A stretch of DNA of 64,000 nt. It comes from Tubulanus polymorphus. Its lineage: Eukaryota > Animalia > Nemertea. The position numbers and the translations under genes were made by a program. Below are positions 1-64,000 of the stretch, piece by piece. The notes beneath the pieces are model-generated. The model did not search any database and was not told the DNA's origin. It saw only the letters and a program-made list of their open reading frames with translations. The stretch's first letter is position 1, and each line of letters starts with the position of its first letter. Location of the stretch: NCBI RefSeq assembly GCF_964204645.1, contig NC_134034.1:496001-560000 (forward strand), written 5' to 3'.

Positions 1-477
1 CTCGGAGACTAGCCGTGATATTCTACTTGGATCCGGGCCAGCTGGATCCACGGGGCCAGCTGGATCCACGGGGCCGGTGTGTCGTAGCATAGCAGAACAT
101 TCCGAAACTAATGTCGTAAGTTATGCTTTATCAATTCCTACTTATCTCGATCAGCTTATCATTCATTTTAATATCTTATCATTCATCTTTCTGTCTTATC
201 TCTTATCAATCAAATCTTTCTCCTATCCTCTCACAACATGGATCCAAATCTGCTCTGCTTTTATGAAGTCTTTTTCAGAAACGTTTATTTGGGAAGTTTT
301 GTTCCTATCATTTTGCTAAAAGTTCTCAACTCAGTTCCACAGTTCTCATTGGACACACCGGGTCCTGGTTGTACGCACCGGGTCCTGGTTGTAAGCACTG
401 AGTCCTGGGCTTTTAGTCATATTTCAGTCTTTGTTTTGAATTGAGGTTTAATCATAGATTTTCATGCGTTCAGGGAA

Positions 478-3400
478 ATGTTTTATTTAGTTTTTGATTT
501 TGACTGTTGTTTTGTTGTTGAGACTGACCACAGTTTATTGAGATTACTGACACGCATAACACAATCCCTGCCCTCCTCACTCCTCCCTGCCCACTCCACC
601 TCCCTGCCTCCCTCCCCACTCCACCTCCCTGCCTCCCTGCCCACTCCACCTCCCTGCCTCCCTCACCGGAGGATGAGCGCAGTTAAACCATCGTCTTTCC
701 AGGAGCCACTGAACTCAAACGTGGAATCCCCGCAGCCCGGAAATCAGATGGTTGTTGATATCGATCTCGTTCCCGATGAAGCTTTCAGAGAATTTGCACG
801 CCTGCTCGTTGATGAATGCGTGTCAAGGTCATTGAAAAATTATGAAATGGAATCCGTCTGCCGGATGCATGTAACAAATACCAGTAGTGACAATCGAGAC
901 GATACCGAGCTGAGTTTGAAAGCAGCTGAAATTTTTGACGTCGAAAACATAGAATTCACAGACGTGGGCTGCATTACGGACTGCGTTCCGGACTACGTTC
1001 CGGACTGCGTTTTGGATTATTTCCAGAAATCCGAAGTTCGTCTGATTCGTAGCGCATCATGTGACATCGTATTCAGCAGTTCATCATCGAATTCTTCGGG
1101 AAATCCCGCGACACGTCTGTCTACATCGGTAACCACGGTTACAGCTGACTGCTGGAGCGACGCGACTGATCGCACAAAATCAACAAAATTAAAACAATTC
1201 GCGTCGGATTTAGGTATCGTCACAACAGCATCTGGTCGTCGTAGTAACGACATGAACGTGTCTAATTCGTCGGATTTGATGGCGACTGACGGTAGAGTCG
1301 ACTCCTCGTCGCGACTCCGGGAGTCGTGGAAGGAATTCGTGGAGAAATACAACGCGACCGCCGGACGGAAATCAGAAGCAGACGACGGAGACATCAGCTG
1401 CTGCAGCGACGACTCGTTCTACGACGCTCTTCGTCCGGAGGATTGCGACTGGTTTCAGAGAATCACTCGTTTAAAAACGGCCGCGCTACGCGAGACTGAG
1501 GCTGCCGCCGCGGTCGCCGTGGCAACATCGGCGAAAAAACAACGACGATTGTTGAAGATACGAAAAAAATGTCGCTGCGAATCGACGAAAAAAATCTCCG
1601 ATTCGCAAGATTCGTTCAGCGAAGGCTTCTACGAATCATCGGTTAGTCCGAGTAGCTGCGATTGGTACCACCAGGGGGCGTTGAAACCGGCGTCCGAGTC
1701 GAGTCGTTTTAATTTCGCCGTCGATTTTCATCAACTCGGCGTCGAATTAGACATCGTCGATAGCGACCCGGAGATCGTAACCATAGCGACGGCAGATGGA
1801 CGGAGTTTACATCGAGTGAGCGCTCACGAGGAACTCATCGTCGACGATGACAGCTCCGATCCGTTATCTCTAACGAGTCTATTCCTGGACGGTGGCGCCA
1901 TCGGTGGCGGGAAAACGACGAACGACGACGGTTTCAAACTTCATAAAACGCGAAGCGTCGAAAAACTTTTCAATTTGATCGAAAACGAAACGAATTCGAA
2001 CGAAATTAAAATCAAACGTAAACCGAGCATCGAGGATTTAATGAGTTTGAAAAATACGTCTGCCGTGGCGGCCGTACCTCGTGAGGACGCCGCAGAGGAA
2101 CCTCGTGAGGATTTCATCTCCACCGAGAATTACCCTCTCTCAAAAACAGCCGGTACGATTAGCCTCGATTTGACGGGGTTACCACGACAATCAGCAGACG
2201 ACGAGGAGGAGATCAGATACAATTCAGAGAATCATGAAGATGATGCCGATGATTTTGAAGTTTGTTCTGCGGATGATTTTGAAGTTTGTTCCGATGTCGT
2301 AATTCGTCAGTTCGATGAGACGTGTAAACTAGATTTCAGTGAGATTTTAGAGGAAGAGAATGATGATGACAGACGACAGGAGGAGGAGAGCAGACGTCAA
2401 ATTACATCGTGGCAGGTACTCCGCTACAGCTACTGCTGCTGCTACTGCTGCTGCCGCTGCTGCTGCTGCTGCATCTGCTGCTGCTGTTTATGCAATGTTA
2501 CAGTTACCGTTTAAATTGTCTTTCTTTATTCTTTTATTTTGATGATTTTCAAGTTCTTATGTTTTCAGACTCTTTTCAAGTTCAATTCTCAAAATCAGTT
2601 TCATTCGTTATTTCTCATTCGCATTTCATTCAGTTGAAACGTACGAATGAAATATTACACTTTTCCTTGGTTCTGATATGGTTCTGTCCGTCCCATCACA
2701 ATGACTGTAACTCCCTGTGTTCTCGTTATACTGGAGTTTTAAAGGGGTTGTCTGCATTCATAGTTAAGTGAACAATGACATCGTAGATGTTGAAATAGCA
2801 AGGCTTTCGATCCCTTCCCCAAAAAGACAGAAATTTAAGCTTAATTCTAGTGTCATCTTCCATTTTTCATGTTAGCTCAATATATTTCAAAGCAATTATC
2901 AGCATTGATAGAGTATGGGTGAAATAAAATGGGTGCCCCCCCTATAAACCTGTTGCGGATATAATTGACTCCAAATTGATGCACGCTGCAGTTGTTGTTG
3001 TCGATTAAAATGAAAACAATTATGTTGTTGTTAATTTGTAGAGCGAGGATGAATCGTCGGATCGGCGTAATAAACAACAGCGTAAGATGTCGAATCCGAT
3101 CTGTATAAAAAACAGTCAAACATCGAAAACTCGCGTAAAATCTAACGAAGATTCAAATATGAGTAAGTTCTCCGAGTGCCTTACTGTTCATTAAAACAAT
3201 TATCCTTTTTACAGCGTTTACTAATTGAGACCTGAAAGTGCTGGCGATAATTTTAAAATTATGAAAAGTTTCATTCCAGTGTTGAATATCAGGCATACTT
3301 CTATAGTGTGTCTACACCGCGGTGCGGTGTATCATTAATTACTAGTATTTCACTATGTTTGACAGGTGCTGCCATCTTTCAATAGATATAAGAACCAATT

Positions 3401-6400
3401 GCAAATAACATTAATACACCGTGATAATAATGATAGTGATGCGGCGTACTAGCAGCTGATTTATACACCGCACCTCAGTGTAGACACGCTGAAACGGTTA
3501 AATCTTCAATTTTTCGTATTTTTCTCGTCGGGTTTTTTCCAGCGGCGAAGGAGCAGTCGTCGTCGGCGACGAGATCTCAGAGTTTCGAGGAGAAACACAG
3601 TCGCAGTTTCGAGGAAACGCATAAATCAGAGAAAAGCAAAGAGGATCGAAAACAAAAAGATGGTAAGCAAAAAAACTACTCATTTCAGATTGTGTTTGTT
3701 GAATTTTGAATTTCAGGGGTTCAGCAGTAATTATTACTGTTGTAAAAAAACCTCTTCAGGGACCAGTTGCTCAAAAGTTGGTCAAAGTTAACCGGTGGAT
3801 AAATACCGCAGTAACAATTGAGTTTTAATTGTCACTATGTCAACTATCCACTGGTTAGACTCTAACCAACTTCAGAGCAACTGACCCCAGTTCTGGATTG
3901 AAATTTGACTTCGATCCAATTTCTGATGTTTTAACCCAAAGAGTCAAACTTTGACCGAGGACTTTGGAACTGAATCCTGTAATGATTTATCCAGCTTTTA
4001 TAAATACTCTAAGTTGTGGCCGCAGTAGAATTTGGCGGTTATTTTTAGCTGTTAGAAAATATTTGAATTGATTTGGAATTTGAGCACTACGTAATTTACA
4101 TGTAGCAAACAGACTGCACTTAACTGTAATACACATAATACACCCCTCTAGAAATAATGGCTGCCTCCATAAATCCCACTATGACATCATCAACTAATTA
4201 CTTGTAAAAAGGCGGTTCCTGAAAAGATGGATGCCTCTAGAAATTCCCTTATGACATCATCAGGATTGTTATCAGTCCTGTCTGAAATAGGTCTTTAGTT
4301 TGTTGGATCAGTTATTGAGCTGATGATGTCATCGGGGGATACAATTGAGGCCGCCATCTTTTCTTAACTAATTTCCAACACAGTTTAACCGACTGTAAGG
4401 TGGTGCCATCTGGTGGTTGTTGTCAGCATTTCCCATTCTCCCTATGACTGTATTATCACTGAATGAGTGTTTGTTTATTTGAGCTGTTGTTTGTTGTTGT
4501 CACTAGGGGGCGATACCGATGAAGCAGACGGATTCAGCGATGAATGCGGCGACCGCGTCCCGCGCGATATCCACCAAGTTAACGTCCAATTGTCGAAAGT
4601 TTTCAAAAAGCGTCGCCACTCGACTCCTCCCAGTATCGTGAAACGGCCTATAATTCCCTACGCAGACGGCGACAGTAAAGGTGCTTCATCCGAGATCCTT
4701 CTTTTTTGATTGAAAACAACTCATCGAAATCGAACCTAATCTTCTTTTTAAAGTTCTTCGGGGAAAACTACATTCCCGGCAAAATTAACCGCCGCAACAT
4801 TTGAAATTGTCCTCCCTCGTTAAAATCATGTTCAGATTTTTTAAGATTCTGGATGATTTTGATAATTGACTAACCGCTCAGGGTCCAGTTTGATGAAAAA
4901 GTTAAAATCAAGATTTAGCTGAAGTCGTTTTTGGGTAGCGGTAATTTCTTCACGTTTTATAATGAGGAAAATAATTCAACTTTAATCTTAGACTTATCCA
5001 TGAAACTGGTCCCAAAAAGATTTATAATATTTTCAATATCTCTTTTAAAGGGGTTTAAATAAGTCAGCGTAAATCTGAATCAAGTTTCATCCATTTATAA
5101 CATTCGATACATTGAATCAAATCAAAAAGCCGCCATTTATTGTCTTACTTCTCCCTGTGTGTACAATCTGGAGAGGGGGAGGGGGTGCGTCTAAAGTGCC
5201 CCCCACGCCCCCCCCCCAAAAAAAAACAAAAAGATTAAACTTGCTTGTGTTATAAATGGAAGACAGTGTCGCCCTCTTTTATTCTTCTTAATTTCTCAGC
5301 TTTTAGATGAAGATATTATATTTAGTTTTCTCCTTCCCTCCTCCTACGCCGCTGTTCCGTGTAAACTCCCTCCAAAATCCGGCTTTAATCATTTGCTTTT
5401 ATTTGTTTGTAGCAGACGCGAGGATATTTAACTGCGCTTGTATTTGCTTGCCATACAGATATATTTCCAGGGGCGGATTTGTGAGACTTGTTCAATTATT
5501 GCCTTATCGAACATCGAAGTGGCTTTTTGGATGTGAAAAGTTCAGGTTCTGTTACAAATGACAAAAATTGTCACCATAGAATAGCTGGGGGTGTGTACAG
5601 TTTGAATAGCTCCTCAGCGCGGTAGTGATCTGATATTACCTTTTTGGACATCAAAATTTCCCATTTGGGATGTGACAAGTCCTTTAAAATTGTCCTCTGG
5701 ATCCGCCCTTGATTTTGTCATATTTATACACTTGGCTTTCCGTATTATATCATATTTTGTTTACGCTTGGCTTGCCGTGCGAGAAATATTTTGAAATCGT
5801 TTAAAACTTTAGTTAATCAATTATAGAGGAAAGCATTCTGGGGGCGTAAGAAAAAATAAAAACCCGCAGATAATTAATTTTCAACGTATCGGTAATATTT
5901 ATCCGAGTGAACTTTCCAAAGCCTGTTTTATGTCGCGGTAAATTCCGAAGGAGGTTTGTTGACATTTTTGTAATTTCTTTATTTTGCAGATATCTACGTT
6001 CATATTCCGAGTTTAATGCAAGGTCATCGTCATTCGTTCGCGGCGCTGTTCGCCAGCAGTTATTCGTCGGAACGACATCAAAAAGGTTCGTAGCATTTTT
6101 ATCTAAACGGGACAAAAAAAAACCTGATGATTAAAAAATCTTGCAGTTCGGGTTCCAGGACCGAGGGTTCTATTATAGTTCTGTTTAATTTGATTCAAGA
6201 GTTTACATTTTTGTAACTCAGTTTTAATGGGTCTAATTTGAACTGTTATGTCTATTTGAACTTGAGTTGAGAGGACGTCCAGTTGCCTAACTCAGTCAGT
6301 TTTAGCAGCTCTTCCATGAAACAACCTCATTTAAAGGAGAATTTTTGGTAATCCATCGATACATTGTAGAATGGATTAAAATTGATGTTTTAGTTTAGTT

Positions 6401-9400
6401 GCCCGTCTGTGCCGGTCCTGTTCAGACCTGTATCAGGTCTGTACCACCAGAACTGACTGAACTAGGCCACCTGATGTCCTCTCAAATCAAATTGAAATAG
6501 ACTTTAACAACTGTGGAGCTTGGCCCAGGACCAGGTTCCACTGTGGAATTGGGCCCAGCACTCAGTTCCACAGTTATTAGTGTTGAAATTTGACGATTGA
6601 AGATTGAAATCAGTTAATTTTCGATGATTTGACGTCTTATGAGTCAAATTCTAACTGATAGAACTCTGTGGAACTGGGTCCAGCTTTTTTAGGCTTGTAG
6701 AAATGAGTGATATAGACGCGTGAAGCAAAGTTTAAACTACTGTATATAGAACTAATTTCCAGGGTAAGATCCACGGGGGAGCTTGTGAGTCCATCAACAA
6801 ACCAAAATTTGCTGTATTTCAGGGCGCGAATAATGTTGCCTTTTGGATGTGACAAATCTGAAAAACTTGACCTCTTGGATCCGTCCTTGATTTAATTTAT
6901 AACTTTGTAGTTTGCTTTTTGAAGCTGTAAAAATATGTTACATTTTTCTAAGATGAATTTATTTCTTGTTTGTGTTAGGAGAAAATCTTGAGCAGTGTCT
7001 GAGGAGGGTGTGGTCTACTTCGGGTTTCCGTGGTAATTTGCATATTAATGAGTGTTTGATTGACTGATGGCACACTAGGGGTTGTCCGTTTTTCAAAGCA
7101 GTAGATTATTTCTTTTATAGAACTGGATTAGACTGGTTTTAAGTTGTTTATTATGTCCAAACCAAAAAATGGCAATTCATTCCAAAAATGTTTAAAAAAA
7201 TCCTCATCATCACCATGGTTCACCTGGTTCATTAACCCTAATTCCATAGCCCTAACCCTAGATCTGTAACCCTAACCCTAGATCTGTAACCCTAACCCTA
7301 GTTCTGTAACCCTAACCCTAGCCCTCACTGGGACTTGAACCTGGGTCTCCAGTTTGCAAATCCTGTACTCTATCCACTAAGCCACAGATCATTGGTGATC
7401 AGTTGGGTTTGTAAGTCAGTGTAATCATTGCGGTCACCCTGTGGTGGTGACCAGTCAGGTGTGGCGACTGTTGACCAGTCAGGTGTGGTGACTGGTGACC
7501 AGTCAGGTGTGGTGACTGTTGACCAGTCAGGTGTGGTGACTGGTGACCAGTCAGGTGTATAACTCCACTCACTAAACACCACTATCTTGTTAAATTGTTT
7601 ATAGAACTAAAATGAGTTGAGACTGGTTTTCAATCAAAGCCTCTCACTATCCAACCAGTTTTAGAATGAAAGTTTAAAACCAGACCTCCGGTTTTTGAAA
7701 ACTGAAGAAAATATTACTGAAATATATTTCGAAAGCTGCTTTGAAGAACGTTCAACCTTGATTCAATTATTATCATTTCAACAAAGCACCAAAGAGTTCG
7801 AATGATTCGATTCCAATCAGAAACTCAGTTCCACAATCGTCACACAGGCTTCCATCGATCTGAATCACACACGTGCAGCAGAACTGCGTCCAAATCCTCC
7901 GCTAATTATTAATTCCTCGATAGAATAGAAGCTACAGGGGCCGATCCATCGACCACCCTACAGAAAAAATGGCTCGCAAAGTTAAACAAAAAATTGTTTT
8001 TATATATGGACTGGCACTGAGTCAAATAGCAGCGTTCCTGTGTAACGATAAACAATAGAAAATCCCGTAAATATTAAGAAAGAAAGAATGGAGTCGTAAA
8101 AGTTTCATTGAGTTGAGTTTATTGAATGTTTTGTCATCTTCACGAATGTGTTTTTAACTAAATTAAAGTGTTTCAATCTATTCTTTGGATCCGCCCTTGC
8201 AGTTTACAATATCTGTTTTAACTTTACTTTACCGGACGTCGAGTGACCTAACGCTGTCAGTTTTAGCAATTCATACCTGGTATAGGTGTTAACAGGACCA
8301 GCACAGACAGGCAGTTGAACTAAAACATATCGATTTTTGCTCCATTCTTCACTGTATTAACAGATTATCAAAATGTCATTATTGAATGTATTACAATATT
8401 AAAGAAAAGTGACCGCATGATTTGAATGTTTAACAATGTGTTTCTATGATTAAATACCATAATTTTTGATGATTTGGAAAAACTTTACTTGGTACGCATG
8501 GAAATGTATTATAAAACTTGATTTGATTAAGAAAATGGTGTCTGTTTTCTCCGAGACAACCCCATTTACAGAAGACTTTTTGGTAATCTATTAATACAGT
8601 GTAAAAGGATTGGAAATCGCTGTTGTAATTCAGCTGCCAATGAGTGCTGGTCCTGTTCGGACCTGAATCAGGTATGTACCACCAAAACCGACTGAGCAGT
8701 GCGCCACCTGACTGAACTAGGTCACCTGATGTGCTCTCGAGTCAAGTTGAAATAGGTCATGCGTAATTGATGATGATGATAATGATGAAAATGGTTCGTG
8801 TTTTTAAATATAGGTGCCACCACCGCCCGCAATTTGATATCAACTCAAGTGATATCGGGATCTGCGAGCGCTCCGAATCTAATTGAATATAAACAACAGA
8901 TGCTCGATAGACAGTATGGTATGTTTACACACACACACACAGTACGGTATATCTACTACTGCTGCTGCTGCTGCTGCTGCTGTCTGCTTCTATTGTTGTA
9001 TTACACCAGTGAGAATGAGAGACAGACACGACACTGACACTATACTCCGGCTACAGTTATACACTAGTGCGTTTAAGTTAACTGGTTGAAGATAAATGCC
9101 GTTATATTTGTCAACCAGTCAACTGTAACAATCTTTCGAGTATCTGTAGACCCTGTCTATTTATAATGGTTATCTTTAGTTTATCAAACTGAGATGTAGC
9201 ACTGAATGAAGACTGCCTCACCTCCTGTGCCTCCCTCCCCCTCCCCCAATTCGGGTTCTGTCACACGTTTGAAAGTTTGAATTCTTGATTCAAGATTGAG
9301 AATTAGGGTTCATTTAACTCATGATTGTAATCTAAGTGACGATCCACCAGGTGTTGCTAGTGTACAGTAGGACATTAACTACTGCGACAATAGAGGTTTC

Positions 9401-11657
9401 ACCTTGTGGCAAGTGAAGATCCACCAGGTGTCGGTAGTGTGCAGTAAGTCATCGACTTCTGCGGCAATAGAGGATCACACCTGTGCCATGTGAGGGTTAA
9501 TTGTGGAGGTAGAGAGGGAGAGGGGAGGGAGGCAGTAGAGGGGAGGTAGAGAGGGAGGCGGGAGAGGTAGAGGGGGTGAAGCAGTTTCACTCATAATCCG
9601 AGGAAATGAAGAATTATTTACAAAATGCACTGTTTTTATTTGAATCTGGTTTATCTGGGTGCGGTTAAGTTTAGACCGCGCCCGGCAAAATCACACCGTT
9701 TTTTTAAGCATTAATTTCGACACAGATTTTTAGTTCACCGGAACAGCGGTTGACGAAAGAGCGCCCCCTAGTGTGTTCCTCCCGTCTTCTTGATTTTAAT
9801 CCAGTATTAACACGAAAATTAAAGTCCAGTTCAGAGTCCAGAACCTGGTTCCGTAGTCGTCAGTTGACATATCTGGACACCAAGATTCAAATTTTAAAAG
9901 TAACTGACAACAATAGAATCGGGTTGATAGCTGCGACCGATTTCGTAATTGATTTTATTCCTGAATTATTTTTCTTCTGTGAAACGCATGAAAACTAAAC
10001 TAATGATTGTTGTGGATTTTATTTTAGCTTGAATAATTTCACTGAACTGTGTGTGAGAGCAACAATCAACATAAACCATTCATGTTTCCTGTTTTCAACC
10101 TCAGTTTTTTTCCGCTGATTCTTTTACTGAAAAATAAATTTTTTCGACTGATCTTTTTGTTTTTACTCCATTTTTAACATGATTTTCTTACTTTTTCAAA
10201 AATTCACCCCATCCTAATTGTCACCCATTTCGTGCATGTTTTTTTGATGTGATTAATTTTTGGTATTTTGTTGGAAACTTGTGTGAGTGATCTAGTTCTA
10301 CTCGCGTGGAACTGGGTCGCAGTGAGTGACCTAGTTCTACTCGCGTGGAACTGGGTCGCAGTGAGCGACCTAGTTCTACTCCCGTGGAACTGGGTCGCAG
10401 TGAGCGACCTAGTTCTACTCGCGTGGAACTGGGTCGCAGAGACTTATGATCTATTCGTCTTAAGTCTAAGATCTAATGACTCCATATAACAAAAGATTTT
10501 AGACTACAGATCTTAGATATAAATCTCGTATTAACCTAGTGGATTAACAGATTATCTATAATCAGATAAAACTTGCTTCAAAATGATTTATATTATAATT
10601 ATTCTTGGCTTTCTGTAGATTTCATTGTTTCAACTGCTTCAAACTAATACATATATTTATATTATAAATCTATTTTTGATGCTTTCGAAGAATCATTGCA
10701 TTTAAAAGATTAAGAACTGATTTCAAATTGTAATCTTGATTAAGATTCAAGCTTCCGTTTGTCTCTCCCTCAAACTATAATTTTTTGTGTCGTTATATTA
10801 TCGATCCAGTCTCTAAGACCCCCCATATTCGTATTATCTAATATTTTCAGGTCAGGAAGCCCGGGTGCCCGCGATACGGCCGCTGGAAACGTTACATAAT
10901 TCACTAACCCTCCGCCAGATGGAGCTGTTTCTCGACAGTCTTATCAAACACACTCCGATTCCCACGCCGGTGTCGTCGCCACGGCAACAGCCATCAACCC
11001 CGGTCACGTATTGTGCCCCGAAAATCACGTCAAAGACTTCAATGATGCTACAATTCCCGTCTTCAAATTCAGGTACAAACTACTGCCCCCTAGTGATAGC
11101 AATAGTGATATTAGTGCCCCTAACACCCCCCACTGTCAGTAATACTGACCATATCACCTTCTACTGACAATACCGCCCCCTAGTGTCAGTAATACTGAAC
11201 AAACTGCCCCCTAGTGTCAGTAATACTGAACATACCGCCCCCTAGTGTCAGTAATACTGAACAAACCGCCCCCTAGTGTCAGTTATACTGACCATACCGC
11301 CCCCTGGTGTCAGTAATACTGACCATACCGCCCCCTAGTGTCAATTTTACTGGCTGTGATGCGTCAGTTCTTCTTACCATATCGCCCCCTAGTGTCATTA
11401 TTGTGCGTTTATCTATTTCAGGTAAATCTGAATTATCATCGAGTAACTCGAGTGCTGGACCGTCTTCCCCTACACTCTGTTCAAACGCCGAGGATATCGC
11501 GTTACGTTTACGACAATTAATGGAAACTAGCCAATCACAGGACAGTAATTACAATTCTAGCCAATCAGAAGCGAGCGCTGGTTCGTTGTCGACTCAAACT
11601 AGTCAAGATTCGAATCAGGGAAATTCATCGAACGTTTCCTCGACTTTTAACGATTAG
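478..11657 (+). CDS. PPIP5K: 3' portion of inositol hexakisphosphate/diphosphoinositol-pentakisphosphate kinase (PPIP5K/VIP1), multi-exon; catalytic domains lie upstream of the window
   Basis: Phase-consistent GT-AG exons: large exon ending 2415 (5' boundary uncertain), 3042-3162, 3543-3662, 4507-4680, 5990-6085, possible cassette 6979-7032, 8814-8918, 10851-11072, 11422-11657 (TAG). Peptides LISTQVISGSASAPNL and VPAIRPLETLHNSLTLRQMELFL match the conserved PPIP5K C-terminal motifs (GSSSAPNL; PLETLHNALSL). Confidence 0.85.
3759..3889. mobile_element. Short palindromic MITE; related copy at about 59031-59157
   Basis: GGGACCAGTTGCTCAAAAGTTGGT...ACCAACTTCAGAGCAACTGACCCC; shared core GGTGGATAAATACC...CAACTATCCACTGGTT. 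Confidence 0.6.
6250..6502. mobile_element. MITE-like family in PPIP5K introns (partial copies about 8210-8380 and 8570-8755)
   Basis: Degenerate inverted ends GTCTATTT...AAATAGAC and shared internal GGTCCTGTTC.GACCTG.ATCAGGT.TGTACCACCA. Confidence 0.5.
7233..7560 (-). repeat. tRNA-like element with TTAGGG tail and upstream 24-bp tandem repeats
   Basis: Minus strand: A box TGGCTTAGTGG, B box GGTTCAAGTCC, followed by TAGGGTTAGGGTT units; related copies at about 29455-29545 (-) and 49500-49710 (+). Confidence 0.6.
10288..10439. repeat. 39-bp tandem repeat, 4 copies
   Basis: GACCTAGTTCTACTCGCGTGGAACTGGGTCGCAGTGAG unit. Confidence 0.85.
11083..11395. repeat. 31-bp intronic tandem repeat
   Basis: Unit CCGCCCCCTAGTGTCAGTAATACTGAACAAA fills the last PPIP5K intron. 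Confidence 0.85.
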
Positions 11658-12485
11658 AGACAGTTTTAGCTCAATGGATCCGATCATCAACTCCGTGAGA
11701 TATTTACAGGTAGAATCGAGTCGATCAGTCTAAGCTCTGCTGACCCAGCGCCACAGATCCAGCGCCACAGCTGTGTGAACAGTTCAATTTGATTGTGTGA
11801 GTTGATTTGTAAGAAATAGAAGAGTTGGTTTTCATTAATATGTCAAACTCACCACAGTGCAGCTGGGTCTAGGATTGCACTTGTTAACCACCTCGGTTGA
11901 AAGCTTCAACCCGGATTTATTTCCATATAAATATTCTTTGTTGAGATTTTTAAATAATAAGTAAAATTTAAATAAATTATGATTTAAATCAATCTCATTT
12001 TAGTTTTATTTCAATTATAATCCATAATTTTGCATGAATTTAACAGAATTTCACAGAATTAATTTATTTCATAGCACAAACAAATTCTCTAAGAAGCGAA
12101 AGAAAAGTCGTGACTCTTTCGAAGTCATTTCCATTGGCAACTGAGAATTGGAGTCCTTTATAACTGACCAATACATAGATTGCGTGGTAGTTTGTCAGTA
12201 AACCAACTGACTAGTCAAGGTCATGATATCCAAAACTAACCAATCACGTCTTCTATGACTGTGTTGACCAATCAGTGTCGAGCATATCCAAAACTAACCA
12301 ATCACATCGCCTGTGACTGTTGACCAATCAGTGTCGAGCATATCCAAAACTAACCAATCACATCGCCTGTGACCGTTATAACGAATCTCTTAATAATCCA
12401 AGCGCGAGATTCTATTTCTCTTGTTTTCCTTAAAGTCGACTAGTGCCACTTTTTTATAAATCTCTAATATCAGAGATTCGAGGGT

Positions 12486-15111
12486 CTACTTGGTAGTAGC
12501 CTCTTGTTGTTCAAACACTGGGTATTTTGTAATCACTTCGTCCCATTGCGATCGGCCGTTTGATAAATCATTCACAAGAGTAGGTAGTTCACTCATCTGC
12601 AAATATATATATCAACAATCATTACCAGTTCCACAGATATTTTCAGTTGAAAATGAACTAATTCAGTTAACTCTCAACTGTATCCTAGGTTCTTACAGGC
12701 CAAGGAAACCGAAATTCCTTGATATTTCTTTGACCCTTGACCAAAAATTCCCTGATTAAATTACAAGATATTCTCAGTGGGGGCTGTTTCTTATAAAGAG
12801 GTTCCTTGCGTCACTTGTCAACAGCAAGAAAAATTAAAATTCCTTGATTTGATCATAAGATATCTTCAGTGAGGGCTGTTTCAAAAAATCAAGAGTTAGA
12901 ATTCCCTGATCTGTAAGAATACTCTGTATCACGTAATCCAGATCCGTAATCCAACGTAATCCAGATCCGTATTTTTATCACAACCAGAAACTTACCGGGA
13001 CTCGAATCTGTTTCATAGAATCACGTTCTCGTAACGTGGCCGTGTGCGGTTGTTTCAACGAATCGAAGTCGACGGTGATTCCGAACGGAATCGCGATCTG
13101 ATCGGTTCTAGCGTAACGTCTGCCGATCGATCCGCTGCTGTCGTCGACCTTGTGACTGACGTCTGCTCTCGTTAATTCACTCGCTATAATAAACAACAGA
13201 TGGAGAGATAATTATCAATTTGTAGCCATGGACGCAGCTTCACAGCGGCTGAATCATGAACTCATTGAACTAATGATTTACAACTACGGAATAAGGTCCT
13301 GGTTTCATCAACCAGTTTTAATTCAAACCTAAGCTGCATAGTAATGACTTGCATCCAAAATTGGTTTCAGATCTAAGGTATGACCCAAATATTAGTCAAC
13401 TGAGCCAGTTTTATAGACAGGTTTTATCTGTGGCTCCATGGGCGGCACTTAAAACTGATCTTTAACCGGCCTGAGACAATGCGTTAAAACTGTTCAATAA
13501 AACCGGCCTCTAGTTGTCTGTGTTACTTACATAAACTCTTAACAAGAGGAGTAAATTCCGGGTTGTTACTGAGAGGTAGAACTGAACACTTGTACGGCGC
13601 TATGATAGCCGGGAGACTCAGATACTGAAAATACAAACAATAGCAACAGTGACACCTAGTGGAGGCTGGTAGAGACACCTAGTGGCAGTGAGAAACACTA
13701 CATACCGTTCTTTGTTCATCGCCTTCTCTCATTCTGAAATTGTGTTCGAATATAGAATACAAGACTCTCCCGATACCGAATGACGGCTCAATTACTGACG
13801 GTACAACATCTTCAACTGAAATACAGGACATCCGTTATAGGGATCGAAATTCACTGAGAGTGGACATCCAACATAGGGATCCAAATTCACTGAGAGTGGA
13901 CATTCATTATAGGGAATGATTCTCAAACTATATATCCTTGGTCATCCATTAGAGGGAACGATCTCTAATAGCGGACATCCATCACAGTGATTATCTGAGA
14001 TGAGAGTGGACTCCGTATTGGGGATAAACTTACCAAATTCTTTCTTTTGGTATTTTTTCACCGTTACCATATTTGGAGTGATCTCAAATTCCTGATCGTT
14101 GATCGTCACTTTCACAGACCTAGAAAAAGTACAAACATGTCTGCCTTCACAAATCCCCCTATGACATCATCAAATTGTCTACTAGTTATTAGATCCATAG
14201 ACACTACTGGAAAATGTCTGCCATCCCCTTATGACATCATCAAATCGATACTCACGTATTATTGGTCAGTTTCTGTTCTAAATCGATCACTGCTGATTGG
14301 TCGAGTTTACTCAAATAATCCGTGATGATTTTGGCGTCTTTTTTAAACTGTTTTCCGATGATACTTTTCTGCGGTTGACACTCGATCACATCCACCACAC
14401 GGTGAGAGCAACAAGTCAAGGAAATCAATCAAACATCAACAATTTTTCTTCAAAATTACAAATTTCACAGGATTCTAAGGTACCCTTCATCCCTTGCTCC
14501 CCCTCCCCTCCATTCTGGTAATGAAAAGGATATTGGTTCCGGCAGTTTTTTCTCGGCACAAAGTCGAACTCCAGTCGCCTTCGTGTGCTGTTTCAAATCA
14601 TAGCACGACCGATCAGCGCAGCCGACACATTCTACCCAACCCTAAAAATTAAAAACACAATCCAATTTACAGTCGAGCAACCCTTCAGAATATACAGGAG
14701 CAACCCTTCAATCTGCAGGAGCAACCCTACGATCTACCGGAGCAGCCCTCAAAAAATGACAAGTTTAAATTCTTATATTTCAATGATGAAACTTACATAA
14801 GAAGTTTTGCATTCAGCGTCCCAGCAATCACAGGCGTAGTGAGCCATCTCGTTAGACATGTGCTGTCTGAATCGTAATTTAGTAGGGTCCACACCGACCT
14901 TCACCATAAACATGTTAATTCGCGCCATGTAGTAACCCAACGTCTGGTTAGCGATCAGACCCTGAAAATAGAGACCAACGGGACTGTGGCAAGAATCCTA
15001 GATTTTCAAAGAAAATATTTTTGTGATTAAAGAATTCGAAAGAAATTGAAGATGCTTGAAAATATTTCTTCAATTTAAAGAAGTTTTCAAAGAATCAAGG
15101 AGTATATTGAC

Positions 15112-15156
<45 letters not shown>

Positions 15157-18100
15157 AGGGAGAGGGAGAGAGAGGGAGAGAGAGAGGGAGAGAGAGAGGG
15201 AGAGAGAGGGAGGGAGAGAGCGGCGCGTCTGCTGCAAACTGACCTTACTGACAGCGTCTGCTACTGTGCACACCTCGACCCCCTTCCCGTCCATCTGATT
15301 ACACGCCGAATATAAATTCATCTTTAAATCGGCGACGTCTGCGAATTTCGGATGATCTTTCTCGTCCGGGTCGCAGAAATGTTCGATTTCGGCCATCGTG
15401 AACTCGCGTACTCGGATCAGTCCGGACCGCGGCGATATCTCGTTACGGAACGAGTTACCGATCTGGGCCGCAGCGAACGGTAGTTTACCCTGATTGAATT
15501 CTAACAATCGTTTAAAATTGACGAATATTCCCTGAGCGGTTTCCGGACGAAGATACCTGAAATAGATTTCAAATTCTATTGCAGTCCGAGTTTAGGGGAA
15601 CCCATGACCTGAATTGCGCTTAACCCCGGTCTGTGGGACTAAACGCCGGTCTTTGGAACCTGGCCCAGTCTATAAGACTGTAGCTTTTCAAAACCCACCC
15701 TTAGTTTTTCAAAATCTAAAGTATTAACAGTGCTTTTCAACAGTGGTTAAACATTTCTAAATTTTCTGAAGGAATAAATCTAACAAACCCTTTGTAATTT
15801 CCAGCGGGTCCGATTGAAGTGCTGAACATCAGATTGAATTCGATCGGTTCAGATAAGTCGTTACCGGTGATCGGAGATTTCATGTTGAATTTCATCATAC
15901 ATTCGTGCATCGCCTTCGAGTCCATGTTATCAATCTGTAAATATCACCACAATAAACACATTGATATATTCTACTTGTGTATTAGAATTCTTCAAATTCG
16001 ATAAACAAGATTTTCTAAAGGAATTATTCTGTTCATGGCGGACACCGCTCAAGTGAGTAAACGAAATTCAGCATTTGAAACTTACGATTGGAATTATCTT
16101 TTTCGCGTCTTCTTTTACATTTTCAGCCGTTTTTTTATCGGCCATCAGTTTTTCGAGATGCGCTGAAAAAAGATTTCGATAATGAGAATTTGATATAAAT
16201 ATTTCACTTTTTTCGTAGAGAATGCGAAAATTGACCAATTGTTTTATCTGTACCTTCGATCAGATGATCAGCTCGGAAACATTCACCATTTTTTAAATCT
16301 TTTACCATATAATCAGAGAATCTTTCCACATGTCCGGACGCACTGGAAATTCAAACTTTAAAGATAATACCAGTTCTACAGTTGAGACCTACTAACATAA
16401 GTCCTGAGCCCAGTTGACACTTAAATCCAAAAGTGGTTTAAGACTAGTCTTTTAAAGACTTGGGGTCTGAAGTAATTTGGTTGAAAGTTGGTCTATGACT
16501 GGTATTGAATTTAAGCAAGTGAACTAGGTAAGGCTTATGTAGGTCTATTTCAAGATAACACCAAGACTAAGTTGCAAAGTTATGAGTTAAGCCAGAGTTA
16601 AAGTTAGTTTATTTTCAATATTCTAACTCCAACTCAGAATCGTTGAACTCGGTCCAAGCTAAAACCAGGTTTAATACTAACACTAGTACCGGTTCGGGAG
16701 TTAACATGCTGCAGTCGACCTCCAACATTTGTTCCTCCAATATGAAAAATTTCCTCCAAGCGGAAATAGCATTCGCTTTTACGGCGCAACCCATCGGTCC
16801 AAAATCAAATAAACCCTGGACACCTTAAAACAACAAATTCATTCAATCAATTAAACACGTTTCTAATTAACTAATAGTTAATTAATCAATATAGTTAATT
16901 AATCTAATTAGTTAATTAATCAATGTAGTTAATTAGAAAAGTTGGTTGTGTAATGTACCTCCATATATGGAGAAAGCTTGATCGTAGAAAAATCGCTGTT
17001 TTAAAAGATCTTCCAATTTCGCTCGATCAAAATCATCTTTCGGCGCCAGAGACAGTTCCTAGAAATAACAGAGACAGTTCCTAGAAATAACAGAGACAGT
17101 TCCTAGAAATAACAGAGACAGTTCCTAGAAATAACAGAGACAGTTCCTAAAAATAACAGTGACAGTTCCTAGAAATAACAGACATCCCTAGAAATAACAG
17201 ACACATTCCTAGAAATAACAGAAATAGTTCCTAGAAATAACAGAGACATTCCTAGAAATAACAGAGACAGTCCCTAGAAATAACAGAGACATTCCTAGAA
17301 ATAACAGAGACATTCCTAGAAATAACAGAGACAGTCCCTAGAAATAACAGAGACAGTTCCTAAAAATAATATGGGACCAGCCTTCAGAATGTGGGACCAG
17401 CCTCCAGACTATTGGTCCAGCCTTTAATCTATGGGACTAGCCTTCAGTTTATGGGACCAGTCTTTACTTAATAAGACCAGCCTTCAGTTGAGACCAAACC
17501 CTAGACCAAGTCCTAGTCTATGAATAGGTAGGTTGGATATTTTAAATATCTTATCATTTGAACTGTGTGTGAGGATCAGGTGAACAGGTGTGTAGTTAAT
17601 AACAGCCGTGTCTAGAATTTATCAATTTAACATTTACATAAATAATTCTACTCAGCTCAACTCTATAACACCTGCCGTCTGAAACACCTTCATCTGATCA
17701 ATTCAAACACCTTCATCTGATCAATTCAAACACCTTCATCTGATCAATTCAAACACCTTCATCTGATCAATTCAAACACCTCAAACATTTCTATTCTGGT
17801 TCAACGTTCCAGTTCCCCTACATAGCCTAAACAATTTTTAAAATCCACCAGAAATTTGTTTACCTTGTCTTCGAGCTCTTTTTTCCTATGTTTCAAATCG
17901 GATACGGCTTTTTTCACGTCCAATTCTGGGGCTTTTTCTTCTTTCAACTTTCTAACGAGGTCGCCCTACACGAGATTAAAACAAAAAACAAAAATCCAGA
18001 ATTGATTTCAAAAATTCTGTCTAAAAATCGAAATGTCAAAAAAATTCGATTATTTTTTCGACGCTTACCTGTTCCTTGACCCTCATTCGGAACGGGGCCA

Positions 18101-18284
18101 GAATCTCTTCAATTTTCGGGTCTGACATTTTACGAACGGTTTCGAGAAGTTTCAATCGTTTTTGCTTGGTTCCCCAATTAGCGGCTTGTTTCAGTCGATG
18201 GCTGGTTTTCTGGAATAGATGTCGGCTTGTCGGGATCGAGCTGAACTGAACCAACAGATGTCGACAAAGATGGGGCAATAACAT
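12486..18284 (-). CDS. GARS1: Glycine--tRNA ligase (cytosolic/mitochondrial), about 16 exons
   Basis: WHEP domain ([23 protein letters not shown]), class II motifs [64 protein letters not shown], anticodon-binding [22 protein letters not shown]. Exon 1 18284-18069, exon 2 17965-17864, exon 3 17058-16959, last exon 12596-12486. Two in-frame ATGs: 18284 (presequence-like) and 18128 (MSDPKIEE). Confidence 0.97.
15116..15220. repeat. (GA)n/GGA microsatellite in a GARS1 intron
   Basis: Direct inspection. Confidence 0.95.
17059..17362. repeat. 22-bp tandem repeat of the GARS1 exon 3 acceptor junction
   Basis: About 14 copies of CTAGAAATAACAGAGACAGTTC. Confidence 0.9.
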
Positions 18285-18521
18285 CAGCCGTAATGTGCCA
18301 CGCTTTACTTCCGCGTGAGAACCGATCGGAGATTCCTCTCATCCGATTTCCGAATCGTATTCACGCGTCATACCCGATTCCCAAGTCTAACCGTCGGTTC
18401 TCTAAATCCAATATGGCCGCGCCCATGAGCCGGGTTTCAGCGACGTTTTTACGCTTTTTGATCGGATTTCGAGACTTTCTGTTGGAAATAAAATTCGGGG
18501 AAACGATTCTATAGTTTTGAA
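18285..18521. promoter_or_regulatory. Bidirectional promoter of GARS1 and OSGEPL1
   Basis: Only 237 bp separate the divergent ATGs; CpG-rich; ETS-like ACTTCCG near 18307 and YY1-like AATATGGCCGC near 18410. Confidence 0.7.
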
Positions 18522-20288
18522 ATGTCGATTAGGATTTTACGGCCAGTTAAAAACAGTTTGACAATTTGTAGATTATGTAAAAACGCACATAGAACTACAC
18601 TTAATGTAAGGGATAGTTCAGTCAAGTGTCGATGGCGGCGCTACTATACGGTCGAGTCGAATTCGCGGGCTGATGACGGCGGGCCGGTTTTGAAGGTTTT
18701 AGGGATTGAGACCAGTTGCGATGATACGGGTGCTGCAGTTGTAGATAGTCGAGGAAATATCTTAGGGGAATGCTTACATTCTCAGAACAAGGCGCACTTA
18801 CAGTATGTAAACTATCCGGGCGGCTCCAAGAAGTTACAGGGTCTGCGGTCCTTCCCGGTGCCGGGCCGTTTTTCTAATTCGTTGTTTTGAATATTTTGTA
18901 GGCACGGCGGAATAATACCATCATTAGCCAAACGGTATCACCAAGTAAACATACACAGAGTGGTGCAAACAGCTTTACAGCAAGCAAAACTTGATTTAAA
19001 GGTAAAAGTAACTAGGCAAACTTTACCCTGGGGCCGCGGACCCCCGAGGTCACGTCCATACAGTCCAGTGTCGGACTCCGGCAGAGACTTTGAGATCCGG
19101 GGAATTTTCAGGGGCAGTTATTGATTTTAAAACTTTTGCAAACATATGATCAAAATAATGATATCAAGTAAGTAACAGATCATGATCATTCACACGATTT
19201 TGAAAAAAAAAAAATTTTTGTACCGTTTTATTCCCAATTAGGATGTCGATGCAATCGCCACGACAGTTAAACCTGGATTAACGTTATGCCTGCAAGTAGG
19301 TCTGGATTATACGAAATACCTCGTACAACAATCCAGGTAGGTAGGACAAAGTCCCGATAATTTGAAATGAAATATTTCGAATAAATAGAATTCCTTTGAA
19401 AAATATTATACTGAAGGTGGATGACACTTCACTGTAACAATTCTACCATTTAATTCCACCCTGTCTTCAATTGTGGATAAATGTGGAAATGTTGATTTCC
19501 TCAATTTGCAGACGGCCGTTTCTACCGATACATCATATGGAGGCGCATGCGCTAACTGTTCGTCTGATCGATAAGTAAGTATCGTCACGTGACCGACGTG
19601 TGTTGTCCATTGTTGCACGGGGTTGTTTTTTGGGGGCAGGGTTCTTTTGTCTTGCATCCAAATGGGAGAACACAACCCTCTAGAACCTAAACCCTAATTG
19701 TCAGCGATTGAAAGAGCCGCCATTTCGTTTATTGATCTTTGAACAAGCTCGTGAGTGCCTTGAGAAACCTTACTCGAGAACAAACTCGTCAAATGACGTC
19801 AAACAACGACTGTAGGACCACAGACAGATCGGACCCGCGACACATCCGCCATCTATCAAATAACCCGAGATCTAAAACCTCAGCGTAAACCACGCATTAA
19901 CAGAGATATGATCGTTTCTTGCCTGAAGAGACGACGGTACCGCGCGGTGCGTCGTGGGTAAATTCATTATTAAAATGGCGGATGATCGAAGTTACGGATA
20001 CGATTCCGTTTCGACGCTTGTGTCTCGGAGAGTATCGTGACCTCCTCGTATCTTACAGCCATCCATTTTACAAGTGCGTGTGTGTATAGCTGTATAGAGC
20101 GACGTCGGGCCGGTGGGATATTGTACAACAGTGTGTATATCAGTGCTGTATTACATACACTGTATATTGTAGTCGAGAGAGGTAGAGTTACATTTACTGT
20201 CTACAACAATATGAGCCGTTTAACTAGAAACAAGGTACGAAATCCGAATCGTAGTTCAAATCAGAACGATGCATTATCGGATGACGAT

Positions 20289-20325
<37 letters not shown>

Positions 20326-23300
20326 CTGATGAGGCTGATAAAAGTGATGACTACTCGCCCGGTAGTGCATCGATTGCGTCCGCTGAATCTTCATCTGAGG
20401 TGGAAGAAGATATAGGCGACGATGAATCGGACGATTGGTTTCCGTCCGCTAGTTCACGTCGTCGCCGCCGCGGCGCTAGTGGTGGTGCTAACGCTAGTTT
20501 GAAAACCGGCGACTGGATCGACGTTTCCGAGGACGATCCCGGACCGCGTGAAATTGCGTTCACGCCTCGAGGTCCACCGGGTCCCGATGAGATGGACGGT
20601 TTGAACGAGGACAGCCCGGCGCTCGAGTATTTCAAATTACTTTTTACCGACGAAATTATCGACGAAATCGTCGATGAAATAAACCGTTACGCCGATGAGA
20701 AAATAGGCGCGTGCGAACTACCGCCCAGATCTCGTCTGCAAGATTGGATTCCGGTCACTGTTCGGGAGTTCCACACGTTTTTAGGAATCATCATCAACAT
20801 GGGAATAATCCGTCTGCCAAGCGTGTCGATGTATTGGACGTATCGATGGACGGAATCGGTTCCGTTTTTCCGCGACTCGATGAGCAGTAGCCGTTTTCTG
20901 TTGTTGTACCAGACAATGCTTCAAGTTTGTCGCAGCGAGCCCGTAGTTCCTGGCGATCCGCCCCGCGGAGCGGCGGCTGAAGCTGTCGACGCGCATAAGA
21001 TAACGCCGTTCATCGACCGCGTCGTGACCAACTACCAGCGATACTACAATCCGTATCGTGAACTGTTAATGAGTCAAGTTACTATCGGTTACAGAGGGCG
21101 AATCGCTTATAAACAACATTGTTCGAAGAAACCGTATAAATGGGGTCTGGTGATGAGAACGGTGACCTGTCCACACACGGGTTATCTGTTAAACGCTAAT
21201 CTCTACTGCGGCCGAAACGACGACCAGGAAATTGAAGCCGGTTTATCAGCGAAAGGACAAGCGGTTTTAGATATCGTGAAACCGTTCGCGAACCGTGGAC
21301 ACCATGTTTACTGTGATTACACCTACAGTAGTATTCCACTAGCGCTCAGTTTATACGATAAGAAATTCCACTTTACGGCAACCATTCGCCTCAGTTCGGT
21401 CGGGGTCCCCAGTGAGTTGAAATATCCCACTCAGATGAGACCAGGCGATGTTTACGCGTATCGGAACGGGGACGTATTGATTTTGAACTGGTACGACAAG
21501 AGCATCGTTTCGGTAATTAGTACGCTCGGAAAGGCACATGAAAAAAACCTCGTGATTGGTCGCCGTAAACGGACGGAGAAACCCGTCAGGAGACCTTCGA
21601 TCATCACGTCGGAGCAGCCCGTCAATAGACCGTCAGTCGTCTTGTCGGAAGAACCCGTCTCAAAGCCATTAGTCTTGTCGGATGAACCGGTTTATAAACC
21701 ATTATTCTACTCTGAGGAACCCGTCAATAATTCACTTGTGGCCTCGACGGAGGAATCAAAACCATCCGTCCTCTGGCCGGAGGAACCCGTCCATGAGCCA
21801 TCGGTCGCTTTGTCAGAGGAACCCAAAACATCGATCTCCTGGCCGGAGAAACCCGCCGTCTATGAACCATTAACGGAGGAACCCGATCGTAAACCGCAAG
21901 TCTCGTCAGAGGGACCCATCTATGAGCCGTCGATCGCCTCGTCGGAGGAACCCAAACCATCGGTCCTCTCCCCGGAGGAACCCGTCTATAAACCATTAGT
22001 ATGCCCGGAGGAACCCGATTGTAAACCACAAGTCGCATTGGAGGAACCCGTCTCTAATCCATCAATCGTCTCGTCGGAGGAACCCGTCTCCTATCCATCG
22101 GTCGTCTTGCCAGTGATCGGCCGTAGTGAACACTCGGAGTCACCCGTTTATAAACCGTCTGTCGTCTGCGAATATAACAAACACATTTCGAGAGGAATTT
22201 ATTTACGAGAACAGCTCAATCGATATTACAACAACAGCAGGAAATCGATTGTCTGGTGGAAAAAAGTATTTTTCTGGATGGTTGAAAGTTGTATTTCAAA
22301 CGCGTTCATCTTGAAGAAGCTTCACAGCAGCTCTGCGGGGGGTAATGACAGACGACTGACTCTGTTGAAATTCCGTCAAGAGCTCGTCGAACAACTCGTG
22401 CCGCCACCTAGCGACGATGGACCGCGATCGAAAAGAGGGCGACCTTCGCAAGGGCCACCGGTTCAGAGACTGGACGGAAGATTCCACGCGATCAATAAAC
22501 GTCGTCAGAATAAACAGTGTAAAGTTTGCAGCGATCGAGCTAAAGGAGAGAGACATACAGTGTCTACTTACTGTGAGACATGTCGCGATCAACCAGCCTT
22601 ACATGCCATAGGCTGCTTCGAGCGTTATCATACCGAACTGAATTACAGATAAATTGAACTCGAATTTTGAAATGTGGAAATGCCGGCGTTATGGCGTTGG
22701 TGTTGTTATGGCATTTAGAAATGCCGCTGTTAATATGGCATTTTAGAGATTGTGGTGTTATGCCATTTAAAACAGGGTCACCTTTTTCTGACATTTTGTA
22801 CGAATAGAAAATAATACATTTTTGAAATTGAACAGTGAACTGTTTGAATTGTTTATTATTAAGAGATTTTCGACGATCTAAGAGTAACTGTCCAGAGCCC
22901 CGGGTAAGAGCCCCCCCCAGCACTAGGACCTGCAGTTTGAATATGATCGATGTTGTTTTTGCTGTAGGGTTGAATTCCCGTTCCTCGTGTTGCTGGTCAG
23001 CGGTGGTCATTGTCTATTGTTGTTGGCACGTGATGTGGATGATTTCCTGTTGCTCGGCAAGAACTTGGACGACGCGCCAGGAGAAGCGTTTGATAAGGTA
23101 CATTTTCCACGTGGCACCAGATATTGACCTTGGAAGGCCACAGACATTAGTGGAACACCTGAACAAACAGACTTTCTGGTCACCTGAAGTTCGTTGTAAC
23201 GAGGTTCCATTGTATTCGAGTCGACGACGACTGTTGTAATCGAGGACTCCACCAGGTGTCGCTTGTAGGCATCAAGACGACTTCTCTCAAATCATTTAAA

Positions 23301-25435
23301 ATCGACCCATAAACATTTCTCAAATTCGACGTGAGATGCACAGAAACTGTACATAAACCTTTAATCAAGAGGAGACTAAAAACTTTAACTAAATTGAAAA
23401 TAATCTCAAATTTGATCAAGTTGTTGATACACGTGATACGCGTCACATAAAAAACTGATAGGGATCCTGGTTTAAGCTGGTGCAGCACGTGGGCTTTCAT
23501 AGAACAACTCGTCCTTTCTCTTTTCAGACAGCCAGAAGTTTGAAATTAAAACTGTTGCCTGACTGCGAGGATTTGAGTGGTGGTCGCGCAATCGAGATGC
23601 TAGCGACTAGTGGCAATCCGCGAGCGTACGATATACCGATCGTGTTGGCGCAGGCGCAGAACTGTGATTTCTCATTTTCCGGATTGAAGGCGTCGTATAA
23701 AAGTAAAATCGAGGCCGAGGAGAGGAGACTGAGTATGAACCCCCCCCCCCATACTGTCCATCCCCGATATCATGCATTTAACCTCCAATTCCCCTCGATA
23801 TGCTGCCCGTCGACATGGCCGCCTCCCTTTATATCACTCCCTCGTTCTCAGAACAGGATGCCCGAATATTGGAGGCAGTTTGTTTGAAAAAAAATCTTGT
23901 TTGATCCGTCCTCACCTCCTGTGTGACCCGTCCTCACCTCCTGTGCGACCAGTCCTCACCTCCTGTGTGACTTGTCCTCGCCTCCTGTGTGACCCGTCCT
24001 CACCTCCTGTGTGACCCGTCCTCACCTCCTGTGTGACCCGTCCTCACCTCCTGTGCGACCAGTCCTCACCTCCTGTGTGACTTGTCCTCGCCTCCTGTGT
24101 GACCCGTCCTCACCTCCTGTGTGACCCGTCCTCACCTCCTGTGTGACCCGTCCTCACCTCCTGTGTGACCCGTCCTCACCTCCTGTGCGTCCCGTCCTCA
24201 CCTCCTGTGCGACCCGTCCTCACCCCCTGTGCGACCCGTCCTCACCTCCTGTGTGACCCGTCCTCACCTCCTGTGTGAGCTGTTTCGTGTTAGAGTGGAG
24301 ACAACTTAAAGTTGTTTTGTGGTAAACAAAAGATGCACAATTTCAAAATGTTTGTTCTATTTTTTTCAGATTTAGCTCAACACGAATTGATTACGAATGT
24401 CAGTGACGTGTGCGCGTCGTTTCAATACGCCGTTCTACATCATTTAGCCAAACGCGTCCAGAGGGCGCTGATTTACTGCGAAATGAACGACTACCTTCCA
24501 CAAACCGGCAAACAGTTGGTTCGTTAACAAAACCCCTCGAACATTTCAGCATAGAATAAAAAATCTAAAATTGCGCCATCTATATTTAAATAGTCCGCTC
24601 TCATATTTGAATCCGCCATTTTCTTTTTTGTCGTGATTTTGATTGACAGGTTGTATCGGGAGGCGTGGCCAGTAATATGTTTATTCGTGGAGGTTTGAGT
24701 AAGATGTGTGAGGCGTACGACTGTCAGTTAGTTTGTCCACCTCCGAGTCTCTGTACCGATAATGGAATCATGATAGCTTGGTGAGAGTCCCGTAAAACCC
24801 CTCCCCTCCCCCTCCCATCCCCCTCTCCTCCCCATCTTTCGCAATTCTTCAGTTGCAGCATGATCTAAAATAGGTTTATTTCTGATTCCCGTCAATTTTC
24901 TGCTTTCAGGAATGGAATCGAAAAATTACGTTTGAATCGCGAAAAATACTTGTCTGATGTCGAAATGGTCGAAGTTGAACACAGGTTAGAATATATATAT
25001 AGTAACACCACTCGTCGATAGATGGCGTACGAGATGTTGTTTCAAAAAATTGTTATCGTAATTGTTATCGTAAATGTGTTAGAAATAACTGGCGCATTCT
25101 ATCTCGATAGTGGAATTTGCACGGATAAGATCACTAGTATACCCTGGCAGATGAGAATGAGGTTACGGGGTAGTCGAATGTAGTCTGAGGTATCACAATA
25201 GTTCGCACAAATTCCGCTAGGGGACCGTACGGTGCTGCCACCTGTATAGTTGCGTAAACTGCGGGATGACGCCCAAATTGACATTATAATCTGAGATGGA
25301 ACTTGTTTTAGAATATGTTGACCGTTTTAGCTCACGTTGATTTTGATTTAATTTTCCAGATCTCCGATAGGGGTCGACATCCGACACGATGTGGAATCAT
25401 CGTGTATTAAACTCAAAACCGTCCGCTTGCTGTAG
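18522..25435 (+). CDS. OSGEPL1: Mitochondrial tRNA N6-threonylcarbamoyladenosine transferase (Qri7/TsaD family), 10 exons
   Basis: Motifs [31 protein letters not shown] (exon 19512-19574), [48 protein letters not shown]; basic presequence-like N-terminus; junction phases consistent; stop TAG 25433-25435. Confidence 0.95.
20211..22652 (+). CDS. piggyBac transposase-derived protein (PGBD4-like), intronless, 813 aa, nested in OSGEPL1 intron 4
   Basis: piggyBac core motifs ([77 protein letters not shown]) and C-terminal Cys-rich domain (CKVC...YCETC...LH...CFERYH). First ATG at 20211. No TTAA-CCC...GGG-TTAA termini recognised in the flanks. Confidence 0.9.
23905..24277. repeat. 21-bp minisatellite in an OSGEPL1 intron
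   Basis: CCGTCCTCACCTCCTGTGTGAC-type unit. Confidence 0.9.
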
Positions 25436-25879
25436 ACGACACGTGACGTCATAGTTCGGTCATGTCAATAAATCGGGAGCGGGGCTCGGTAACTTCCGTG
25501 TGGAGACTGAAGTCAAAAAGTTGTCTCTAAATCAAATCTTAAGTTGTAAGATTGGCTATAGAACTAAGCTGGTCTTAGGCTTGACTATGAATACAGCCCC
25601 AGGGAATTTACAAACTTCAGTCAAGTAAAAGAAGCCAAAAGCTGTTTTTTGTATAGATTTGCATGCACTACCTGTAGATTGTATTAAAATATAAATTTCT
25701 GTGTATAAATTTCAGAGGAAAAATAAAACAAACTCATTTATATTGAGTAGTTATATTGAGTAGTAGGTGTCATAGTGGGCAGTTTGATGACGTCATAGAA
25801 TGATTCGAGGAGGAAGACATCTTTTCTGGAAGTGTCGATCAAATCACTAGTAAACAATTTGATGATGTCATTCCGATTG

Positions 25880-26555
25880 GTGCTGATGCTGAATAGAGGA
25901 TGTACAGGGGTTCGAACCCATTGATTACTGACACTGATTCTGAGTGGTCCTGAAACTAGATAGAGGGTGTCCTGGGTTCGAACCCAGTAATTACTGATAC
26001 TGATTCAGAGTGGTCCTGAGGCAGATTAGAGGATGCACAGTGGCGTCCCGGCCGTACGGTGCTGCCGCTATGCTCATCGTAAGCGGGTTTTTCATACACT
26101 ATTGTAAATCTACTCTGGCAATCGACGTGCTCTCCAGTAATACTCCGTAACCCTTGCTTGCCAGAGTTGACATACGTTAGTGTATGAAAATCCCGCTAAC
26201 AATGAGCATAGCGGCAGCACCGTACGGTAAAATGTTGATATCTTAACAAAAGTAATTACTGGCACTTATTCACAGTGGTCCTGATGCTGAATAGAGGATG
26301 TACAGGGGTGTCCCGGGTTCTAACCCGGTCTATTGGTACTGATTCTGAGTGTTCCTGATGCTGGATAGAGGATGGAAAGGGTTGTCCCGGGTAAAAAACC
26401 CAGTAATTATTGGCACTTATTCTGAGTTGTCCTGATGCTGAATAGAGGATGTACAGGGTTGTCCCGGGTTCGAATCCAGTAATTACTGATACTGATTCAG
26501 AGTGGTCCTGATGCTGTATAGAGGATGTACAGGGATGTTCCGGGTTCGAACCAGG
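25880..26555. repeat. About 78-bp tandem repeat containing a Pol III B-box-like motif
   Basis: Unit GTGGTCCTGATGCTGAATAGAGGATGTACAGGG..GTCCCGGGTTCGAACCCAGTAATTACTGATACTGATTC; interrupted by a MITE. Confidence 0.8.
26057..26222. mobile_element. Tc1/mariner-like MITE inserted in a tandem array
   Basis: TA-CGGTGCTGCCGCTATGCTCAT...ATGAGCATAGCGGCAGCACCG-TA with imperfect arms of about 65 bp. Confidence 0.65.
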
Positions 26556-26875
26556 ATAGATACTGAGATATCGGGAGTTGACAGTAAATCCAGTTATTTC
26601 TAAGGATAAACGATATATATGTATGTATATATAAGTCAGACTACAAGCATACATGTTGTTGACTGTTGTTTTCGATAATGTCGAATTAATTGGATAATGA
26701 TAATAGAAATGGAAGTGTTTTCGCTGTTTGCTGGGAAACTGATTATTATCAGCTCAATAAAAGCATCATAAAACAATAACCAGTAGGTTTTAGACGGATA
26801 TCAATAACCAGTAGGTTTAAGACGGATATCACACGGAACTCGAGACAGAGTTTAGTACGCAGACGCCACCTGAAG

Positions 26876-27976
26876 ATGCAGTTGTTTTCTCTGAAGATTT
26901 TCCTGTTTTGTACATTTACCGGTAAGAATCAGTGGGTCCTCGCTGCGCAGTAGAGAGACACCTGGTGGTCGTTTCACGAGATGACTTGCGAAGTTCAATT
27001 GCGCCTGATGAAACTTCTCTTAAGGAGCTAGGGTTTCTTTTCATCTCTGTGAAGCGCCCCCTGGACTGATGAATTCCTCTGTATTTTACGTGTTTTAGAT
27101 ATCACGACCGGTTTACAATGTCATCACTGCGGCTACTACACCAGACTGCCGGAAGAGTTGGCTCATCTGTGGCATCTGAATCCGGTAACTGCCGACTGTC
27201 TGACTCCTCATCAGCACTATATGAGGCCGTGTTTTGCTGGTTTTCGCTGCGCGGTGAGTCACTTGTAAAAAGGAGAATTCTAAAAAACCGGGCCCGGGGT
27301 TGGGGCCGGGGTCCAACGAAAGGCGTTACGCGGATAAAGCAGCCATGTCAATTAGTCCCCTATCAGTTGAGGTTCCGCGTGGTTCCGCCCTCGGGTTTTA
27401 GATATTTTTGAGTGTCAAACAGGTTTCAATAATCTCTGTCCATGACGAAAAGGGCCACTTCAATCGGAAGGTTACCCCTAAATCCACCCCTGGAATTTGA
27501 AACAACTTTGGAAAAGTAATTTGTTTAGGCTCTGATATTTTGACAAAATACACCGTGATATCGGCTTGATTCAAAATGGCCGCTACATGTCGTCTGCTTT
27601 TTCAAAATGATTGTATATTGTTCCGGCTTAAATTTAATATACACATAATTGTCACATTTTGTTCATGTGTTTTTTGCACCAGGAAGCGGCGACTAGTTGG
27701 CGCGATGCCAAAATGTATGAACGATGGTGCGTGCCACCTGTCGGCTGTATGAGTGAAGCTCGATTGCAGACGCTTATAACGAGCAGATTCGACAGCGAGT
27801 TGAGAGTAGAAAGATACCGCTGTTGCGACGAGAACGGCTGCAATAACAACACTATGGACAACGTATTTCATCCGTATTTGGAAAAATCGAAAATAATCCC
27901 GAAAATCGTCTCGGCTATGACGTCACACGGTGATGGGGAATCCCCGTTCCATAAACTATTCGACAAAACAACATGA
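26876..27976 (+). CDS. Secreted Ly6/uPAR (three-finger) domain protein, 164 aa, 3 exons
   Basis: Exons 26876-26921 (MQLFSLKIFLFCTFT, signal-like), 27099-27253, 27683-27976 join in frame. Ten Cys from GLQCHHC to CCDENGCN, the canonical LU start and end motifs. Hydrophilic tail without a GPI signal. Confidence 0.8.
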
Positions 27977-28298
27977 TTTACATACCGCTCAAAAATCATT
28001 TATTTCCAAATTACATGAATATATATTTGAATTGAAAAAATTTGTTTTGAATTTTGTTTTAAATTTTCATCGTTTCTTTCTACGCGAGTCAGCGCAAAAC
28101 CCGTTGTTTAAAACTTAAGACCGATCCCGACACCGAATTTCAAAAATACGCAGGGCCAACTCTTAAAATCGACTTTTAGATTCTTCATTTCATTATCTTA
28201 GAAATCGATTACTGGTTGAAACTAGCGCGAGCCCCGCCGTGTTTAAAGCCTAAATACCGGTCTGTGGACTTGCACTGGTGCTGGGTAATCAATTTCTA

Positions 28299-28664
28299 TT
28301 ATGGTTTGTAACAATCTGGGCGCTTACAAGCCACCGCCCCAGCGTTACCGGGTCCTCCTTTATCAACGCAGTGAAACTGACAATCAATTCTGTCATTGGT
28401 GCTATTGCAGGCGCCTTTACATCTCTCATAGCACGCGATTTTCAGTGACACGTAATCAGAATGACCGGGGATTTCTCTAACTTTAAATTGGTTAGGTATC
28501 CTCGCATTAACGCACAGACTTTCACAAAGATGCATATTTTTGAAACATTGGTTTTTCTTACGCCCGTAATCACATTTCGTTTTGCAGATTTCCTCCGCAG
28601 ATTTCGCTGAAACGACGACTACGATCGAGCAGGCGATCACCAAGAACACGTGACTTTTAAACAT
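28299..28664 (-). CDS. Small secreted cysteine-rich protein, 121 aa
   Basis: Signal peptide MFKSHVFLVIACSIVVVVSA, then 12 Cys with repeated CxxxC. Acceptor TTTTTCACCAG just upstream of the ATG (about 28680), donor GTAAGT at 29080 and TATA-like ATATAAG near 29210 imply a non-coding first exon. Confidence 0.75.
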   Translation of the reverse strand: MFKSHVFLVIACSIVVVVSAKSAEEICKTKCDYGRKKNQCFKNMHLCESLCVNARIPNQFKVREIPGHSDYVSLKIACYERCKGACNSTNDRIDCQFHCVDKGGPGNAGAVACKRPDCYKP

Positions 28665-29863
28665 ATCGCCGCGGATTTTCTGGTGAAAAAGAATGAATAG
28701 ATTGTCATAAAATTAAGTTAATTCCGTCTAGTTAAACCATGTAATCGTCCATGGAACCAGCTTCAGAATTGGGGAACTGTGGGACTGGGCCCATGTGGAA
28801 CTGGATCCAGAACTGTGGGACTGGGCCCATGTGGAACTGGATCCAGAACTGTGGAACTAGGTCCAGAACTATGGAGCTGGGTGGCTGTGGAACTGGCTCC
28901 AGAACTGTGGAACTGGATCGAGTCGATTGCCCGGTGCCAGTTCACTAATTATGCCACGTTGTAATTTTAAGTACTGCCCTCAGTGTTTAGATAAATTGCA
29001 TTTAGAAAACAAAACATAATTTGTCCTCTCTGAATTGTCCCCTTCATAGCGACAAATAGATCCATTAAAACAGTACTTACTAAAAGATCGTTGTTTCAAA
29101 TTGAAGTAGATTTCACCACAGATATAGTAGCAGCAGTAGCAGCAGCAGCAGCAGCACAAACTGTAACACAGGATGCGATGTATGAAATCTGTGATCAACC
29201 GGCGCTTATATTCCGATCGACGGTTCACAACAGGTGCTGTAACTTCCTATCAAGCACCTCTCTTCAGGCTCTGATGTCAATTCGAAACCATCAAAGCAAA
29301 TGATGAGCGCCTTTTCACCGAGATATATTTCACCTGTTCATTAACAATATATTGTAAAATAATTATGATATATTGTGTGGGGCCTGGTAATTAGGAGGAT
29401 CTTTGACAATAACTACCGTAAAAAACACTTCCAGGAATAGCCTATAACTGGGCCACAACCCTAAACCTAGCTGGACGCGAACCGGGCGACTCCAACACGC
29501 CAATCGGACACACTAACCACTAGACCATACTAGGCCACTGTACTGTTGTGGTTAAGTCAGTCTGGTAAAGTGCAATAACTCAGTGACCAATTACGGCGTG
29601 AGATGATTGGATATTTCTACAAACAATCGAATACCCTCTTTTATTCGGAGATTCAGGAGATGTATAATTCCCATAAATCAGGGTGCGATCTAAGTAAGCA
29701 CTTGTCCGATTGCCCGGGTCAAACATATCATTATTAGGGGCAAGTAGGATCAATTATAACTCAGCGTCCCTCTGACACTGAATCATATTTCGAGATGAAA
29801 TAAAACAAGGTACATTTTTTTCTGAAAATGTTTTTAACAAGAAAAAAATAAATTGATGTCGAT

Positions 29864-30018
29864 CACAGGGGCTCGTCCACGATAGCTGGGGGTCCAAAAT
29901 CAAAGATTTGACCCAGTATCCTAGGTACCACCTATAAACTCTTTTCTTATAGGTGGTACCTAGGATACTGGGTCAAATCTCGATTTTGGACCCCCAGCTA
30001 TCGTGACGAGCCCCTGTG
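29864..30018. mobile_element. Palindromic MITE with 8-bp target-site duplication (P- or hAT-like)
   Basis: Near-perfect arms of about 72 bp, CACAGGGG...CCCCTGTG, flanked by direct ATGTCGAT at 29856-29863 and 30019-30026. Confidence 0.85.
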
Positions 30019-30628
30019 ATGTCGATTGCAGTTTTCGGAACGCTTCAGTCGTGTTGATTCAGCGTTTTAGAGACTCTGGAGTCAAACTCGTCACGCTGTT
30101 TCTAGTTTCTGAAGAATACCCCCGGGCGGCGTACAAATCTCTCGGCGATATATTTCTAATTTCTGGAGAATCTGATTGACGTGACGCAATAATAATATCC
30201 CAAAATTCCACTTGAAAAGGTATCAAAACAGATTAATTTTGTCATAGGTTTTTTAATTGGTGTTTATTCATGCCGGTGCAGTCCTCAATTCGGCGGAATA
30301 TCGGCGCAGAAAATGTCTGAAACAACTGCGACGACCTTGAATTGTCCTCAAAAATCGAGCAGAAAAAATTGTGTTTACATCAACCAGACTTGGAGAATTG
30401 TTTAGTCTGTGTTTACTCCGTCCACTTGAATTCGTTATTCAAACTCTTTAAGTCAGTTTTAATTGAAAAGAGGAGGCTTGAAATTAGCCGGGTTTAATTA
30501 AGGGTTGAATTGCAATGGTCAACGACCTTGGAAGAGGAGCCAAAGGGTTAACAAAAAAGAAGACAAAGTAATTTTCATCAAAAATTCATTTTCAGTGACT
30601 CTCTTGAATTTGGATCAAACAATCCAGC

Positions 30629-33600
30629 ATGGCTGCCGCTTCACGAGTAAGATTCAATCGATTATTTTAATATCGTAATTTTTTTCGCTGGTCCATTTAG
30701 ACACTCGACCATCTTGAATGTCGCTATCGTTATGGGATTCCTGAACACGGGAGCTTGTAGGCCTATCAGAGTTGTAGGTACTGTGGGTAAAAATGATAAT
30801 CTGTTTAAATCCAGTGTTTAATTTAGACACAGGATTAATAACTACAACTCTGATATGAGCCCCTGTAGACCTGAGCAGAGATCCAAGATGGTCGATTTCT
30901 TGATGTCGAAATAAACTGATATGTATTTGCGTTTGTTTTTAGTTCACATGCCAGAGGCGGATCTGTGGATACATGCCGAGCGTACGCGCGGTCGTACGTC
31001 ACTTCCGAGCGTTCAGTTCCTACGACGAACGAATCCCCGAATCACGAGCCGTCGACGTCGACACCGAACAACACAATGGTAGTCATCGTCGCCGCGGTTA
31101 CGTTTTATTACGTCAAGGTCAAGGTCGAAACTACGTAGAAATGATAGCGCGTTCTGCGTGGAAGCATGAGTTTTGAAATTCTGTGCTTCGAACTGCTTTG
31201 TTCACGTACCGTAGACCTCTCCTTGTTTCTCTTTCAATGGGTTTCAGTTCATTTCATTGTTTGAAAAAATCGGCTAAATTTCGAGTTTTTAACCTGTTTT
31301 AGTAGCAGCACTGTTTGAATTGACTAGTTTTAGTAGTATTGTTTAGGGGAGGGGACGGAGGGTGGCTCCTGCATATTTCAACTACAGTAAAACACTTCTC
31401 ACTCGGACTAACTGGTACCAACACGGTACAAGGTAAGGGAAGGTCTTGAGTTTAAAAATTGGAAAATATTGTTAAGAAGTCAAAAAAATTGATTTCGTTT
31501 TTATCGCAATCAGTCAAAATTTCGGGTTGTCTATGTCTGAGTGAGACGATGTTTTCTGTATTACTTCTTTTGCTGCTATTTTTGCTTTACTAAACAATAC
31601 ATAGCATTATTAGTATTCAAGCGTTGTATGAAGCTGAGGCTGCAGTTAACTGATGGTTAATTATATTCCATGATCAATGATGGTATTTATTTACAAGTTA
31701 ACTGAAACCATTGTTTGTGAATATTAATTTATGAATATTTGTCTATTACCGATAGATTCTGAGACGGTTTGGCCGGACAAAACGCTTGGTCCGTTCGGGC
31801 CTCAGGACAGACGGTTTCCGTTACCGGGGCTGGTCGGTACGAGCTCGCAATTAGAGACCGCCGGGAAACTGAGTACAAACAGCGTGAAACCTCTGCCCGA
31901 TATTCTCACCGAGGAGCTGCCCGCTGAGAGACACGCTAAAGTCTACGATCAGTTCATACAAACAGTTAGAGAGGTATCTATCCCCCTATGACTTCATCGA
32001 ATTTCCTGTCAGAACTAATAGAAAAGATGGCTGCCCTAATGACATCATGAAATCATCTACTAGTGATTTGATCTATAGACCCTTTTAGAAAAGATATCTG
32101 CTTATATAAATCCTCCTATGACATCATCAAATTGTCTACAACTGATTCAATCTATAGACACTTCTAGAAAAGATGTCTGCCTCCATGAATCCCCCTATGA
32201 CATCATCAATTTGTCTACTAGTGATGTGATCTATAGACACTTCTAGAAAAGATGTCTGCCTCCAAAATCCCCCTATGACATCATTGATGTATGTGTATTT
32301 GTTTGTATGTAGGCTGAAGAAATGGAACAGATATTAACTGAACCATCAATGTCTGATGTGATGGAGTGCGTTGTGCAAGACTGTCCTAAACTACTCAAAA
32401 AAGGTAATTCAAATTCAAACTACGCGAACAGTGTGGATCTGGCCGGTACCCAGCACTCAGTTCCACAGTTGTCAGAATTTAGAATCAATTAATTTAAGCT
32501 CTAGTGAGTTTTAAACTGATCCTTTCAACTGTGGAATTGTGGAATAAGGTTTTGTGCTGCAACTATCAGTTAGATTTGACTGCATCGTCGAACCAAACCT
32601 CCCTCTTTTCCCACCCTCTCTCCCATCATTTTCTCCCAATCTCTCCAGGCTTTCCCACATTCTCTCTGCACCCTCTCCCCTCCCCCTCTCTTCCCCTCTC
32701 TCCCCTCCCTCTCTGCCCCTCCCTCCCTCACTCTCCCCTCCCTCTCCTCTCATTCTCTTCTCAAATGTTGTTAATTCTGAATGTTGTAATTGATTTCAGA
32801 TTTTGCTGATTTATTTCCCGATCGAGATATAACCAGCCGACCGTTGACTGTAATTACGATCAGTCAGAAATCAGAGAACGATATGTCTGCTTGGAACGAA
32901 GACATCGAAATGGAGAGAGAGGAACTACTATCTACTGTAAGTAAAACACTCGTCCTACCTTCGAAATTCCAACATGATATTTGGCAGTAATGAAGAAGTC
33001 AATTTGTCGGTGTATGATACAGTAGTTACCTGTACTGTGTAATGTTTGTTTTTCCGATTTTGTTTATTTAGTTTATAACTGGAGCCAATGATATTTGTGC
33101 GGCATTAAATGAAGCTGGTTATTGGGCTGATTTTATAGACCCCTCGTCCGGTACCCCGGTAAGTCAATCTTATACTGTTTAAACCACCAGGTGGTGCCTG
33201 TTAGGTACTCACTCGCCACAAGTGGAATCCTCTATTGCCGCAGTAGTTGATGTCCTACCGCACACTAGTGACACCTGGTGGATCCTCACTTGCCACAAGT
33301 GGAATCCTTTATTGCTGCAGTAGTTACCGTCCTGCACAGTAGCGACACCTGGTGGATCCTCACTTGCCACAAGTGGAATCCTCTATTGACGCAGTAGTTG
33401 ATGTTCTACTGCACAGTAGCGACACCTGGTGGATCCTCACTTGCCACATGTGGAATCCTCTACTGTTGCAGTAGTTGATGTCCTACTGTACACTAGTGAC
33501 ACCTAGTGGATCCTCACTCGCCACAAGTGGAATCCTCTACTGTTGCAGTAGTTGATGTCCTACTGCACACTAGCGACACCTAGTGAATGAATATTTGTTT

Positions 33601-33818
33601 GTATTTTATAGTTTCTCGGAGCTCACACTAACGCGACGTTTTTCGAAACGGACGAACGCTATCGTAATTTCGGATTCGAGATCGAGGATTTAGGCTGCTG
33701 TAAAGTGATACGTCATCGACTGTGGGGAACGAACTCTTACGTCGGTTGTATCTTCACCGATGCTCCCATTGAACACCCAGCCATGCAGCAAATACAGAAC
33801 AAGAAAAACTGGGATTAG
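30629..33818 (+). CDS. MMADHC: Cobalamin trafficking protein CblD, 7 coding exons
   Basis: [86 protein letters not shown] are MMADHC signature blocks; exon phases consistent; TAG at 33816-33818. Confidence 0.95.
33185..33585. repeat. About 77-bp tandem repeat family (also 55250-55497 and reverse 9340-9490)
   Basis: Unit GTGGATCCTCACTTGCCACAAGTGGAATCCTCTATTG..GCAGTAGTTGATGTCCTACTGCACACTAGCGACACCTG. Confidence 0.88.
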
Positions 33819-34907
33819 CAGCGTGTTAATCCGGATTAGGATTAACCGGGATTAATGGCTTTAGACGGAAATAGCGCTCGCTCTATTATTACCGGATAGA
33901 AATGATAGACTACTCCCTCTATCTGCAGCTGCTGACACTAGAGCATTTATAAATCCTATCGTAAACTTTTTAACCCACTATTAGCCGGTATCTACGCGCG
34001 TTTTCGTTACCGCTGGTGATCGTAGATTGATACCTGCATTGTTTGATTTACTGAGAGTCGGAATAACTATCTCTCCGCGTCAGAGAGAAAAAAAAAACTG
34101 TGTTGATTTATTGAAAGAATAAAGAAGATAAAAATAGTCTTGAAATGGTTTGAGAAACTCGTGTCGAAATCCAAAAGAGTTCAAGGTCATTATATTTTCC
34201 TGTTAAAAAAGTAATAGCTTTAATGAGCTTATTATAGTGAGTGGATTTGGTGACGTGGACTATCCACTTATGTGGAATGTACTATCCACTCTTCTGCCAC
34301 CCCTATATAGTTTAATAAATGCTTATTTTAATGAATTCAAGAATTTTTCTTTGCAAATTTATTACGTTCTTTGATTCATTGGAAAATTGAGTAGAATTTA
34401 GTATGATTAGGACCGCCCTATAGATCTGATAATAAATACTGAATTGTATTGTAATTCACTACCGCCGGTAAGTGAGCTATTTATAATGATTACTGCCGCA
34501 GCTCAACAAATGTGCCTACAATAAATTAAAATTGAAAGCTAGCCCTGGCATGTGAGGTAAAGGTGAATAATTACCGCCACAGCTAAATAATTGTGTCTTC
34601 AATAAATTTTTATTGATTGAGGATTTACCCCTTGGCCAATTTCTTCTTCATATTCTTCTCTACACAAAACTCTTATCATAATGACTACTTTAATTTTTCA
34701 TAAATTTAATGGCAATTTGTATTACTATCAGGACAATAAAGATAATTTGTATTCATACTCTGGCATGTGAGGGATCGGGAATAATTACCGCCACAGCGAA
34801 ACAATTTTGTCCCCTTTGGAAAAAATTAATCGAGAGAGTCGAAAAAAATCGATGAAAATTTGAATTAAAAACAGCTGTGTGGTAAATATCATCTGAATCG
34901 AGGATCG

Positions 34908-37900
34908 ATGCAGCGGGCAGACGAGACTAGCGCATCGAGATTACAACAGTTACCGCAGGATGAGGAGGGGCAGCAGCAGGAGCCGCCCAGCAGGAGGAGG
35001 AATTCTTCCTCTTACGGTTCAATGAATAAACGTAGTATAAACTCGTCAGTAGCAGGTCGCAGAGGATACGAGGAATTTAACCCGGTTCGGACTGGTAGCG
35101 ATGATGAGGATGTAGCCGCTGCTGGACCCGGGGACGATATCATGAAGAGGCCGTCTGTACCGTGTCCTACGTGTAGGGGTACCGGAAAAATACCGAAAGG
35201 TAATAACTCTTCACTTTAACTTCATCTATCCGTCAGGATTTTGAGTTCAGGGTGGAGGTATTTTGGGTGAATGTATTTTTTCCGTGATTGGTTTAGATAT
35301 TTTTGATTTCTGACACTGACACCCTGTACTGACTTCAATGATTCAGTAAAATTATGATTAGTTTAAAATCAGGATCTTGTTCCACAGTTTGCTGTTGACT
35401 TTGAGGTAAAAAGATCAGAACTGGATCCAGAACTGTGGAACTGGTTCCAGAACTGTGGAACTGGTTCCAGAACTGTGGAACTGGGTCCAGGACAGTGGAA
35501 CTTGGTCCAGAGCAGTGGAACTGGGTCCAGAACTGTGGACTGGGTCCAGTATTGTGGAAGAGTGGAACTGTGGAACTGAGTTCAGAACAGTGGAACTGAG
35601 TTCAGAACTGTGGAACAATGGAACTGTGGAACTGGGTCCAGGGCAGTGGAACTGGGTCCAGAGCAGTGGAACTGTGACAAGAACTGTGGAACTGGGTCCT
35701 AAACTGTGGAACTGGGTACAGTACTGTGGAACAGTGGAACTGTGGAACTGGGTTCAGAAATGTGGAACTGAATGCAGCACTGTGGAACTGGGTTTTAGGC
35801 TTATACCAATGTGTGGTTAGTGAAACTAAACCTCCAGGTTACTGACTAGTGTAGACTAGGAACTAGGCCTATGTATTTATCATATGTATTTCTAGATGAA
35901 TTCAGTATTGAATGAAGGACTCTGATGCAGAGTCACGTCACAGCAGTCAGATTGAAATCTATCATTAGTATTAATTACACATACAGTCAGTTTTAGACAA
36001 CATGTTTAATATGAATTCATTTCTGTTACTGCGACAGGTGTGGAACCGTTTTTAATGAGCCACTATTAGTATTCAGTTTAAGTTGGCCTTCATTGTATTC
36101 ACAATCAGTCATTTATTCATTACTGTTGCAGGATATTACATCAGACAGATTTAACTTATAGATATACTGGAATTATTGCGGAATTGTGATATTTTTAATG
36201 CCTAGTCTGAGAGCAATACACAAGGGTTAATGTACTTCGGATTAAAATATCTATGATCAGTGCTTACTCATCGGTCACAGTCCTGAAAGTGGTTAAAAAG
36301 TGATATATATTTTGGACTCGTTGTGTATATTTAGGAAATTTCCGCTGACAAATCTTATTGCCTTTTTTATCTGTGAAAATTCAACGAACTTATTGTGGAT
36401 ATTTTCATCACCATTGATTGAGTGAACCGATCTCATCTTTGGATTCAGGGAAAAAAGTGCCAACTTGAAAAATGTCGACAACTGCTTCAGTTTTCACCGC
36501 TGACTGAGTCTGAAAGTCGTCACTCTTCGGTCACAGTTTGTTTCGACGTGAATATTCTTCGGACCGAGTTCATCGTAGATTAAAATCAGTCGCGTTTAAA
36601 CACGAGAATGTTACGCGGTTTTATCGGTTCAAAATCATAGCCACGTGAAGAAGAAACTAGCGTTTAGAGGGGTTTCCTCGTTACGGGTGGCTCCGAGAAT
36701 ATCTAAATCAACATGTTTGGAGCGGCTCCAGACATCTCCTTTATTGAATTATCGTCTCTGAAGGCGCCGGAGCCAAATCAATTTTTAGTCAAAATCTAGT
36801 GAAGTATTTAGATCAAGTTATGATATAATATTGATTTCTTTCTAACATTATGAGCAAAGGTGAACATTTTTGTTACGACACCGCGAGACAAATCTTTAAA
36901 TGTCTTCAATCGATATCATAGAAAAAAAATGTCCAGTTTATTCATAGCTGAATAAATAGAGTGAATAGGTTCATACTGTATTGACAGATAAGACTGTTTA
37001 CCTGGAAATTCTAAGATTCCATTTATTGTAACCTGTGGAGTATGATGATTAATTTCAAAGTCCACATGGTTTACTGTGTAGGTGTCGAGGCGTGTGTCCT
37101 ATTGATATATAGTATTCTGAAGTTAACACTAGTCATAGTCGGGTTTTGGTAGCGTCCAAAATTTCGTTTCAATTAAAAATGAATATATCGGCAATTCTGG
37201 AATACCATAATTTAGGGAATTAACCTTGTATTGGTGTAAACTGATTATGTTAATGCGGAATAGGTGAGGTGGATTTAGGGTGCTGGTAAAGTGTAAATCA
37301 AAAGCTTTATTCAGACAGGACTAGCAGTGCAGCTCGGAGTATAGGTTGTGTTTTAATCAATGATGTTATCAATTTTATTGATCATTTAATTACTAATTGA
37401 AAAGAGGACCTGCCTAAACCATCATAGAAATAACAAGGGATTAATATAAATATTAATATTAACGTATAATTTCTGGAGAAAATTGAAGTGATTTAGTTTG
37501 GACGAAACTTGCGATATCGACTTACATTGTTGCGGCGTCGTTAGTTACCGGATTATTAACTCGTCGTTGCTATGGATAATTCGGGTATAGATTCGGGAAT
37601 CGAAGCGTATAAAACGTTCCGTAATTCGGAGAGGAACGCTTCGTTGACCGGTAGCGCCCCCTATAACGATATTCAACGATCGGATAATTATCAGAGCGTT
37701 AGCAACGAGTCGTCGACGGCAACGACGTCGCTATGGAGGAATATATTTAATTCGGGCGGTGATACGTCTCAATGTCCGACGTGTCACGGGAAAGGATACG
37801 TCAGAAAAGGTGATTTAAATCAATCCTCGAAAACTTTGAGTTTAGAATCGTTAAATTTGAATCATTGTCGTCACTGATGACATTAAAATAACCAACAGCA

Positions 37901-40900
37901 ATAAAACCACAAAATTGAGTTTATCGTGGAACTGAACCTTTTATTTATATCTCACAAACCTTTTAAACCCTGTCTATGAAACCAGGCCCTGGTTAAGGAT
38001 TTACTTCTAGGGATAACTTTGATACCCAGTCTATAAAACCTGGTCCAGGTTACGGATTTACTCCTAGGGATTACTTTGATACCCAGTCTATAAAACCCGG
38101 CTCAGGTTAAGGATTTATCCCAAGGGGCAACTTTGATACACGGTTTACTGGTATAAACAATCATGATATATTTTGCTGTTAATCATAACTATATTGAATT
38201 GTTGAAGTCAGTTTTATTTCAGTCAGTTTTGTTTTTGCGTTCAGTTTCTCATTCATTCATCATCTCTGTGTGCGTGTGTGTGTGGGGGGGGGGGGGTCGG
38301 GCAGGACAAGTGAGGTGTTTAGTAGAATTTTCATTCTTTCAAAATCATTCTCGCGAAGGTTACGTTTTTCGACCATTTTAGAGTCACGCGGTCCGATCGA
38401 ATCTACTCTCATCACCGATAGCAACGAGGAATCTACTTTCGCCGGTAGCAACGGCATTCCCGCCGAGGAATCTACCTTCGCGAATAGTGACAACACGGTC
38501 GTCGTCGGTGATGATGAAACTGAGGATGAAATGAACAGCGTTGCCGCGATAATGAGAGACGACGAGGGTGTAAATGATGCTGAAATGGACGATGAAACTT
38601 TAAACTCATTTTCTAACGACGGATTGTTAGATTTGGCGCGTGGTATACCGTTGAGGGTACGCGCCGAGCTGCGCCAATATCGGATCACTCAGGATATACT
38701 GGCGCGCGCCGCCCTAGATAAATCACAGGGATACCTCTCCGATTTACTGCGTCGATTCACCGCCGATCGCGCGTTTAATAAGTCGACGAGGCGCCACCTG
38801 CTGGCGATCGGAGAATTCCTCGATCGGCCGGCGGAGCAGCGATGCGCGATGTACGCGGCGTGTCGCCGTGACGACCGTACTGACCCGGCGGCCATCGCTC
38901 GTAGAGAATATCGATCAACGGTAAGAGATTCACACGTAAAACCTGGGATATAAAAAACTGGGAATTTTCTCAAACATTAAATGTTTGTTTTCTCGTTGTA
39001 GCAGATGAAGAAGGTGGTGCCCCCTGGTGGTGTAACGCGGAGTATCACGGCTCACGCGGCCGCCGTTATGTCGCGGTATCTGTCAGCGACCGGTGGGGAA
39101 TCCCCGGACGAGAGGGGAATCCCCGTTATAGCAGACGCGTTGAATCTAAACCCGGCGACCGTACGGAAATATTTCGATCAATTACAATCGAAAAAATCGC
39201 AACAAATCGATGGAAATTGTGACAATCAGCAGCAGCTGGTCGCAGATGCTGAATCGACAGCTGCATCAGATGCGACCGGTTCGATTCAGTGAGATATCGA
39301 CCATTTTTTCAGAAAACTACTGATAAACTCTCGTCTATTCGGTAACCGTTGGTAACCAACAATGGTTTACTCGTTCAGTATCATATGAAATATTCTTTTA
39401 TAAGAAAAATAATCTTGTTAAACGGAAAATTGCGCTGAATAAAGTTTCAAAAATACTGAAATTTTTGCTGTTGGTTTTTTTGTTTTCCGCGGTAGAATCA
39501 TCAATTAGTTTCATATTTGTGAAAATTTATGATAAACTCAATGTTTTTAAAAACGGCTGAATTTGATTTGGTTTTATTTTTGTAGATCAAGAGAAGGAAC
39601 TGGTGGCTTTAATACCGCTTAACGATAAGAGACTGAACCCACAAACGTAAGTTCATAATGAACCAAGTGAGAAGAACCAATTAATATTCTAAAAAAACCT
39701 GCGTTAAGAACAGAAAGCTCAGTAGAGAATTGTTGAAGATCGATGATGAAATGACGGAATAATTTTGTAATTTATTTGTAGGAAATTGAAGATATTTGCT
39801 ACGATACTGGTTTGTATCCTAGCAGCCGGATTGACGATATTCTTCCTGTTTCCGCGTAGCGTTCGATTAAAATCAAACATGAAGAAATTATGGCCTGATT
39901 TCGCTAGAGTCAATGTCACCAAGAAATTCGTTCAACTCAGTTTAGAGGTGAGACAACTCTTCAAAACCCTTTTACATCATTACACCTTAACACAGTTCCA
40001 CAGTTAACCCTGAACCCAGTTCCATAGTTAACTCTGAACCCAGTTCTGCAGTTAACTCTGAACCCAGTTCCATAGTTGACCCTCAACCCAGTTCCACAGT
40101 TGACCCTTAACCCAGTTCCACAGTTGACCCTAAACCCAGTTCCACAGTTGACTCTGAACCTAGTTCCACAGTTGACTCTGAACCCAGTTCCACAGATGAC
40201 TCTGAACCTAGTTCCACAGTTGACTCTGAACCCAGTTCCACAGTTGACTCTGAACCCAGTTCCACAATTGACCCTGAACCCAGTTCCACAGTTGACCCTG
40301 AACCCATTTCCAAAAGCTGTGTCAGTTTAATTAGATTTTATCCCTTGTCTATTAGGTATGTATGGGTTTTGATGAAAGTGAGTTGAGAATGAATATGATT
40401 ATTATTGTTTGAATCAGATTTTTCAAACTGGAGTTCACACACACTCACACACACACACATGAAGGTGTATATATGGTATAATGGTATAAACCGCAGGTGG
40501 CCTCCACTCATACTCCACTCATACTACCGGCATATTGTGTACAGAATAATAATATGAATTCAATGAATGATCAGTATCTACTGTTGAACAACAGCAACAG
40601 CAGCAGGTGCAGTAGCGGTAGGTGCTGCTAGAACAACAGGTGTTATGATCAGGTCGGCATATATGGAATGACGCAATTCAAAACTCAGAAGTACCGAACA
40701 TGAGGGGGTGGGGGTGGGGGTGCAGGTTAGTTCGGCACCCCAGATGTTACTGGGGGGGGGGGTGCAGGTTAGTTCGGCACCCCAATAATTCAATTTTTAG
40801 GCTAAAAGAAATTGATACCTTGTTTCTGCTGAGTTTAAAAGTTGACCCGGCCGCGGCCGCCTATCTACCCTGCCTCTCTTATAAAATTAACAGTAATAAA

Positions 40901-43900
40901 AAAACTATCATTTTTGTTTAGCCTTAAATGGTGAATTAGAAGGTAACTTGATGACGTCATAGGTGGATTTATGGAGGCACAATCTTTTCTCAAAGTGTCT
41001 ATAGATCAAATCACTTAGTACACAATTTGATGATGTCATAGGGGGATTTATAGAGGCAGACATCTTTTCTAGAAGTGTCTATTTATCAAATCACTAGTGG
41101 ACAATTTGATGATGTCATAGGGGGATAAACTGGAGGCAGCCATCTTTTCTAGAAGTGTCTATATATCAAATCACTTAATAGACAATTTGATGATGTCATA
41201 GGGGGATTTATGGAGGCAGACATCTTTCCTGTCTTGATTGAACATCCTCGGAATAAACTCTTGTGTTTTTCATATGAAGGGTTTTTTATTATATAATAAT
41301 TCACAAAAAACGTGTCACTTTATTTTACATGTGATTATAGCACATTGATATTCGTATTAAATATACGCGGTTATAATTTATACAAATCTCACCTTATTTT
41401 CACTTGGACCTGCGAATGCGGGGGTTACATGCTCTTACTGCAGGTGTCGTGCTCTATTTAAACCAGGTTAATCCCAGTCGGATTGCGTAGGCTTAAATCG
41501 AGGCAGCTAACATTCGATACTGTATTTTACAAAAATATCATTGACCCAGTTCCACAGTTGACCCTGAACCCAGTTCCACAGTTTACTCTGAACCCAGTTC
41601 CACGGTTAACTCTGAACCCAGTTCAACAGTTAACTCTGAACCCAGTTCCACGGTTTACTCTGAACCTAGTTCCCCCACAGTTAACACTGAACCCCGTGGA
41701 GAGAGGGGGGAAGGGGGGGTTGTCAGTAATAAGGTGAACAATCTGTAACTAATGCTGAAAGTTGATTCATGATTTCTCCGTATATTTTCACCGGTTGTTT
41801 ATAAACGCTGCCGCGACCATATCGACTACCGGCGCCACCTGTAACGCCGCTCGGCTCGTCGTTTATTAAATGTTGGCAGATCGCCAGCAGTCGTTCTTCC
41901 ATCAGTCGTTTTTCTCGTTTCGGTTTGGTATTACGCGATCGCGTGCGTTTATTAGCGAACCATTGTTTAACCTGCGCCGTGGTTACGCGACCGACGCGCG
42001 CCATCTCTTCGCGCTCGGCGTCGCTCGGATACGGCGCGTCGATGTTCGCGTTGTACCAGTCGTTCATCGCGTCGATCGCGGCTGTCGTTAGTTTGCGCGA
42101 CGACCTGGTCGACTGGTCGCAGCCGGTCGACTGGTCGCGTTGCTCGGTAACTAATTGTTGTAATAGACTCAAACTGCGTCGAACGCGTCTCGTTAAATGT
42201 AAAAGTTGCCGATCGTAAAACTCGTTTAGATGATACATCTCTACGTCGAGGTCCGGGCCGGTCTGTTGAGTTTCCACAGCGACGGTAACTGCGTTATGAC
42301 GGTCGACCTCGGTTACGGTAGTCTGTGTATTATAGAATGTTTCTAATTCTCGAACTCTCGTCGAGTCGTCGTCGTTTAAACGCGTCACGTTCCGGAACTC
42401 GTTTCGTAATTCCGTCGTTTCGATCGTCAATCGCGTCGTTAAATCAATCGCATTGTCGTCGTCGCCTAGCAACGACATCGAATACGGCATGTTCGGCGCC
42501 GCCTGGTGGCCGATTTGTAAACACTCTTCAGCGAGCGTAGCTTTTAGTTCGGGGAACATCGGATTATTGGTAAGTTTGACCAGTGATTCGATATTACTGG
42601 TCGAACTGGTCGATTCAGTCGATGAGTCAATGACTCCGGCAGTGTCTCCTGCTGTGACTCCAGCAGTGACACCAGCAGTGACTCCAGCAGTCTCCTCTTG
42701 TTTCGTAACTATCAACGCCATTGGTAGAAGATCTTTTTTTCGAATTCGGACACAATTTTTATGTTCAAGAAATCTGTCGATGTCCTCGCCCTCGCGTGAT
42801 GCTAGATTTTTATTCTCGTGAAATCTTTTCAGTTGCTGCGTCACACGTGCCTGTAAACAGAGGAGTCATCTTATCAAATTTCGGGTTATTACAGGGTCCC
42901 TACGACTCCTTAATTCCTTAAATACTCCCTCTAATTGGAAAATGCTTTTTAAGACCTGCTTCAACTTGGGTCAAATTTCAGAAACTCCTTCAATTTTGAG
43001 ATAGGCAATTAGAAGTTGTGTCTAGTTTGTAGTTGTGCAATAAACTACACCTAAATCGGTACAGTTACCAAATTAGAAACCAAACATCTCAAACGTCGTT
43101 AGATAAAAATTGCTCACAAAACCACTGAATTAATGGTTTATCAAGAAAAACAGTATCAATTTAGGCAGAGTGCAGTAATTGGGATATGAAAGTGATGCAG
43201 ACGCTTCCTCAAAAAATGTCCTCATTTGAAACTCCTTGAAAAACTGTTTATATGCAGGAATGAATGATCTGCAGGTATCGTGTATCGTCCACAGAAACTG
43301 TGTTCACGATCAAATAAAATTCACACAATTCTAACTCAGGCTATCGAGATTTGAATCGATTAAATTCAGCGTACCTTTAAACCTGCACTAGATGCGACCT
43401 CTCACAGAATGTTGATTTCTCGAACTGTTGAAGATTAAATGATGATACATCAGTCTCTGCGTGGTGTGTTTATATTGCTGATGAGTTCATATCGACTAAT
43501 TAGTAATCAGTCAATTAATTAATTAGTTTTTAATTGTTGTTTACGTGGTGTCAATTTGTAGTCACAGCGCGATGACACTGCGTGTATTGTCAGTCAGGGT
43601 CGCGGCCCGTAAAAACATTCATTTCATACAATTCAAATTAGTCTCGATGTTTTGAACGCAGTCTAGACCAGACCGAATTATCAGACGTATTTAGAAACAA
43701 GGGACGTCTGCTTATAATTGACCTTCACCTTCAATGTCAATAGCAGACGTGATATTTTTAGTGAAATTTTATGTCTGATTATGATTTGATTTTCAAGAAT
43801 TAATTTTTTTTTTTTTAAGAAATAGAATAAAGAAAATTAAAATAATGTATTGCGACGTTGATCTATAATGAAATGAACGAAGGGGGATATCTCAATAAAA

Positions 43901-46712
43901 CTGGTGTTTTTCGCAGTCATATCATGTTTTTGAAGCCATTGAAGTAAATTTGTTGTGGCAAAAATCAGCAATTGGCCGCAGCAATCTAAAATTGCTTCCA
44001 AAATGGCAGAAAAATCTGACAAATCACTGATTATTTTGTGTTTGGTTTTAAGTTGCGCTTTAAGTAACTATTCTAAAAACAGAGTGTCACCCGGAACGCA
44101 CTATAGGGTAATAACTGACACCTCTGTTTTCTTATTGATTGATTCGTTAAGACAGAACTAATTAACATAATCAAATCAATAGCTGATTTAATTACCATTT
44201 GAAATATTCAAACCAATCAATTAACTTGTTGACTGTGTGCAATTTAATTAGGTGTGTTGAGCTGTGTAAACACTTGGAACCCCAGCTCCACGGGTTGTAG
44301 GTTAATGTTTGACTCAATAAGTTCATTTCAATTATTGTAACTCTACAGTCAACTGTGGAACTGGGTCTAGAACTGTGGAACTGGGTCTAGAATAGTGGAA
44401 CTGGGTCTAGAACTGTGGAACTGGTTCCTAAACTGTGGAACTGGGTCCAGAACTGTGGAACTGGTTCCTGAACTGTGGAACTGGTTCCTAAACTGTGGAA
44501 CTGGGTCCAGAACTGTGGAACTGAGTCTAGAACTGTGGAACTGGATCCTGAACTGTGGAACTGGATCTAGAACTGTGGAACTGGGTCTAGAACTGTGGAA
44601 ACTGGGTCTAGAACTGTGGAACTGGGTCTAGAACTGTGGAACTGGGTCTAGAACTGTGGAACTGGGTCTAGAACTGTGGAACTGAGTCTAGAACTGTGGA
44701 ACTGAGTCTAGAACTGTGGAACTGGGTCTAGAACTGTGGAACTGGATCCAGAACTGTGGAACTGGGTCCAGAACTGTGGAACTGGGTCCAGAACTGTGGA
44801 ACTGGGTCTAGAACTGTGGAAATGGGTCTAGAACTGTGGAACTGAGTCTAGAACTGTGGAACAGAGTCTAGAACTGTGGAACAGAGTCTAGAACTGTGGA
44901 ACAAAGTCTAGAACTGTGGAACTGGGTCTAGAACTGTGGAACTGGGTCTAGAACTGTGGAAATGGGTCTAGAACTGTGGAACTGAGTCCAGAACTGTGGA
45001 ACTGGGTCCAGAACTGTGGAACTGGGTCTAGAACTGTGGAACTGGGTCTAGAACTGTGGAACTGGGTCTAGAACTGTGGAACTGGGTCTAGAACTGTGGA
45101 ACAGAGTCTAGAACTGTGGAACTGGGTCTAGAACTGTGGAACTGGGTCTAGAACTGTGGAACAGAGTCTAGAACTGTGGAACTGGGTCTAGAACTGTGGA
45201 ACTGGATCCAGAACTGCGGAACTGGGTCCAGAACTGTGGAACTGGGTCCAGTACTGTGGAACCGGGTACAGAACTGTGGACACTGGATCCAGAACTGTGG
45301 AACTGGGTCTAGAACTGTGGAACAGAGTCTAGAACTGTGGAACTGGGTCTAGAACTGTGGAACTGGGTCTAGAACTGTGGAACAGAGTCTAGAACTGTGG
45401 AACTGGGTCTAGAACTGTGGAACTGGATCCAGAACTGCGGAACTGGGTCTAGAACTGTGGAACTGGGTCCAGAACTGTGGAACTGGGTCCAGAACTGTGG
45501 AACTGGGTCCAGTACTGTGGAACCGGGTACAGAACTGTGGACACTGGATCCAGAACTGTGGAACTGGGTCTAGAACTGTGGAACTGGGTCTAAAAGTGTG
45601 GATCCAGAACCTTGGAACTGAATCCAGGACTGTGGAACTGGGTCTAGAACTGTGGAACTGGGTCTAAAAGTGTGGATCCAGAACCATGGAACTGGATCCA
45701 GGACTGTGGAACTGGATCCAGAACCATGGAACTAGGTTCTGAACTGTGGAACTGGGTCCTGAACTGTTGATCTTGGTCGATTGTCAAGATTAAAGGTGTA
45801 TAATAAATTTGTTCTGAAACCTGTTTCTGATATTTCTGTATTTCTATATTTCAGAATCGAGTGAATGTAACGAATCAGAATTTCTACGCAATCGCGATCA
45901 ATAACGTTGAACTTCAGGCGATGTACGATATGAGAATCATGAAAAAAGTTCAGAATACGACGAAAGTCTCGATTCCGATGAGGAATCAACTTCAATATTC
46001 GATCAGAATCAATATCACGTTCGAAGAAGAAGAAGGATACATCGCGTAGGTTTCAATAATTATAATTATAATAATCATAGAAATAATACTGATTATGTTA
46101 ATTACGCAAGTATGAAATAAACATGAACTGATAGAATAGTAATTTAAAAACACTTTGAGAAAAAATATTTACAAAAGTTTGTAATATTTTACGAGTGACT
46201 TATGAAGAAATTTGTCTAATTTTCAGTTCTTTCAATTCGATTTGAAATTGATGAATTTTTATTTATTTTTATAGGGAATTTTGTGCTTTCAAGAGTCAAT
46301 GGGTTTCTCAAATATTCATGCAGTTTGTGTAAGTATAAACATTAGAAAAATATGATAAAGTCGCCACCCTGTTAGAAATCTCTTTAAGACAGGTCTTATA
46401 TTATTAAATTGGGTTTTGAACCAAGATGGTTTTAAATCTAAGCCTTACTGTGCAACTTGACCGAAGACATGAATTTTCAAAATCTAGAATTTTAAAATCT
46501 ATTTCTCTTTTCGTAGATGGATGATTGATACGAGTTATTTAGGTCACACGGAGCAAGTGACTCTAACGACGTATCAACACGTGAGCTGTGCGCCGATATC
46601 ACGCCATAAAAACACCACCGTCACCGCCGCAAAACAAAAACAACAATCAAAAACTGTCGCTGCTGGCAACAAAAATAAAATTACAGCGAAAAAAACCGAC
46701 GTACAGCGATGA
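34908..46712 (+). CDS. TMEM106: Transmembrane protein 106 family (TMEM106B-like) with two alternative first coding exons
   Basis: Exon 1a 34908-35199 (CPTCRGTGKIPK), exon 1b 37572-37809 (CPTCHGKGYVRK), then 39586-39646 (QEKELVALIPLNDKRL), 39782-39947 (TM helix, FFLFPRS), 45856-46045 (NVTNQNFY), 46275-46328, 46517-46712 (SYLGHTEQ). Confidence 0.9.
38382..39292 (+). CDS. CUT-class homeobox gene with SATB-type CUT domain and divergent homeodomain, nested in a TMEM106 intron
   Basis: Exon 38382-38920 encodes VRAELRQYRITQDILARAALDKSQGYLSDLLR...LLAIGEFLDRPAEQRCAMY (SATB CUT pattern). It splices in phase 0 (GTAAGA...CAG) to 39005-39292 encoding ITAHAAAVMSRYL...PDERGIPVIADALNLNPATVRKYF (SATB/Compass-like homeodomain). 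Start uncertain; first in-frame ATG at 38531. Confidence 0.75.
41723..42721 (-). CDS. TALE-class homeobox protein, spiralian-specific (SPILE/PADRE-type), antisense in a TMEM106 intron, 332 aa
   Basis: Homeodomain RKLTTAAIDAMNDWYNANIDAPYPSDAEREEMARVGRVTTAQVKQWFANKRTR (PYP loop, WFANKR). Upstream helical block LETFY...EVDRH...LNEFYDRQLLHLTRRVRRSLSLL resembles PADRE. ATG 42721; acceptor at 42851-42852, donor at 43374, TATA-like near 43472. Confidence 0.85.
   Translation of the reverse strand: MALIVTKQEETAGVTAGVTAGVTAGDTAGVIDSSTESTSSTSNIESLVKLTNNPMFPELKATLAEECLQIGHQAAPNMPYSMSLLGDDDNAIDLTTRLTIETTELRNEFRNVTRLNDDDSTRVRELETFYNTQTTVTEVDRHNAVTVAVETQQTGPDLDVEMYHLNEFYDRQLLHLTRRVRRSLSLLQQLVTEQRDQSTGCDQSTRSSRKLTTAAIDAMNDWYNANIDAPYPSDAEREEMARVGRVTTAQVKQWFANKRTRSRNTKPKREKRLMEERLLAICQHLINDEPSGVTGGAGSRYGRGSVYKQPVKIYGEIMNQLSALVTDCSPYY
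44351..45770. repeat. 20-bp minisatellite, about 70 copies
   Basis: GAACTGTGGAACTGGGTCTA; related arrays at 28765-28920, 35417-35790 and, in reverse with a 21-bp unit, 39995-40310 and 41540-41695. Confidence 0.95.
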
Positions 46713-47407
46713 GATCGGGTTGAGTTTAGATTCATCGAAAAAAATCGAAACTCTAAAAACTTTCGCAGATCGGAACTACAGCGATATGTGGTGGATATGT
46801 TAACAACGCGGAATTGTTCGTAGTGGATATGTTAAAAACGTGGAACCATTCATTCGTACTGTGGATTGATAAAAAATGTTTGTACATAATGGAGGATATA
46901 TTAAAAAGACTGCCGGTGAAACCGCAATCCACAATCCGTATTTTAGTGGAAACTCGCGAGTTTTTGTATGAAGATGAAAATGAGATTGTTGGATAAAACA
47001 ATCAAAACTAAGGCTTTAAAACCGATCTGAATTAATCAGATCGGTTTATAATGGACCTCTTTACATAAACTTAACTCCAAGGGACTTTCATATAAGACTG
47101 AACCGCGTGGCTGGTGTTCAGGCTGAACCGCGTGGCTGGTTCTGTAGAACCAAGTCTGCGGTTCAATGTTAGCTGCTTATTCATACTTATTTATCAACCT
47201 TGTGAATAAATATAATTTTTGTGTAATTTGTAAATAAGTTATAGGCCTCTCGTAGGTATTATGATGTATTACTATGTATACCTCTATTTGTCTTGACCTA
47301 AGTTCCTTTAAGCCAGGCCCAGCGTCTTAAACCCAGGCCCTGCGTTTATTTCTATGATAATGTTGCTATTAATATTTGACTGTGATTATGAATTGTCAAC
47401 CCACCTG

Positions 47408-47610
47408 ACTGTGAGACCTCACTGTGAGACCTCGCTGTGAGACCTCACTGTAAGACCTCACTACGAGACCTCACTGCGAGACCTCACTGTGAGACCTCAC
47501 TACGAGACCTCACTACGAGACCTCACTGTGAGACCTCACTACGAGACCTCACTACGATACTTCACTGTGAGACCTCACTACGAGACCTCACTGTGAGACC
47601 TCACTTTGAG
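47408..47610. repeat. 12-bp minisatellite
   Basis: GAGACCTCACTGT/AC-type unit. Confidence 0.9.
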
Positions 47611-48579
47611 TTAGCTTTAATGAATATTTTCTCTTTTGAATCTCAGCAGACCATTCACTGAAAAAATGATTCTAATGAATCTGCATCCTGCTATCCTGCT
47701 ATCCTGCATCCCGCATCCTGCAATCTTCCCCCTTCAGACAATCACCAGTGTAGTTGTTTGGATTGTGTTGATTTAAATGTCGCTATCTTTCAACTGCCGA
47801 AACGCGTCAAGATTTTCAAATAATTAAAGACATTCTAATATTTATACAATGTATGATCATCTAGTTGTTTTAAATAAATTTACAGACCTTGTTTATAGAA
47901 GGTCAGTAGATTATTAAACAGTATGAATTATAAAAAAACTTTACTAGTGTTCCAGTCGAGGTTTTAGAGGGACGTGGCCACCCCTTTCATTTTTACATCC
48001 CCCCTCAGCCAAAAATCAGCCACAGCGAAAATCAGCCACAGCTTATAAAATATCTGCTGCCCAAACCAGAATGGATGTCAGTATTTTATCAATGCTGATT
48101 ATTGCTTTGAATTGAAATATATTGAGCTAATGTGAAATAGAAGATTACTCCAAAATTAAGCTTCAAATTTCTGTATTTTTTTGTGGGGATTGAAAGCCTT
48201 GCTACTTTAACAGCCACAATGTCATACACTTACTGTATCAATGAATGCAGCCCCCTTTTTAAATTCCAGCATATAGTGAAAATTGATTACTGATTTAAAT
48301 CATTAATTATTTAACTGATTACACTCTGAGGAACTGGAATTGAAAACGTGTCTACGCTAAAAAGCTTCATTGCATGAATTTGTGGAAAGTTAGGGCTTTC
48401 AAGACGTCATCTATGCAATTTAGAAATATTGTATTGTATAAAGTATTAAACCGTAAACTATCTATTATTGTGTACAACAGTTAGGAAATCTACCTACATC
48501 AGGATCCAGTTTAACAGTCATGGCTTAGATTAATTAAAACCATATACAACTTAAAACAAGTCTCGGACTCAGTTGTGAA

Positions 48580-48932
48580 CAACTTAAGACCAGTTTAAGC
48601 TCATTTTAGTTCTATAACCAATCTAATAACTTCAGACCAGTCTAAGTTCATTTTGGTTCTATAACCAATCTAACAACTTAAAACCGGTCTAAGCTCATTT
48701 TAGTTCTATAACCAATCTAACAACTTAAGACCAGTTTAAGCTCATTTTGGTTCTATAGCTGATCTAACAACTTAAGACCGGTCTAAGCTCATTTTGGTTC
48801 TAAAACCAATCTAACAACTACTCAAGACCAGTTTAAGCTCATTTTGGTTCTATAGCTGATCTAACAACTTAAGACCGGTCTAAGCTCATTTTGGTTCTAT
48901 AACCAATCTAACAACTTAAGACCAGTCTAAGA
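48580..48932. repeat. About 47-bp tandem repeat
   Basis: AACTTAAGACCAGTTTAAGCTCATTTTGGTTCTATAACCAATCTAAC unit. Confidence 0.88.
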
Positions 48933-49499
48933 CCATCTATGTTGTATAGCTTATCTAAAACTTAAGACAAGTCTTGAAATTTATTGACCACTTTTGAACT
49001 TCAAAGTCTGGCCTGTGAAAGTCAAAATCTTGGTTCCACCTGGTTCCACAGTTCTAGTCAAATTTAGCTGATATATTTTTCTGAAATACTCATAGAGAAC
49101 TGTGGAACCAGGAGGAACTGTGCGGAACAGTTGTGGATAGGTCAGAATTGAATCATTTCTCTTTGAGTCAACAGCATTTCAACTGGTTCCGTCAATTATC
49201 GAATAATATGTTTAAATCTATGTTAAATAAATTACTTGGAAAACGAATTTTTATTTTTGATTTGTTTTCGGCGTTATTTTCTCTATTGAGGAGCCGAGCA
49301 CCCATTACGATACTTGTGCTGCTTATTAAATCAAGATGGATTTGAATCTCTCCTAGGAAATAAACTCTGTATTCTAGCCGCTATGTGAGTGCACAATCAT
49401 TACTGTGAATATCTGTGAGAAATTTGATATTCTTCTTATTTCGAAAATTGCCAGATGCGGAATTAACTGCATTTGAAATCCGTGAAACAGGTCGGTCAT

Positions 49500-49710
49500 A
49501 GTTGACAACCAGTATCACCACGCCTGAATGGACACCAGTCACCAGACTGACTGGTCATTGGGTCACCACACACTGGGTTGGCCACCACTGGTCTATGGTC
49601 TAGTGGTTAGCATGCCCGGCTGGCATGCTGGAGGTCGCTGGTTCGAATCCTGCTAGGGTTAGGGTTACGAACATTAATTAGGGTTAGGGTTAATTAGGGT
49701 TAGGGTTAAC
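49500..49710 (+). repeat. tRNA-like element with TTAGGG tail
   Basis: A box TGGTCTAGTGG at 49596, B box GGTTCGAATCC at 49640, then TAGGGTTAGGGTT three times. Confidence 0.6.
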
Positions 49711-50784
49711 GGCTAACGCCGCGGCGGGATTTATGGCTGCCGGCCGTCTGCTTGTGCTGGTGCCCTAGCTCCATTTTTTCTTCAAAAAGAACACAATTTT
49801 CTGCCAAATAGTCAGAAAACCTGAGTCTAAAATAGTCTTTTTGCCTATAACAGGCTGGTGGGCACACATCGACCTCGAGTCGAACCCGGCAAGTCCACCT
49901 CGCTCGGCACGGCATTAGTAGTACAGCGTAGAGCCATTAATCAACGGCGTTTCCCTGCACGCACACGCACCCGCACCCGTTCCTGCTTCTATCGTACTTA
50001 AATCTGTATACAGTCCATGGTTTCAGTGAGTCGGTGTCGTCCTGCGCCGACGTCGGTTTATTTGTAATGTATCAATTTAGTGAATTCGAATTTAATCGAA
50101 ATGGTCGCCGCGATTCAGATATCTTCGGAGCCACCCGGTTTTCAATTTTAGTCGTCGACGGTGGCGCCGCGTATCGGTGATATATTGAAACTTTGATTTC
50201 CATACTTTAACTTTGACAGCAGCTGTTTTCCAGCAGTACAGTACACAGTACTGATAGTGATCTCACACCGGGAATAACCTGTCGCACAAACTCACAGTTA
50301 CATAAACCACCTCCAGTAAGTTACATAATTATTGTCGTCGTTTTGAAAATAAATTCGTTTAGTTAGAATCTTGGAAATTTAGCATCATTTAAATCCCTCT
50401 CTCCACCGGCTCTGGACCATCTTCCTCCAGTTCCAGTAATTATTCTGACAGAATTTTATTGATTAAATTATGATAAATAGCTCGATAATTTCGATAATTT
50501 CTATCTGCAAAATGTTAGATGTCGACCCCTTAAATTTCCCGCTCTGAAATAAGGGGTACCGGTAGATGATAAGCCCTATCATTTCGATGAGCTTATCTTC
50601 CCGGCTTTGGCCAAACAGTTGTCAGTCAGGAACAGATGAGGGTAGGCCTATTAGCAGTGACTTCAGGCAATGTGTGTGTTTTGTATATTGTTTGTGTCAT
50701 AGGCAAAATGAATACCGGTCAACAACAATCAGTGCAGGTAAAAAACATTACATCATATTTAACCTGTATTAGAATTAATATCAA

Positions 50785-51332
50785 CTAATGTCTATTTATT
50801 AATTGATGAGACCTGTTTTTCTGGGATATTTTGCTTACTTTTTGGGGTACATACCTTATTTATGTCTTAACAGAATGCCAAAAATCGCGGACAACAACTG
50901 AATATCCGATATTTTTCCAGTTCTGTACCAATTAGATGGATTGGCAAAAAGACTCCTTAAGTCCAGTTGAATGAGAGAGAAAATCCTCCATTTTGTCAAA
51001 TTTCTTTGATTTGAACATTGTTACCATGCCTACGCCACCCTGATTTAGTTGTTGAGACCCCACAAGAAAAATAACTTCATTTCGTAGGCATGGTGACAAT
51101 GTAAAAATTCAAGAAATTTCACAAAATGGAGGATTTTCTCTCTCATTCAACTGGACTTAAGGAGTCTTTTTGCCAATCCATCTAATTGGTACAGAACTGG
51201 AAATATATCGAATATTCAGTTGTTGTCCGCGATTTTTGGCATTCTGTTAAGACATAAATGAGGTATGTACCCCAAAAAGTAAGCAAAATATCCAAGAAAA
51301 ACAGGTCTCATCAATTAATAAATAGACATTAG
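50785..51332. mobile_element. Foldback/MITE-like long inverted repeat
   Basis: Arms of about 250 bp with few mismatches around a spacer of about 50 bp. Confidence 0.8.
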
Positions 51333-51977
51333 GTCACGATCAAGTATTCACTGCTTATGTTATTCCAAATTTGATTAAAGATATTGGAAAACTGGAATCA
51401 AAGAGAAAATTAAATCGTTTTAATTGATTTAAATGTATTAAATTAGGTCTGGAAGTTGACTAACGTGAAAGGGGCCCGTTGCCAACTTAGACCAACTTAG
51501 TTCTATAGCCAATCTAATAACTTGAGACCAATCTCAAGATTTAAGACGCACTTTTGGACTTAAGTCACGACTGTGCAACTGGCCCCAGGGCATTTTTATG
51601 GAACACTTATTTTAATAGTTTGTCAAATACGGACTCTCTCTCTCAGTATCCAGCTGTGTCTCTAAAGGGTCCGCCGTATTTTTTTTCAAATTTTCCCCAG
51701 AGTTATTTACATCGATTTTAAAACCACCAAATAATTATTGAATATCGACAAATATGGACTTTCAAACATAATTGATTTCTATTGAATTTTAACCAGTCGT
51801 GAAATCAATCAAATACAATTAAACTATAATATTTTCACTATTTTTTTAAACCTGGTGATTGTACTCACGACGATCATGTGATTATCTCATGTGAAGGTCT
51901 CGTGCTCTGATTGATAAGACTCATGATAATTTCTATGTCAGTATGTTTGATTAAACACTTACCTATTTAAAAAAATA

Positions 51978-52160
51978 TTAACCCTTTCAGTGCGTCTACA
52001 CCACAGAGTGCGGTGTATAAATTGGTGATGGATTTTGCAGTGTATTGATGTTACTAGTAATTAGTTTTCATCTCTATTGAAAGATGGCAGCACCTGTCAA
52101 ACATATTGAAGTAACTAATGATGCACTGCACCGCGGTGTAGACGCACTATAGCGGTTTTA
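51978..52160 (+). mobile_element. Non-autonomous piggyBac-like element; inverted copy at about 3298-3500
   Basis: TTAACCCTTTCAGTGCGTCTACACC...GGTGTAGACGCACT inverted ends; shared core TCTATTGAAAGATGGCAGCACCTGTCAAACATA in both copies. Confidence 0.55.
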
Positions 52161-52699
52161 TCAACACACTTGGGAGGAAATTTTTTTAACAATTTCAAAT
52201 TATCTCAAGCACTTTCAGGTATTTAGTAAGCACTGTAAACTTAATGACTCATGAACTGTGGAACTTGGCCCTTAAGTTTCTTCCGGAAGATTTATTTTTA
52301 ATTCAAGTAAACTTGAAATTGATAGTTAAAGTCACGTGACACGCTCGTCCACGGTCTTAGTTCGATCTACATTTTACGCATATTTTTTACATATTCTAAA
52401 AACTGTTGTTTTTCAGGCGTATAAGGTTCTAGAAAATGATACCCTCGCTCCAGGTATGCCTGGAGTGGTTACCGTTCAGCAGCAGGTAGTAACCCCCCTT
52501 CCCCTACAGAAATAACCCCCCCTCCCCTCTCCAATATTACTCCCCCTTTCTATTTATTCTAAATCTATCATCGCTAGATATTCATTACTAATTTTTTAGC
52601 ATAAAAATTTCGTTTAAATAAATATTCGCTTAAAGACATGATAATTGAGTCACAGGATTTAGGCCTTGCCCCCTCTACTGATTGTCATGAACAGTGTGT

Positions 52700-53215
52700 G
52701 GGTTTACTGTCCCCTGATTGTCAGGAACAATCTCTGAAAATGGTTAACTGTCCTCTGATTGTCAGGAACAGTCTCTGAAAATGGTTTACTGTCCCCTGAT
52801 TGTCAGGAACAGTCTCTGAAAATGGTTTACTGTCCCCTGATTGTCAGGAACAGTCTCTGAAAATAGTTTTCAGTCCCCTGATTGTCGGGAACAGTCTCTG
52901 AAAATGGTTTACTGTCCCCTGATTATCAGGAACAGTCTCTGAAAATAGTTTACTGACCCCTGATTGTCAGGAACAGTCTCTGAAAATGGTTTACTGTCCC
53001 CTGATTGTCGGGAACAGTCTCTGAAAATAGTTTACTGTCCCCTGATTGTCGGGAACAGTCTCTGAAAATGGTTTACTGTCTCCTGATTGTCAGGAACAGT
53101 CTCTGAAAATTGTTTACAGTCCCCTGATTGTCAGGAACAGTCTCTGAAAATAGTTTACTGTCCCCTGATTGTCGGGAACAGTCTCTAGAAATGATTTGTT
53201 GTCCTCTGATTGTCA
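52700..53215. repeat. About 41-bp tandem repeat
   Basis: GTTTACTGTCCCCTGATTGTCAGGAACAGTCTCTGAAAATG unit. Confidence 0.9.
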
Positions 53216-53692
53216 GGTTGAACAATCTGTCTACGACATTCTGGTTTACAGGTTTGATAATCCACATGTAGTTGTCATAGATCAATCTGTGTTAAGTGTT
53301 TTGTATCCATCGTTAAGTAGGTCTCCTGTAAGGGGTCAGATAAATTTGTCTGTGCATATGAAATATAGGTTACATATAAATAAAAACGACTACTATGATA
53401 TGATATATGTACATAGGCTAAGTGGTGATCTAGTTAACAAACATTGCTGAAATCACAGCAGGTTTATGCGACTAAGGCAGCAAGGATAGACAGCAGGTTT
53501 AAACAGCTAGGAAGACAACGTCAGGGTTACAGACACTATGGCAGAAATGCAAGATTTTAGTGATAGCGGTACTGCTGCTGTTGCTACTGTTGCTGCTGTT
53601 GCTGCCTCCCCTGTTGAATTCGGTCAAGAGGTAAAAATATTCTTTATGATTCAATGATTGATTCCAAGTCAGCCTCATGTAGACGAATGAAG

Positions 53693-54725
53693 CTGACAGC
53701 CTCACAGGTTTATGTGGCCTCAATTCTGACAGCCTCGCAGGTTTATGTGGCCTCAATTCTGACAGCCTCACAGGTTTATGTGGCCTCAATTCTGACAGCC
53801 TCACAGGTTTATGTGGCCTCAATTCTGACAGCCTCACATGTTTATGTGGCGTCAATATTGATAGATTCTTCAGTAAGTGGTATTAATACTGAGTATCTCC
53901 ATCCTGTATAATGTAATGTGTTAATGGAGGGGATGAGTTGTGACACAGACATACAGCGTGGATCTCACCATCCTATACAATCAGTACCACTGTCACTGAG
54001 TTCATACTGTGGATATGGACCCAGTATTAGAGGCACTCTGTGTTTTACTCAGGCTTATGGTTCATTTCACCCACGTAGCCTGGCACCAGCGTTAAAACTG
54101 TCTTAGTGTTGTTTTAGACTGGTTCCCAGTGCATATGTCCTGTGTTATAGACTGGTTCCCAGTGCATCTGTCTATATGTTATAGACTGGTTCCCTTCCCA
54201 GTGCATCTGTCTTGTGTTATAGACTGGTTCCCAGTGCATCTGTCTTGTGTTATAGACTGGTTTCCAGTGCATCTGTCTTGTGTTATAGACTGGTTCCCAG
54301 TGCATCTGTCTTGTGTTATACTGGTTTCCAGTGCATCTGTCTTGTGTTATAGACTGGTTCCCAGTGCATCTGTCTTGTGTTATAGACTGGTTTCCAGTGC
54401 ATCTGTCTTGTGTTATAGACTGGTTCCCAGTGCATCTGTCTTGTGTTATACTGGTTTCCAGTGCATCTGTCTTGTGTTATAGACTGGTTCCCAGTGCATC
54501 TGTCTTGTGTTATAGACTGGTTTCCAGTGCATCTGTCTTGTGTTATAGACTGGTTCCCAGTGCATCTGTCTTGTGTTATACTGGTTTCCAGTGCATCTGT
54601 CTTGTGTTATAGACTGGTTCCCAGTGCATCTGTCTTGTGTTATAGACTGGTTCCCAGTGCATCTGTCTTGTGTTATAGACTGGTTTCCAGTGCATCTGTC
54701 TTGTTTTATAGACTGGTTTCCAGTG
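53693..54725. repeat. Two adjacent 33-bp minisatellites (53693-53855 and 54115-54725)
   Basis: CTGACAGCCTCACAGGTTTATGTGGCCTCAATT and AGACTGGTTCCCAGTGCATCTGTCTTGTGTTAT units. Confidence 0.9.
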
Positions 54726-55531
54726 CGTCTGTTGCTGTTTCATGCATCTGCTTCCTCGCTGTGGTTACTTAGTTTTAAGTCGGGTTGCCGTGGAAACCGA
54801 AGAATTTTTCCGACGTTAACGGGAGGAAATGGCGGATGTAGAGCAGACGCCGTGAGTCTCATCATCTCTTAATTAACGGTGCTCCGATTCGGGCACAATC
54901 TTTTTTTTTTTAATGAACCGATATAGGGAGATATACTGCGGTGTGACGCCGGTATAGGGAGATATACTCCGCTGTGACTCCGGTATAGGGAGGTGTTGTA
55001 GTGTAATGTGGTATAGGGACAAGCATTGACTGACTGATCTCTCTGTACTAGAGCAGAGATACAACTCACTACTCCGTCTGTCTAATCAGAAGCATCGCCG
55101 TGGCAACGTAGACGACAGTGTTTGTCTTCAAGGACCTGATATTTATAGCTTTGAACAATGAAACAAAAACGTCACATTAATCATTTATAAACATCATCAG
55201 CATTTAAATATTACACTGATTGAACTCCGCATATTGATGTATATAACTGCTAGCGACACCTGGTGGAGCCTTATTCACCATTAGTGGAATCCTCTATTGA
55301 CGCAGTAGTTGATGTCCTACTGTAAACTAGCGACACCTGGTGGATCCTCACTTGCCACAAGTTGAATCCTCTGTTGCCACAGTAATTGATGTCTTACTGT
55401 ACACTAGCGACACCTGGTGGATCTTCACTTACCATAAGTGGAATCCACTGTTGCTGCAGTAGTTGATGTCCTACTGTACACTAGCGACACCTGGTGTAAT
55501 TCTGTACTAACTGATATTGTTGTTTCAGGGG

Positions 55532-58282
55532 ATGGATAAGAGCACGTATAACACTTTAGACGGTGGACTTCGACCTCAAGTGAATACTCGATATTTCACA
55601 GTATGGGTGATAATCTCACAGGTATGTATCACAAATCCTGCAGTTGTGCAAATAAAAATCATGTTTTCCAAGCCTTGAAAAGTTATTCAGTTTTAAGTTA
55701 ATTGTATCAGGAAGCTGTGGGGATCATTCATTTATTACGTACGCATAAAATTTGAATTTTTCAACCCCCCTCCCCCACCCCCCTCCCCCACCCCCCTCCC
55801 CCTCTGTACGCAAAATCGGCCATTTTTTCATATTCATTAAGCATTACAATACGTAATTGCACTGACCCCTTCCCCTCCCCTAATGCGTACAGAATAAATC
55901 AATGACCCCATACGTAAGCTATGGGGTCTCGACACAATTCAATTCTACCTCAGTACTACGGATGTTTGGCCCTGGAAAACATATTGAAAACTGAAGACTG
56001 AAAATGTTTTGATGAAATGTTTTTTTTATAGATTATGGGATTAGCTGTAGTTGTAATGATGGCAGTTTGGTTGAGTTATTTCCACGGTGGATTCGGTTGG
56101 ACGAGTGATTATACCGATCACGCTAATATTAAACTCATGTTTAATTATCATCCGCTATTTATGACGATCGGAATCATTTTCCTTTATGCGGACGGTGAGT
56201 AGAATATGCATCACCTACTGGTGTGTGACGTGTGGGCGATAAAATCTCTTTATGTCTGCTGTTTGTTGTAGTTCATTTTCAATTAAAAATTCCTGAAAAC
56301 ATCCTTGGAGGATCAGTTTTTGAAAGTGTGCTGATAAAATGTCTAATATCTGGTGCTTTTAGTTCATTTTCGATAATTAGATATGTCTCATGTGAAGTTT
56401 TGACCACATGTGAAGTGTGGACGATCAGTTTTTGAAAGTTTGCTGATAAAATGTCTGATATCCGGTGTTTGTAGTTCATTTTCAATTGCAAATGTCTTAC
56501 GTGAAGTTCTGAACACATCTGAAGTGTGGACGATAAGTCTGATGGAATGTTTGTATTTTCTATTTGACTCAAGGAATGTTTGTATTTTCTATTTGACTCA
56601 AGGAATGTTTGTATTTTCTATTTGACTATAGGAATGTTTGTATTTTCTATTTGACTATAGGAATGTTTATATTTTCTATTTGACTATAGGAATGTTTGTA
56701 TTTTCTATTTGACTATAGGAATGTTTGTATTTTCTATTTTACTATAGGAATGTTTATATTTTCTATTTGACTATAGGAATGTTTATATTTTCTATTTGAC
56801 TATAGGAATGTTTGTATTTTCTATTTGACTCTAGGAATGTTTGTATTTTCTATTTGACTATAGGAATGTTGGTTTATCGTGTATTCCGTAACGAACGTAA
56901 GATCATCATTAAGATTCTGCACGCGGTGATTCAGCTGTCGGTTGTTGTGTTTATCGCTGTCTCGTTGAAGGCTGTTTTCACGAATCACAACGCGTCCGGT
57001 AACCCGAACCTCTACACCCTACACAGCTGGATCGGTTTAACTACCGTTATACTGTTCGGTATTCAGGTAGGTGATCATCTATAGACCTTCGGTTCCTCGA
57101 GACTTCCAAAACCTTAACACTAGTCTTCAGTTGGTATTGAGTGAAACCGATTGTTGATGATTTAACAATTTATTCAGACACTTTCAAACCTTCATCATCA
57201 GAGAAAGGGCAATCATTTTCAGTTGTTATATTGGCGGCTGTAGAACCGAGGTAGTCTTGGATTTGAGACCAGTTTAAGACCATTTTATTTATTACATTAT
57301 GTTCAGATCTCATAAAATGGAGTCTTCAATAAAACCTTGAGTGAAAGAAGACCTCAATCCTTGTGTAGGTTCAGCCCGTGTGCCAGATCTTGAGGTCCTG
57401 ATCTACAGACAGTGATGTAGATTCAGTAGATTGAGTTGTTGTTGTGTTATTGTAATTTCAGTGGTTAATTGGATTCACGATGTTCCTGTTCCCGAAGGCC
57501 AGCGCTCGTCTACGCGGTTTATACATGCCTATTCATCAGTTCTTCGGTGTAGCCATATTCGCGATGGCTGTCGGGACGGCTTTGATGGGAATCTTAGAAA
57601 AATCCATCTGGTCAATGTAAGTATGGCTACGTCCATTAATCCCCCTATGACATCATCAAATTGTCTACTACCGATTGGATCTGAAGAAACTTCTAGAAAA
57701 GATGTCTGCCTCCTTAAATCCCCTTATGACATCATCAAATTGTCTACTACCGATTGGATCTGAAGAAACTTCTAGAAAAGATGTCTGCCTCCATAAATCC
57801 CCTTATGACATCATCAAATTGTCTACTATTTCATCATTAGACACGTCTAGAAAATATGTCTGCCTCCATACATCCCCCTATGACATCATCAAATTGTCTA
57901 CTACTGATTAGATCTATAGACACTTCTAGAAAAGATGTCTGCCTCCATAAATCACCCTATTACGTCATCAAAGTGTCTTGTGTTTTGACCTACAGACAGG
58001 TTCATAAAAAATGTCTGCCTACATAAATCAACAAATTGTCTACTACTCATTTGATATAAAGAAATGTCTGCCTCCATAAATCCCCCTATGACATCATCAA
58101 ATTGTGTTTATTACAGTCCGACGTACAGTAAGAAGTCTCCTGAAGCGATATTAGTGAATAGTTTAGGAGTGTTGATCCTCACTCACGGAGTTGTCGTGTT
58201 ATACATCGTTACGAGGTCCGAGTATAAACGTCAACCGCTGCCTGAAGAGGAATCTATTCAACTCACCGGTTCGAATGATTAA
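55532..58282 (+). CDS. Cytochrome b561 family ascorbate-dependent (ferric) reductase
   Basis: Exons 55532-55621, 56032-56194, 56864-57066, 57462-57616, 58117-58282; motifs FNYHPLFM, LVYRVFR, KILHA, NLYTLHSWIGL, MPIHQFFG, GILEK with four heme His. A short in-frame upstream exon near 52436-52485 is possible. Confidence 0.93.
55719..55909. mobile_element. MITE, PIF/Harbinger-like termini
   Basis: GGGGATCATTCATTTATTACGTACGC...GCGTACAGAATAAATCAATGACCCC imperfect terminal inverted repeats. Confidence 0.6.
56545..56863 (+). repeat. 29-bp tandem repeat of the cytochrome b561 exon acceptor, 11 copies
   Basis: GAATGTTTGTATTTTCTATTTGACTATAG; the last copy supplies the real AG at 56862-56863. Confidence 0.92.
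57625..58105. repeat. About 79-bp tandem/dispersed repeat family (also about 4146-4262, 14120-14245, 25780-25870, 31980-32285, 40945-41230)
   Basis: Unit CTAGAAAAGATGTCTGCCTCCATAAATCCCCCTATGACATCATCAAATTGTCTACTAGTGATTTGATCTATAGACACTT. Confidence 0.88.
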
Positions 58283-58629
58283 ACAAACTTCACCGCGACG
58301 ACTGATTAAACATCACATATTATATTTGAATATTTCATTTTTAATTCGAAGATATTTTCAGCAGATGCACATTTTTAGTTAAATCAGCTTCCTCGACGAC
58401 CGTAACAATGCGGCGGCGTTCACAGATTAGTTAAACGCACCTGACAAATTTTGTACAGAAAAGAAATTTCGAGAAAAGAATTTAAATTATTTGCTACGTT
58501 TTCCTTAAGAATCGAATCATGTTCAGATTTCTTCGCGCATTTATTACTTTATTATTATTATATTTTTGTAAATCTGAGTGAAATTCGTACAAAAACAGCT
58601 GGACTCCATCACTCGCCAGGGCTGCATTT

Positions 58630-58945
58630 CAGTTGTGCGCCCGTGGGGCTCGTGCTTCATGCAGTTATGTGCCCGTGGGGCTTGTGCTTCATGCAGTTAT
58701 GCGCCCGTGGGGCTCGTACTGTTTGCGGTCCTGTGCCCGTGGGGCTCGTGCTTCATGCAGTTATGCGCCCGTGGGGCTCGTACTGTTTGCGATCCTGTGC
58801 CCGTGGGGCTCGTGCTTCATGCAGTTGTGTGCCCGTGCTTCATGCAGTCGTGGGCCCGTGGGGCTCGTGCTATATGCGGTCCTGTGCCCGTTGGGCTCAT
58901 GCTTCATGCAGTTATGCGCCCGTGGGGCTCGTACTGTTTGCCGTC
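58630..58945. repeat. About 31-bp GC-rich minisatellite in the cytochrome b561 3' region
   Basis: GCCCGTGGGGCTCGTGCTTCATGCAGTTATG unit. Confidence 0.88.
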
Positions 58946-60566
58946 CTGGCAGGTTATTTCAATGAATCTCGGCAGTGACAGGGCTCATTCCTTGATTCAA
59001 CGTATAACTCTTCCTTCAAATTGTAAACCAGGGGGCGCTGCAGTCGCTCAAAGTTGGCTAAAGATAACTGGTGGATAAATACCATAGCAACAATGAACTT
59101 TTTATCTTCAACTATCCACTGGTTTACGCTAACCAACTTATCAGCAACTGCCCCCTAGTGTGGAATAAGTAAATCGAGATGGATAGTACTTTCAAAGGTT
59201 CACTTTAACCCGTGACCCTATAATTCTATCCATTGAATATCACACACATTTCTAGCTAAGCTTCGTTGATTTCATCATGACAAAACCACAAATATATTTG
59301 TAACCAACAAAGAAAGAGAATTCAGATGTATATTTTTCATGTGATTTAACGCGTTTTTGATGTTAGTTAAAAATTTAGTTTTGTCTTTTTCATTTATGGT
59401 TTGATTTTGATGCGATTGCGAGGACTCTCGTTGGTTATGGTCATCCTCGCTTGCCAGGGTTTGCTAAGGGTTTGCCAAGAGTTCAAACATTTGAAATGAA
59501 CTGATTTTAACTACAGTCAGTACTGTACTGATGTTTAATGATTGAAAATTCGTTCAAAGTTTATAATTTCGCTCACAAGATCTCAAATAATCAATGAGAA
59601 AAAGAAAATAGCCGTTATCTATGGCTAAGATGGTTTTAATTTTGCACATGTGGAGTCATTGACTCTAAGAGTCACTGACTTATATCCGACTCCTCAATTG
59701 AGTTATATAGTTATGACTATTTTAATTTAAAGAGTCTTGTAAAATTGGTCTTATATTAGGTGGTGAATATCTCTTGATATCATCGAGTATGAATTGGGGA
59801 AAATAATTATTTTTGTGTGAAAAATGAATGTTGATCTGAACCAGTTTGTTCCACTGGTTCTACAGTTGTGATTTACAGTTGGTTCCCAAAATTGTATTTT
59901 TGAGTCAAACCCAGTTCCATTAGTTCCACAGGACCCGATTTCACCAGTTCCACAGTTGTGAGTCAGCATATTTCGGGTCGAAATATGAATTAAGGGTAAA
60001 CAACTAAAAATGATCTAGCTTTACCTCGACAGAGTGAAATTAAAGCATTTAATTGTGGAAAATAGTGGATAATTGTGGAACTAGATCGTGGTGGATAATT
60101 CATGTGATAATTGTTGTATGTAATTAATCAGTATTTTGTGAATAACACGTATTGATTCATGTTGTTATTGTGAAACATGTGTGTCGTACATGTGCATGTC
60201 AATAATCAGCATTTATGAAATCACATGTGCATGTTACATGTGATAGTGTAATTTCTCCTGGGTCTGGGTAAATGTGTCCAAACAGTACGTGTACACCCTG
60301 GTACGAAATTTGACGCCCGTTACCGACATTTCTGGGGCAAAACTCGGGTCTCGGGAGAAATTCACTTTATCTTATCATGGATTGTTTGATATTAATGTTG
60401 TGCTGCTGTACTGCCATCTATGATCGATCGAGGGAACTAAAATATCCGTAAGCGAGATGACTCACCGAGTGGGTCAGGTCATCTTTGTGGCCACCAGTAA
60501 CCTCAACCAAATTACATGAAATCTTAAATCTAGGGGGAGGGGACAATCTAACGAATGGCATTTCAA

Positions 60567-60778
60567 ATGGGAGAAATGTCGCAATGAGCTGGGGATGGGA
60601 GAAATGTCGCAATGAGCTGGGGATGGAAGAAATGTCGCAATGAGCTGGGGATGGGAGAAATGTCGCAATGAGCTGGGGATGGGAGAAATGTCGCAATGAG
60701 CTGGGGATGGGAGAAATGTCGCAATGAGCTGGGGATGGGAGAAATGTCGCAATGAGCTGGGGATGGGAGAAATGTCGA
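60567..60778. repeat. 28-bp minisatellite
   Basis: ATGGGAGAAATGTCGCAATGAGCTGGGG unit, about 7 copies. Confidence 0.9.
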
Positions 60779-61651
60779 TGTTGACTATTTTGAATTCTAT
60801 TCTTATATAATCGTGTAATACATCCACGTGATGATAGAGGGAGCCACCGTGTTGCCTGTGTGTGTGTAATTTATAAATGTTGTGTAAATATTCAAAACAG
60901 GAAGAATAAAATATAATCAATATCGTCATGTGTCATATCGCGGTTTATTTTCGGTTGTACGAGAATCTGTTAAGCCGCCCTCCATGAGTTATACGTGTAG
61001 GCCTGTATTCAACTGAGCAGCTTAGAACTGAGACTGGTCTAAATCTTAGCCAGTTTAATCACCGCGTATCAACCTTAGCAGAATCTTCTGATCACTTCTG
61101 ATTCTCAAGATAACAAAACAACTTCGATATTGAGAGTAGTTGGAAAATATCTATTTCATGTCTTATCGTGCATGTTTCAAGTTTTCGATGGACAAAACTT
61201 CAGAATTTCGGCTTCACAATTTATTCCATTGTTTTTCTGTAATTTAGTGAAATCACTGATTTACATGAAAAATATATACTTTTACAATTATCTAAGATAC
61301 TAATCGTCGATATTTCAACGTGGCTCGAATCAGTTTTAAAATCATTTAAAATACAATTCCATTTGATAATACGAAATATATACAAGTTCCGTATGAAAAT
61401 ATTTACAATTTACAAATATCGTGTTCACAAAAATGTCCTCGGGTTTTAGTAGTGGCGCAGTCAAGACTTATAGATTTAAGACCAATCTAACAACTAAACA
61501 CCAATCTAGTGATCTAAGACCACCAGCGGTACTGGTTCAAGTAACGTTCAAATTGTGCAACAGAGCTCTTGAAGGTTTTTGAAAGTTGTTTCGTTTGACC
61601 CTGAGATTAATATTAAATGCAATCTGTTTAAAGTCTCTCTCTTTCTGTGGA

Positions 61652-62366
61652 TCAAGTTGTAATTTTATTTTTCTCAGATTCTAAAACTGGCGCTGGTATT
61701 AAATCCTTCCACGGGTCGACTAGCATACTCGCTTTATAGTATCGGCTAATATCACTGCAACCGGCGCCCCCTCCTGGCTGGTTCCTGAAGCCGCCTCGAC
61801 CCTGAAAATATTCCGTAAAATCGAGCAAATGTTCAAATTAATACATTTTTTAGGAATTTTCATTTTGTCATTTAAAATCAGCCTTTCGTAAAACTTACAA
61901 AACTGTCACGTCTGCCGCGATAGTTCCCTCGATGGCTGTAAGGTGGCGTCTGCTGTCCAAACGGCGGACTAGAGAATGATTTCTGCATCATCCCGCCCGG
62001 CCCACCTCGCCCACGGGCACCGTACGGCGACTGGAAATTCCTCTGATGCGTAAACGGTGGGCCCGGGCTTTTAAATTCGTTGTTGTAACCGTGGTAACCG
62101 CCACGATTCGGGGAATGTCCGGGCGGATTCGAGTACGGATTTTCAAACGACGGAGTCCGATGCCGTTTATTATGGAATCCCCCGCGCTGCGGACTCGGTC
62201 CTCTAGGCCCGGCAGGTGAGGAATGAGGAGACGGACTGAGGAATTGATGGTAAGGTGGAGTTCTGTAAGGCGTATCACTGCTGGAGGATAATCCTAATCC
62301 TAATCTCGACTGATCTGTCTCCTGCTGATCCGGCGTTAATCCGGGCTGCTGTTGCTGTTGATCCAT
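61652..62366 (-). CDS. MPLKIP: M-phase-specific PLK1-interacting protein (TTDN1)-like, 2 exons
   Basis: Exon 62366-61898 is Pro/Gly/Ser-Pro rich; exon 61801-61652 ends YYKASMLVDPWKDL, matching the MPLKIP motif YFKPSMLEDPW. Confidence 0.82.
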
Positions 62367-62399
62367 GTTTATGTTAGTTGAAAGCTGATCACACGACGA

Positions 62400-63270
62400 C
62401 GACGAAAAAACTAAGCGGCATCGAAAATTTTGACTTTTGGAAAAAAAATTAAAAAATCATATTTACTTCCGCGTTGGAGTCCCGAGATTCTCTCAAAGAT
62501 TCAAGGTCGTTGCACCGCACTCCGCGCTGAAGGTCAACTTTGCCTAAAAGCCCCGCATGATACAAACATTCTTATTGAATTCCATACTTTTCTTATGTTC
62601 CGTTTAATTGATTGTCACTCGCTCATTCTGGTAAAATATTTTGATTTTTTCGTTATCTCGTATCAATAAACCTATATTGAATTGAATACCATATTTTATT
62701 TATATTGAATTGAATTATTGCTCTGTCAATTTTCATTTCAGTTTTCTTTCTCTGTCTTAAATCTGTCTAAAATAGATTTTCAAATTCTGGCGTCCTGTGT
62801 TTGAAAGGAACCAGCAATATATTCAAACTGCGCACAACCCGATGACGTATTACGCACGAGTTGTCCACCACTAGTCGCGGGTTTAATCATCCGTGAAAAA
62901 GATGCACACGGTCGCTAAAGCGGTTCAAGATCGTGGTGAGTGCCCGTAAAAGCTTCCATTACCGGTCATGATTGGAAAATCTAATCAATGGGTGGGCTGG
63001 CCAGGGCAGGGGGTTGATTTTCTTTTGTTGTTATTAAGTGTTGTCACTAGGGGGCGCTAGATCTTTTTCCTAAACAGCCAATCAAACATCTCCAGTTGAT
63101 ACTTTTCGCGTGATCATGGAATCCTCTGCTTGAACCCAGCTACAGCTGCATCCAATTTCCGGGATTGTGACAAGATTTTGCCCCTCTGCGTGGGCTCGGC
63201 TACCCCGCATCAATAGCTCAATAATCGTCTATTTGTTTACAGGTTTTTGTCGTTAAAGTTGTTGTGGTAT
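62400..63270. promoter_or_regulatory. Promoter region of MPLKIP, probably shared with a divergent + strand gene
   Basis: ETS-like TTTACTTCCGCGT at 62462 (identical 13-mer at 18304), CRE-like TGACGTA near 62843, CCAAT, donor GTGAGT at 62936. Confidence 0.4.
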
Positions 63271-64000
63271 GTATTTGATTTTCATGAGGAGTGAGTGTTT
63301 GGGCGTGAGGAGGGTTTGGAAACTAATGCTAGTACAATCATTAATTTAACCTCTCCGCAGCAGGGGGCAGCACCCGTCCTCGGTAGTTTCCTATCCCCGG
63401 CTTTTTGTAACGAGGAATAAAACTTTTTAAAAATTTCTCTGGTGACAAATTCAGCTATTTTCAATTGCATGATCAGAACTTAAGTTAGTTACCTGCAGGA
63501 TGTGAGTTAGGCCTAACTCTGAAAATGAATTGGTTTTAATTCAGAGTTAACTCTAACTCACAACCGTGGAACTGGTACCAGATTGTTGGTGGTAAGCTTT
63601 TACAAACGGATGTGTTTTATACTAATGTGGTTTCTGAAAATATCCGATTGTGAAACTAAACCACAGACAGGTAACTGACTAGAACCACCACAGACAGGTA
63701 ACTGACTAGGTCTGAATGAAACCCTCTTGAACATATGCACTGCAGCTCAGGATCCACACATCCAGTAAAGTAAAAATTTGAAATAGAATTCATCTCTAAG
63801 CCGTATAGTTCAGCTCGGTATAAATTTTATTTTTTCTCTTTTTCGCAGTAACATCTTTTTCACTTTAGTTTTGTAGAAATTTAAAGTAAAGTTTATAGGG
63901 CGTGCATCTAACCATCTGTTGTATCCATCAGTTCCACAGTTCTGATATATGACGATAGTTATTCCGTTTTCTTATAAAGCGCGAACCCCTACAAATTATA

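Follow-up and report, generated by a model that had tools for sequence, protein, structure and literature searches.

A probable domesticated, non-catalytic piggyBac-derived gene in an intron of an OSGEPL1-type gene of the ribbon worm Tubulanus polymorphus

The locus

The window, by which we mean the whole 64,000-nucleotide stretch of DNA that was analysed, contains a piggyBac-derived reading frame lying inside an intron of a TsaD/OSGEPL1-type gene. The main features, in window positions, are as follows.

19512-19574 (+): host exon 4, defined by an RNA joint; read-through into the intron meets a TAA immediately
19575-22967 (+): host intron 4 (GT..AG), 3393 nt, from the RNA joint 19574->22968
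19687-19735 (+): copy of a ~50-bp dispersed repeat (telomere-like CTAAACCCTAATT plus GCCGCCATTT), holding a YY1-like motif at 19717-19725
19941-20000 (+): fragment of a ~640-bp hAT-like MITE family, holding the AAAATGGCGG motif at 19972-19981
19985-20210 (+): ATG-free leader of 226 nt (chance P about 0.035), abutting the start codon
20211-22652 (+): PGBD-like, piggyBac-derived ORF (ORF, Pfam and structure matches)
20211-20510 (+): N-terminal Ser/Asp/Glu-rich region (composition, predicted structure)
20508-21572 (+): dimerisation/DNA-binding part and RNase-H-like catalytic core with insertion domain, aa ~100-454 (pLDDT >90)
21573-22130 (+): in-frame tandem-repeat insertion, aa 455-640 (alignment, model, composition)
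22485-22631 (+): C-terminal Cys/His-rich zinc module (alignment, model)
22653-22804 (+): probable 3' UTR, to the end of an unspliced RNA contig
22968-23095 (+): host exon 5 (RNA joint and profile match, TsaD profile 124-165)

Searched singly, the host exons match PF00814; they fit TIGR03723 more closely than the Kae1-type model, and the domain is preceded by 58 aa. By these matches the host is an OSGEPL1/Qri7 (bacterial-type TsaD) gene for a predicted mitochondrial tRNA-modifying enzyme, a putative N-terminal presequence included. Its splice joints come from run X2, which we take to be RNA because it shows the host gene spliced at five GT..AG joints. They place the ORF in intron 4, sense to the host. 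An earlier reading of this DNA from its letters alone (the sequence-only reading) was correct about this nesting and about the exon numbering, with 19574 as the last base of exon 4 and 22968 as the first of exon 5. A search of 17000-26000 with Rfam returned no families.

The reading frame and its catalytic site

The frame is intact for 813 codons plus stop, from the first ATG at 20211 to a TAA at 22650-22652 (+), within a wider stop-free frame at 20037-22652 (+). It encodes a piggyBac transposase homologue. Pfam DDE_Tnp_1_7 matches with E 6.5e-64 (216.8 bits, cut-off 22.4), and the protein matches piggyBat (9c0f, E 3e-45) and T. ni piggyBac (6x67, E 1e-14). Foldseek with the predicted fold finds the same two structures (9c0f, E 1.5e-26, TM 0.82; 6x67, TM 0.77). 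The match to zf-Tnp_2 is weak, at 18.9 bits under a 24-bit cut-off, and the NCBIfam search gave no matches, as expected of a library whose models are bacterial and archaeal. The ORF scan and these matches bear out the uninterrupted piggyBac-like ORF of the sequence-only reading. An RRRRR patch and, at 20289-20320, a Ser run encoded by (AGC)n lie in its N-terminal region, and in the predicted structure pLDDT is <50 at aa 1-86 and >90 from about aa 100. The C-terminal Cys-rich domain is intact, as had been claimed, with all seven ligands of the zinc module kept (H759, C770, C773, C788, C791, C802, H807).

The catalytic positions have fared differently in alignment with the relatives.

21072-21077 (+): position 1, Ser288-Gln289 in place of the Asp-Glu of relatives (T. 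ni D268-E269)
21315-21317 (+): position 2, Asp kept, D369 corresponding to T. ni D346
22200-22211 (+): position 3, Tyr664 for Asp (T. ni D447) and Glu667 for the conserved D450

The triad reads S288 / D369 / Y664 in place of the DDD of an autonomous piggyBac-like element, and the degenerate positions previously put at 21072, 21315 and 22200 are exact on alignment to T. ni D268/D346/D447. Flanking conserved residues are altered as well (E to Q289, D450 to E667), and there is one additional residue (R) immediately before the third position. All close relatives read MDESMIGYKGR / YCDRLY / GVDLHDQ, where motifs 2 and 3 of the window protein read YCDYTY / RGIYLREQ. Among 59 relatives, 49 positions are conserved at >=85%; the window protein deviates at 10 of these and keeps every zinc ligand. 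At the same positions its own-genome paralogue L002 deviates at 1/49 (L002 and L003 together range over 1-2/49), and the relatives P0002, P0003 and P0005 at 0/48. Judged by this alignment, the loss of catalytic residues is derived.

Experiments have shown that D268, D346 and D447 are each needed for excision and that even D to E or D to N at the catalytic positions cripples it (PMC2533014). From its residues, the window protein is probably non-catalytic and unable to perform cut-and-paste.

Adjoining the third catalytic position is a 186-residue Pro/Glu/Ser repeat (P 34, E 31, S 29, V 24), predicted to be disordered and built of 33-nt/11-aa units of the type EEPVxKPSVxS. It is missing from all relatives; a loop of ~30 aa in the 67%-identical paralogue is its seed. 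The sequence-only reading made no mention of this insertion.

Copy number, termini and relatives

The ORF is single copy, the next best match in its own genome being 67% identical at the protein level, and the many near-identical dispersed copies that would betray a mobile family are not there. Terminal inverted repeats (TIRs) had been reported absent, and three kinds of search agree. The upstream flank against the reverse-complemented downstream flank scores 20 (shuffles: mean 19, maximum 31). A generic inverted-repeat scan and all TTAA pairs around the ORF gave nothing above shuffled controls, and TIRs of the family type, taken from the element of an intact relative, are absent from the locus. 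An autonomous piggyBac-like element has a TTAA-flanked TIR pair, a DDD triad and multiple similar copies (PMC5381638); the window gene shows none of the three.

Such an element does exist among its relatives. P0003, from a marine metagenome (locus L016/L017), is complete, with TTAA and 20-nt TIRs, and is 52% identical to the window protein over 503 ungapped aligned codons. The two share domain order and zinc module; unlike the window gene, P0003 has its TTAA and TIRs, a compact 2.25-kb body and an intact DDD, and is without the repeat insertion. In the worm itself, the paralogues L002 and L003 keep DDD, the DDD-intact paralogues being 67% and 50% identical to the window protein. Word searches and an exhaustive representative search of public protein collections found no orthologue, and the nearest non-self public protein, transposase-like, is 53% identical. 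Since the exhaustive library was clustered at 50% identity, the cluster of the query itself could conceal closer relatives; the word searches, which used 90% clusters, found none either.

RNA and the upstream region

Unspliced X2 contigs span 19546-22804 at a depth of 16-32, where host exons have 20-81 and introns 2 and 7 of the host have 0-3; these are assembled contigs, without strand, start site or true depth profile. Coverage ceases about 150 nt past the stop codon. From 22805 to 22967 the RNA depth is zero after subtraction of flanking contigs, the contig ending 163 nt before exon 5. The ORF appears to be carried on unspliced RNA with a 3' end of its own. Run X5, the sole run presumed to be RNA from a different study, gave no contigs at the locus, which is uninformative.

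The upstream side is less clear. The contig runs unbroken from host exon 3/4 and retained intron 3 into the ORF. This continuity hides any start site, and an intron-retaining isoform of the host, with an ATG-rich leader of ~900 nt, could account for the signal in part or in full. Of a transcript starting near 19850-20050, as the sequence-only reading would have it, coverage of the whole ORF is seen and the start is not. If a start site lies near 19985, the leader at 19985-20210 is a possible 5' UTR. The YY1-like strings do lie where the sequence-only reading had located them, and the AAATGGCGG motif occurs 5 times in the window against 0.28 expected. Two of the three upstream motifs belong to dispersed-repeat fragments, so we do not count them toward a dedicated promoter. 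With the motifs largely in repeats and the RNA contig continuous with the host, the promoter inside the intron that had been proposed for the gene is not established.

Selection, and whether the gene is a relic

Outside the repeat, the 12 SNPs, all from contigs of one other sample, divide into 8 synonymous and 4 non-synonymous (pN/pS 0.14; binomial P 0.0011). Pairwise dN/dS against L002 is 0.16. On the branch leading to the window gene omega is 0.335 against a background of 0.062, and the likelihood ratio test against omega=1 gives P 0.028, which is marginal with dS near saturation (custom GY94/F3x4 model, 503 ungapped codons, 6 sequences; dS of the deeper branches saturated). The Ka/Ks values are those of selection, as for domesticated PGBD genes, the branch test being marginal; the gene seems to be still selected as a protein.

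We put the probability at roughly 0.7 that this is a domesticated PGBD-like gene, without TIRs and with two Asp lost, kept as an expressed coding gene. The strongest competitor holds that it is a dead relic without host function, its ORF open as inactivation was recent and its RNA a matter of intron retention or pre-mRNA. The continuity of the contig with host exon 4 and retained intron 3 would fit this, as would the lack of an orthologue in public protein collections for same-position comparison across species. The branch is 2.5 times the length of its sister and accelerated 2.5-5 fold, which is compatible with relaxed constraint, and the test against neutrality reaches just the P value above. 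However, the SNPs are biased toward synonymous sites, and a neutral origin of the excess dN would require ~0.13 substitutions/site, which would close an 813-codon ORF (P>0.99; survival already at 0.05/site has P 0.0045). Other introns reach no more than a tenth of the RNA depth seen here, and the coverage ends at 22804, short of exon 5. Nor was inactivation recent, given ten losses at family-invariant positions, a two-step D to S change and the expansion of the 186-aa repeat. We consider the relic unlikely.

Much less probable is a fusion of the CSB-PGBD3 type, in which alternative splicing would join host exons 1-4 to an acceptor shortly before the ORF and so put an OSGEPL1 N-terminus on the transposase-derived body. 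There is precedent (PMC2268245), the strand is that of the host, 75 codons are open upstream of the ATG, and at 20075 an exon could begin in the right phase after an AG preceded by a fair pyrimidine tract. Yet 22968 is the sole partner of 19574 among the X2 joints, and no joint lands in 19986-20400; the acceptor that looks best, with its exon start at 20059, would give the wrong phase, and unspliced read-through stops at the TAA. We rejected the fusion on the ground that X2 has no splice joint from a host exon into the ORF. That the protein is an active transposase, through substitute residues or in trans on the ends of other copies, is scarcely credible in spite of the second Asp and an intact body and zinc module that fold well in the model, for Ser and Tyr cannot stand in for metal-binding Asp and there are neither TIRs nor a second copy.

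What the gene may do, and comparison with known systems

Both vertebrates and ciliates have well-documented domesticated piggyBac genes. What the sequence-only reading had called a domesticated, catalytically dead piggyBac stands in its derivation, lost Asp, single copy, absent TIRs and intronic position; the gene's own promoter and its restriction to one lineage are at most putative. Domesticated PGBD genes are recognised by single copy, orthologous position across species, selection in Ka/Ks and expression (PMC5381638). Human PGBD1, PGBD2 and PGBD3 are, like the window gene, single copy and TIR-less with DDD unconserved (PMC5381638, PMC2268245, PMC3459987), and PGBD3 likewise lies sense to its host, within an intron (PMC2268245, PMC3459987). 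CSB-PGBD3 is fused by splicing, unlike the window gene with its lack of an exon-4-to-ORF splice in X2, and none of the vertebrate PGBD groups is orthologous to the window gene.

Under the domestication reading, a piggyBac transposon would have inserted sense-strand into intron 4 of the OSGEPL1-type gene; its terminal repeats and two of the three metal-binding Asp would have gone afterwards, an expressed coding gene being retained. The dimerisation/DNA-binding and RNase-H-like body and the zinc module would have been kept, and the disordered repeat gained beside the dead site. We infer that the protein is translated, localises to the nucleus, binds DNA and has partners. It might then be a non-catalytic DNA-binding and dimerising module that acts alone as a tether or regulator; the repressor or scaffold role suggested by the sequence-only reading would be of this kind. 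Alternatively, it may pair inactively with the DDD-intact paralogues or inhibit them.

For the latter there are two models, and a degenerate site together with DDD-intact paralogues in one genome, the arrangement of both, is what we find here. Kobuta of Xenopus is piggyBac-derived with its catalytic Asp mostly lost, and was reported to inhibit Uribo by heterodimerisation (PMC5381638, PMC2533014). Kobuta resembles the window gene in being TIR-less, in keeping the middle Asp (D346 equivalent) alone and in having DDD-intact relatives in its genome; it differs in its documented interaction and ~100 Myr of conservation, in having no Pro/Glu repeat and in belonging to another phylum. In Paramecium, PgmL1-5 are non-catalytic partners of PiggyMac in programmed DNA elimination (PMC6143343). 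They too are degenerate-site piggyBac-derived paralogues beside catalytically intact ones; their function in the ciliate is established, whereas a partner role for the window gene would be by analogy. By the same analogy one could picture the window gene, as the non-catalytic member, and L005, also with a degenerate site, joining the DDD paralogues L002 and L003 in a small, TIR-less, strongly constrained family that forms a PiggyMac/PgmL-like complex. We regard this as quite improbable, and we know of no programmed DNA elimination in ribbon worms. If true, an animal would have tamed a cut-and-paste apparatus, part of its subunits catalytic and part scaffold, with host DNA as its target.

The gene adds no new principle of transposase domestication. 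The text of a 2017 survey of the superfamily names neither Nemertea nor Lophotrochozoa (PMC5381638), and with a PGBD-like gene in a ribbon worm a known kind of domestication probably gains one animal phylum. The locus is a clean domestication candidate with a traceable source family (a TTAA/TIR element at 52% identity, DDD-intact paralogues at 50-67%), and it shows a dated order of events: the ends were lost, the catalytic site eroded, and the disordered repeat grew at the dead active site. Together with the expression and polymorphism data, this source family and this order make it a tractable case of the question why the body of a transposase that does not cut should be kept.

The reading frame and its host intron

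We interpret the piggyBac-derived frame at 20211-22652 as a domesticated, non-catalytic gene nested in a housekeeping intron, with a probability of about seven in ten. The sequence-only reading had proposed the same, with a promoter belonging to the frame itself; the first part is largely right (single copy, Ka/Ks below 1, triad lost), while the promoter and the lineage-specificity are unproven.

The ORF listing of the window gives a long open frame at 20037-22652 (+), whose first ATG at 20211 is followed by 813 codons and a TAA stop. On either side of it, on the same strand, exon-sized pieces match Pfam TsaD (PF00814), and exons 1 and 5 match bacterial-type TsaD in NCBIfam (TIGR03723), the host exons having been searched singly, without a joined coding sequence. 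In exon 1 a 58-residue leader precedes the TsaD domain, the arrangement to be expected of a mitochondrial OSGEPL1/Qri7-type gene. Splice joints in X2, one of three runs (X2-X4) of another sample, and the TsaD profile matches support the suggested nesting in OSGEPL1 intron 4.

Host gene features (forward strand; every joint is GT..AG, from run X2)
18802->18902, joint
18999->19240 (or 2 nt rightward, 19001->19242), joint
19574->22968, joint
23095->23526, joint
23732->24370, joint
19336 / 19512, exon 3/4 boundary, read from sequence
19575-22967, + (the host's strand), intron 4 holding the ORF, 3393 nt, from the X2 joints and the sequence-read exon 3/4 boundary

The remaining host introns measure 99-637 nt. 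Intron 5 carries (23162-23215) one monomer of an abundant ~54-nt satellite, matched at least 240 times across many contigs in tandem arrays with a 71-nt or 89-nt spacing; depth at this monomer is in the thousands in X2-X4. Head-to-head with the host lies a putative gene which, from translations of its exons (~14000-18284, reverse strand), we take to be glycyl-tRNA synthetase. The two start regions are ~240 nt apart, and the interval (18285-18521) is likely a bidirectional promoter.

Catalytic site and predicted fold

The ORF product matches the piggyBac-type transposase profile of Pfam (DDE_Tnp_1_7, E 6.5e-64) and, below threshold, the piggyBac zinc finger zf-Tnp_2. Among solved structures it matches the piggyBat transposase (9c0f, E 3e-45) and that of T. 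ni piggyBac (6x67, E 1e-14). Alignment to these two structures reproduced exactly the coordinates and residues of the degenerate triad noticed earlier.

Catalytic positions (T. ni equivalents by structure-sequence alignment)
21072, +, first position, Ser288, equivalent to D268
21315, +, second position, Asp369, equivalent to D346
22200, +, third position, Tyr664, equivalent to D447

Besides these, T. ni E269 corresponds to Gln289 and the conserved D450 to Glu667. The second and third motifs read YCDYTY and RGIYLREQ; in L002 and L003 (piggyBac-like loci elsewhere in the genome) and in the nearest public relatives, P0002 and P0003, the three motifs are MDESMIGYKGR, YCDRLY and GVDLHDQ. In a 60-sequence alignment, conservation among the other 59 sequences reaches 85% or more at 49 positions, and the ORF is off consensus at 10 of them (H238Q, D288S, E289Q, Y303H, G390A, R396S, M659I, D664Y, D667E, K681V), against 1/49 for L002, 2/49 for L003 and 0/48 for P0002, P0003 and the further relative P0005. 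Judged by this alignment, the catalytic-residue losses are derived and specific to the window gene. The same alignment bears out an intact C-terminal Cys-rich domain, every zinc ligand being retained (H759, C770, C773, C788, C791, C802, H807).

In T. ni piggyBac, D268, D346 and D447 are each essential, and Asp-to-Glu or Asp-to-Asn changes at the triad already cripple excision (PMC2533014). Because triad residues required there have been lost, the ORF protein is very probably, by homology, unable to cut DNA.

In an AlphaFold2 model, for which the 60-sequence alignment served as input, pLDDT is >90 at residues ~100-460 and 641-813, and <50 at 1-86 and 465-640. The model is structurally closest to piggyBat (TM 0.82, by target) and piggyBac (TM 0.77). 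Residues 465-640 belong to a stretch for which Tandem Repeats Finder gives periods of 33 nt and 132 nt across 21574-22089. This tandem repeat encodes ~17 units of the type EEPVxKPSVxS (186 residues; P 34, E 31, S 29, V 24) and is placed after the insertion domain, ahead of the strand bearing the third catalytic position. No relative among the aligned sequences has this insertion. L002 has at the same site just a ~30-residue loop with EKPV and STEEP, and a loop of this type is the likely seed of the repeat.

Copies, relatives and transposon ends

The genome (268 Mb, 77 contigs; the window is C10:496001-560000) has at least 80 piggyBac-like matches, yet the copy count that the sequence-only reading had suggested gave one copy of the window gene, the next best being 67% identical.

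Nearest loci in the same genome (identity to the window protein)
L002, G000:C10:1660905-1665029, ORF 1120-3168, 67%, 703-aa open frame, 1.15 Mb off on the same contig
L003, G000:C3:19040450-19044685, ORF 1378-3267, 50%
L004, 47%, broken
L005, G000:C66:27872-32023, strand -, ORF L005:1009-2769, 46%, intact 587-588 aa

L002 and L003 have intact ORFs, the DDD triad and nearly all conserved residues. TIRs were not detected within ~1 kb of their ORFs, the family background omega is 0.06, and they may be domesticated themselves instead of mobile. In public protein collections, word searches and an exhaustive search (1.84 billion representatives; 11,470 matches at E <= 0.001) returned no protein closer than P0002 (53% identity), and no orthologue of the window gene is on record there. 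P0002 comes from ~2.1-kb contigs in three runs of another organism, P0003 from marine metagenomes. Since P0003 sits, on two metagenome contigs, inside an element of 2.25 kb that is complete with TTAA and 20-nt TIRs (TTAACTCTTTCCATGTCAAA), the window gene's subfamily descends from real transposons.

The absence of TIRs at the window gene holds up in every search. A generic search gave no inverted repeats around the ORF, and aligning 636 nt upstream with the reverse-complemented 315 nt downstream scored 20 (shuffle mean 19.3, maximum 31). All TTAA pairs around the ORF were inspected and none indicates transposon ends. The TIR TTAACTCTTTCCATGTCAAA has no match in the whole window with up to 3 mismatches, and the P0003 TIR and untranslated regions aligned no better than shuffled controls to the sequence flanking the window gene, L002 or L003.

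Selection

Contigs of the other sample carry 19 differences from the reference within the ORF. Outside the repeat, 8 SNPs are synonymous and 4 non-synonymous (pN/pS 0.14, binomial P 0.0011; 418 synonymous and 1484 non-synonymous sites); within it, where mapping is less secure, the split is 3 to 4. Between the window gene and L002 dN/dS is 0.16 at dS 1.3 (503 ungapped codons), deeper pairs being saturated. In a branch model (our own GY94/F3x4 implementation, ML topology (L001, L002, (L003, (L005, (P0002, P0003)))), L001 being the window gene), omega is 0.335 on the window branch versus 0.062 elsewhere (P 2e-8 against equal omega; a marginal P 0.028 against omega = 1). The protein branch is 0.37 long for the window gene versus 0.15 for L002. 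The window branch is clearly accelerated, with mean omega still below neutrality.

A terminal neutral phase explaining the excess dN would need ~0.13 substitutions per site. In simulations with substitutions only, the 813-codon frame survived in 0.45% of trials at 0.05 substitutions per site and in 0 of 2000 at 0.08 or more. Polymorphism, divergence, branch omega and ORF survival, taken together, therefore favour selection on the protein having continued after catalytic-site loss, with a small SNP sample and a marginal branch test.

Expression and upstream motifs

X2 is RNA, since its host contigs are spliced; X3 and X4, which share their sample with X2, look like DNA, having no joints and covering intron 2. 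The evidence for ORF RNA is contig coverage, which carries neither strand nor a reliable level.

Unspliced contigs of run X2
19546-20278, depth 16.4
20330-20485, depth 19.2
20532-22804, depth 32.5

The sole gap in ORF coverage is at the (AGC)n run. Depth is 0 in host intron 2, ~3 in intron 7 and 20.6 to 80.8 in host exons. In bin 22801-23000, 4 nt of the ORF contig plus 33 nt of exon 5 make up the entire depth of 14.0, so 22805-22967 is free of RNA. Thus the ORF-bearing RNA stops ~150 nt past the stop codon, within the intron. Plain intron retention would not produce such an end. We consider it unlikely that the ORF is an unselected relic with RNA from intron retention. Less likely by far is a fusion of host exons to the ORF in the manner of CSB-PGBD3: a phase-compatible AG is present (exon start 20075), but X2 has no such splice joint. 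An enzyme still active, with Ser288 and Tyr664 in its triad, is hardly credible.

At its 5' side the ORF contig runs on into exon 4, and intron 3 (19337-19511) stays unspliced in another X2 contig (19307-19575), whose depth of 35 is as high as that of the ORF, so the coverage marks no start site for the ORF RNA. Intron 3 is either often retained or part of the ORF-carrying RNA. The 226 nt preceding the ATG are free of any ATG (P ~0.035), which would suit a start near 19985. In X3 and X4, contigs part from the reference at 20031 and rejoin it at 20006 or 20051. The ORF leader is polymorphic here (20006-20051) for an insertion or duplication, whose extra sequence includes one more AAAATGGCGG. 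Two haplotypes of that sample may underlie the halved depth at 19546-20278.

The YY1-like core AAATGGCGG occurs 5 times in the 64-kb window (5130, 19717, 19973, 24613, 54827) against 0.28 expected from shuffles. Two of the 5 are no more than 500 nt ahead of the ORF; a variant, CCGCCATCT, is at 19846. Just upstream of the ORF, 19941-20000 is a 60-nt piece of a ~640-bp dispersed element (full copies include L019:1001-1636, L024:949-1595 and L022:1425-2033) with internal ~110-nt inverted repeats; its termini CAGGCACTTGAATATGGGCTTTGA and apparent 8-bp target duplications make it a hAT-like MITE. Another stretch, 19687-19735, is a copy of a ~50-bp dispersed unit, which we take for a repeat but which may be a promoter module: telomere-like CTAAACCCTAATT joined to GAGCCGCCATTTTG, found at 84-88% identity in at least 3 other loci (L027, L028, L029) with unrelated flanks. 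The upstream motifs, then, are where they had been reported. Repeat ancestry explains them, so they do not count as evidence of a promoter, although they could still serve as one.

Possible roles

Autonomous piggyBac-like elements (PBLEs) are defined by TIRs, DDD and extra copies, and domesticated PGBDs by a single copy, a Ka/Ks signal of selection and a matching position across species (PMC5381638). Lacking TIRs, DDD and extra copies, the window gene is not a PBLE. It is single-copy with Ka/Ks below 1; because a matching position in another species is not yet on record, the strict label is 'PGBD-like'.

As for mechanism, the encoded sequence has kept the dimerisation and DNA-binding body and the zinc module and lost the metal site. 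Two acidic regions of predicted disorder lie beside or within the body, and basic patches (RRRRR aa 82-86, RRKR aa 451-454, KRGR aa 742-745) may be nuclear-import signals. A DNA-binding or dimerising tether would fit this pattern. The most specific testable idea is that of an inactive partner or inhibitor, because the DDD-intact, TIR-less, strongly constrained paralogues L002 and L003 share the genome. Such roles have been reported for Kobuta with Uribo (inactive partner or inhibitor; PMC5381638) and PgmL with PiggyMac (inactive partner; PMC6143343), and a degenerate window protein beside L002 and L003 would resemble these pairs. We hold this role to be possible rather than probable, and a lone tether about level with it.

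L005 also has a degenerate catalytic site (Q at the first Asp, E at the third; off consensus at 8/48), and is a candidate second non-catalytic domesticate of the subfamily.
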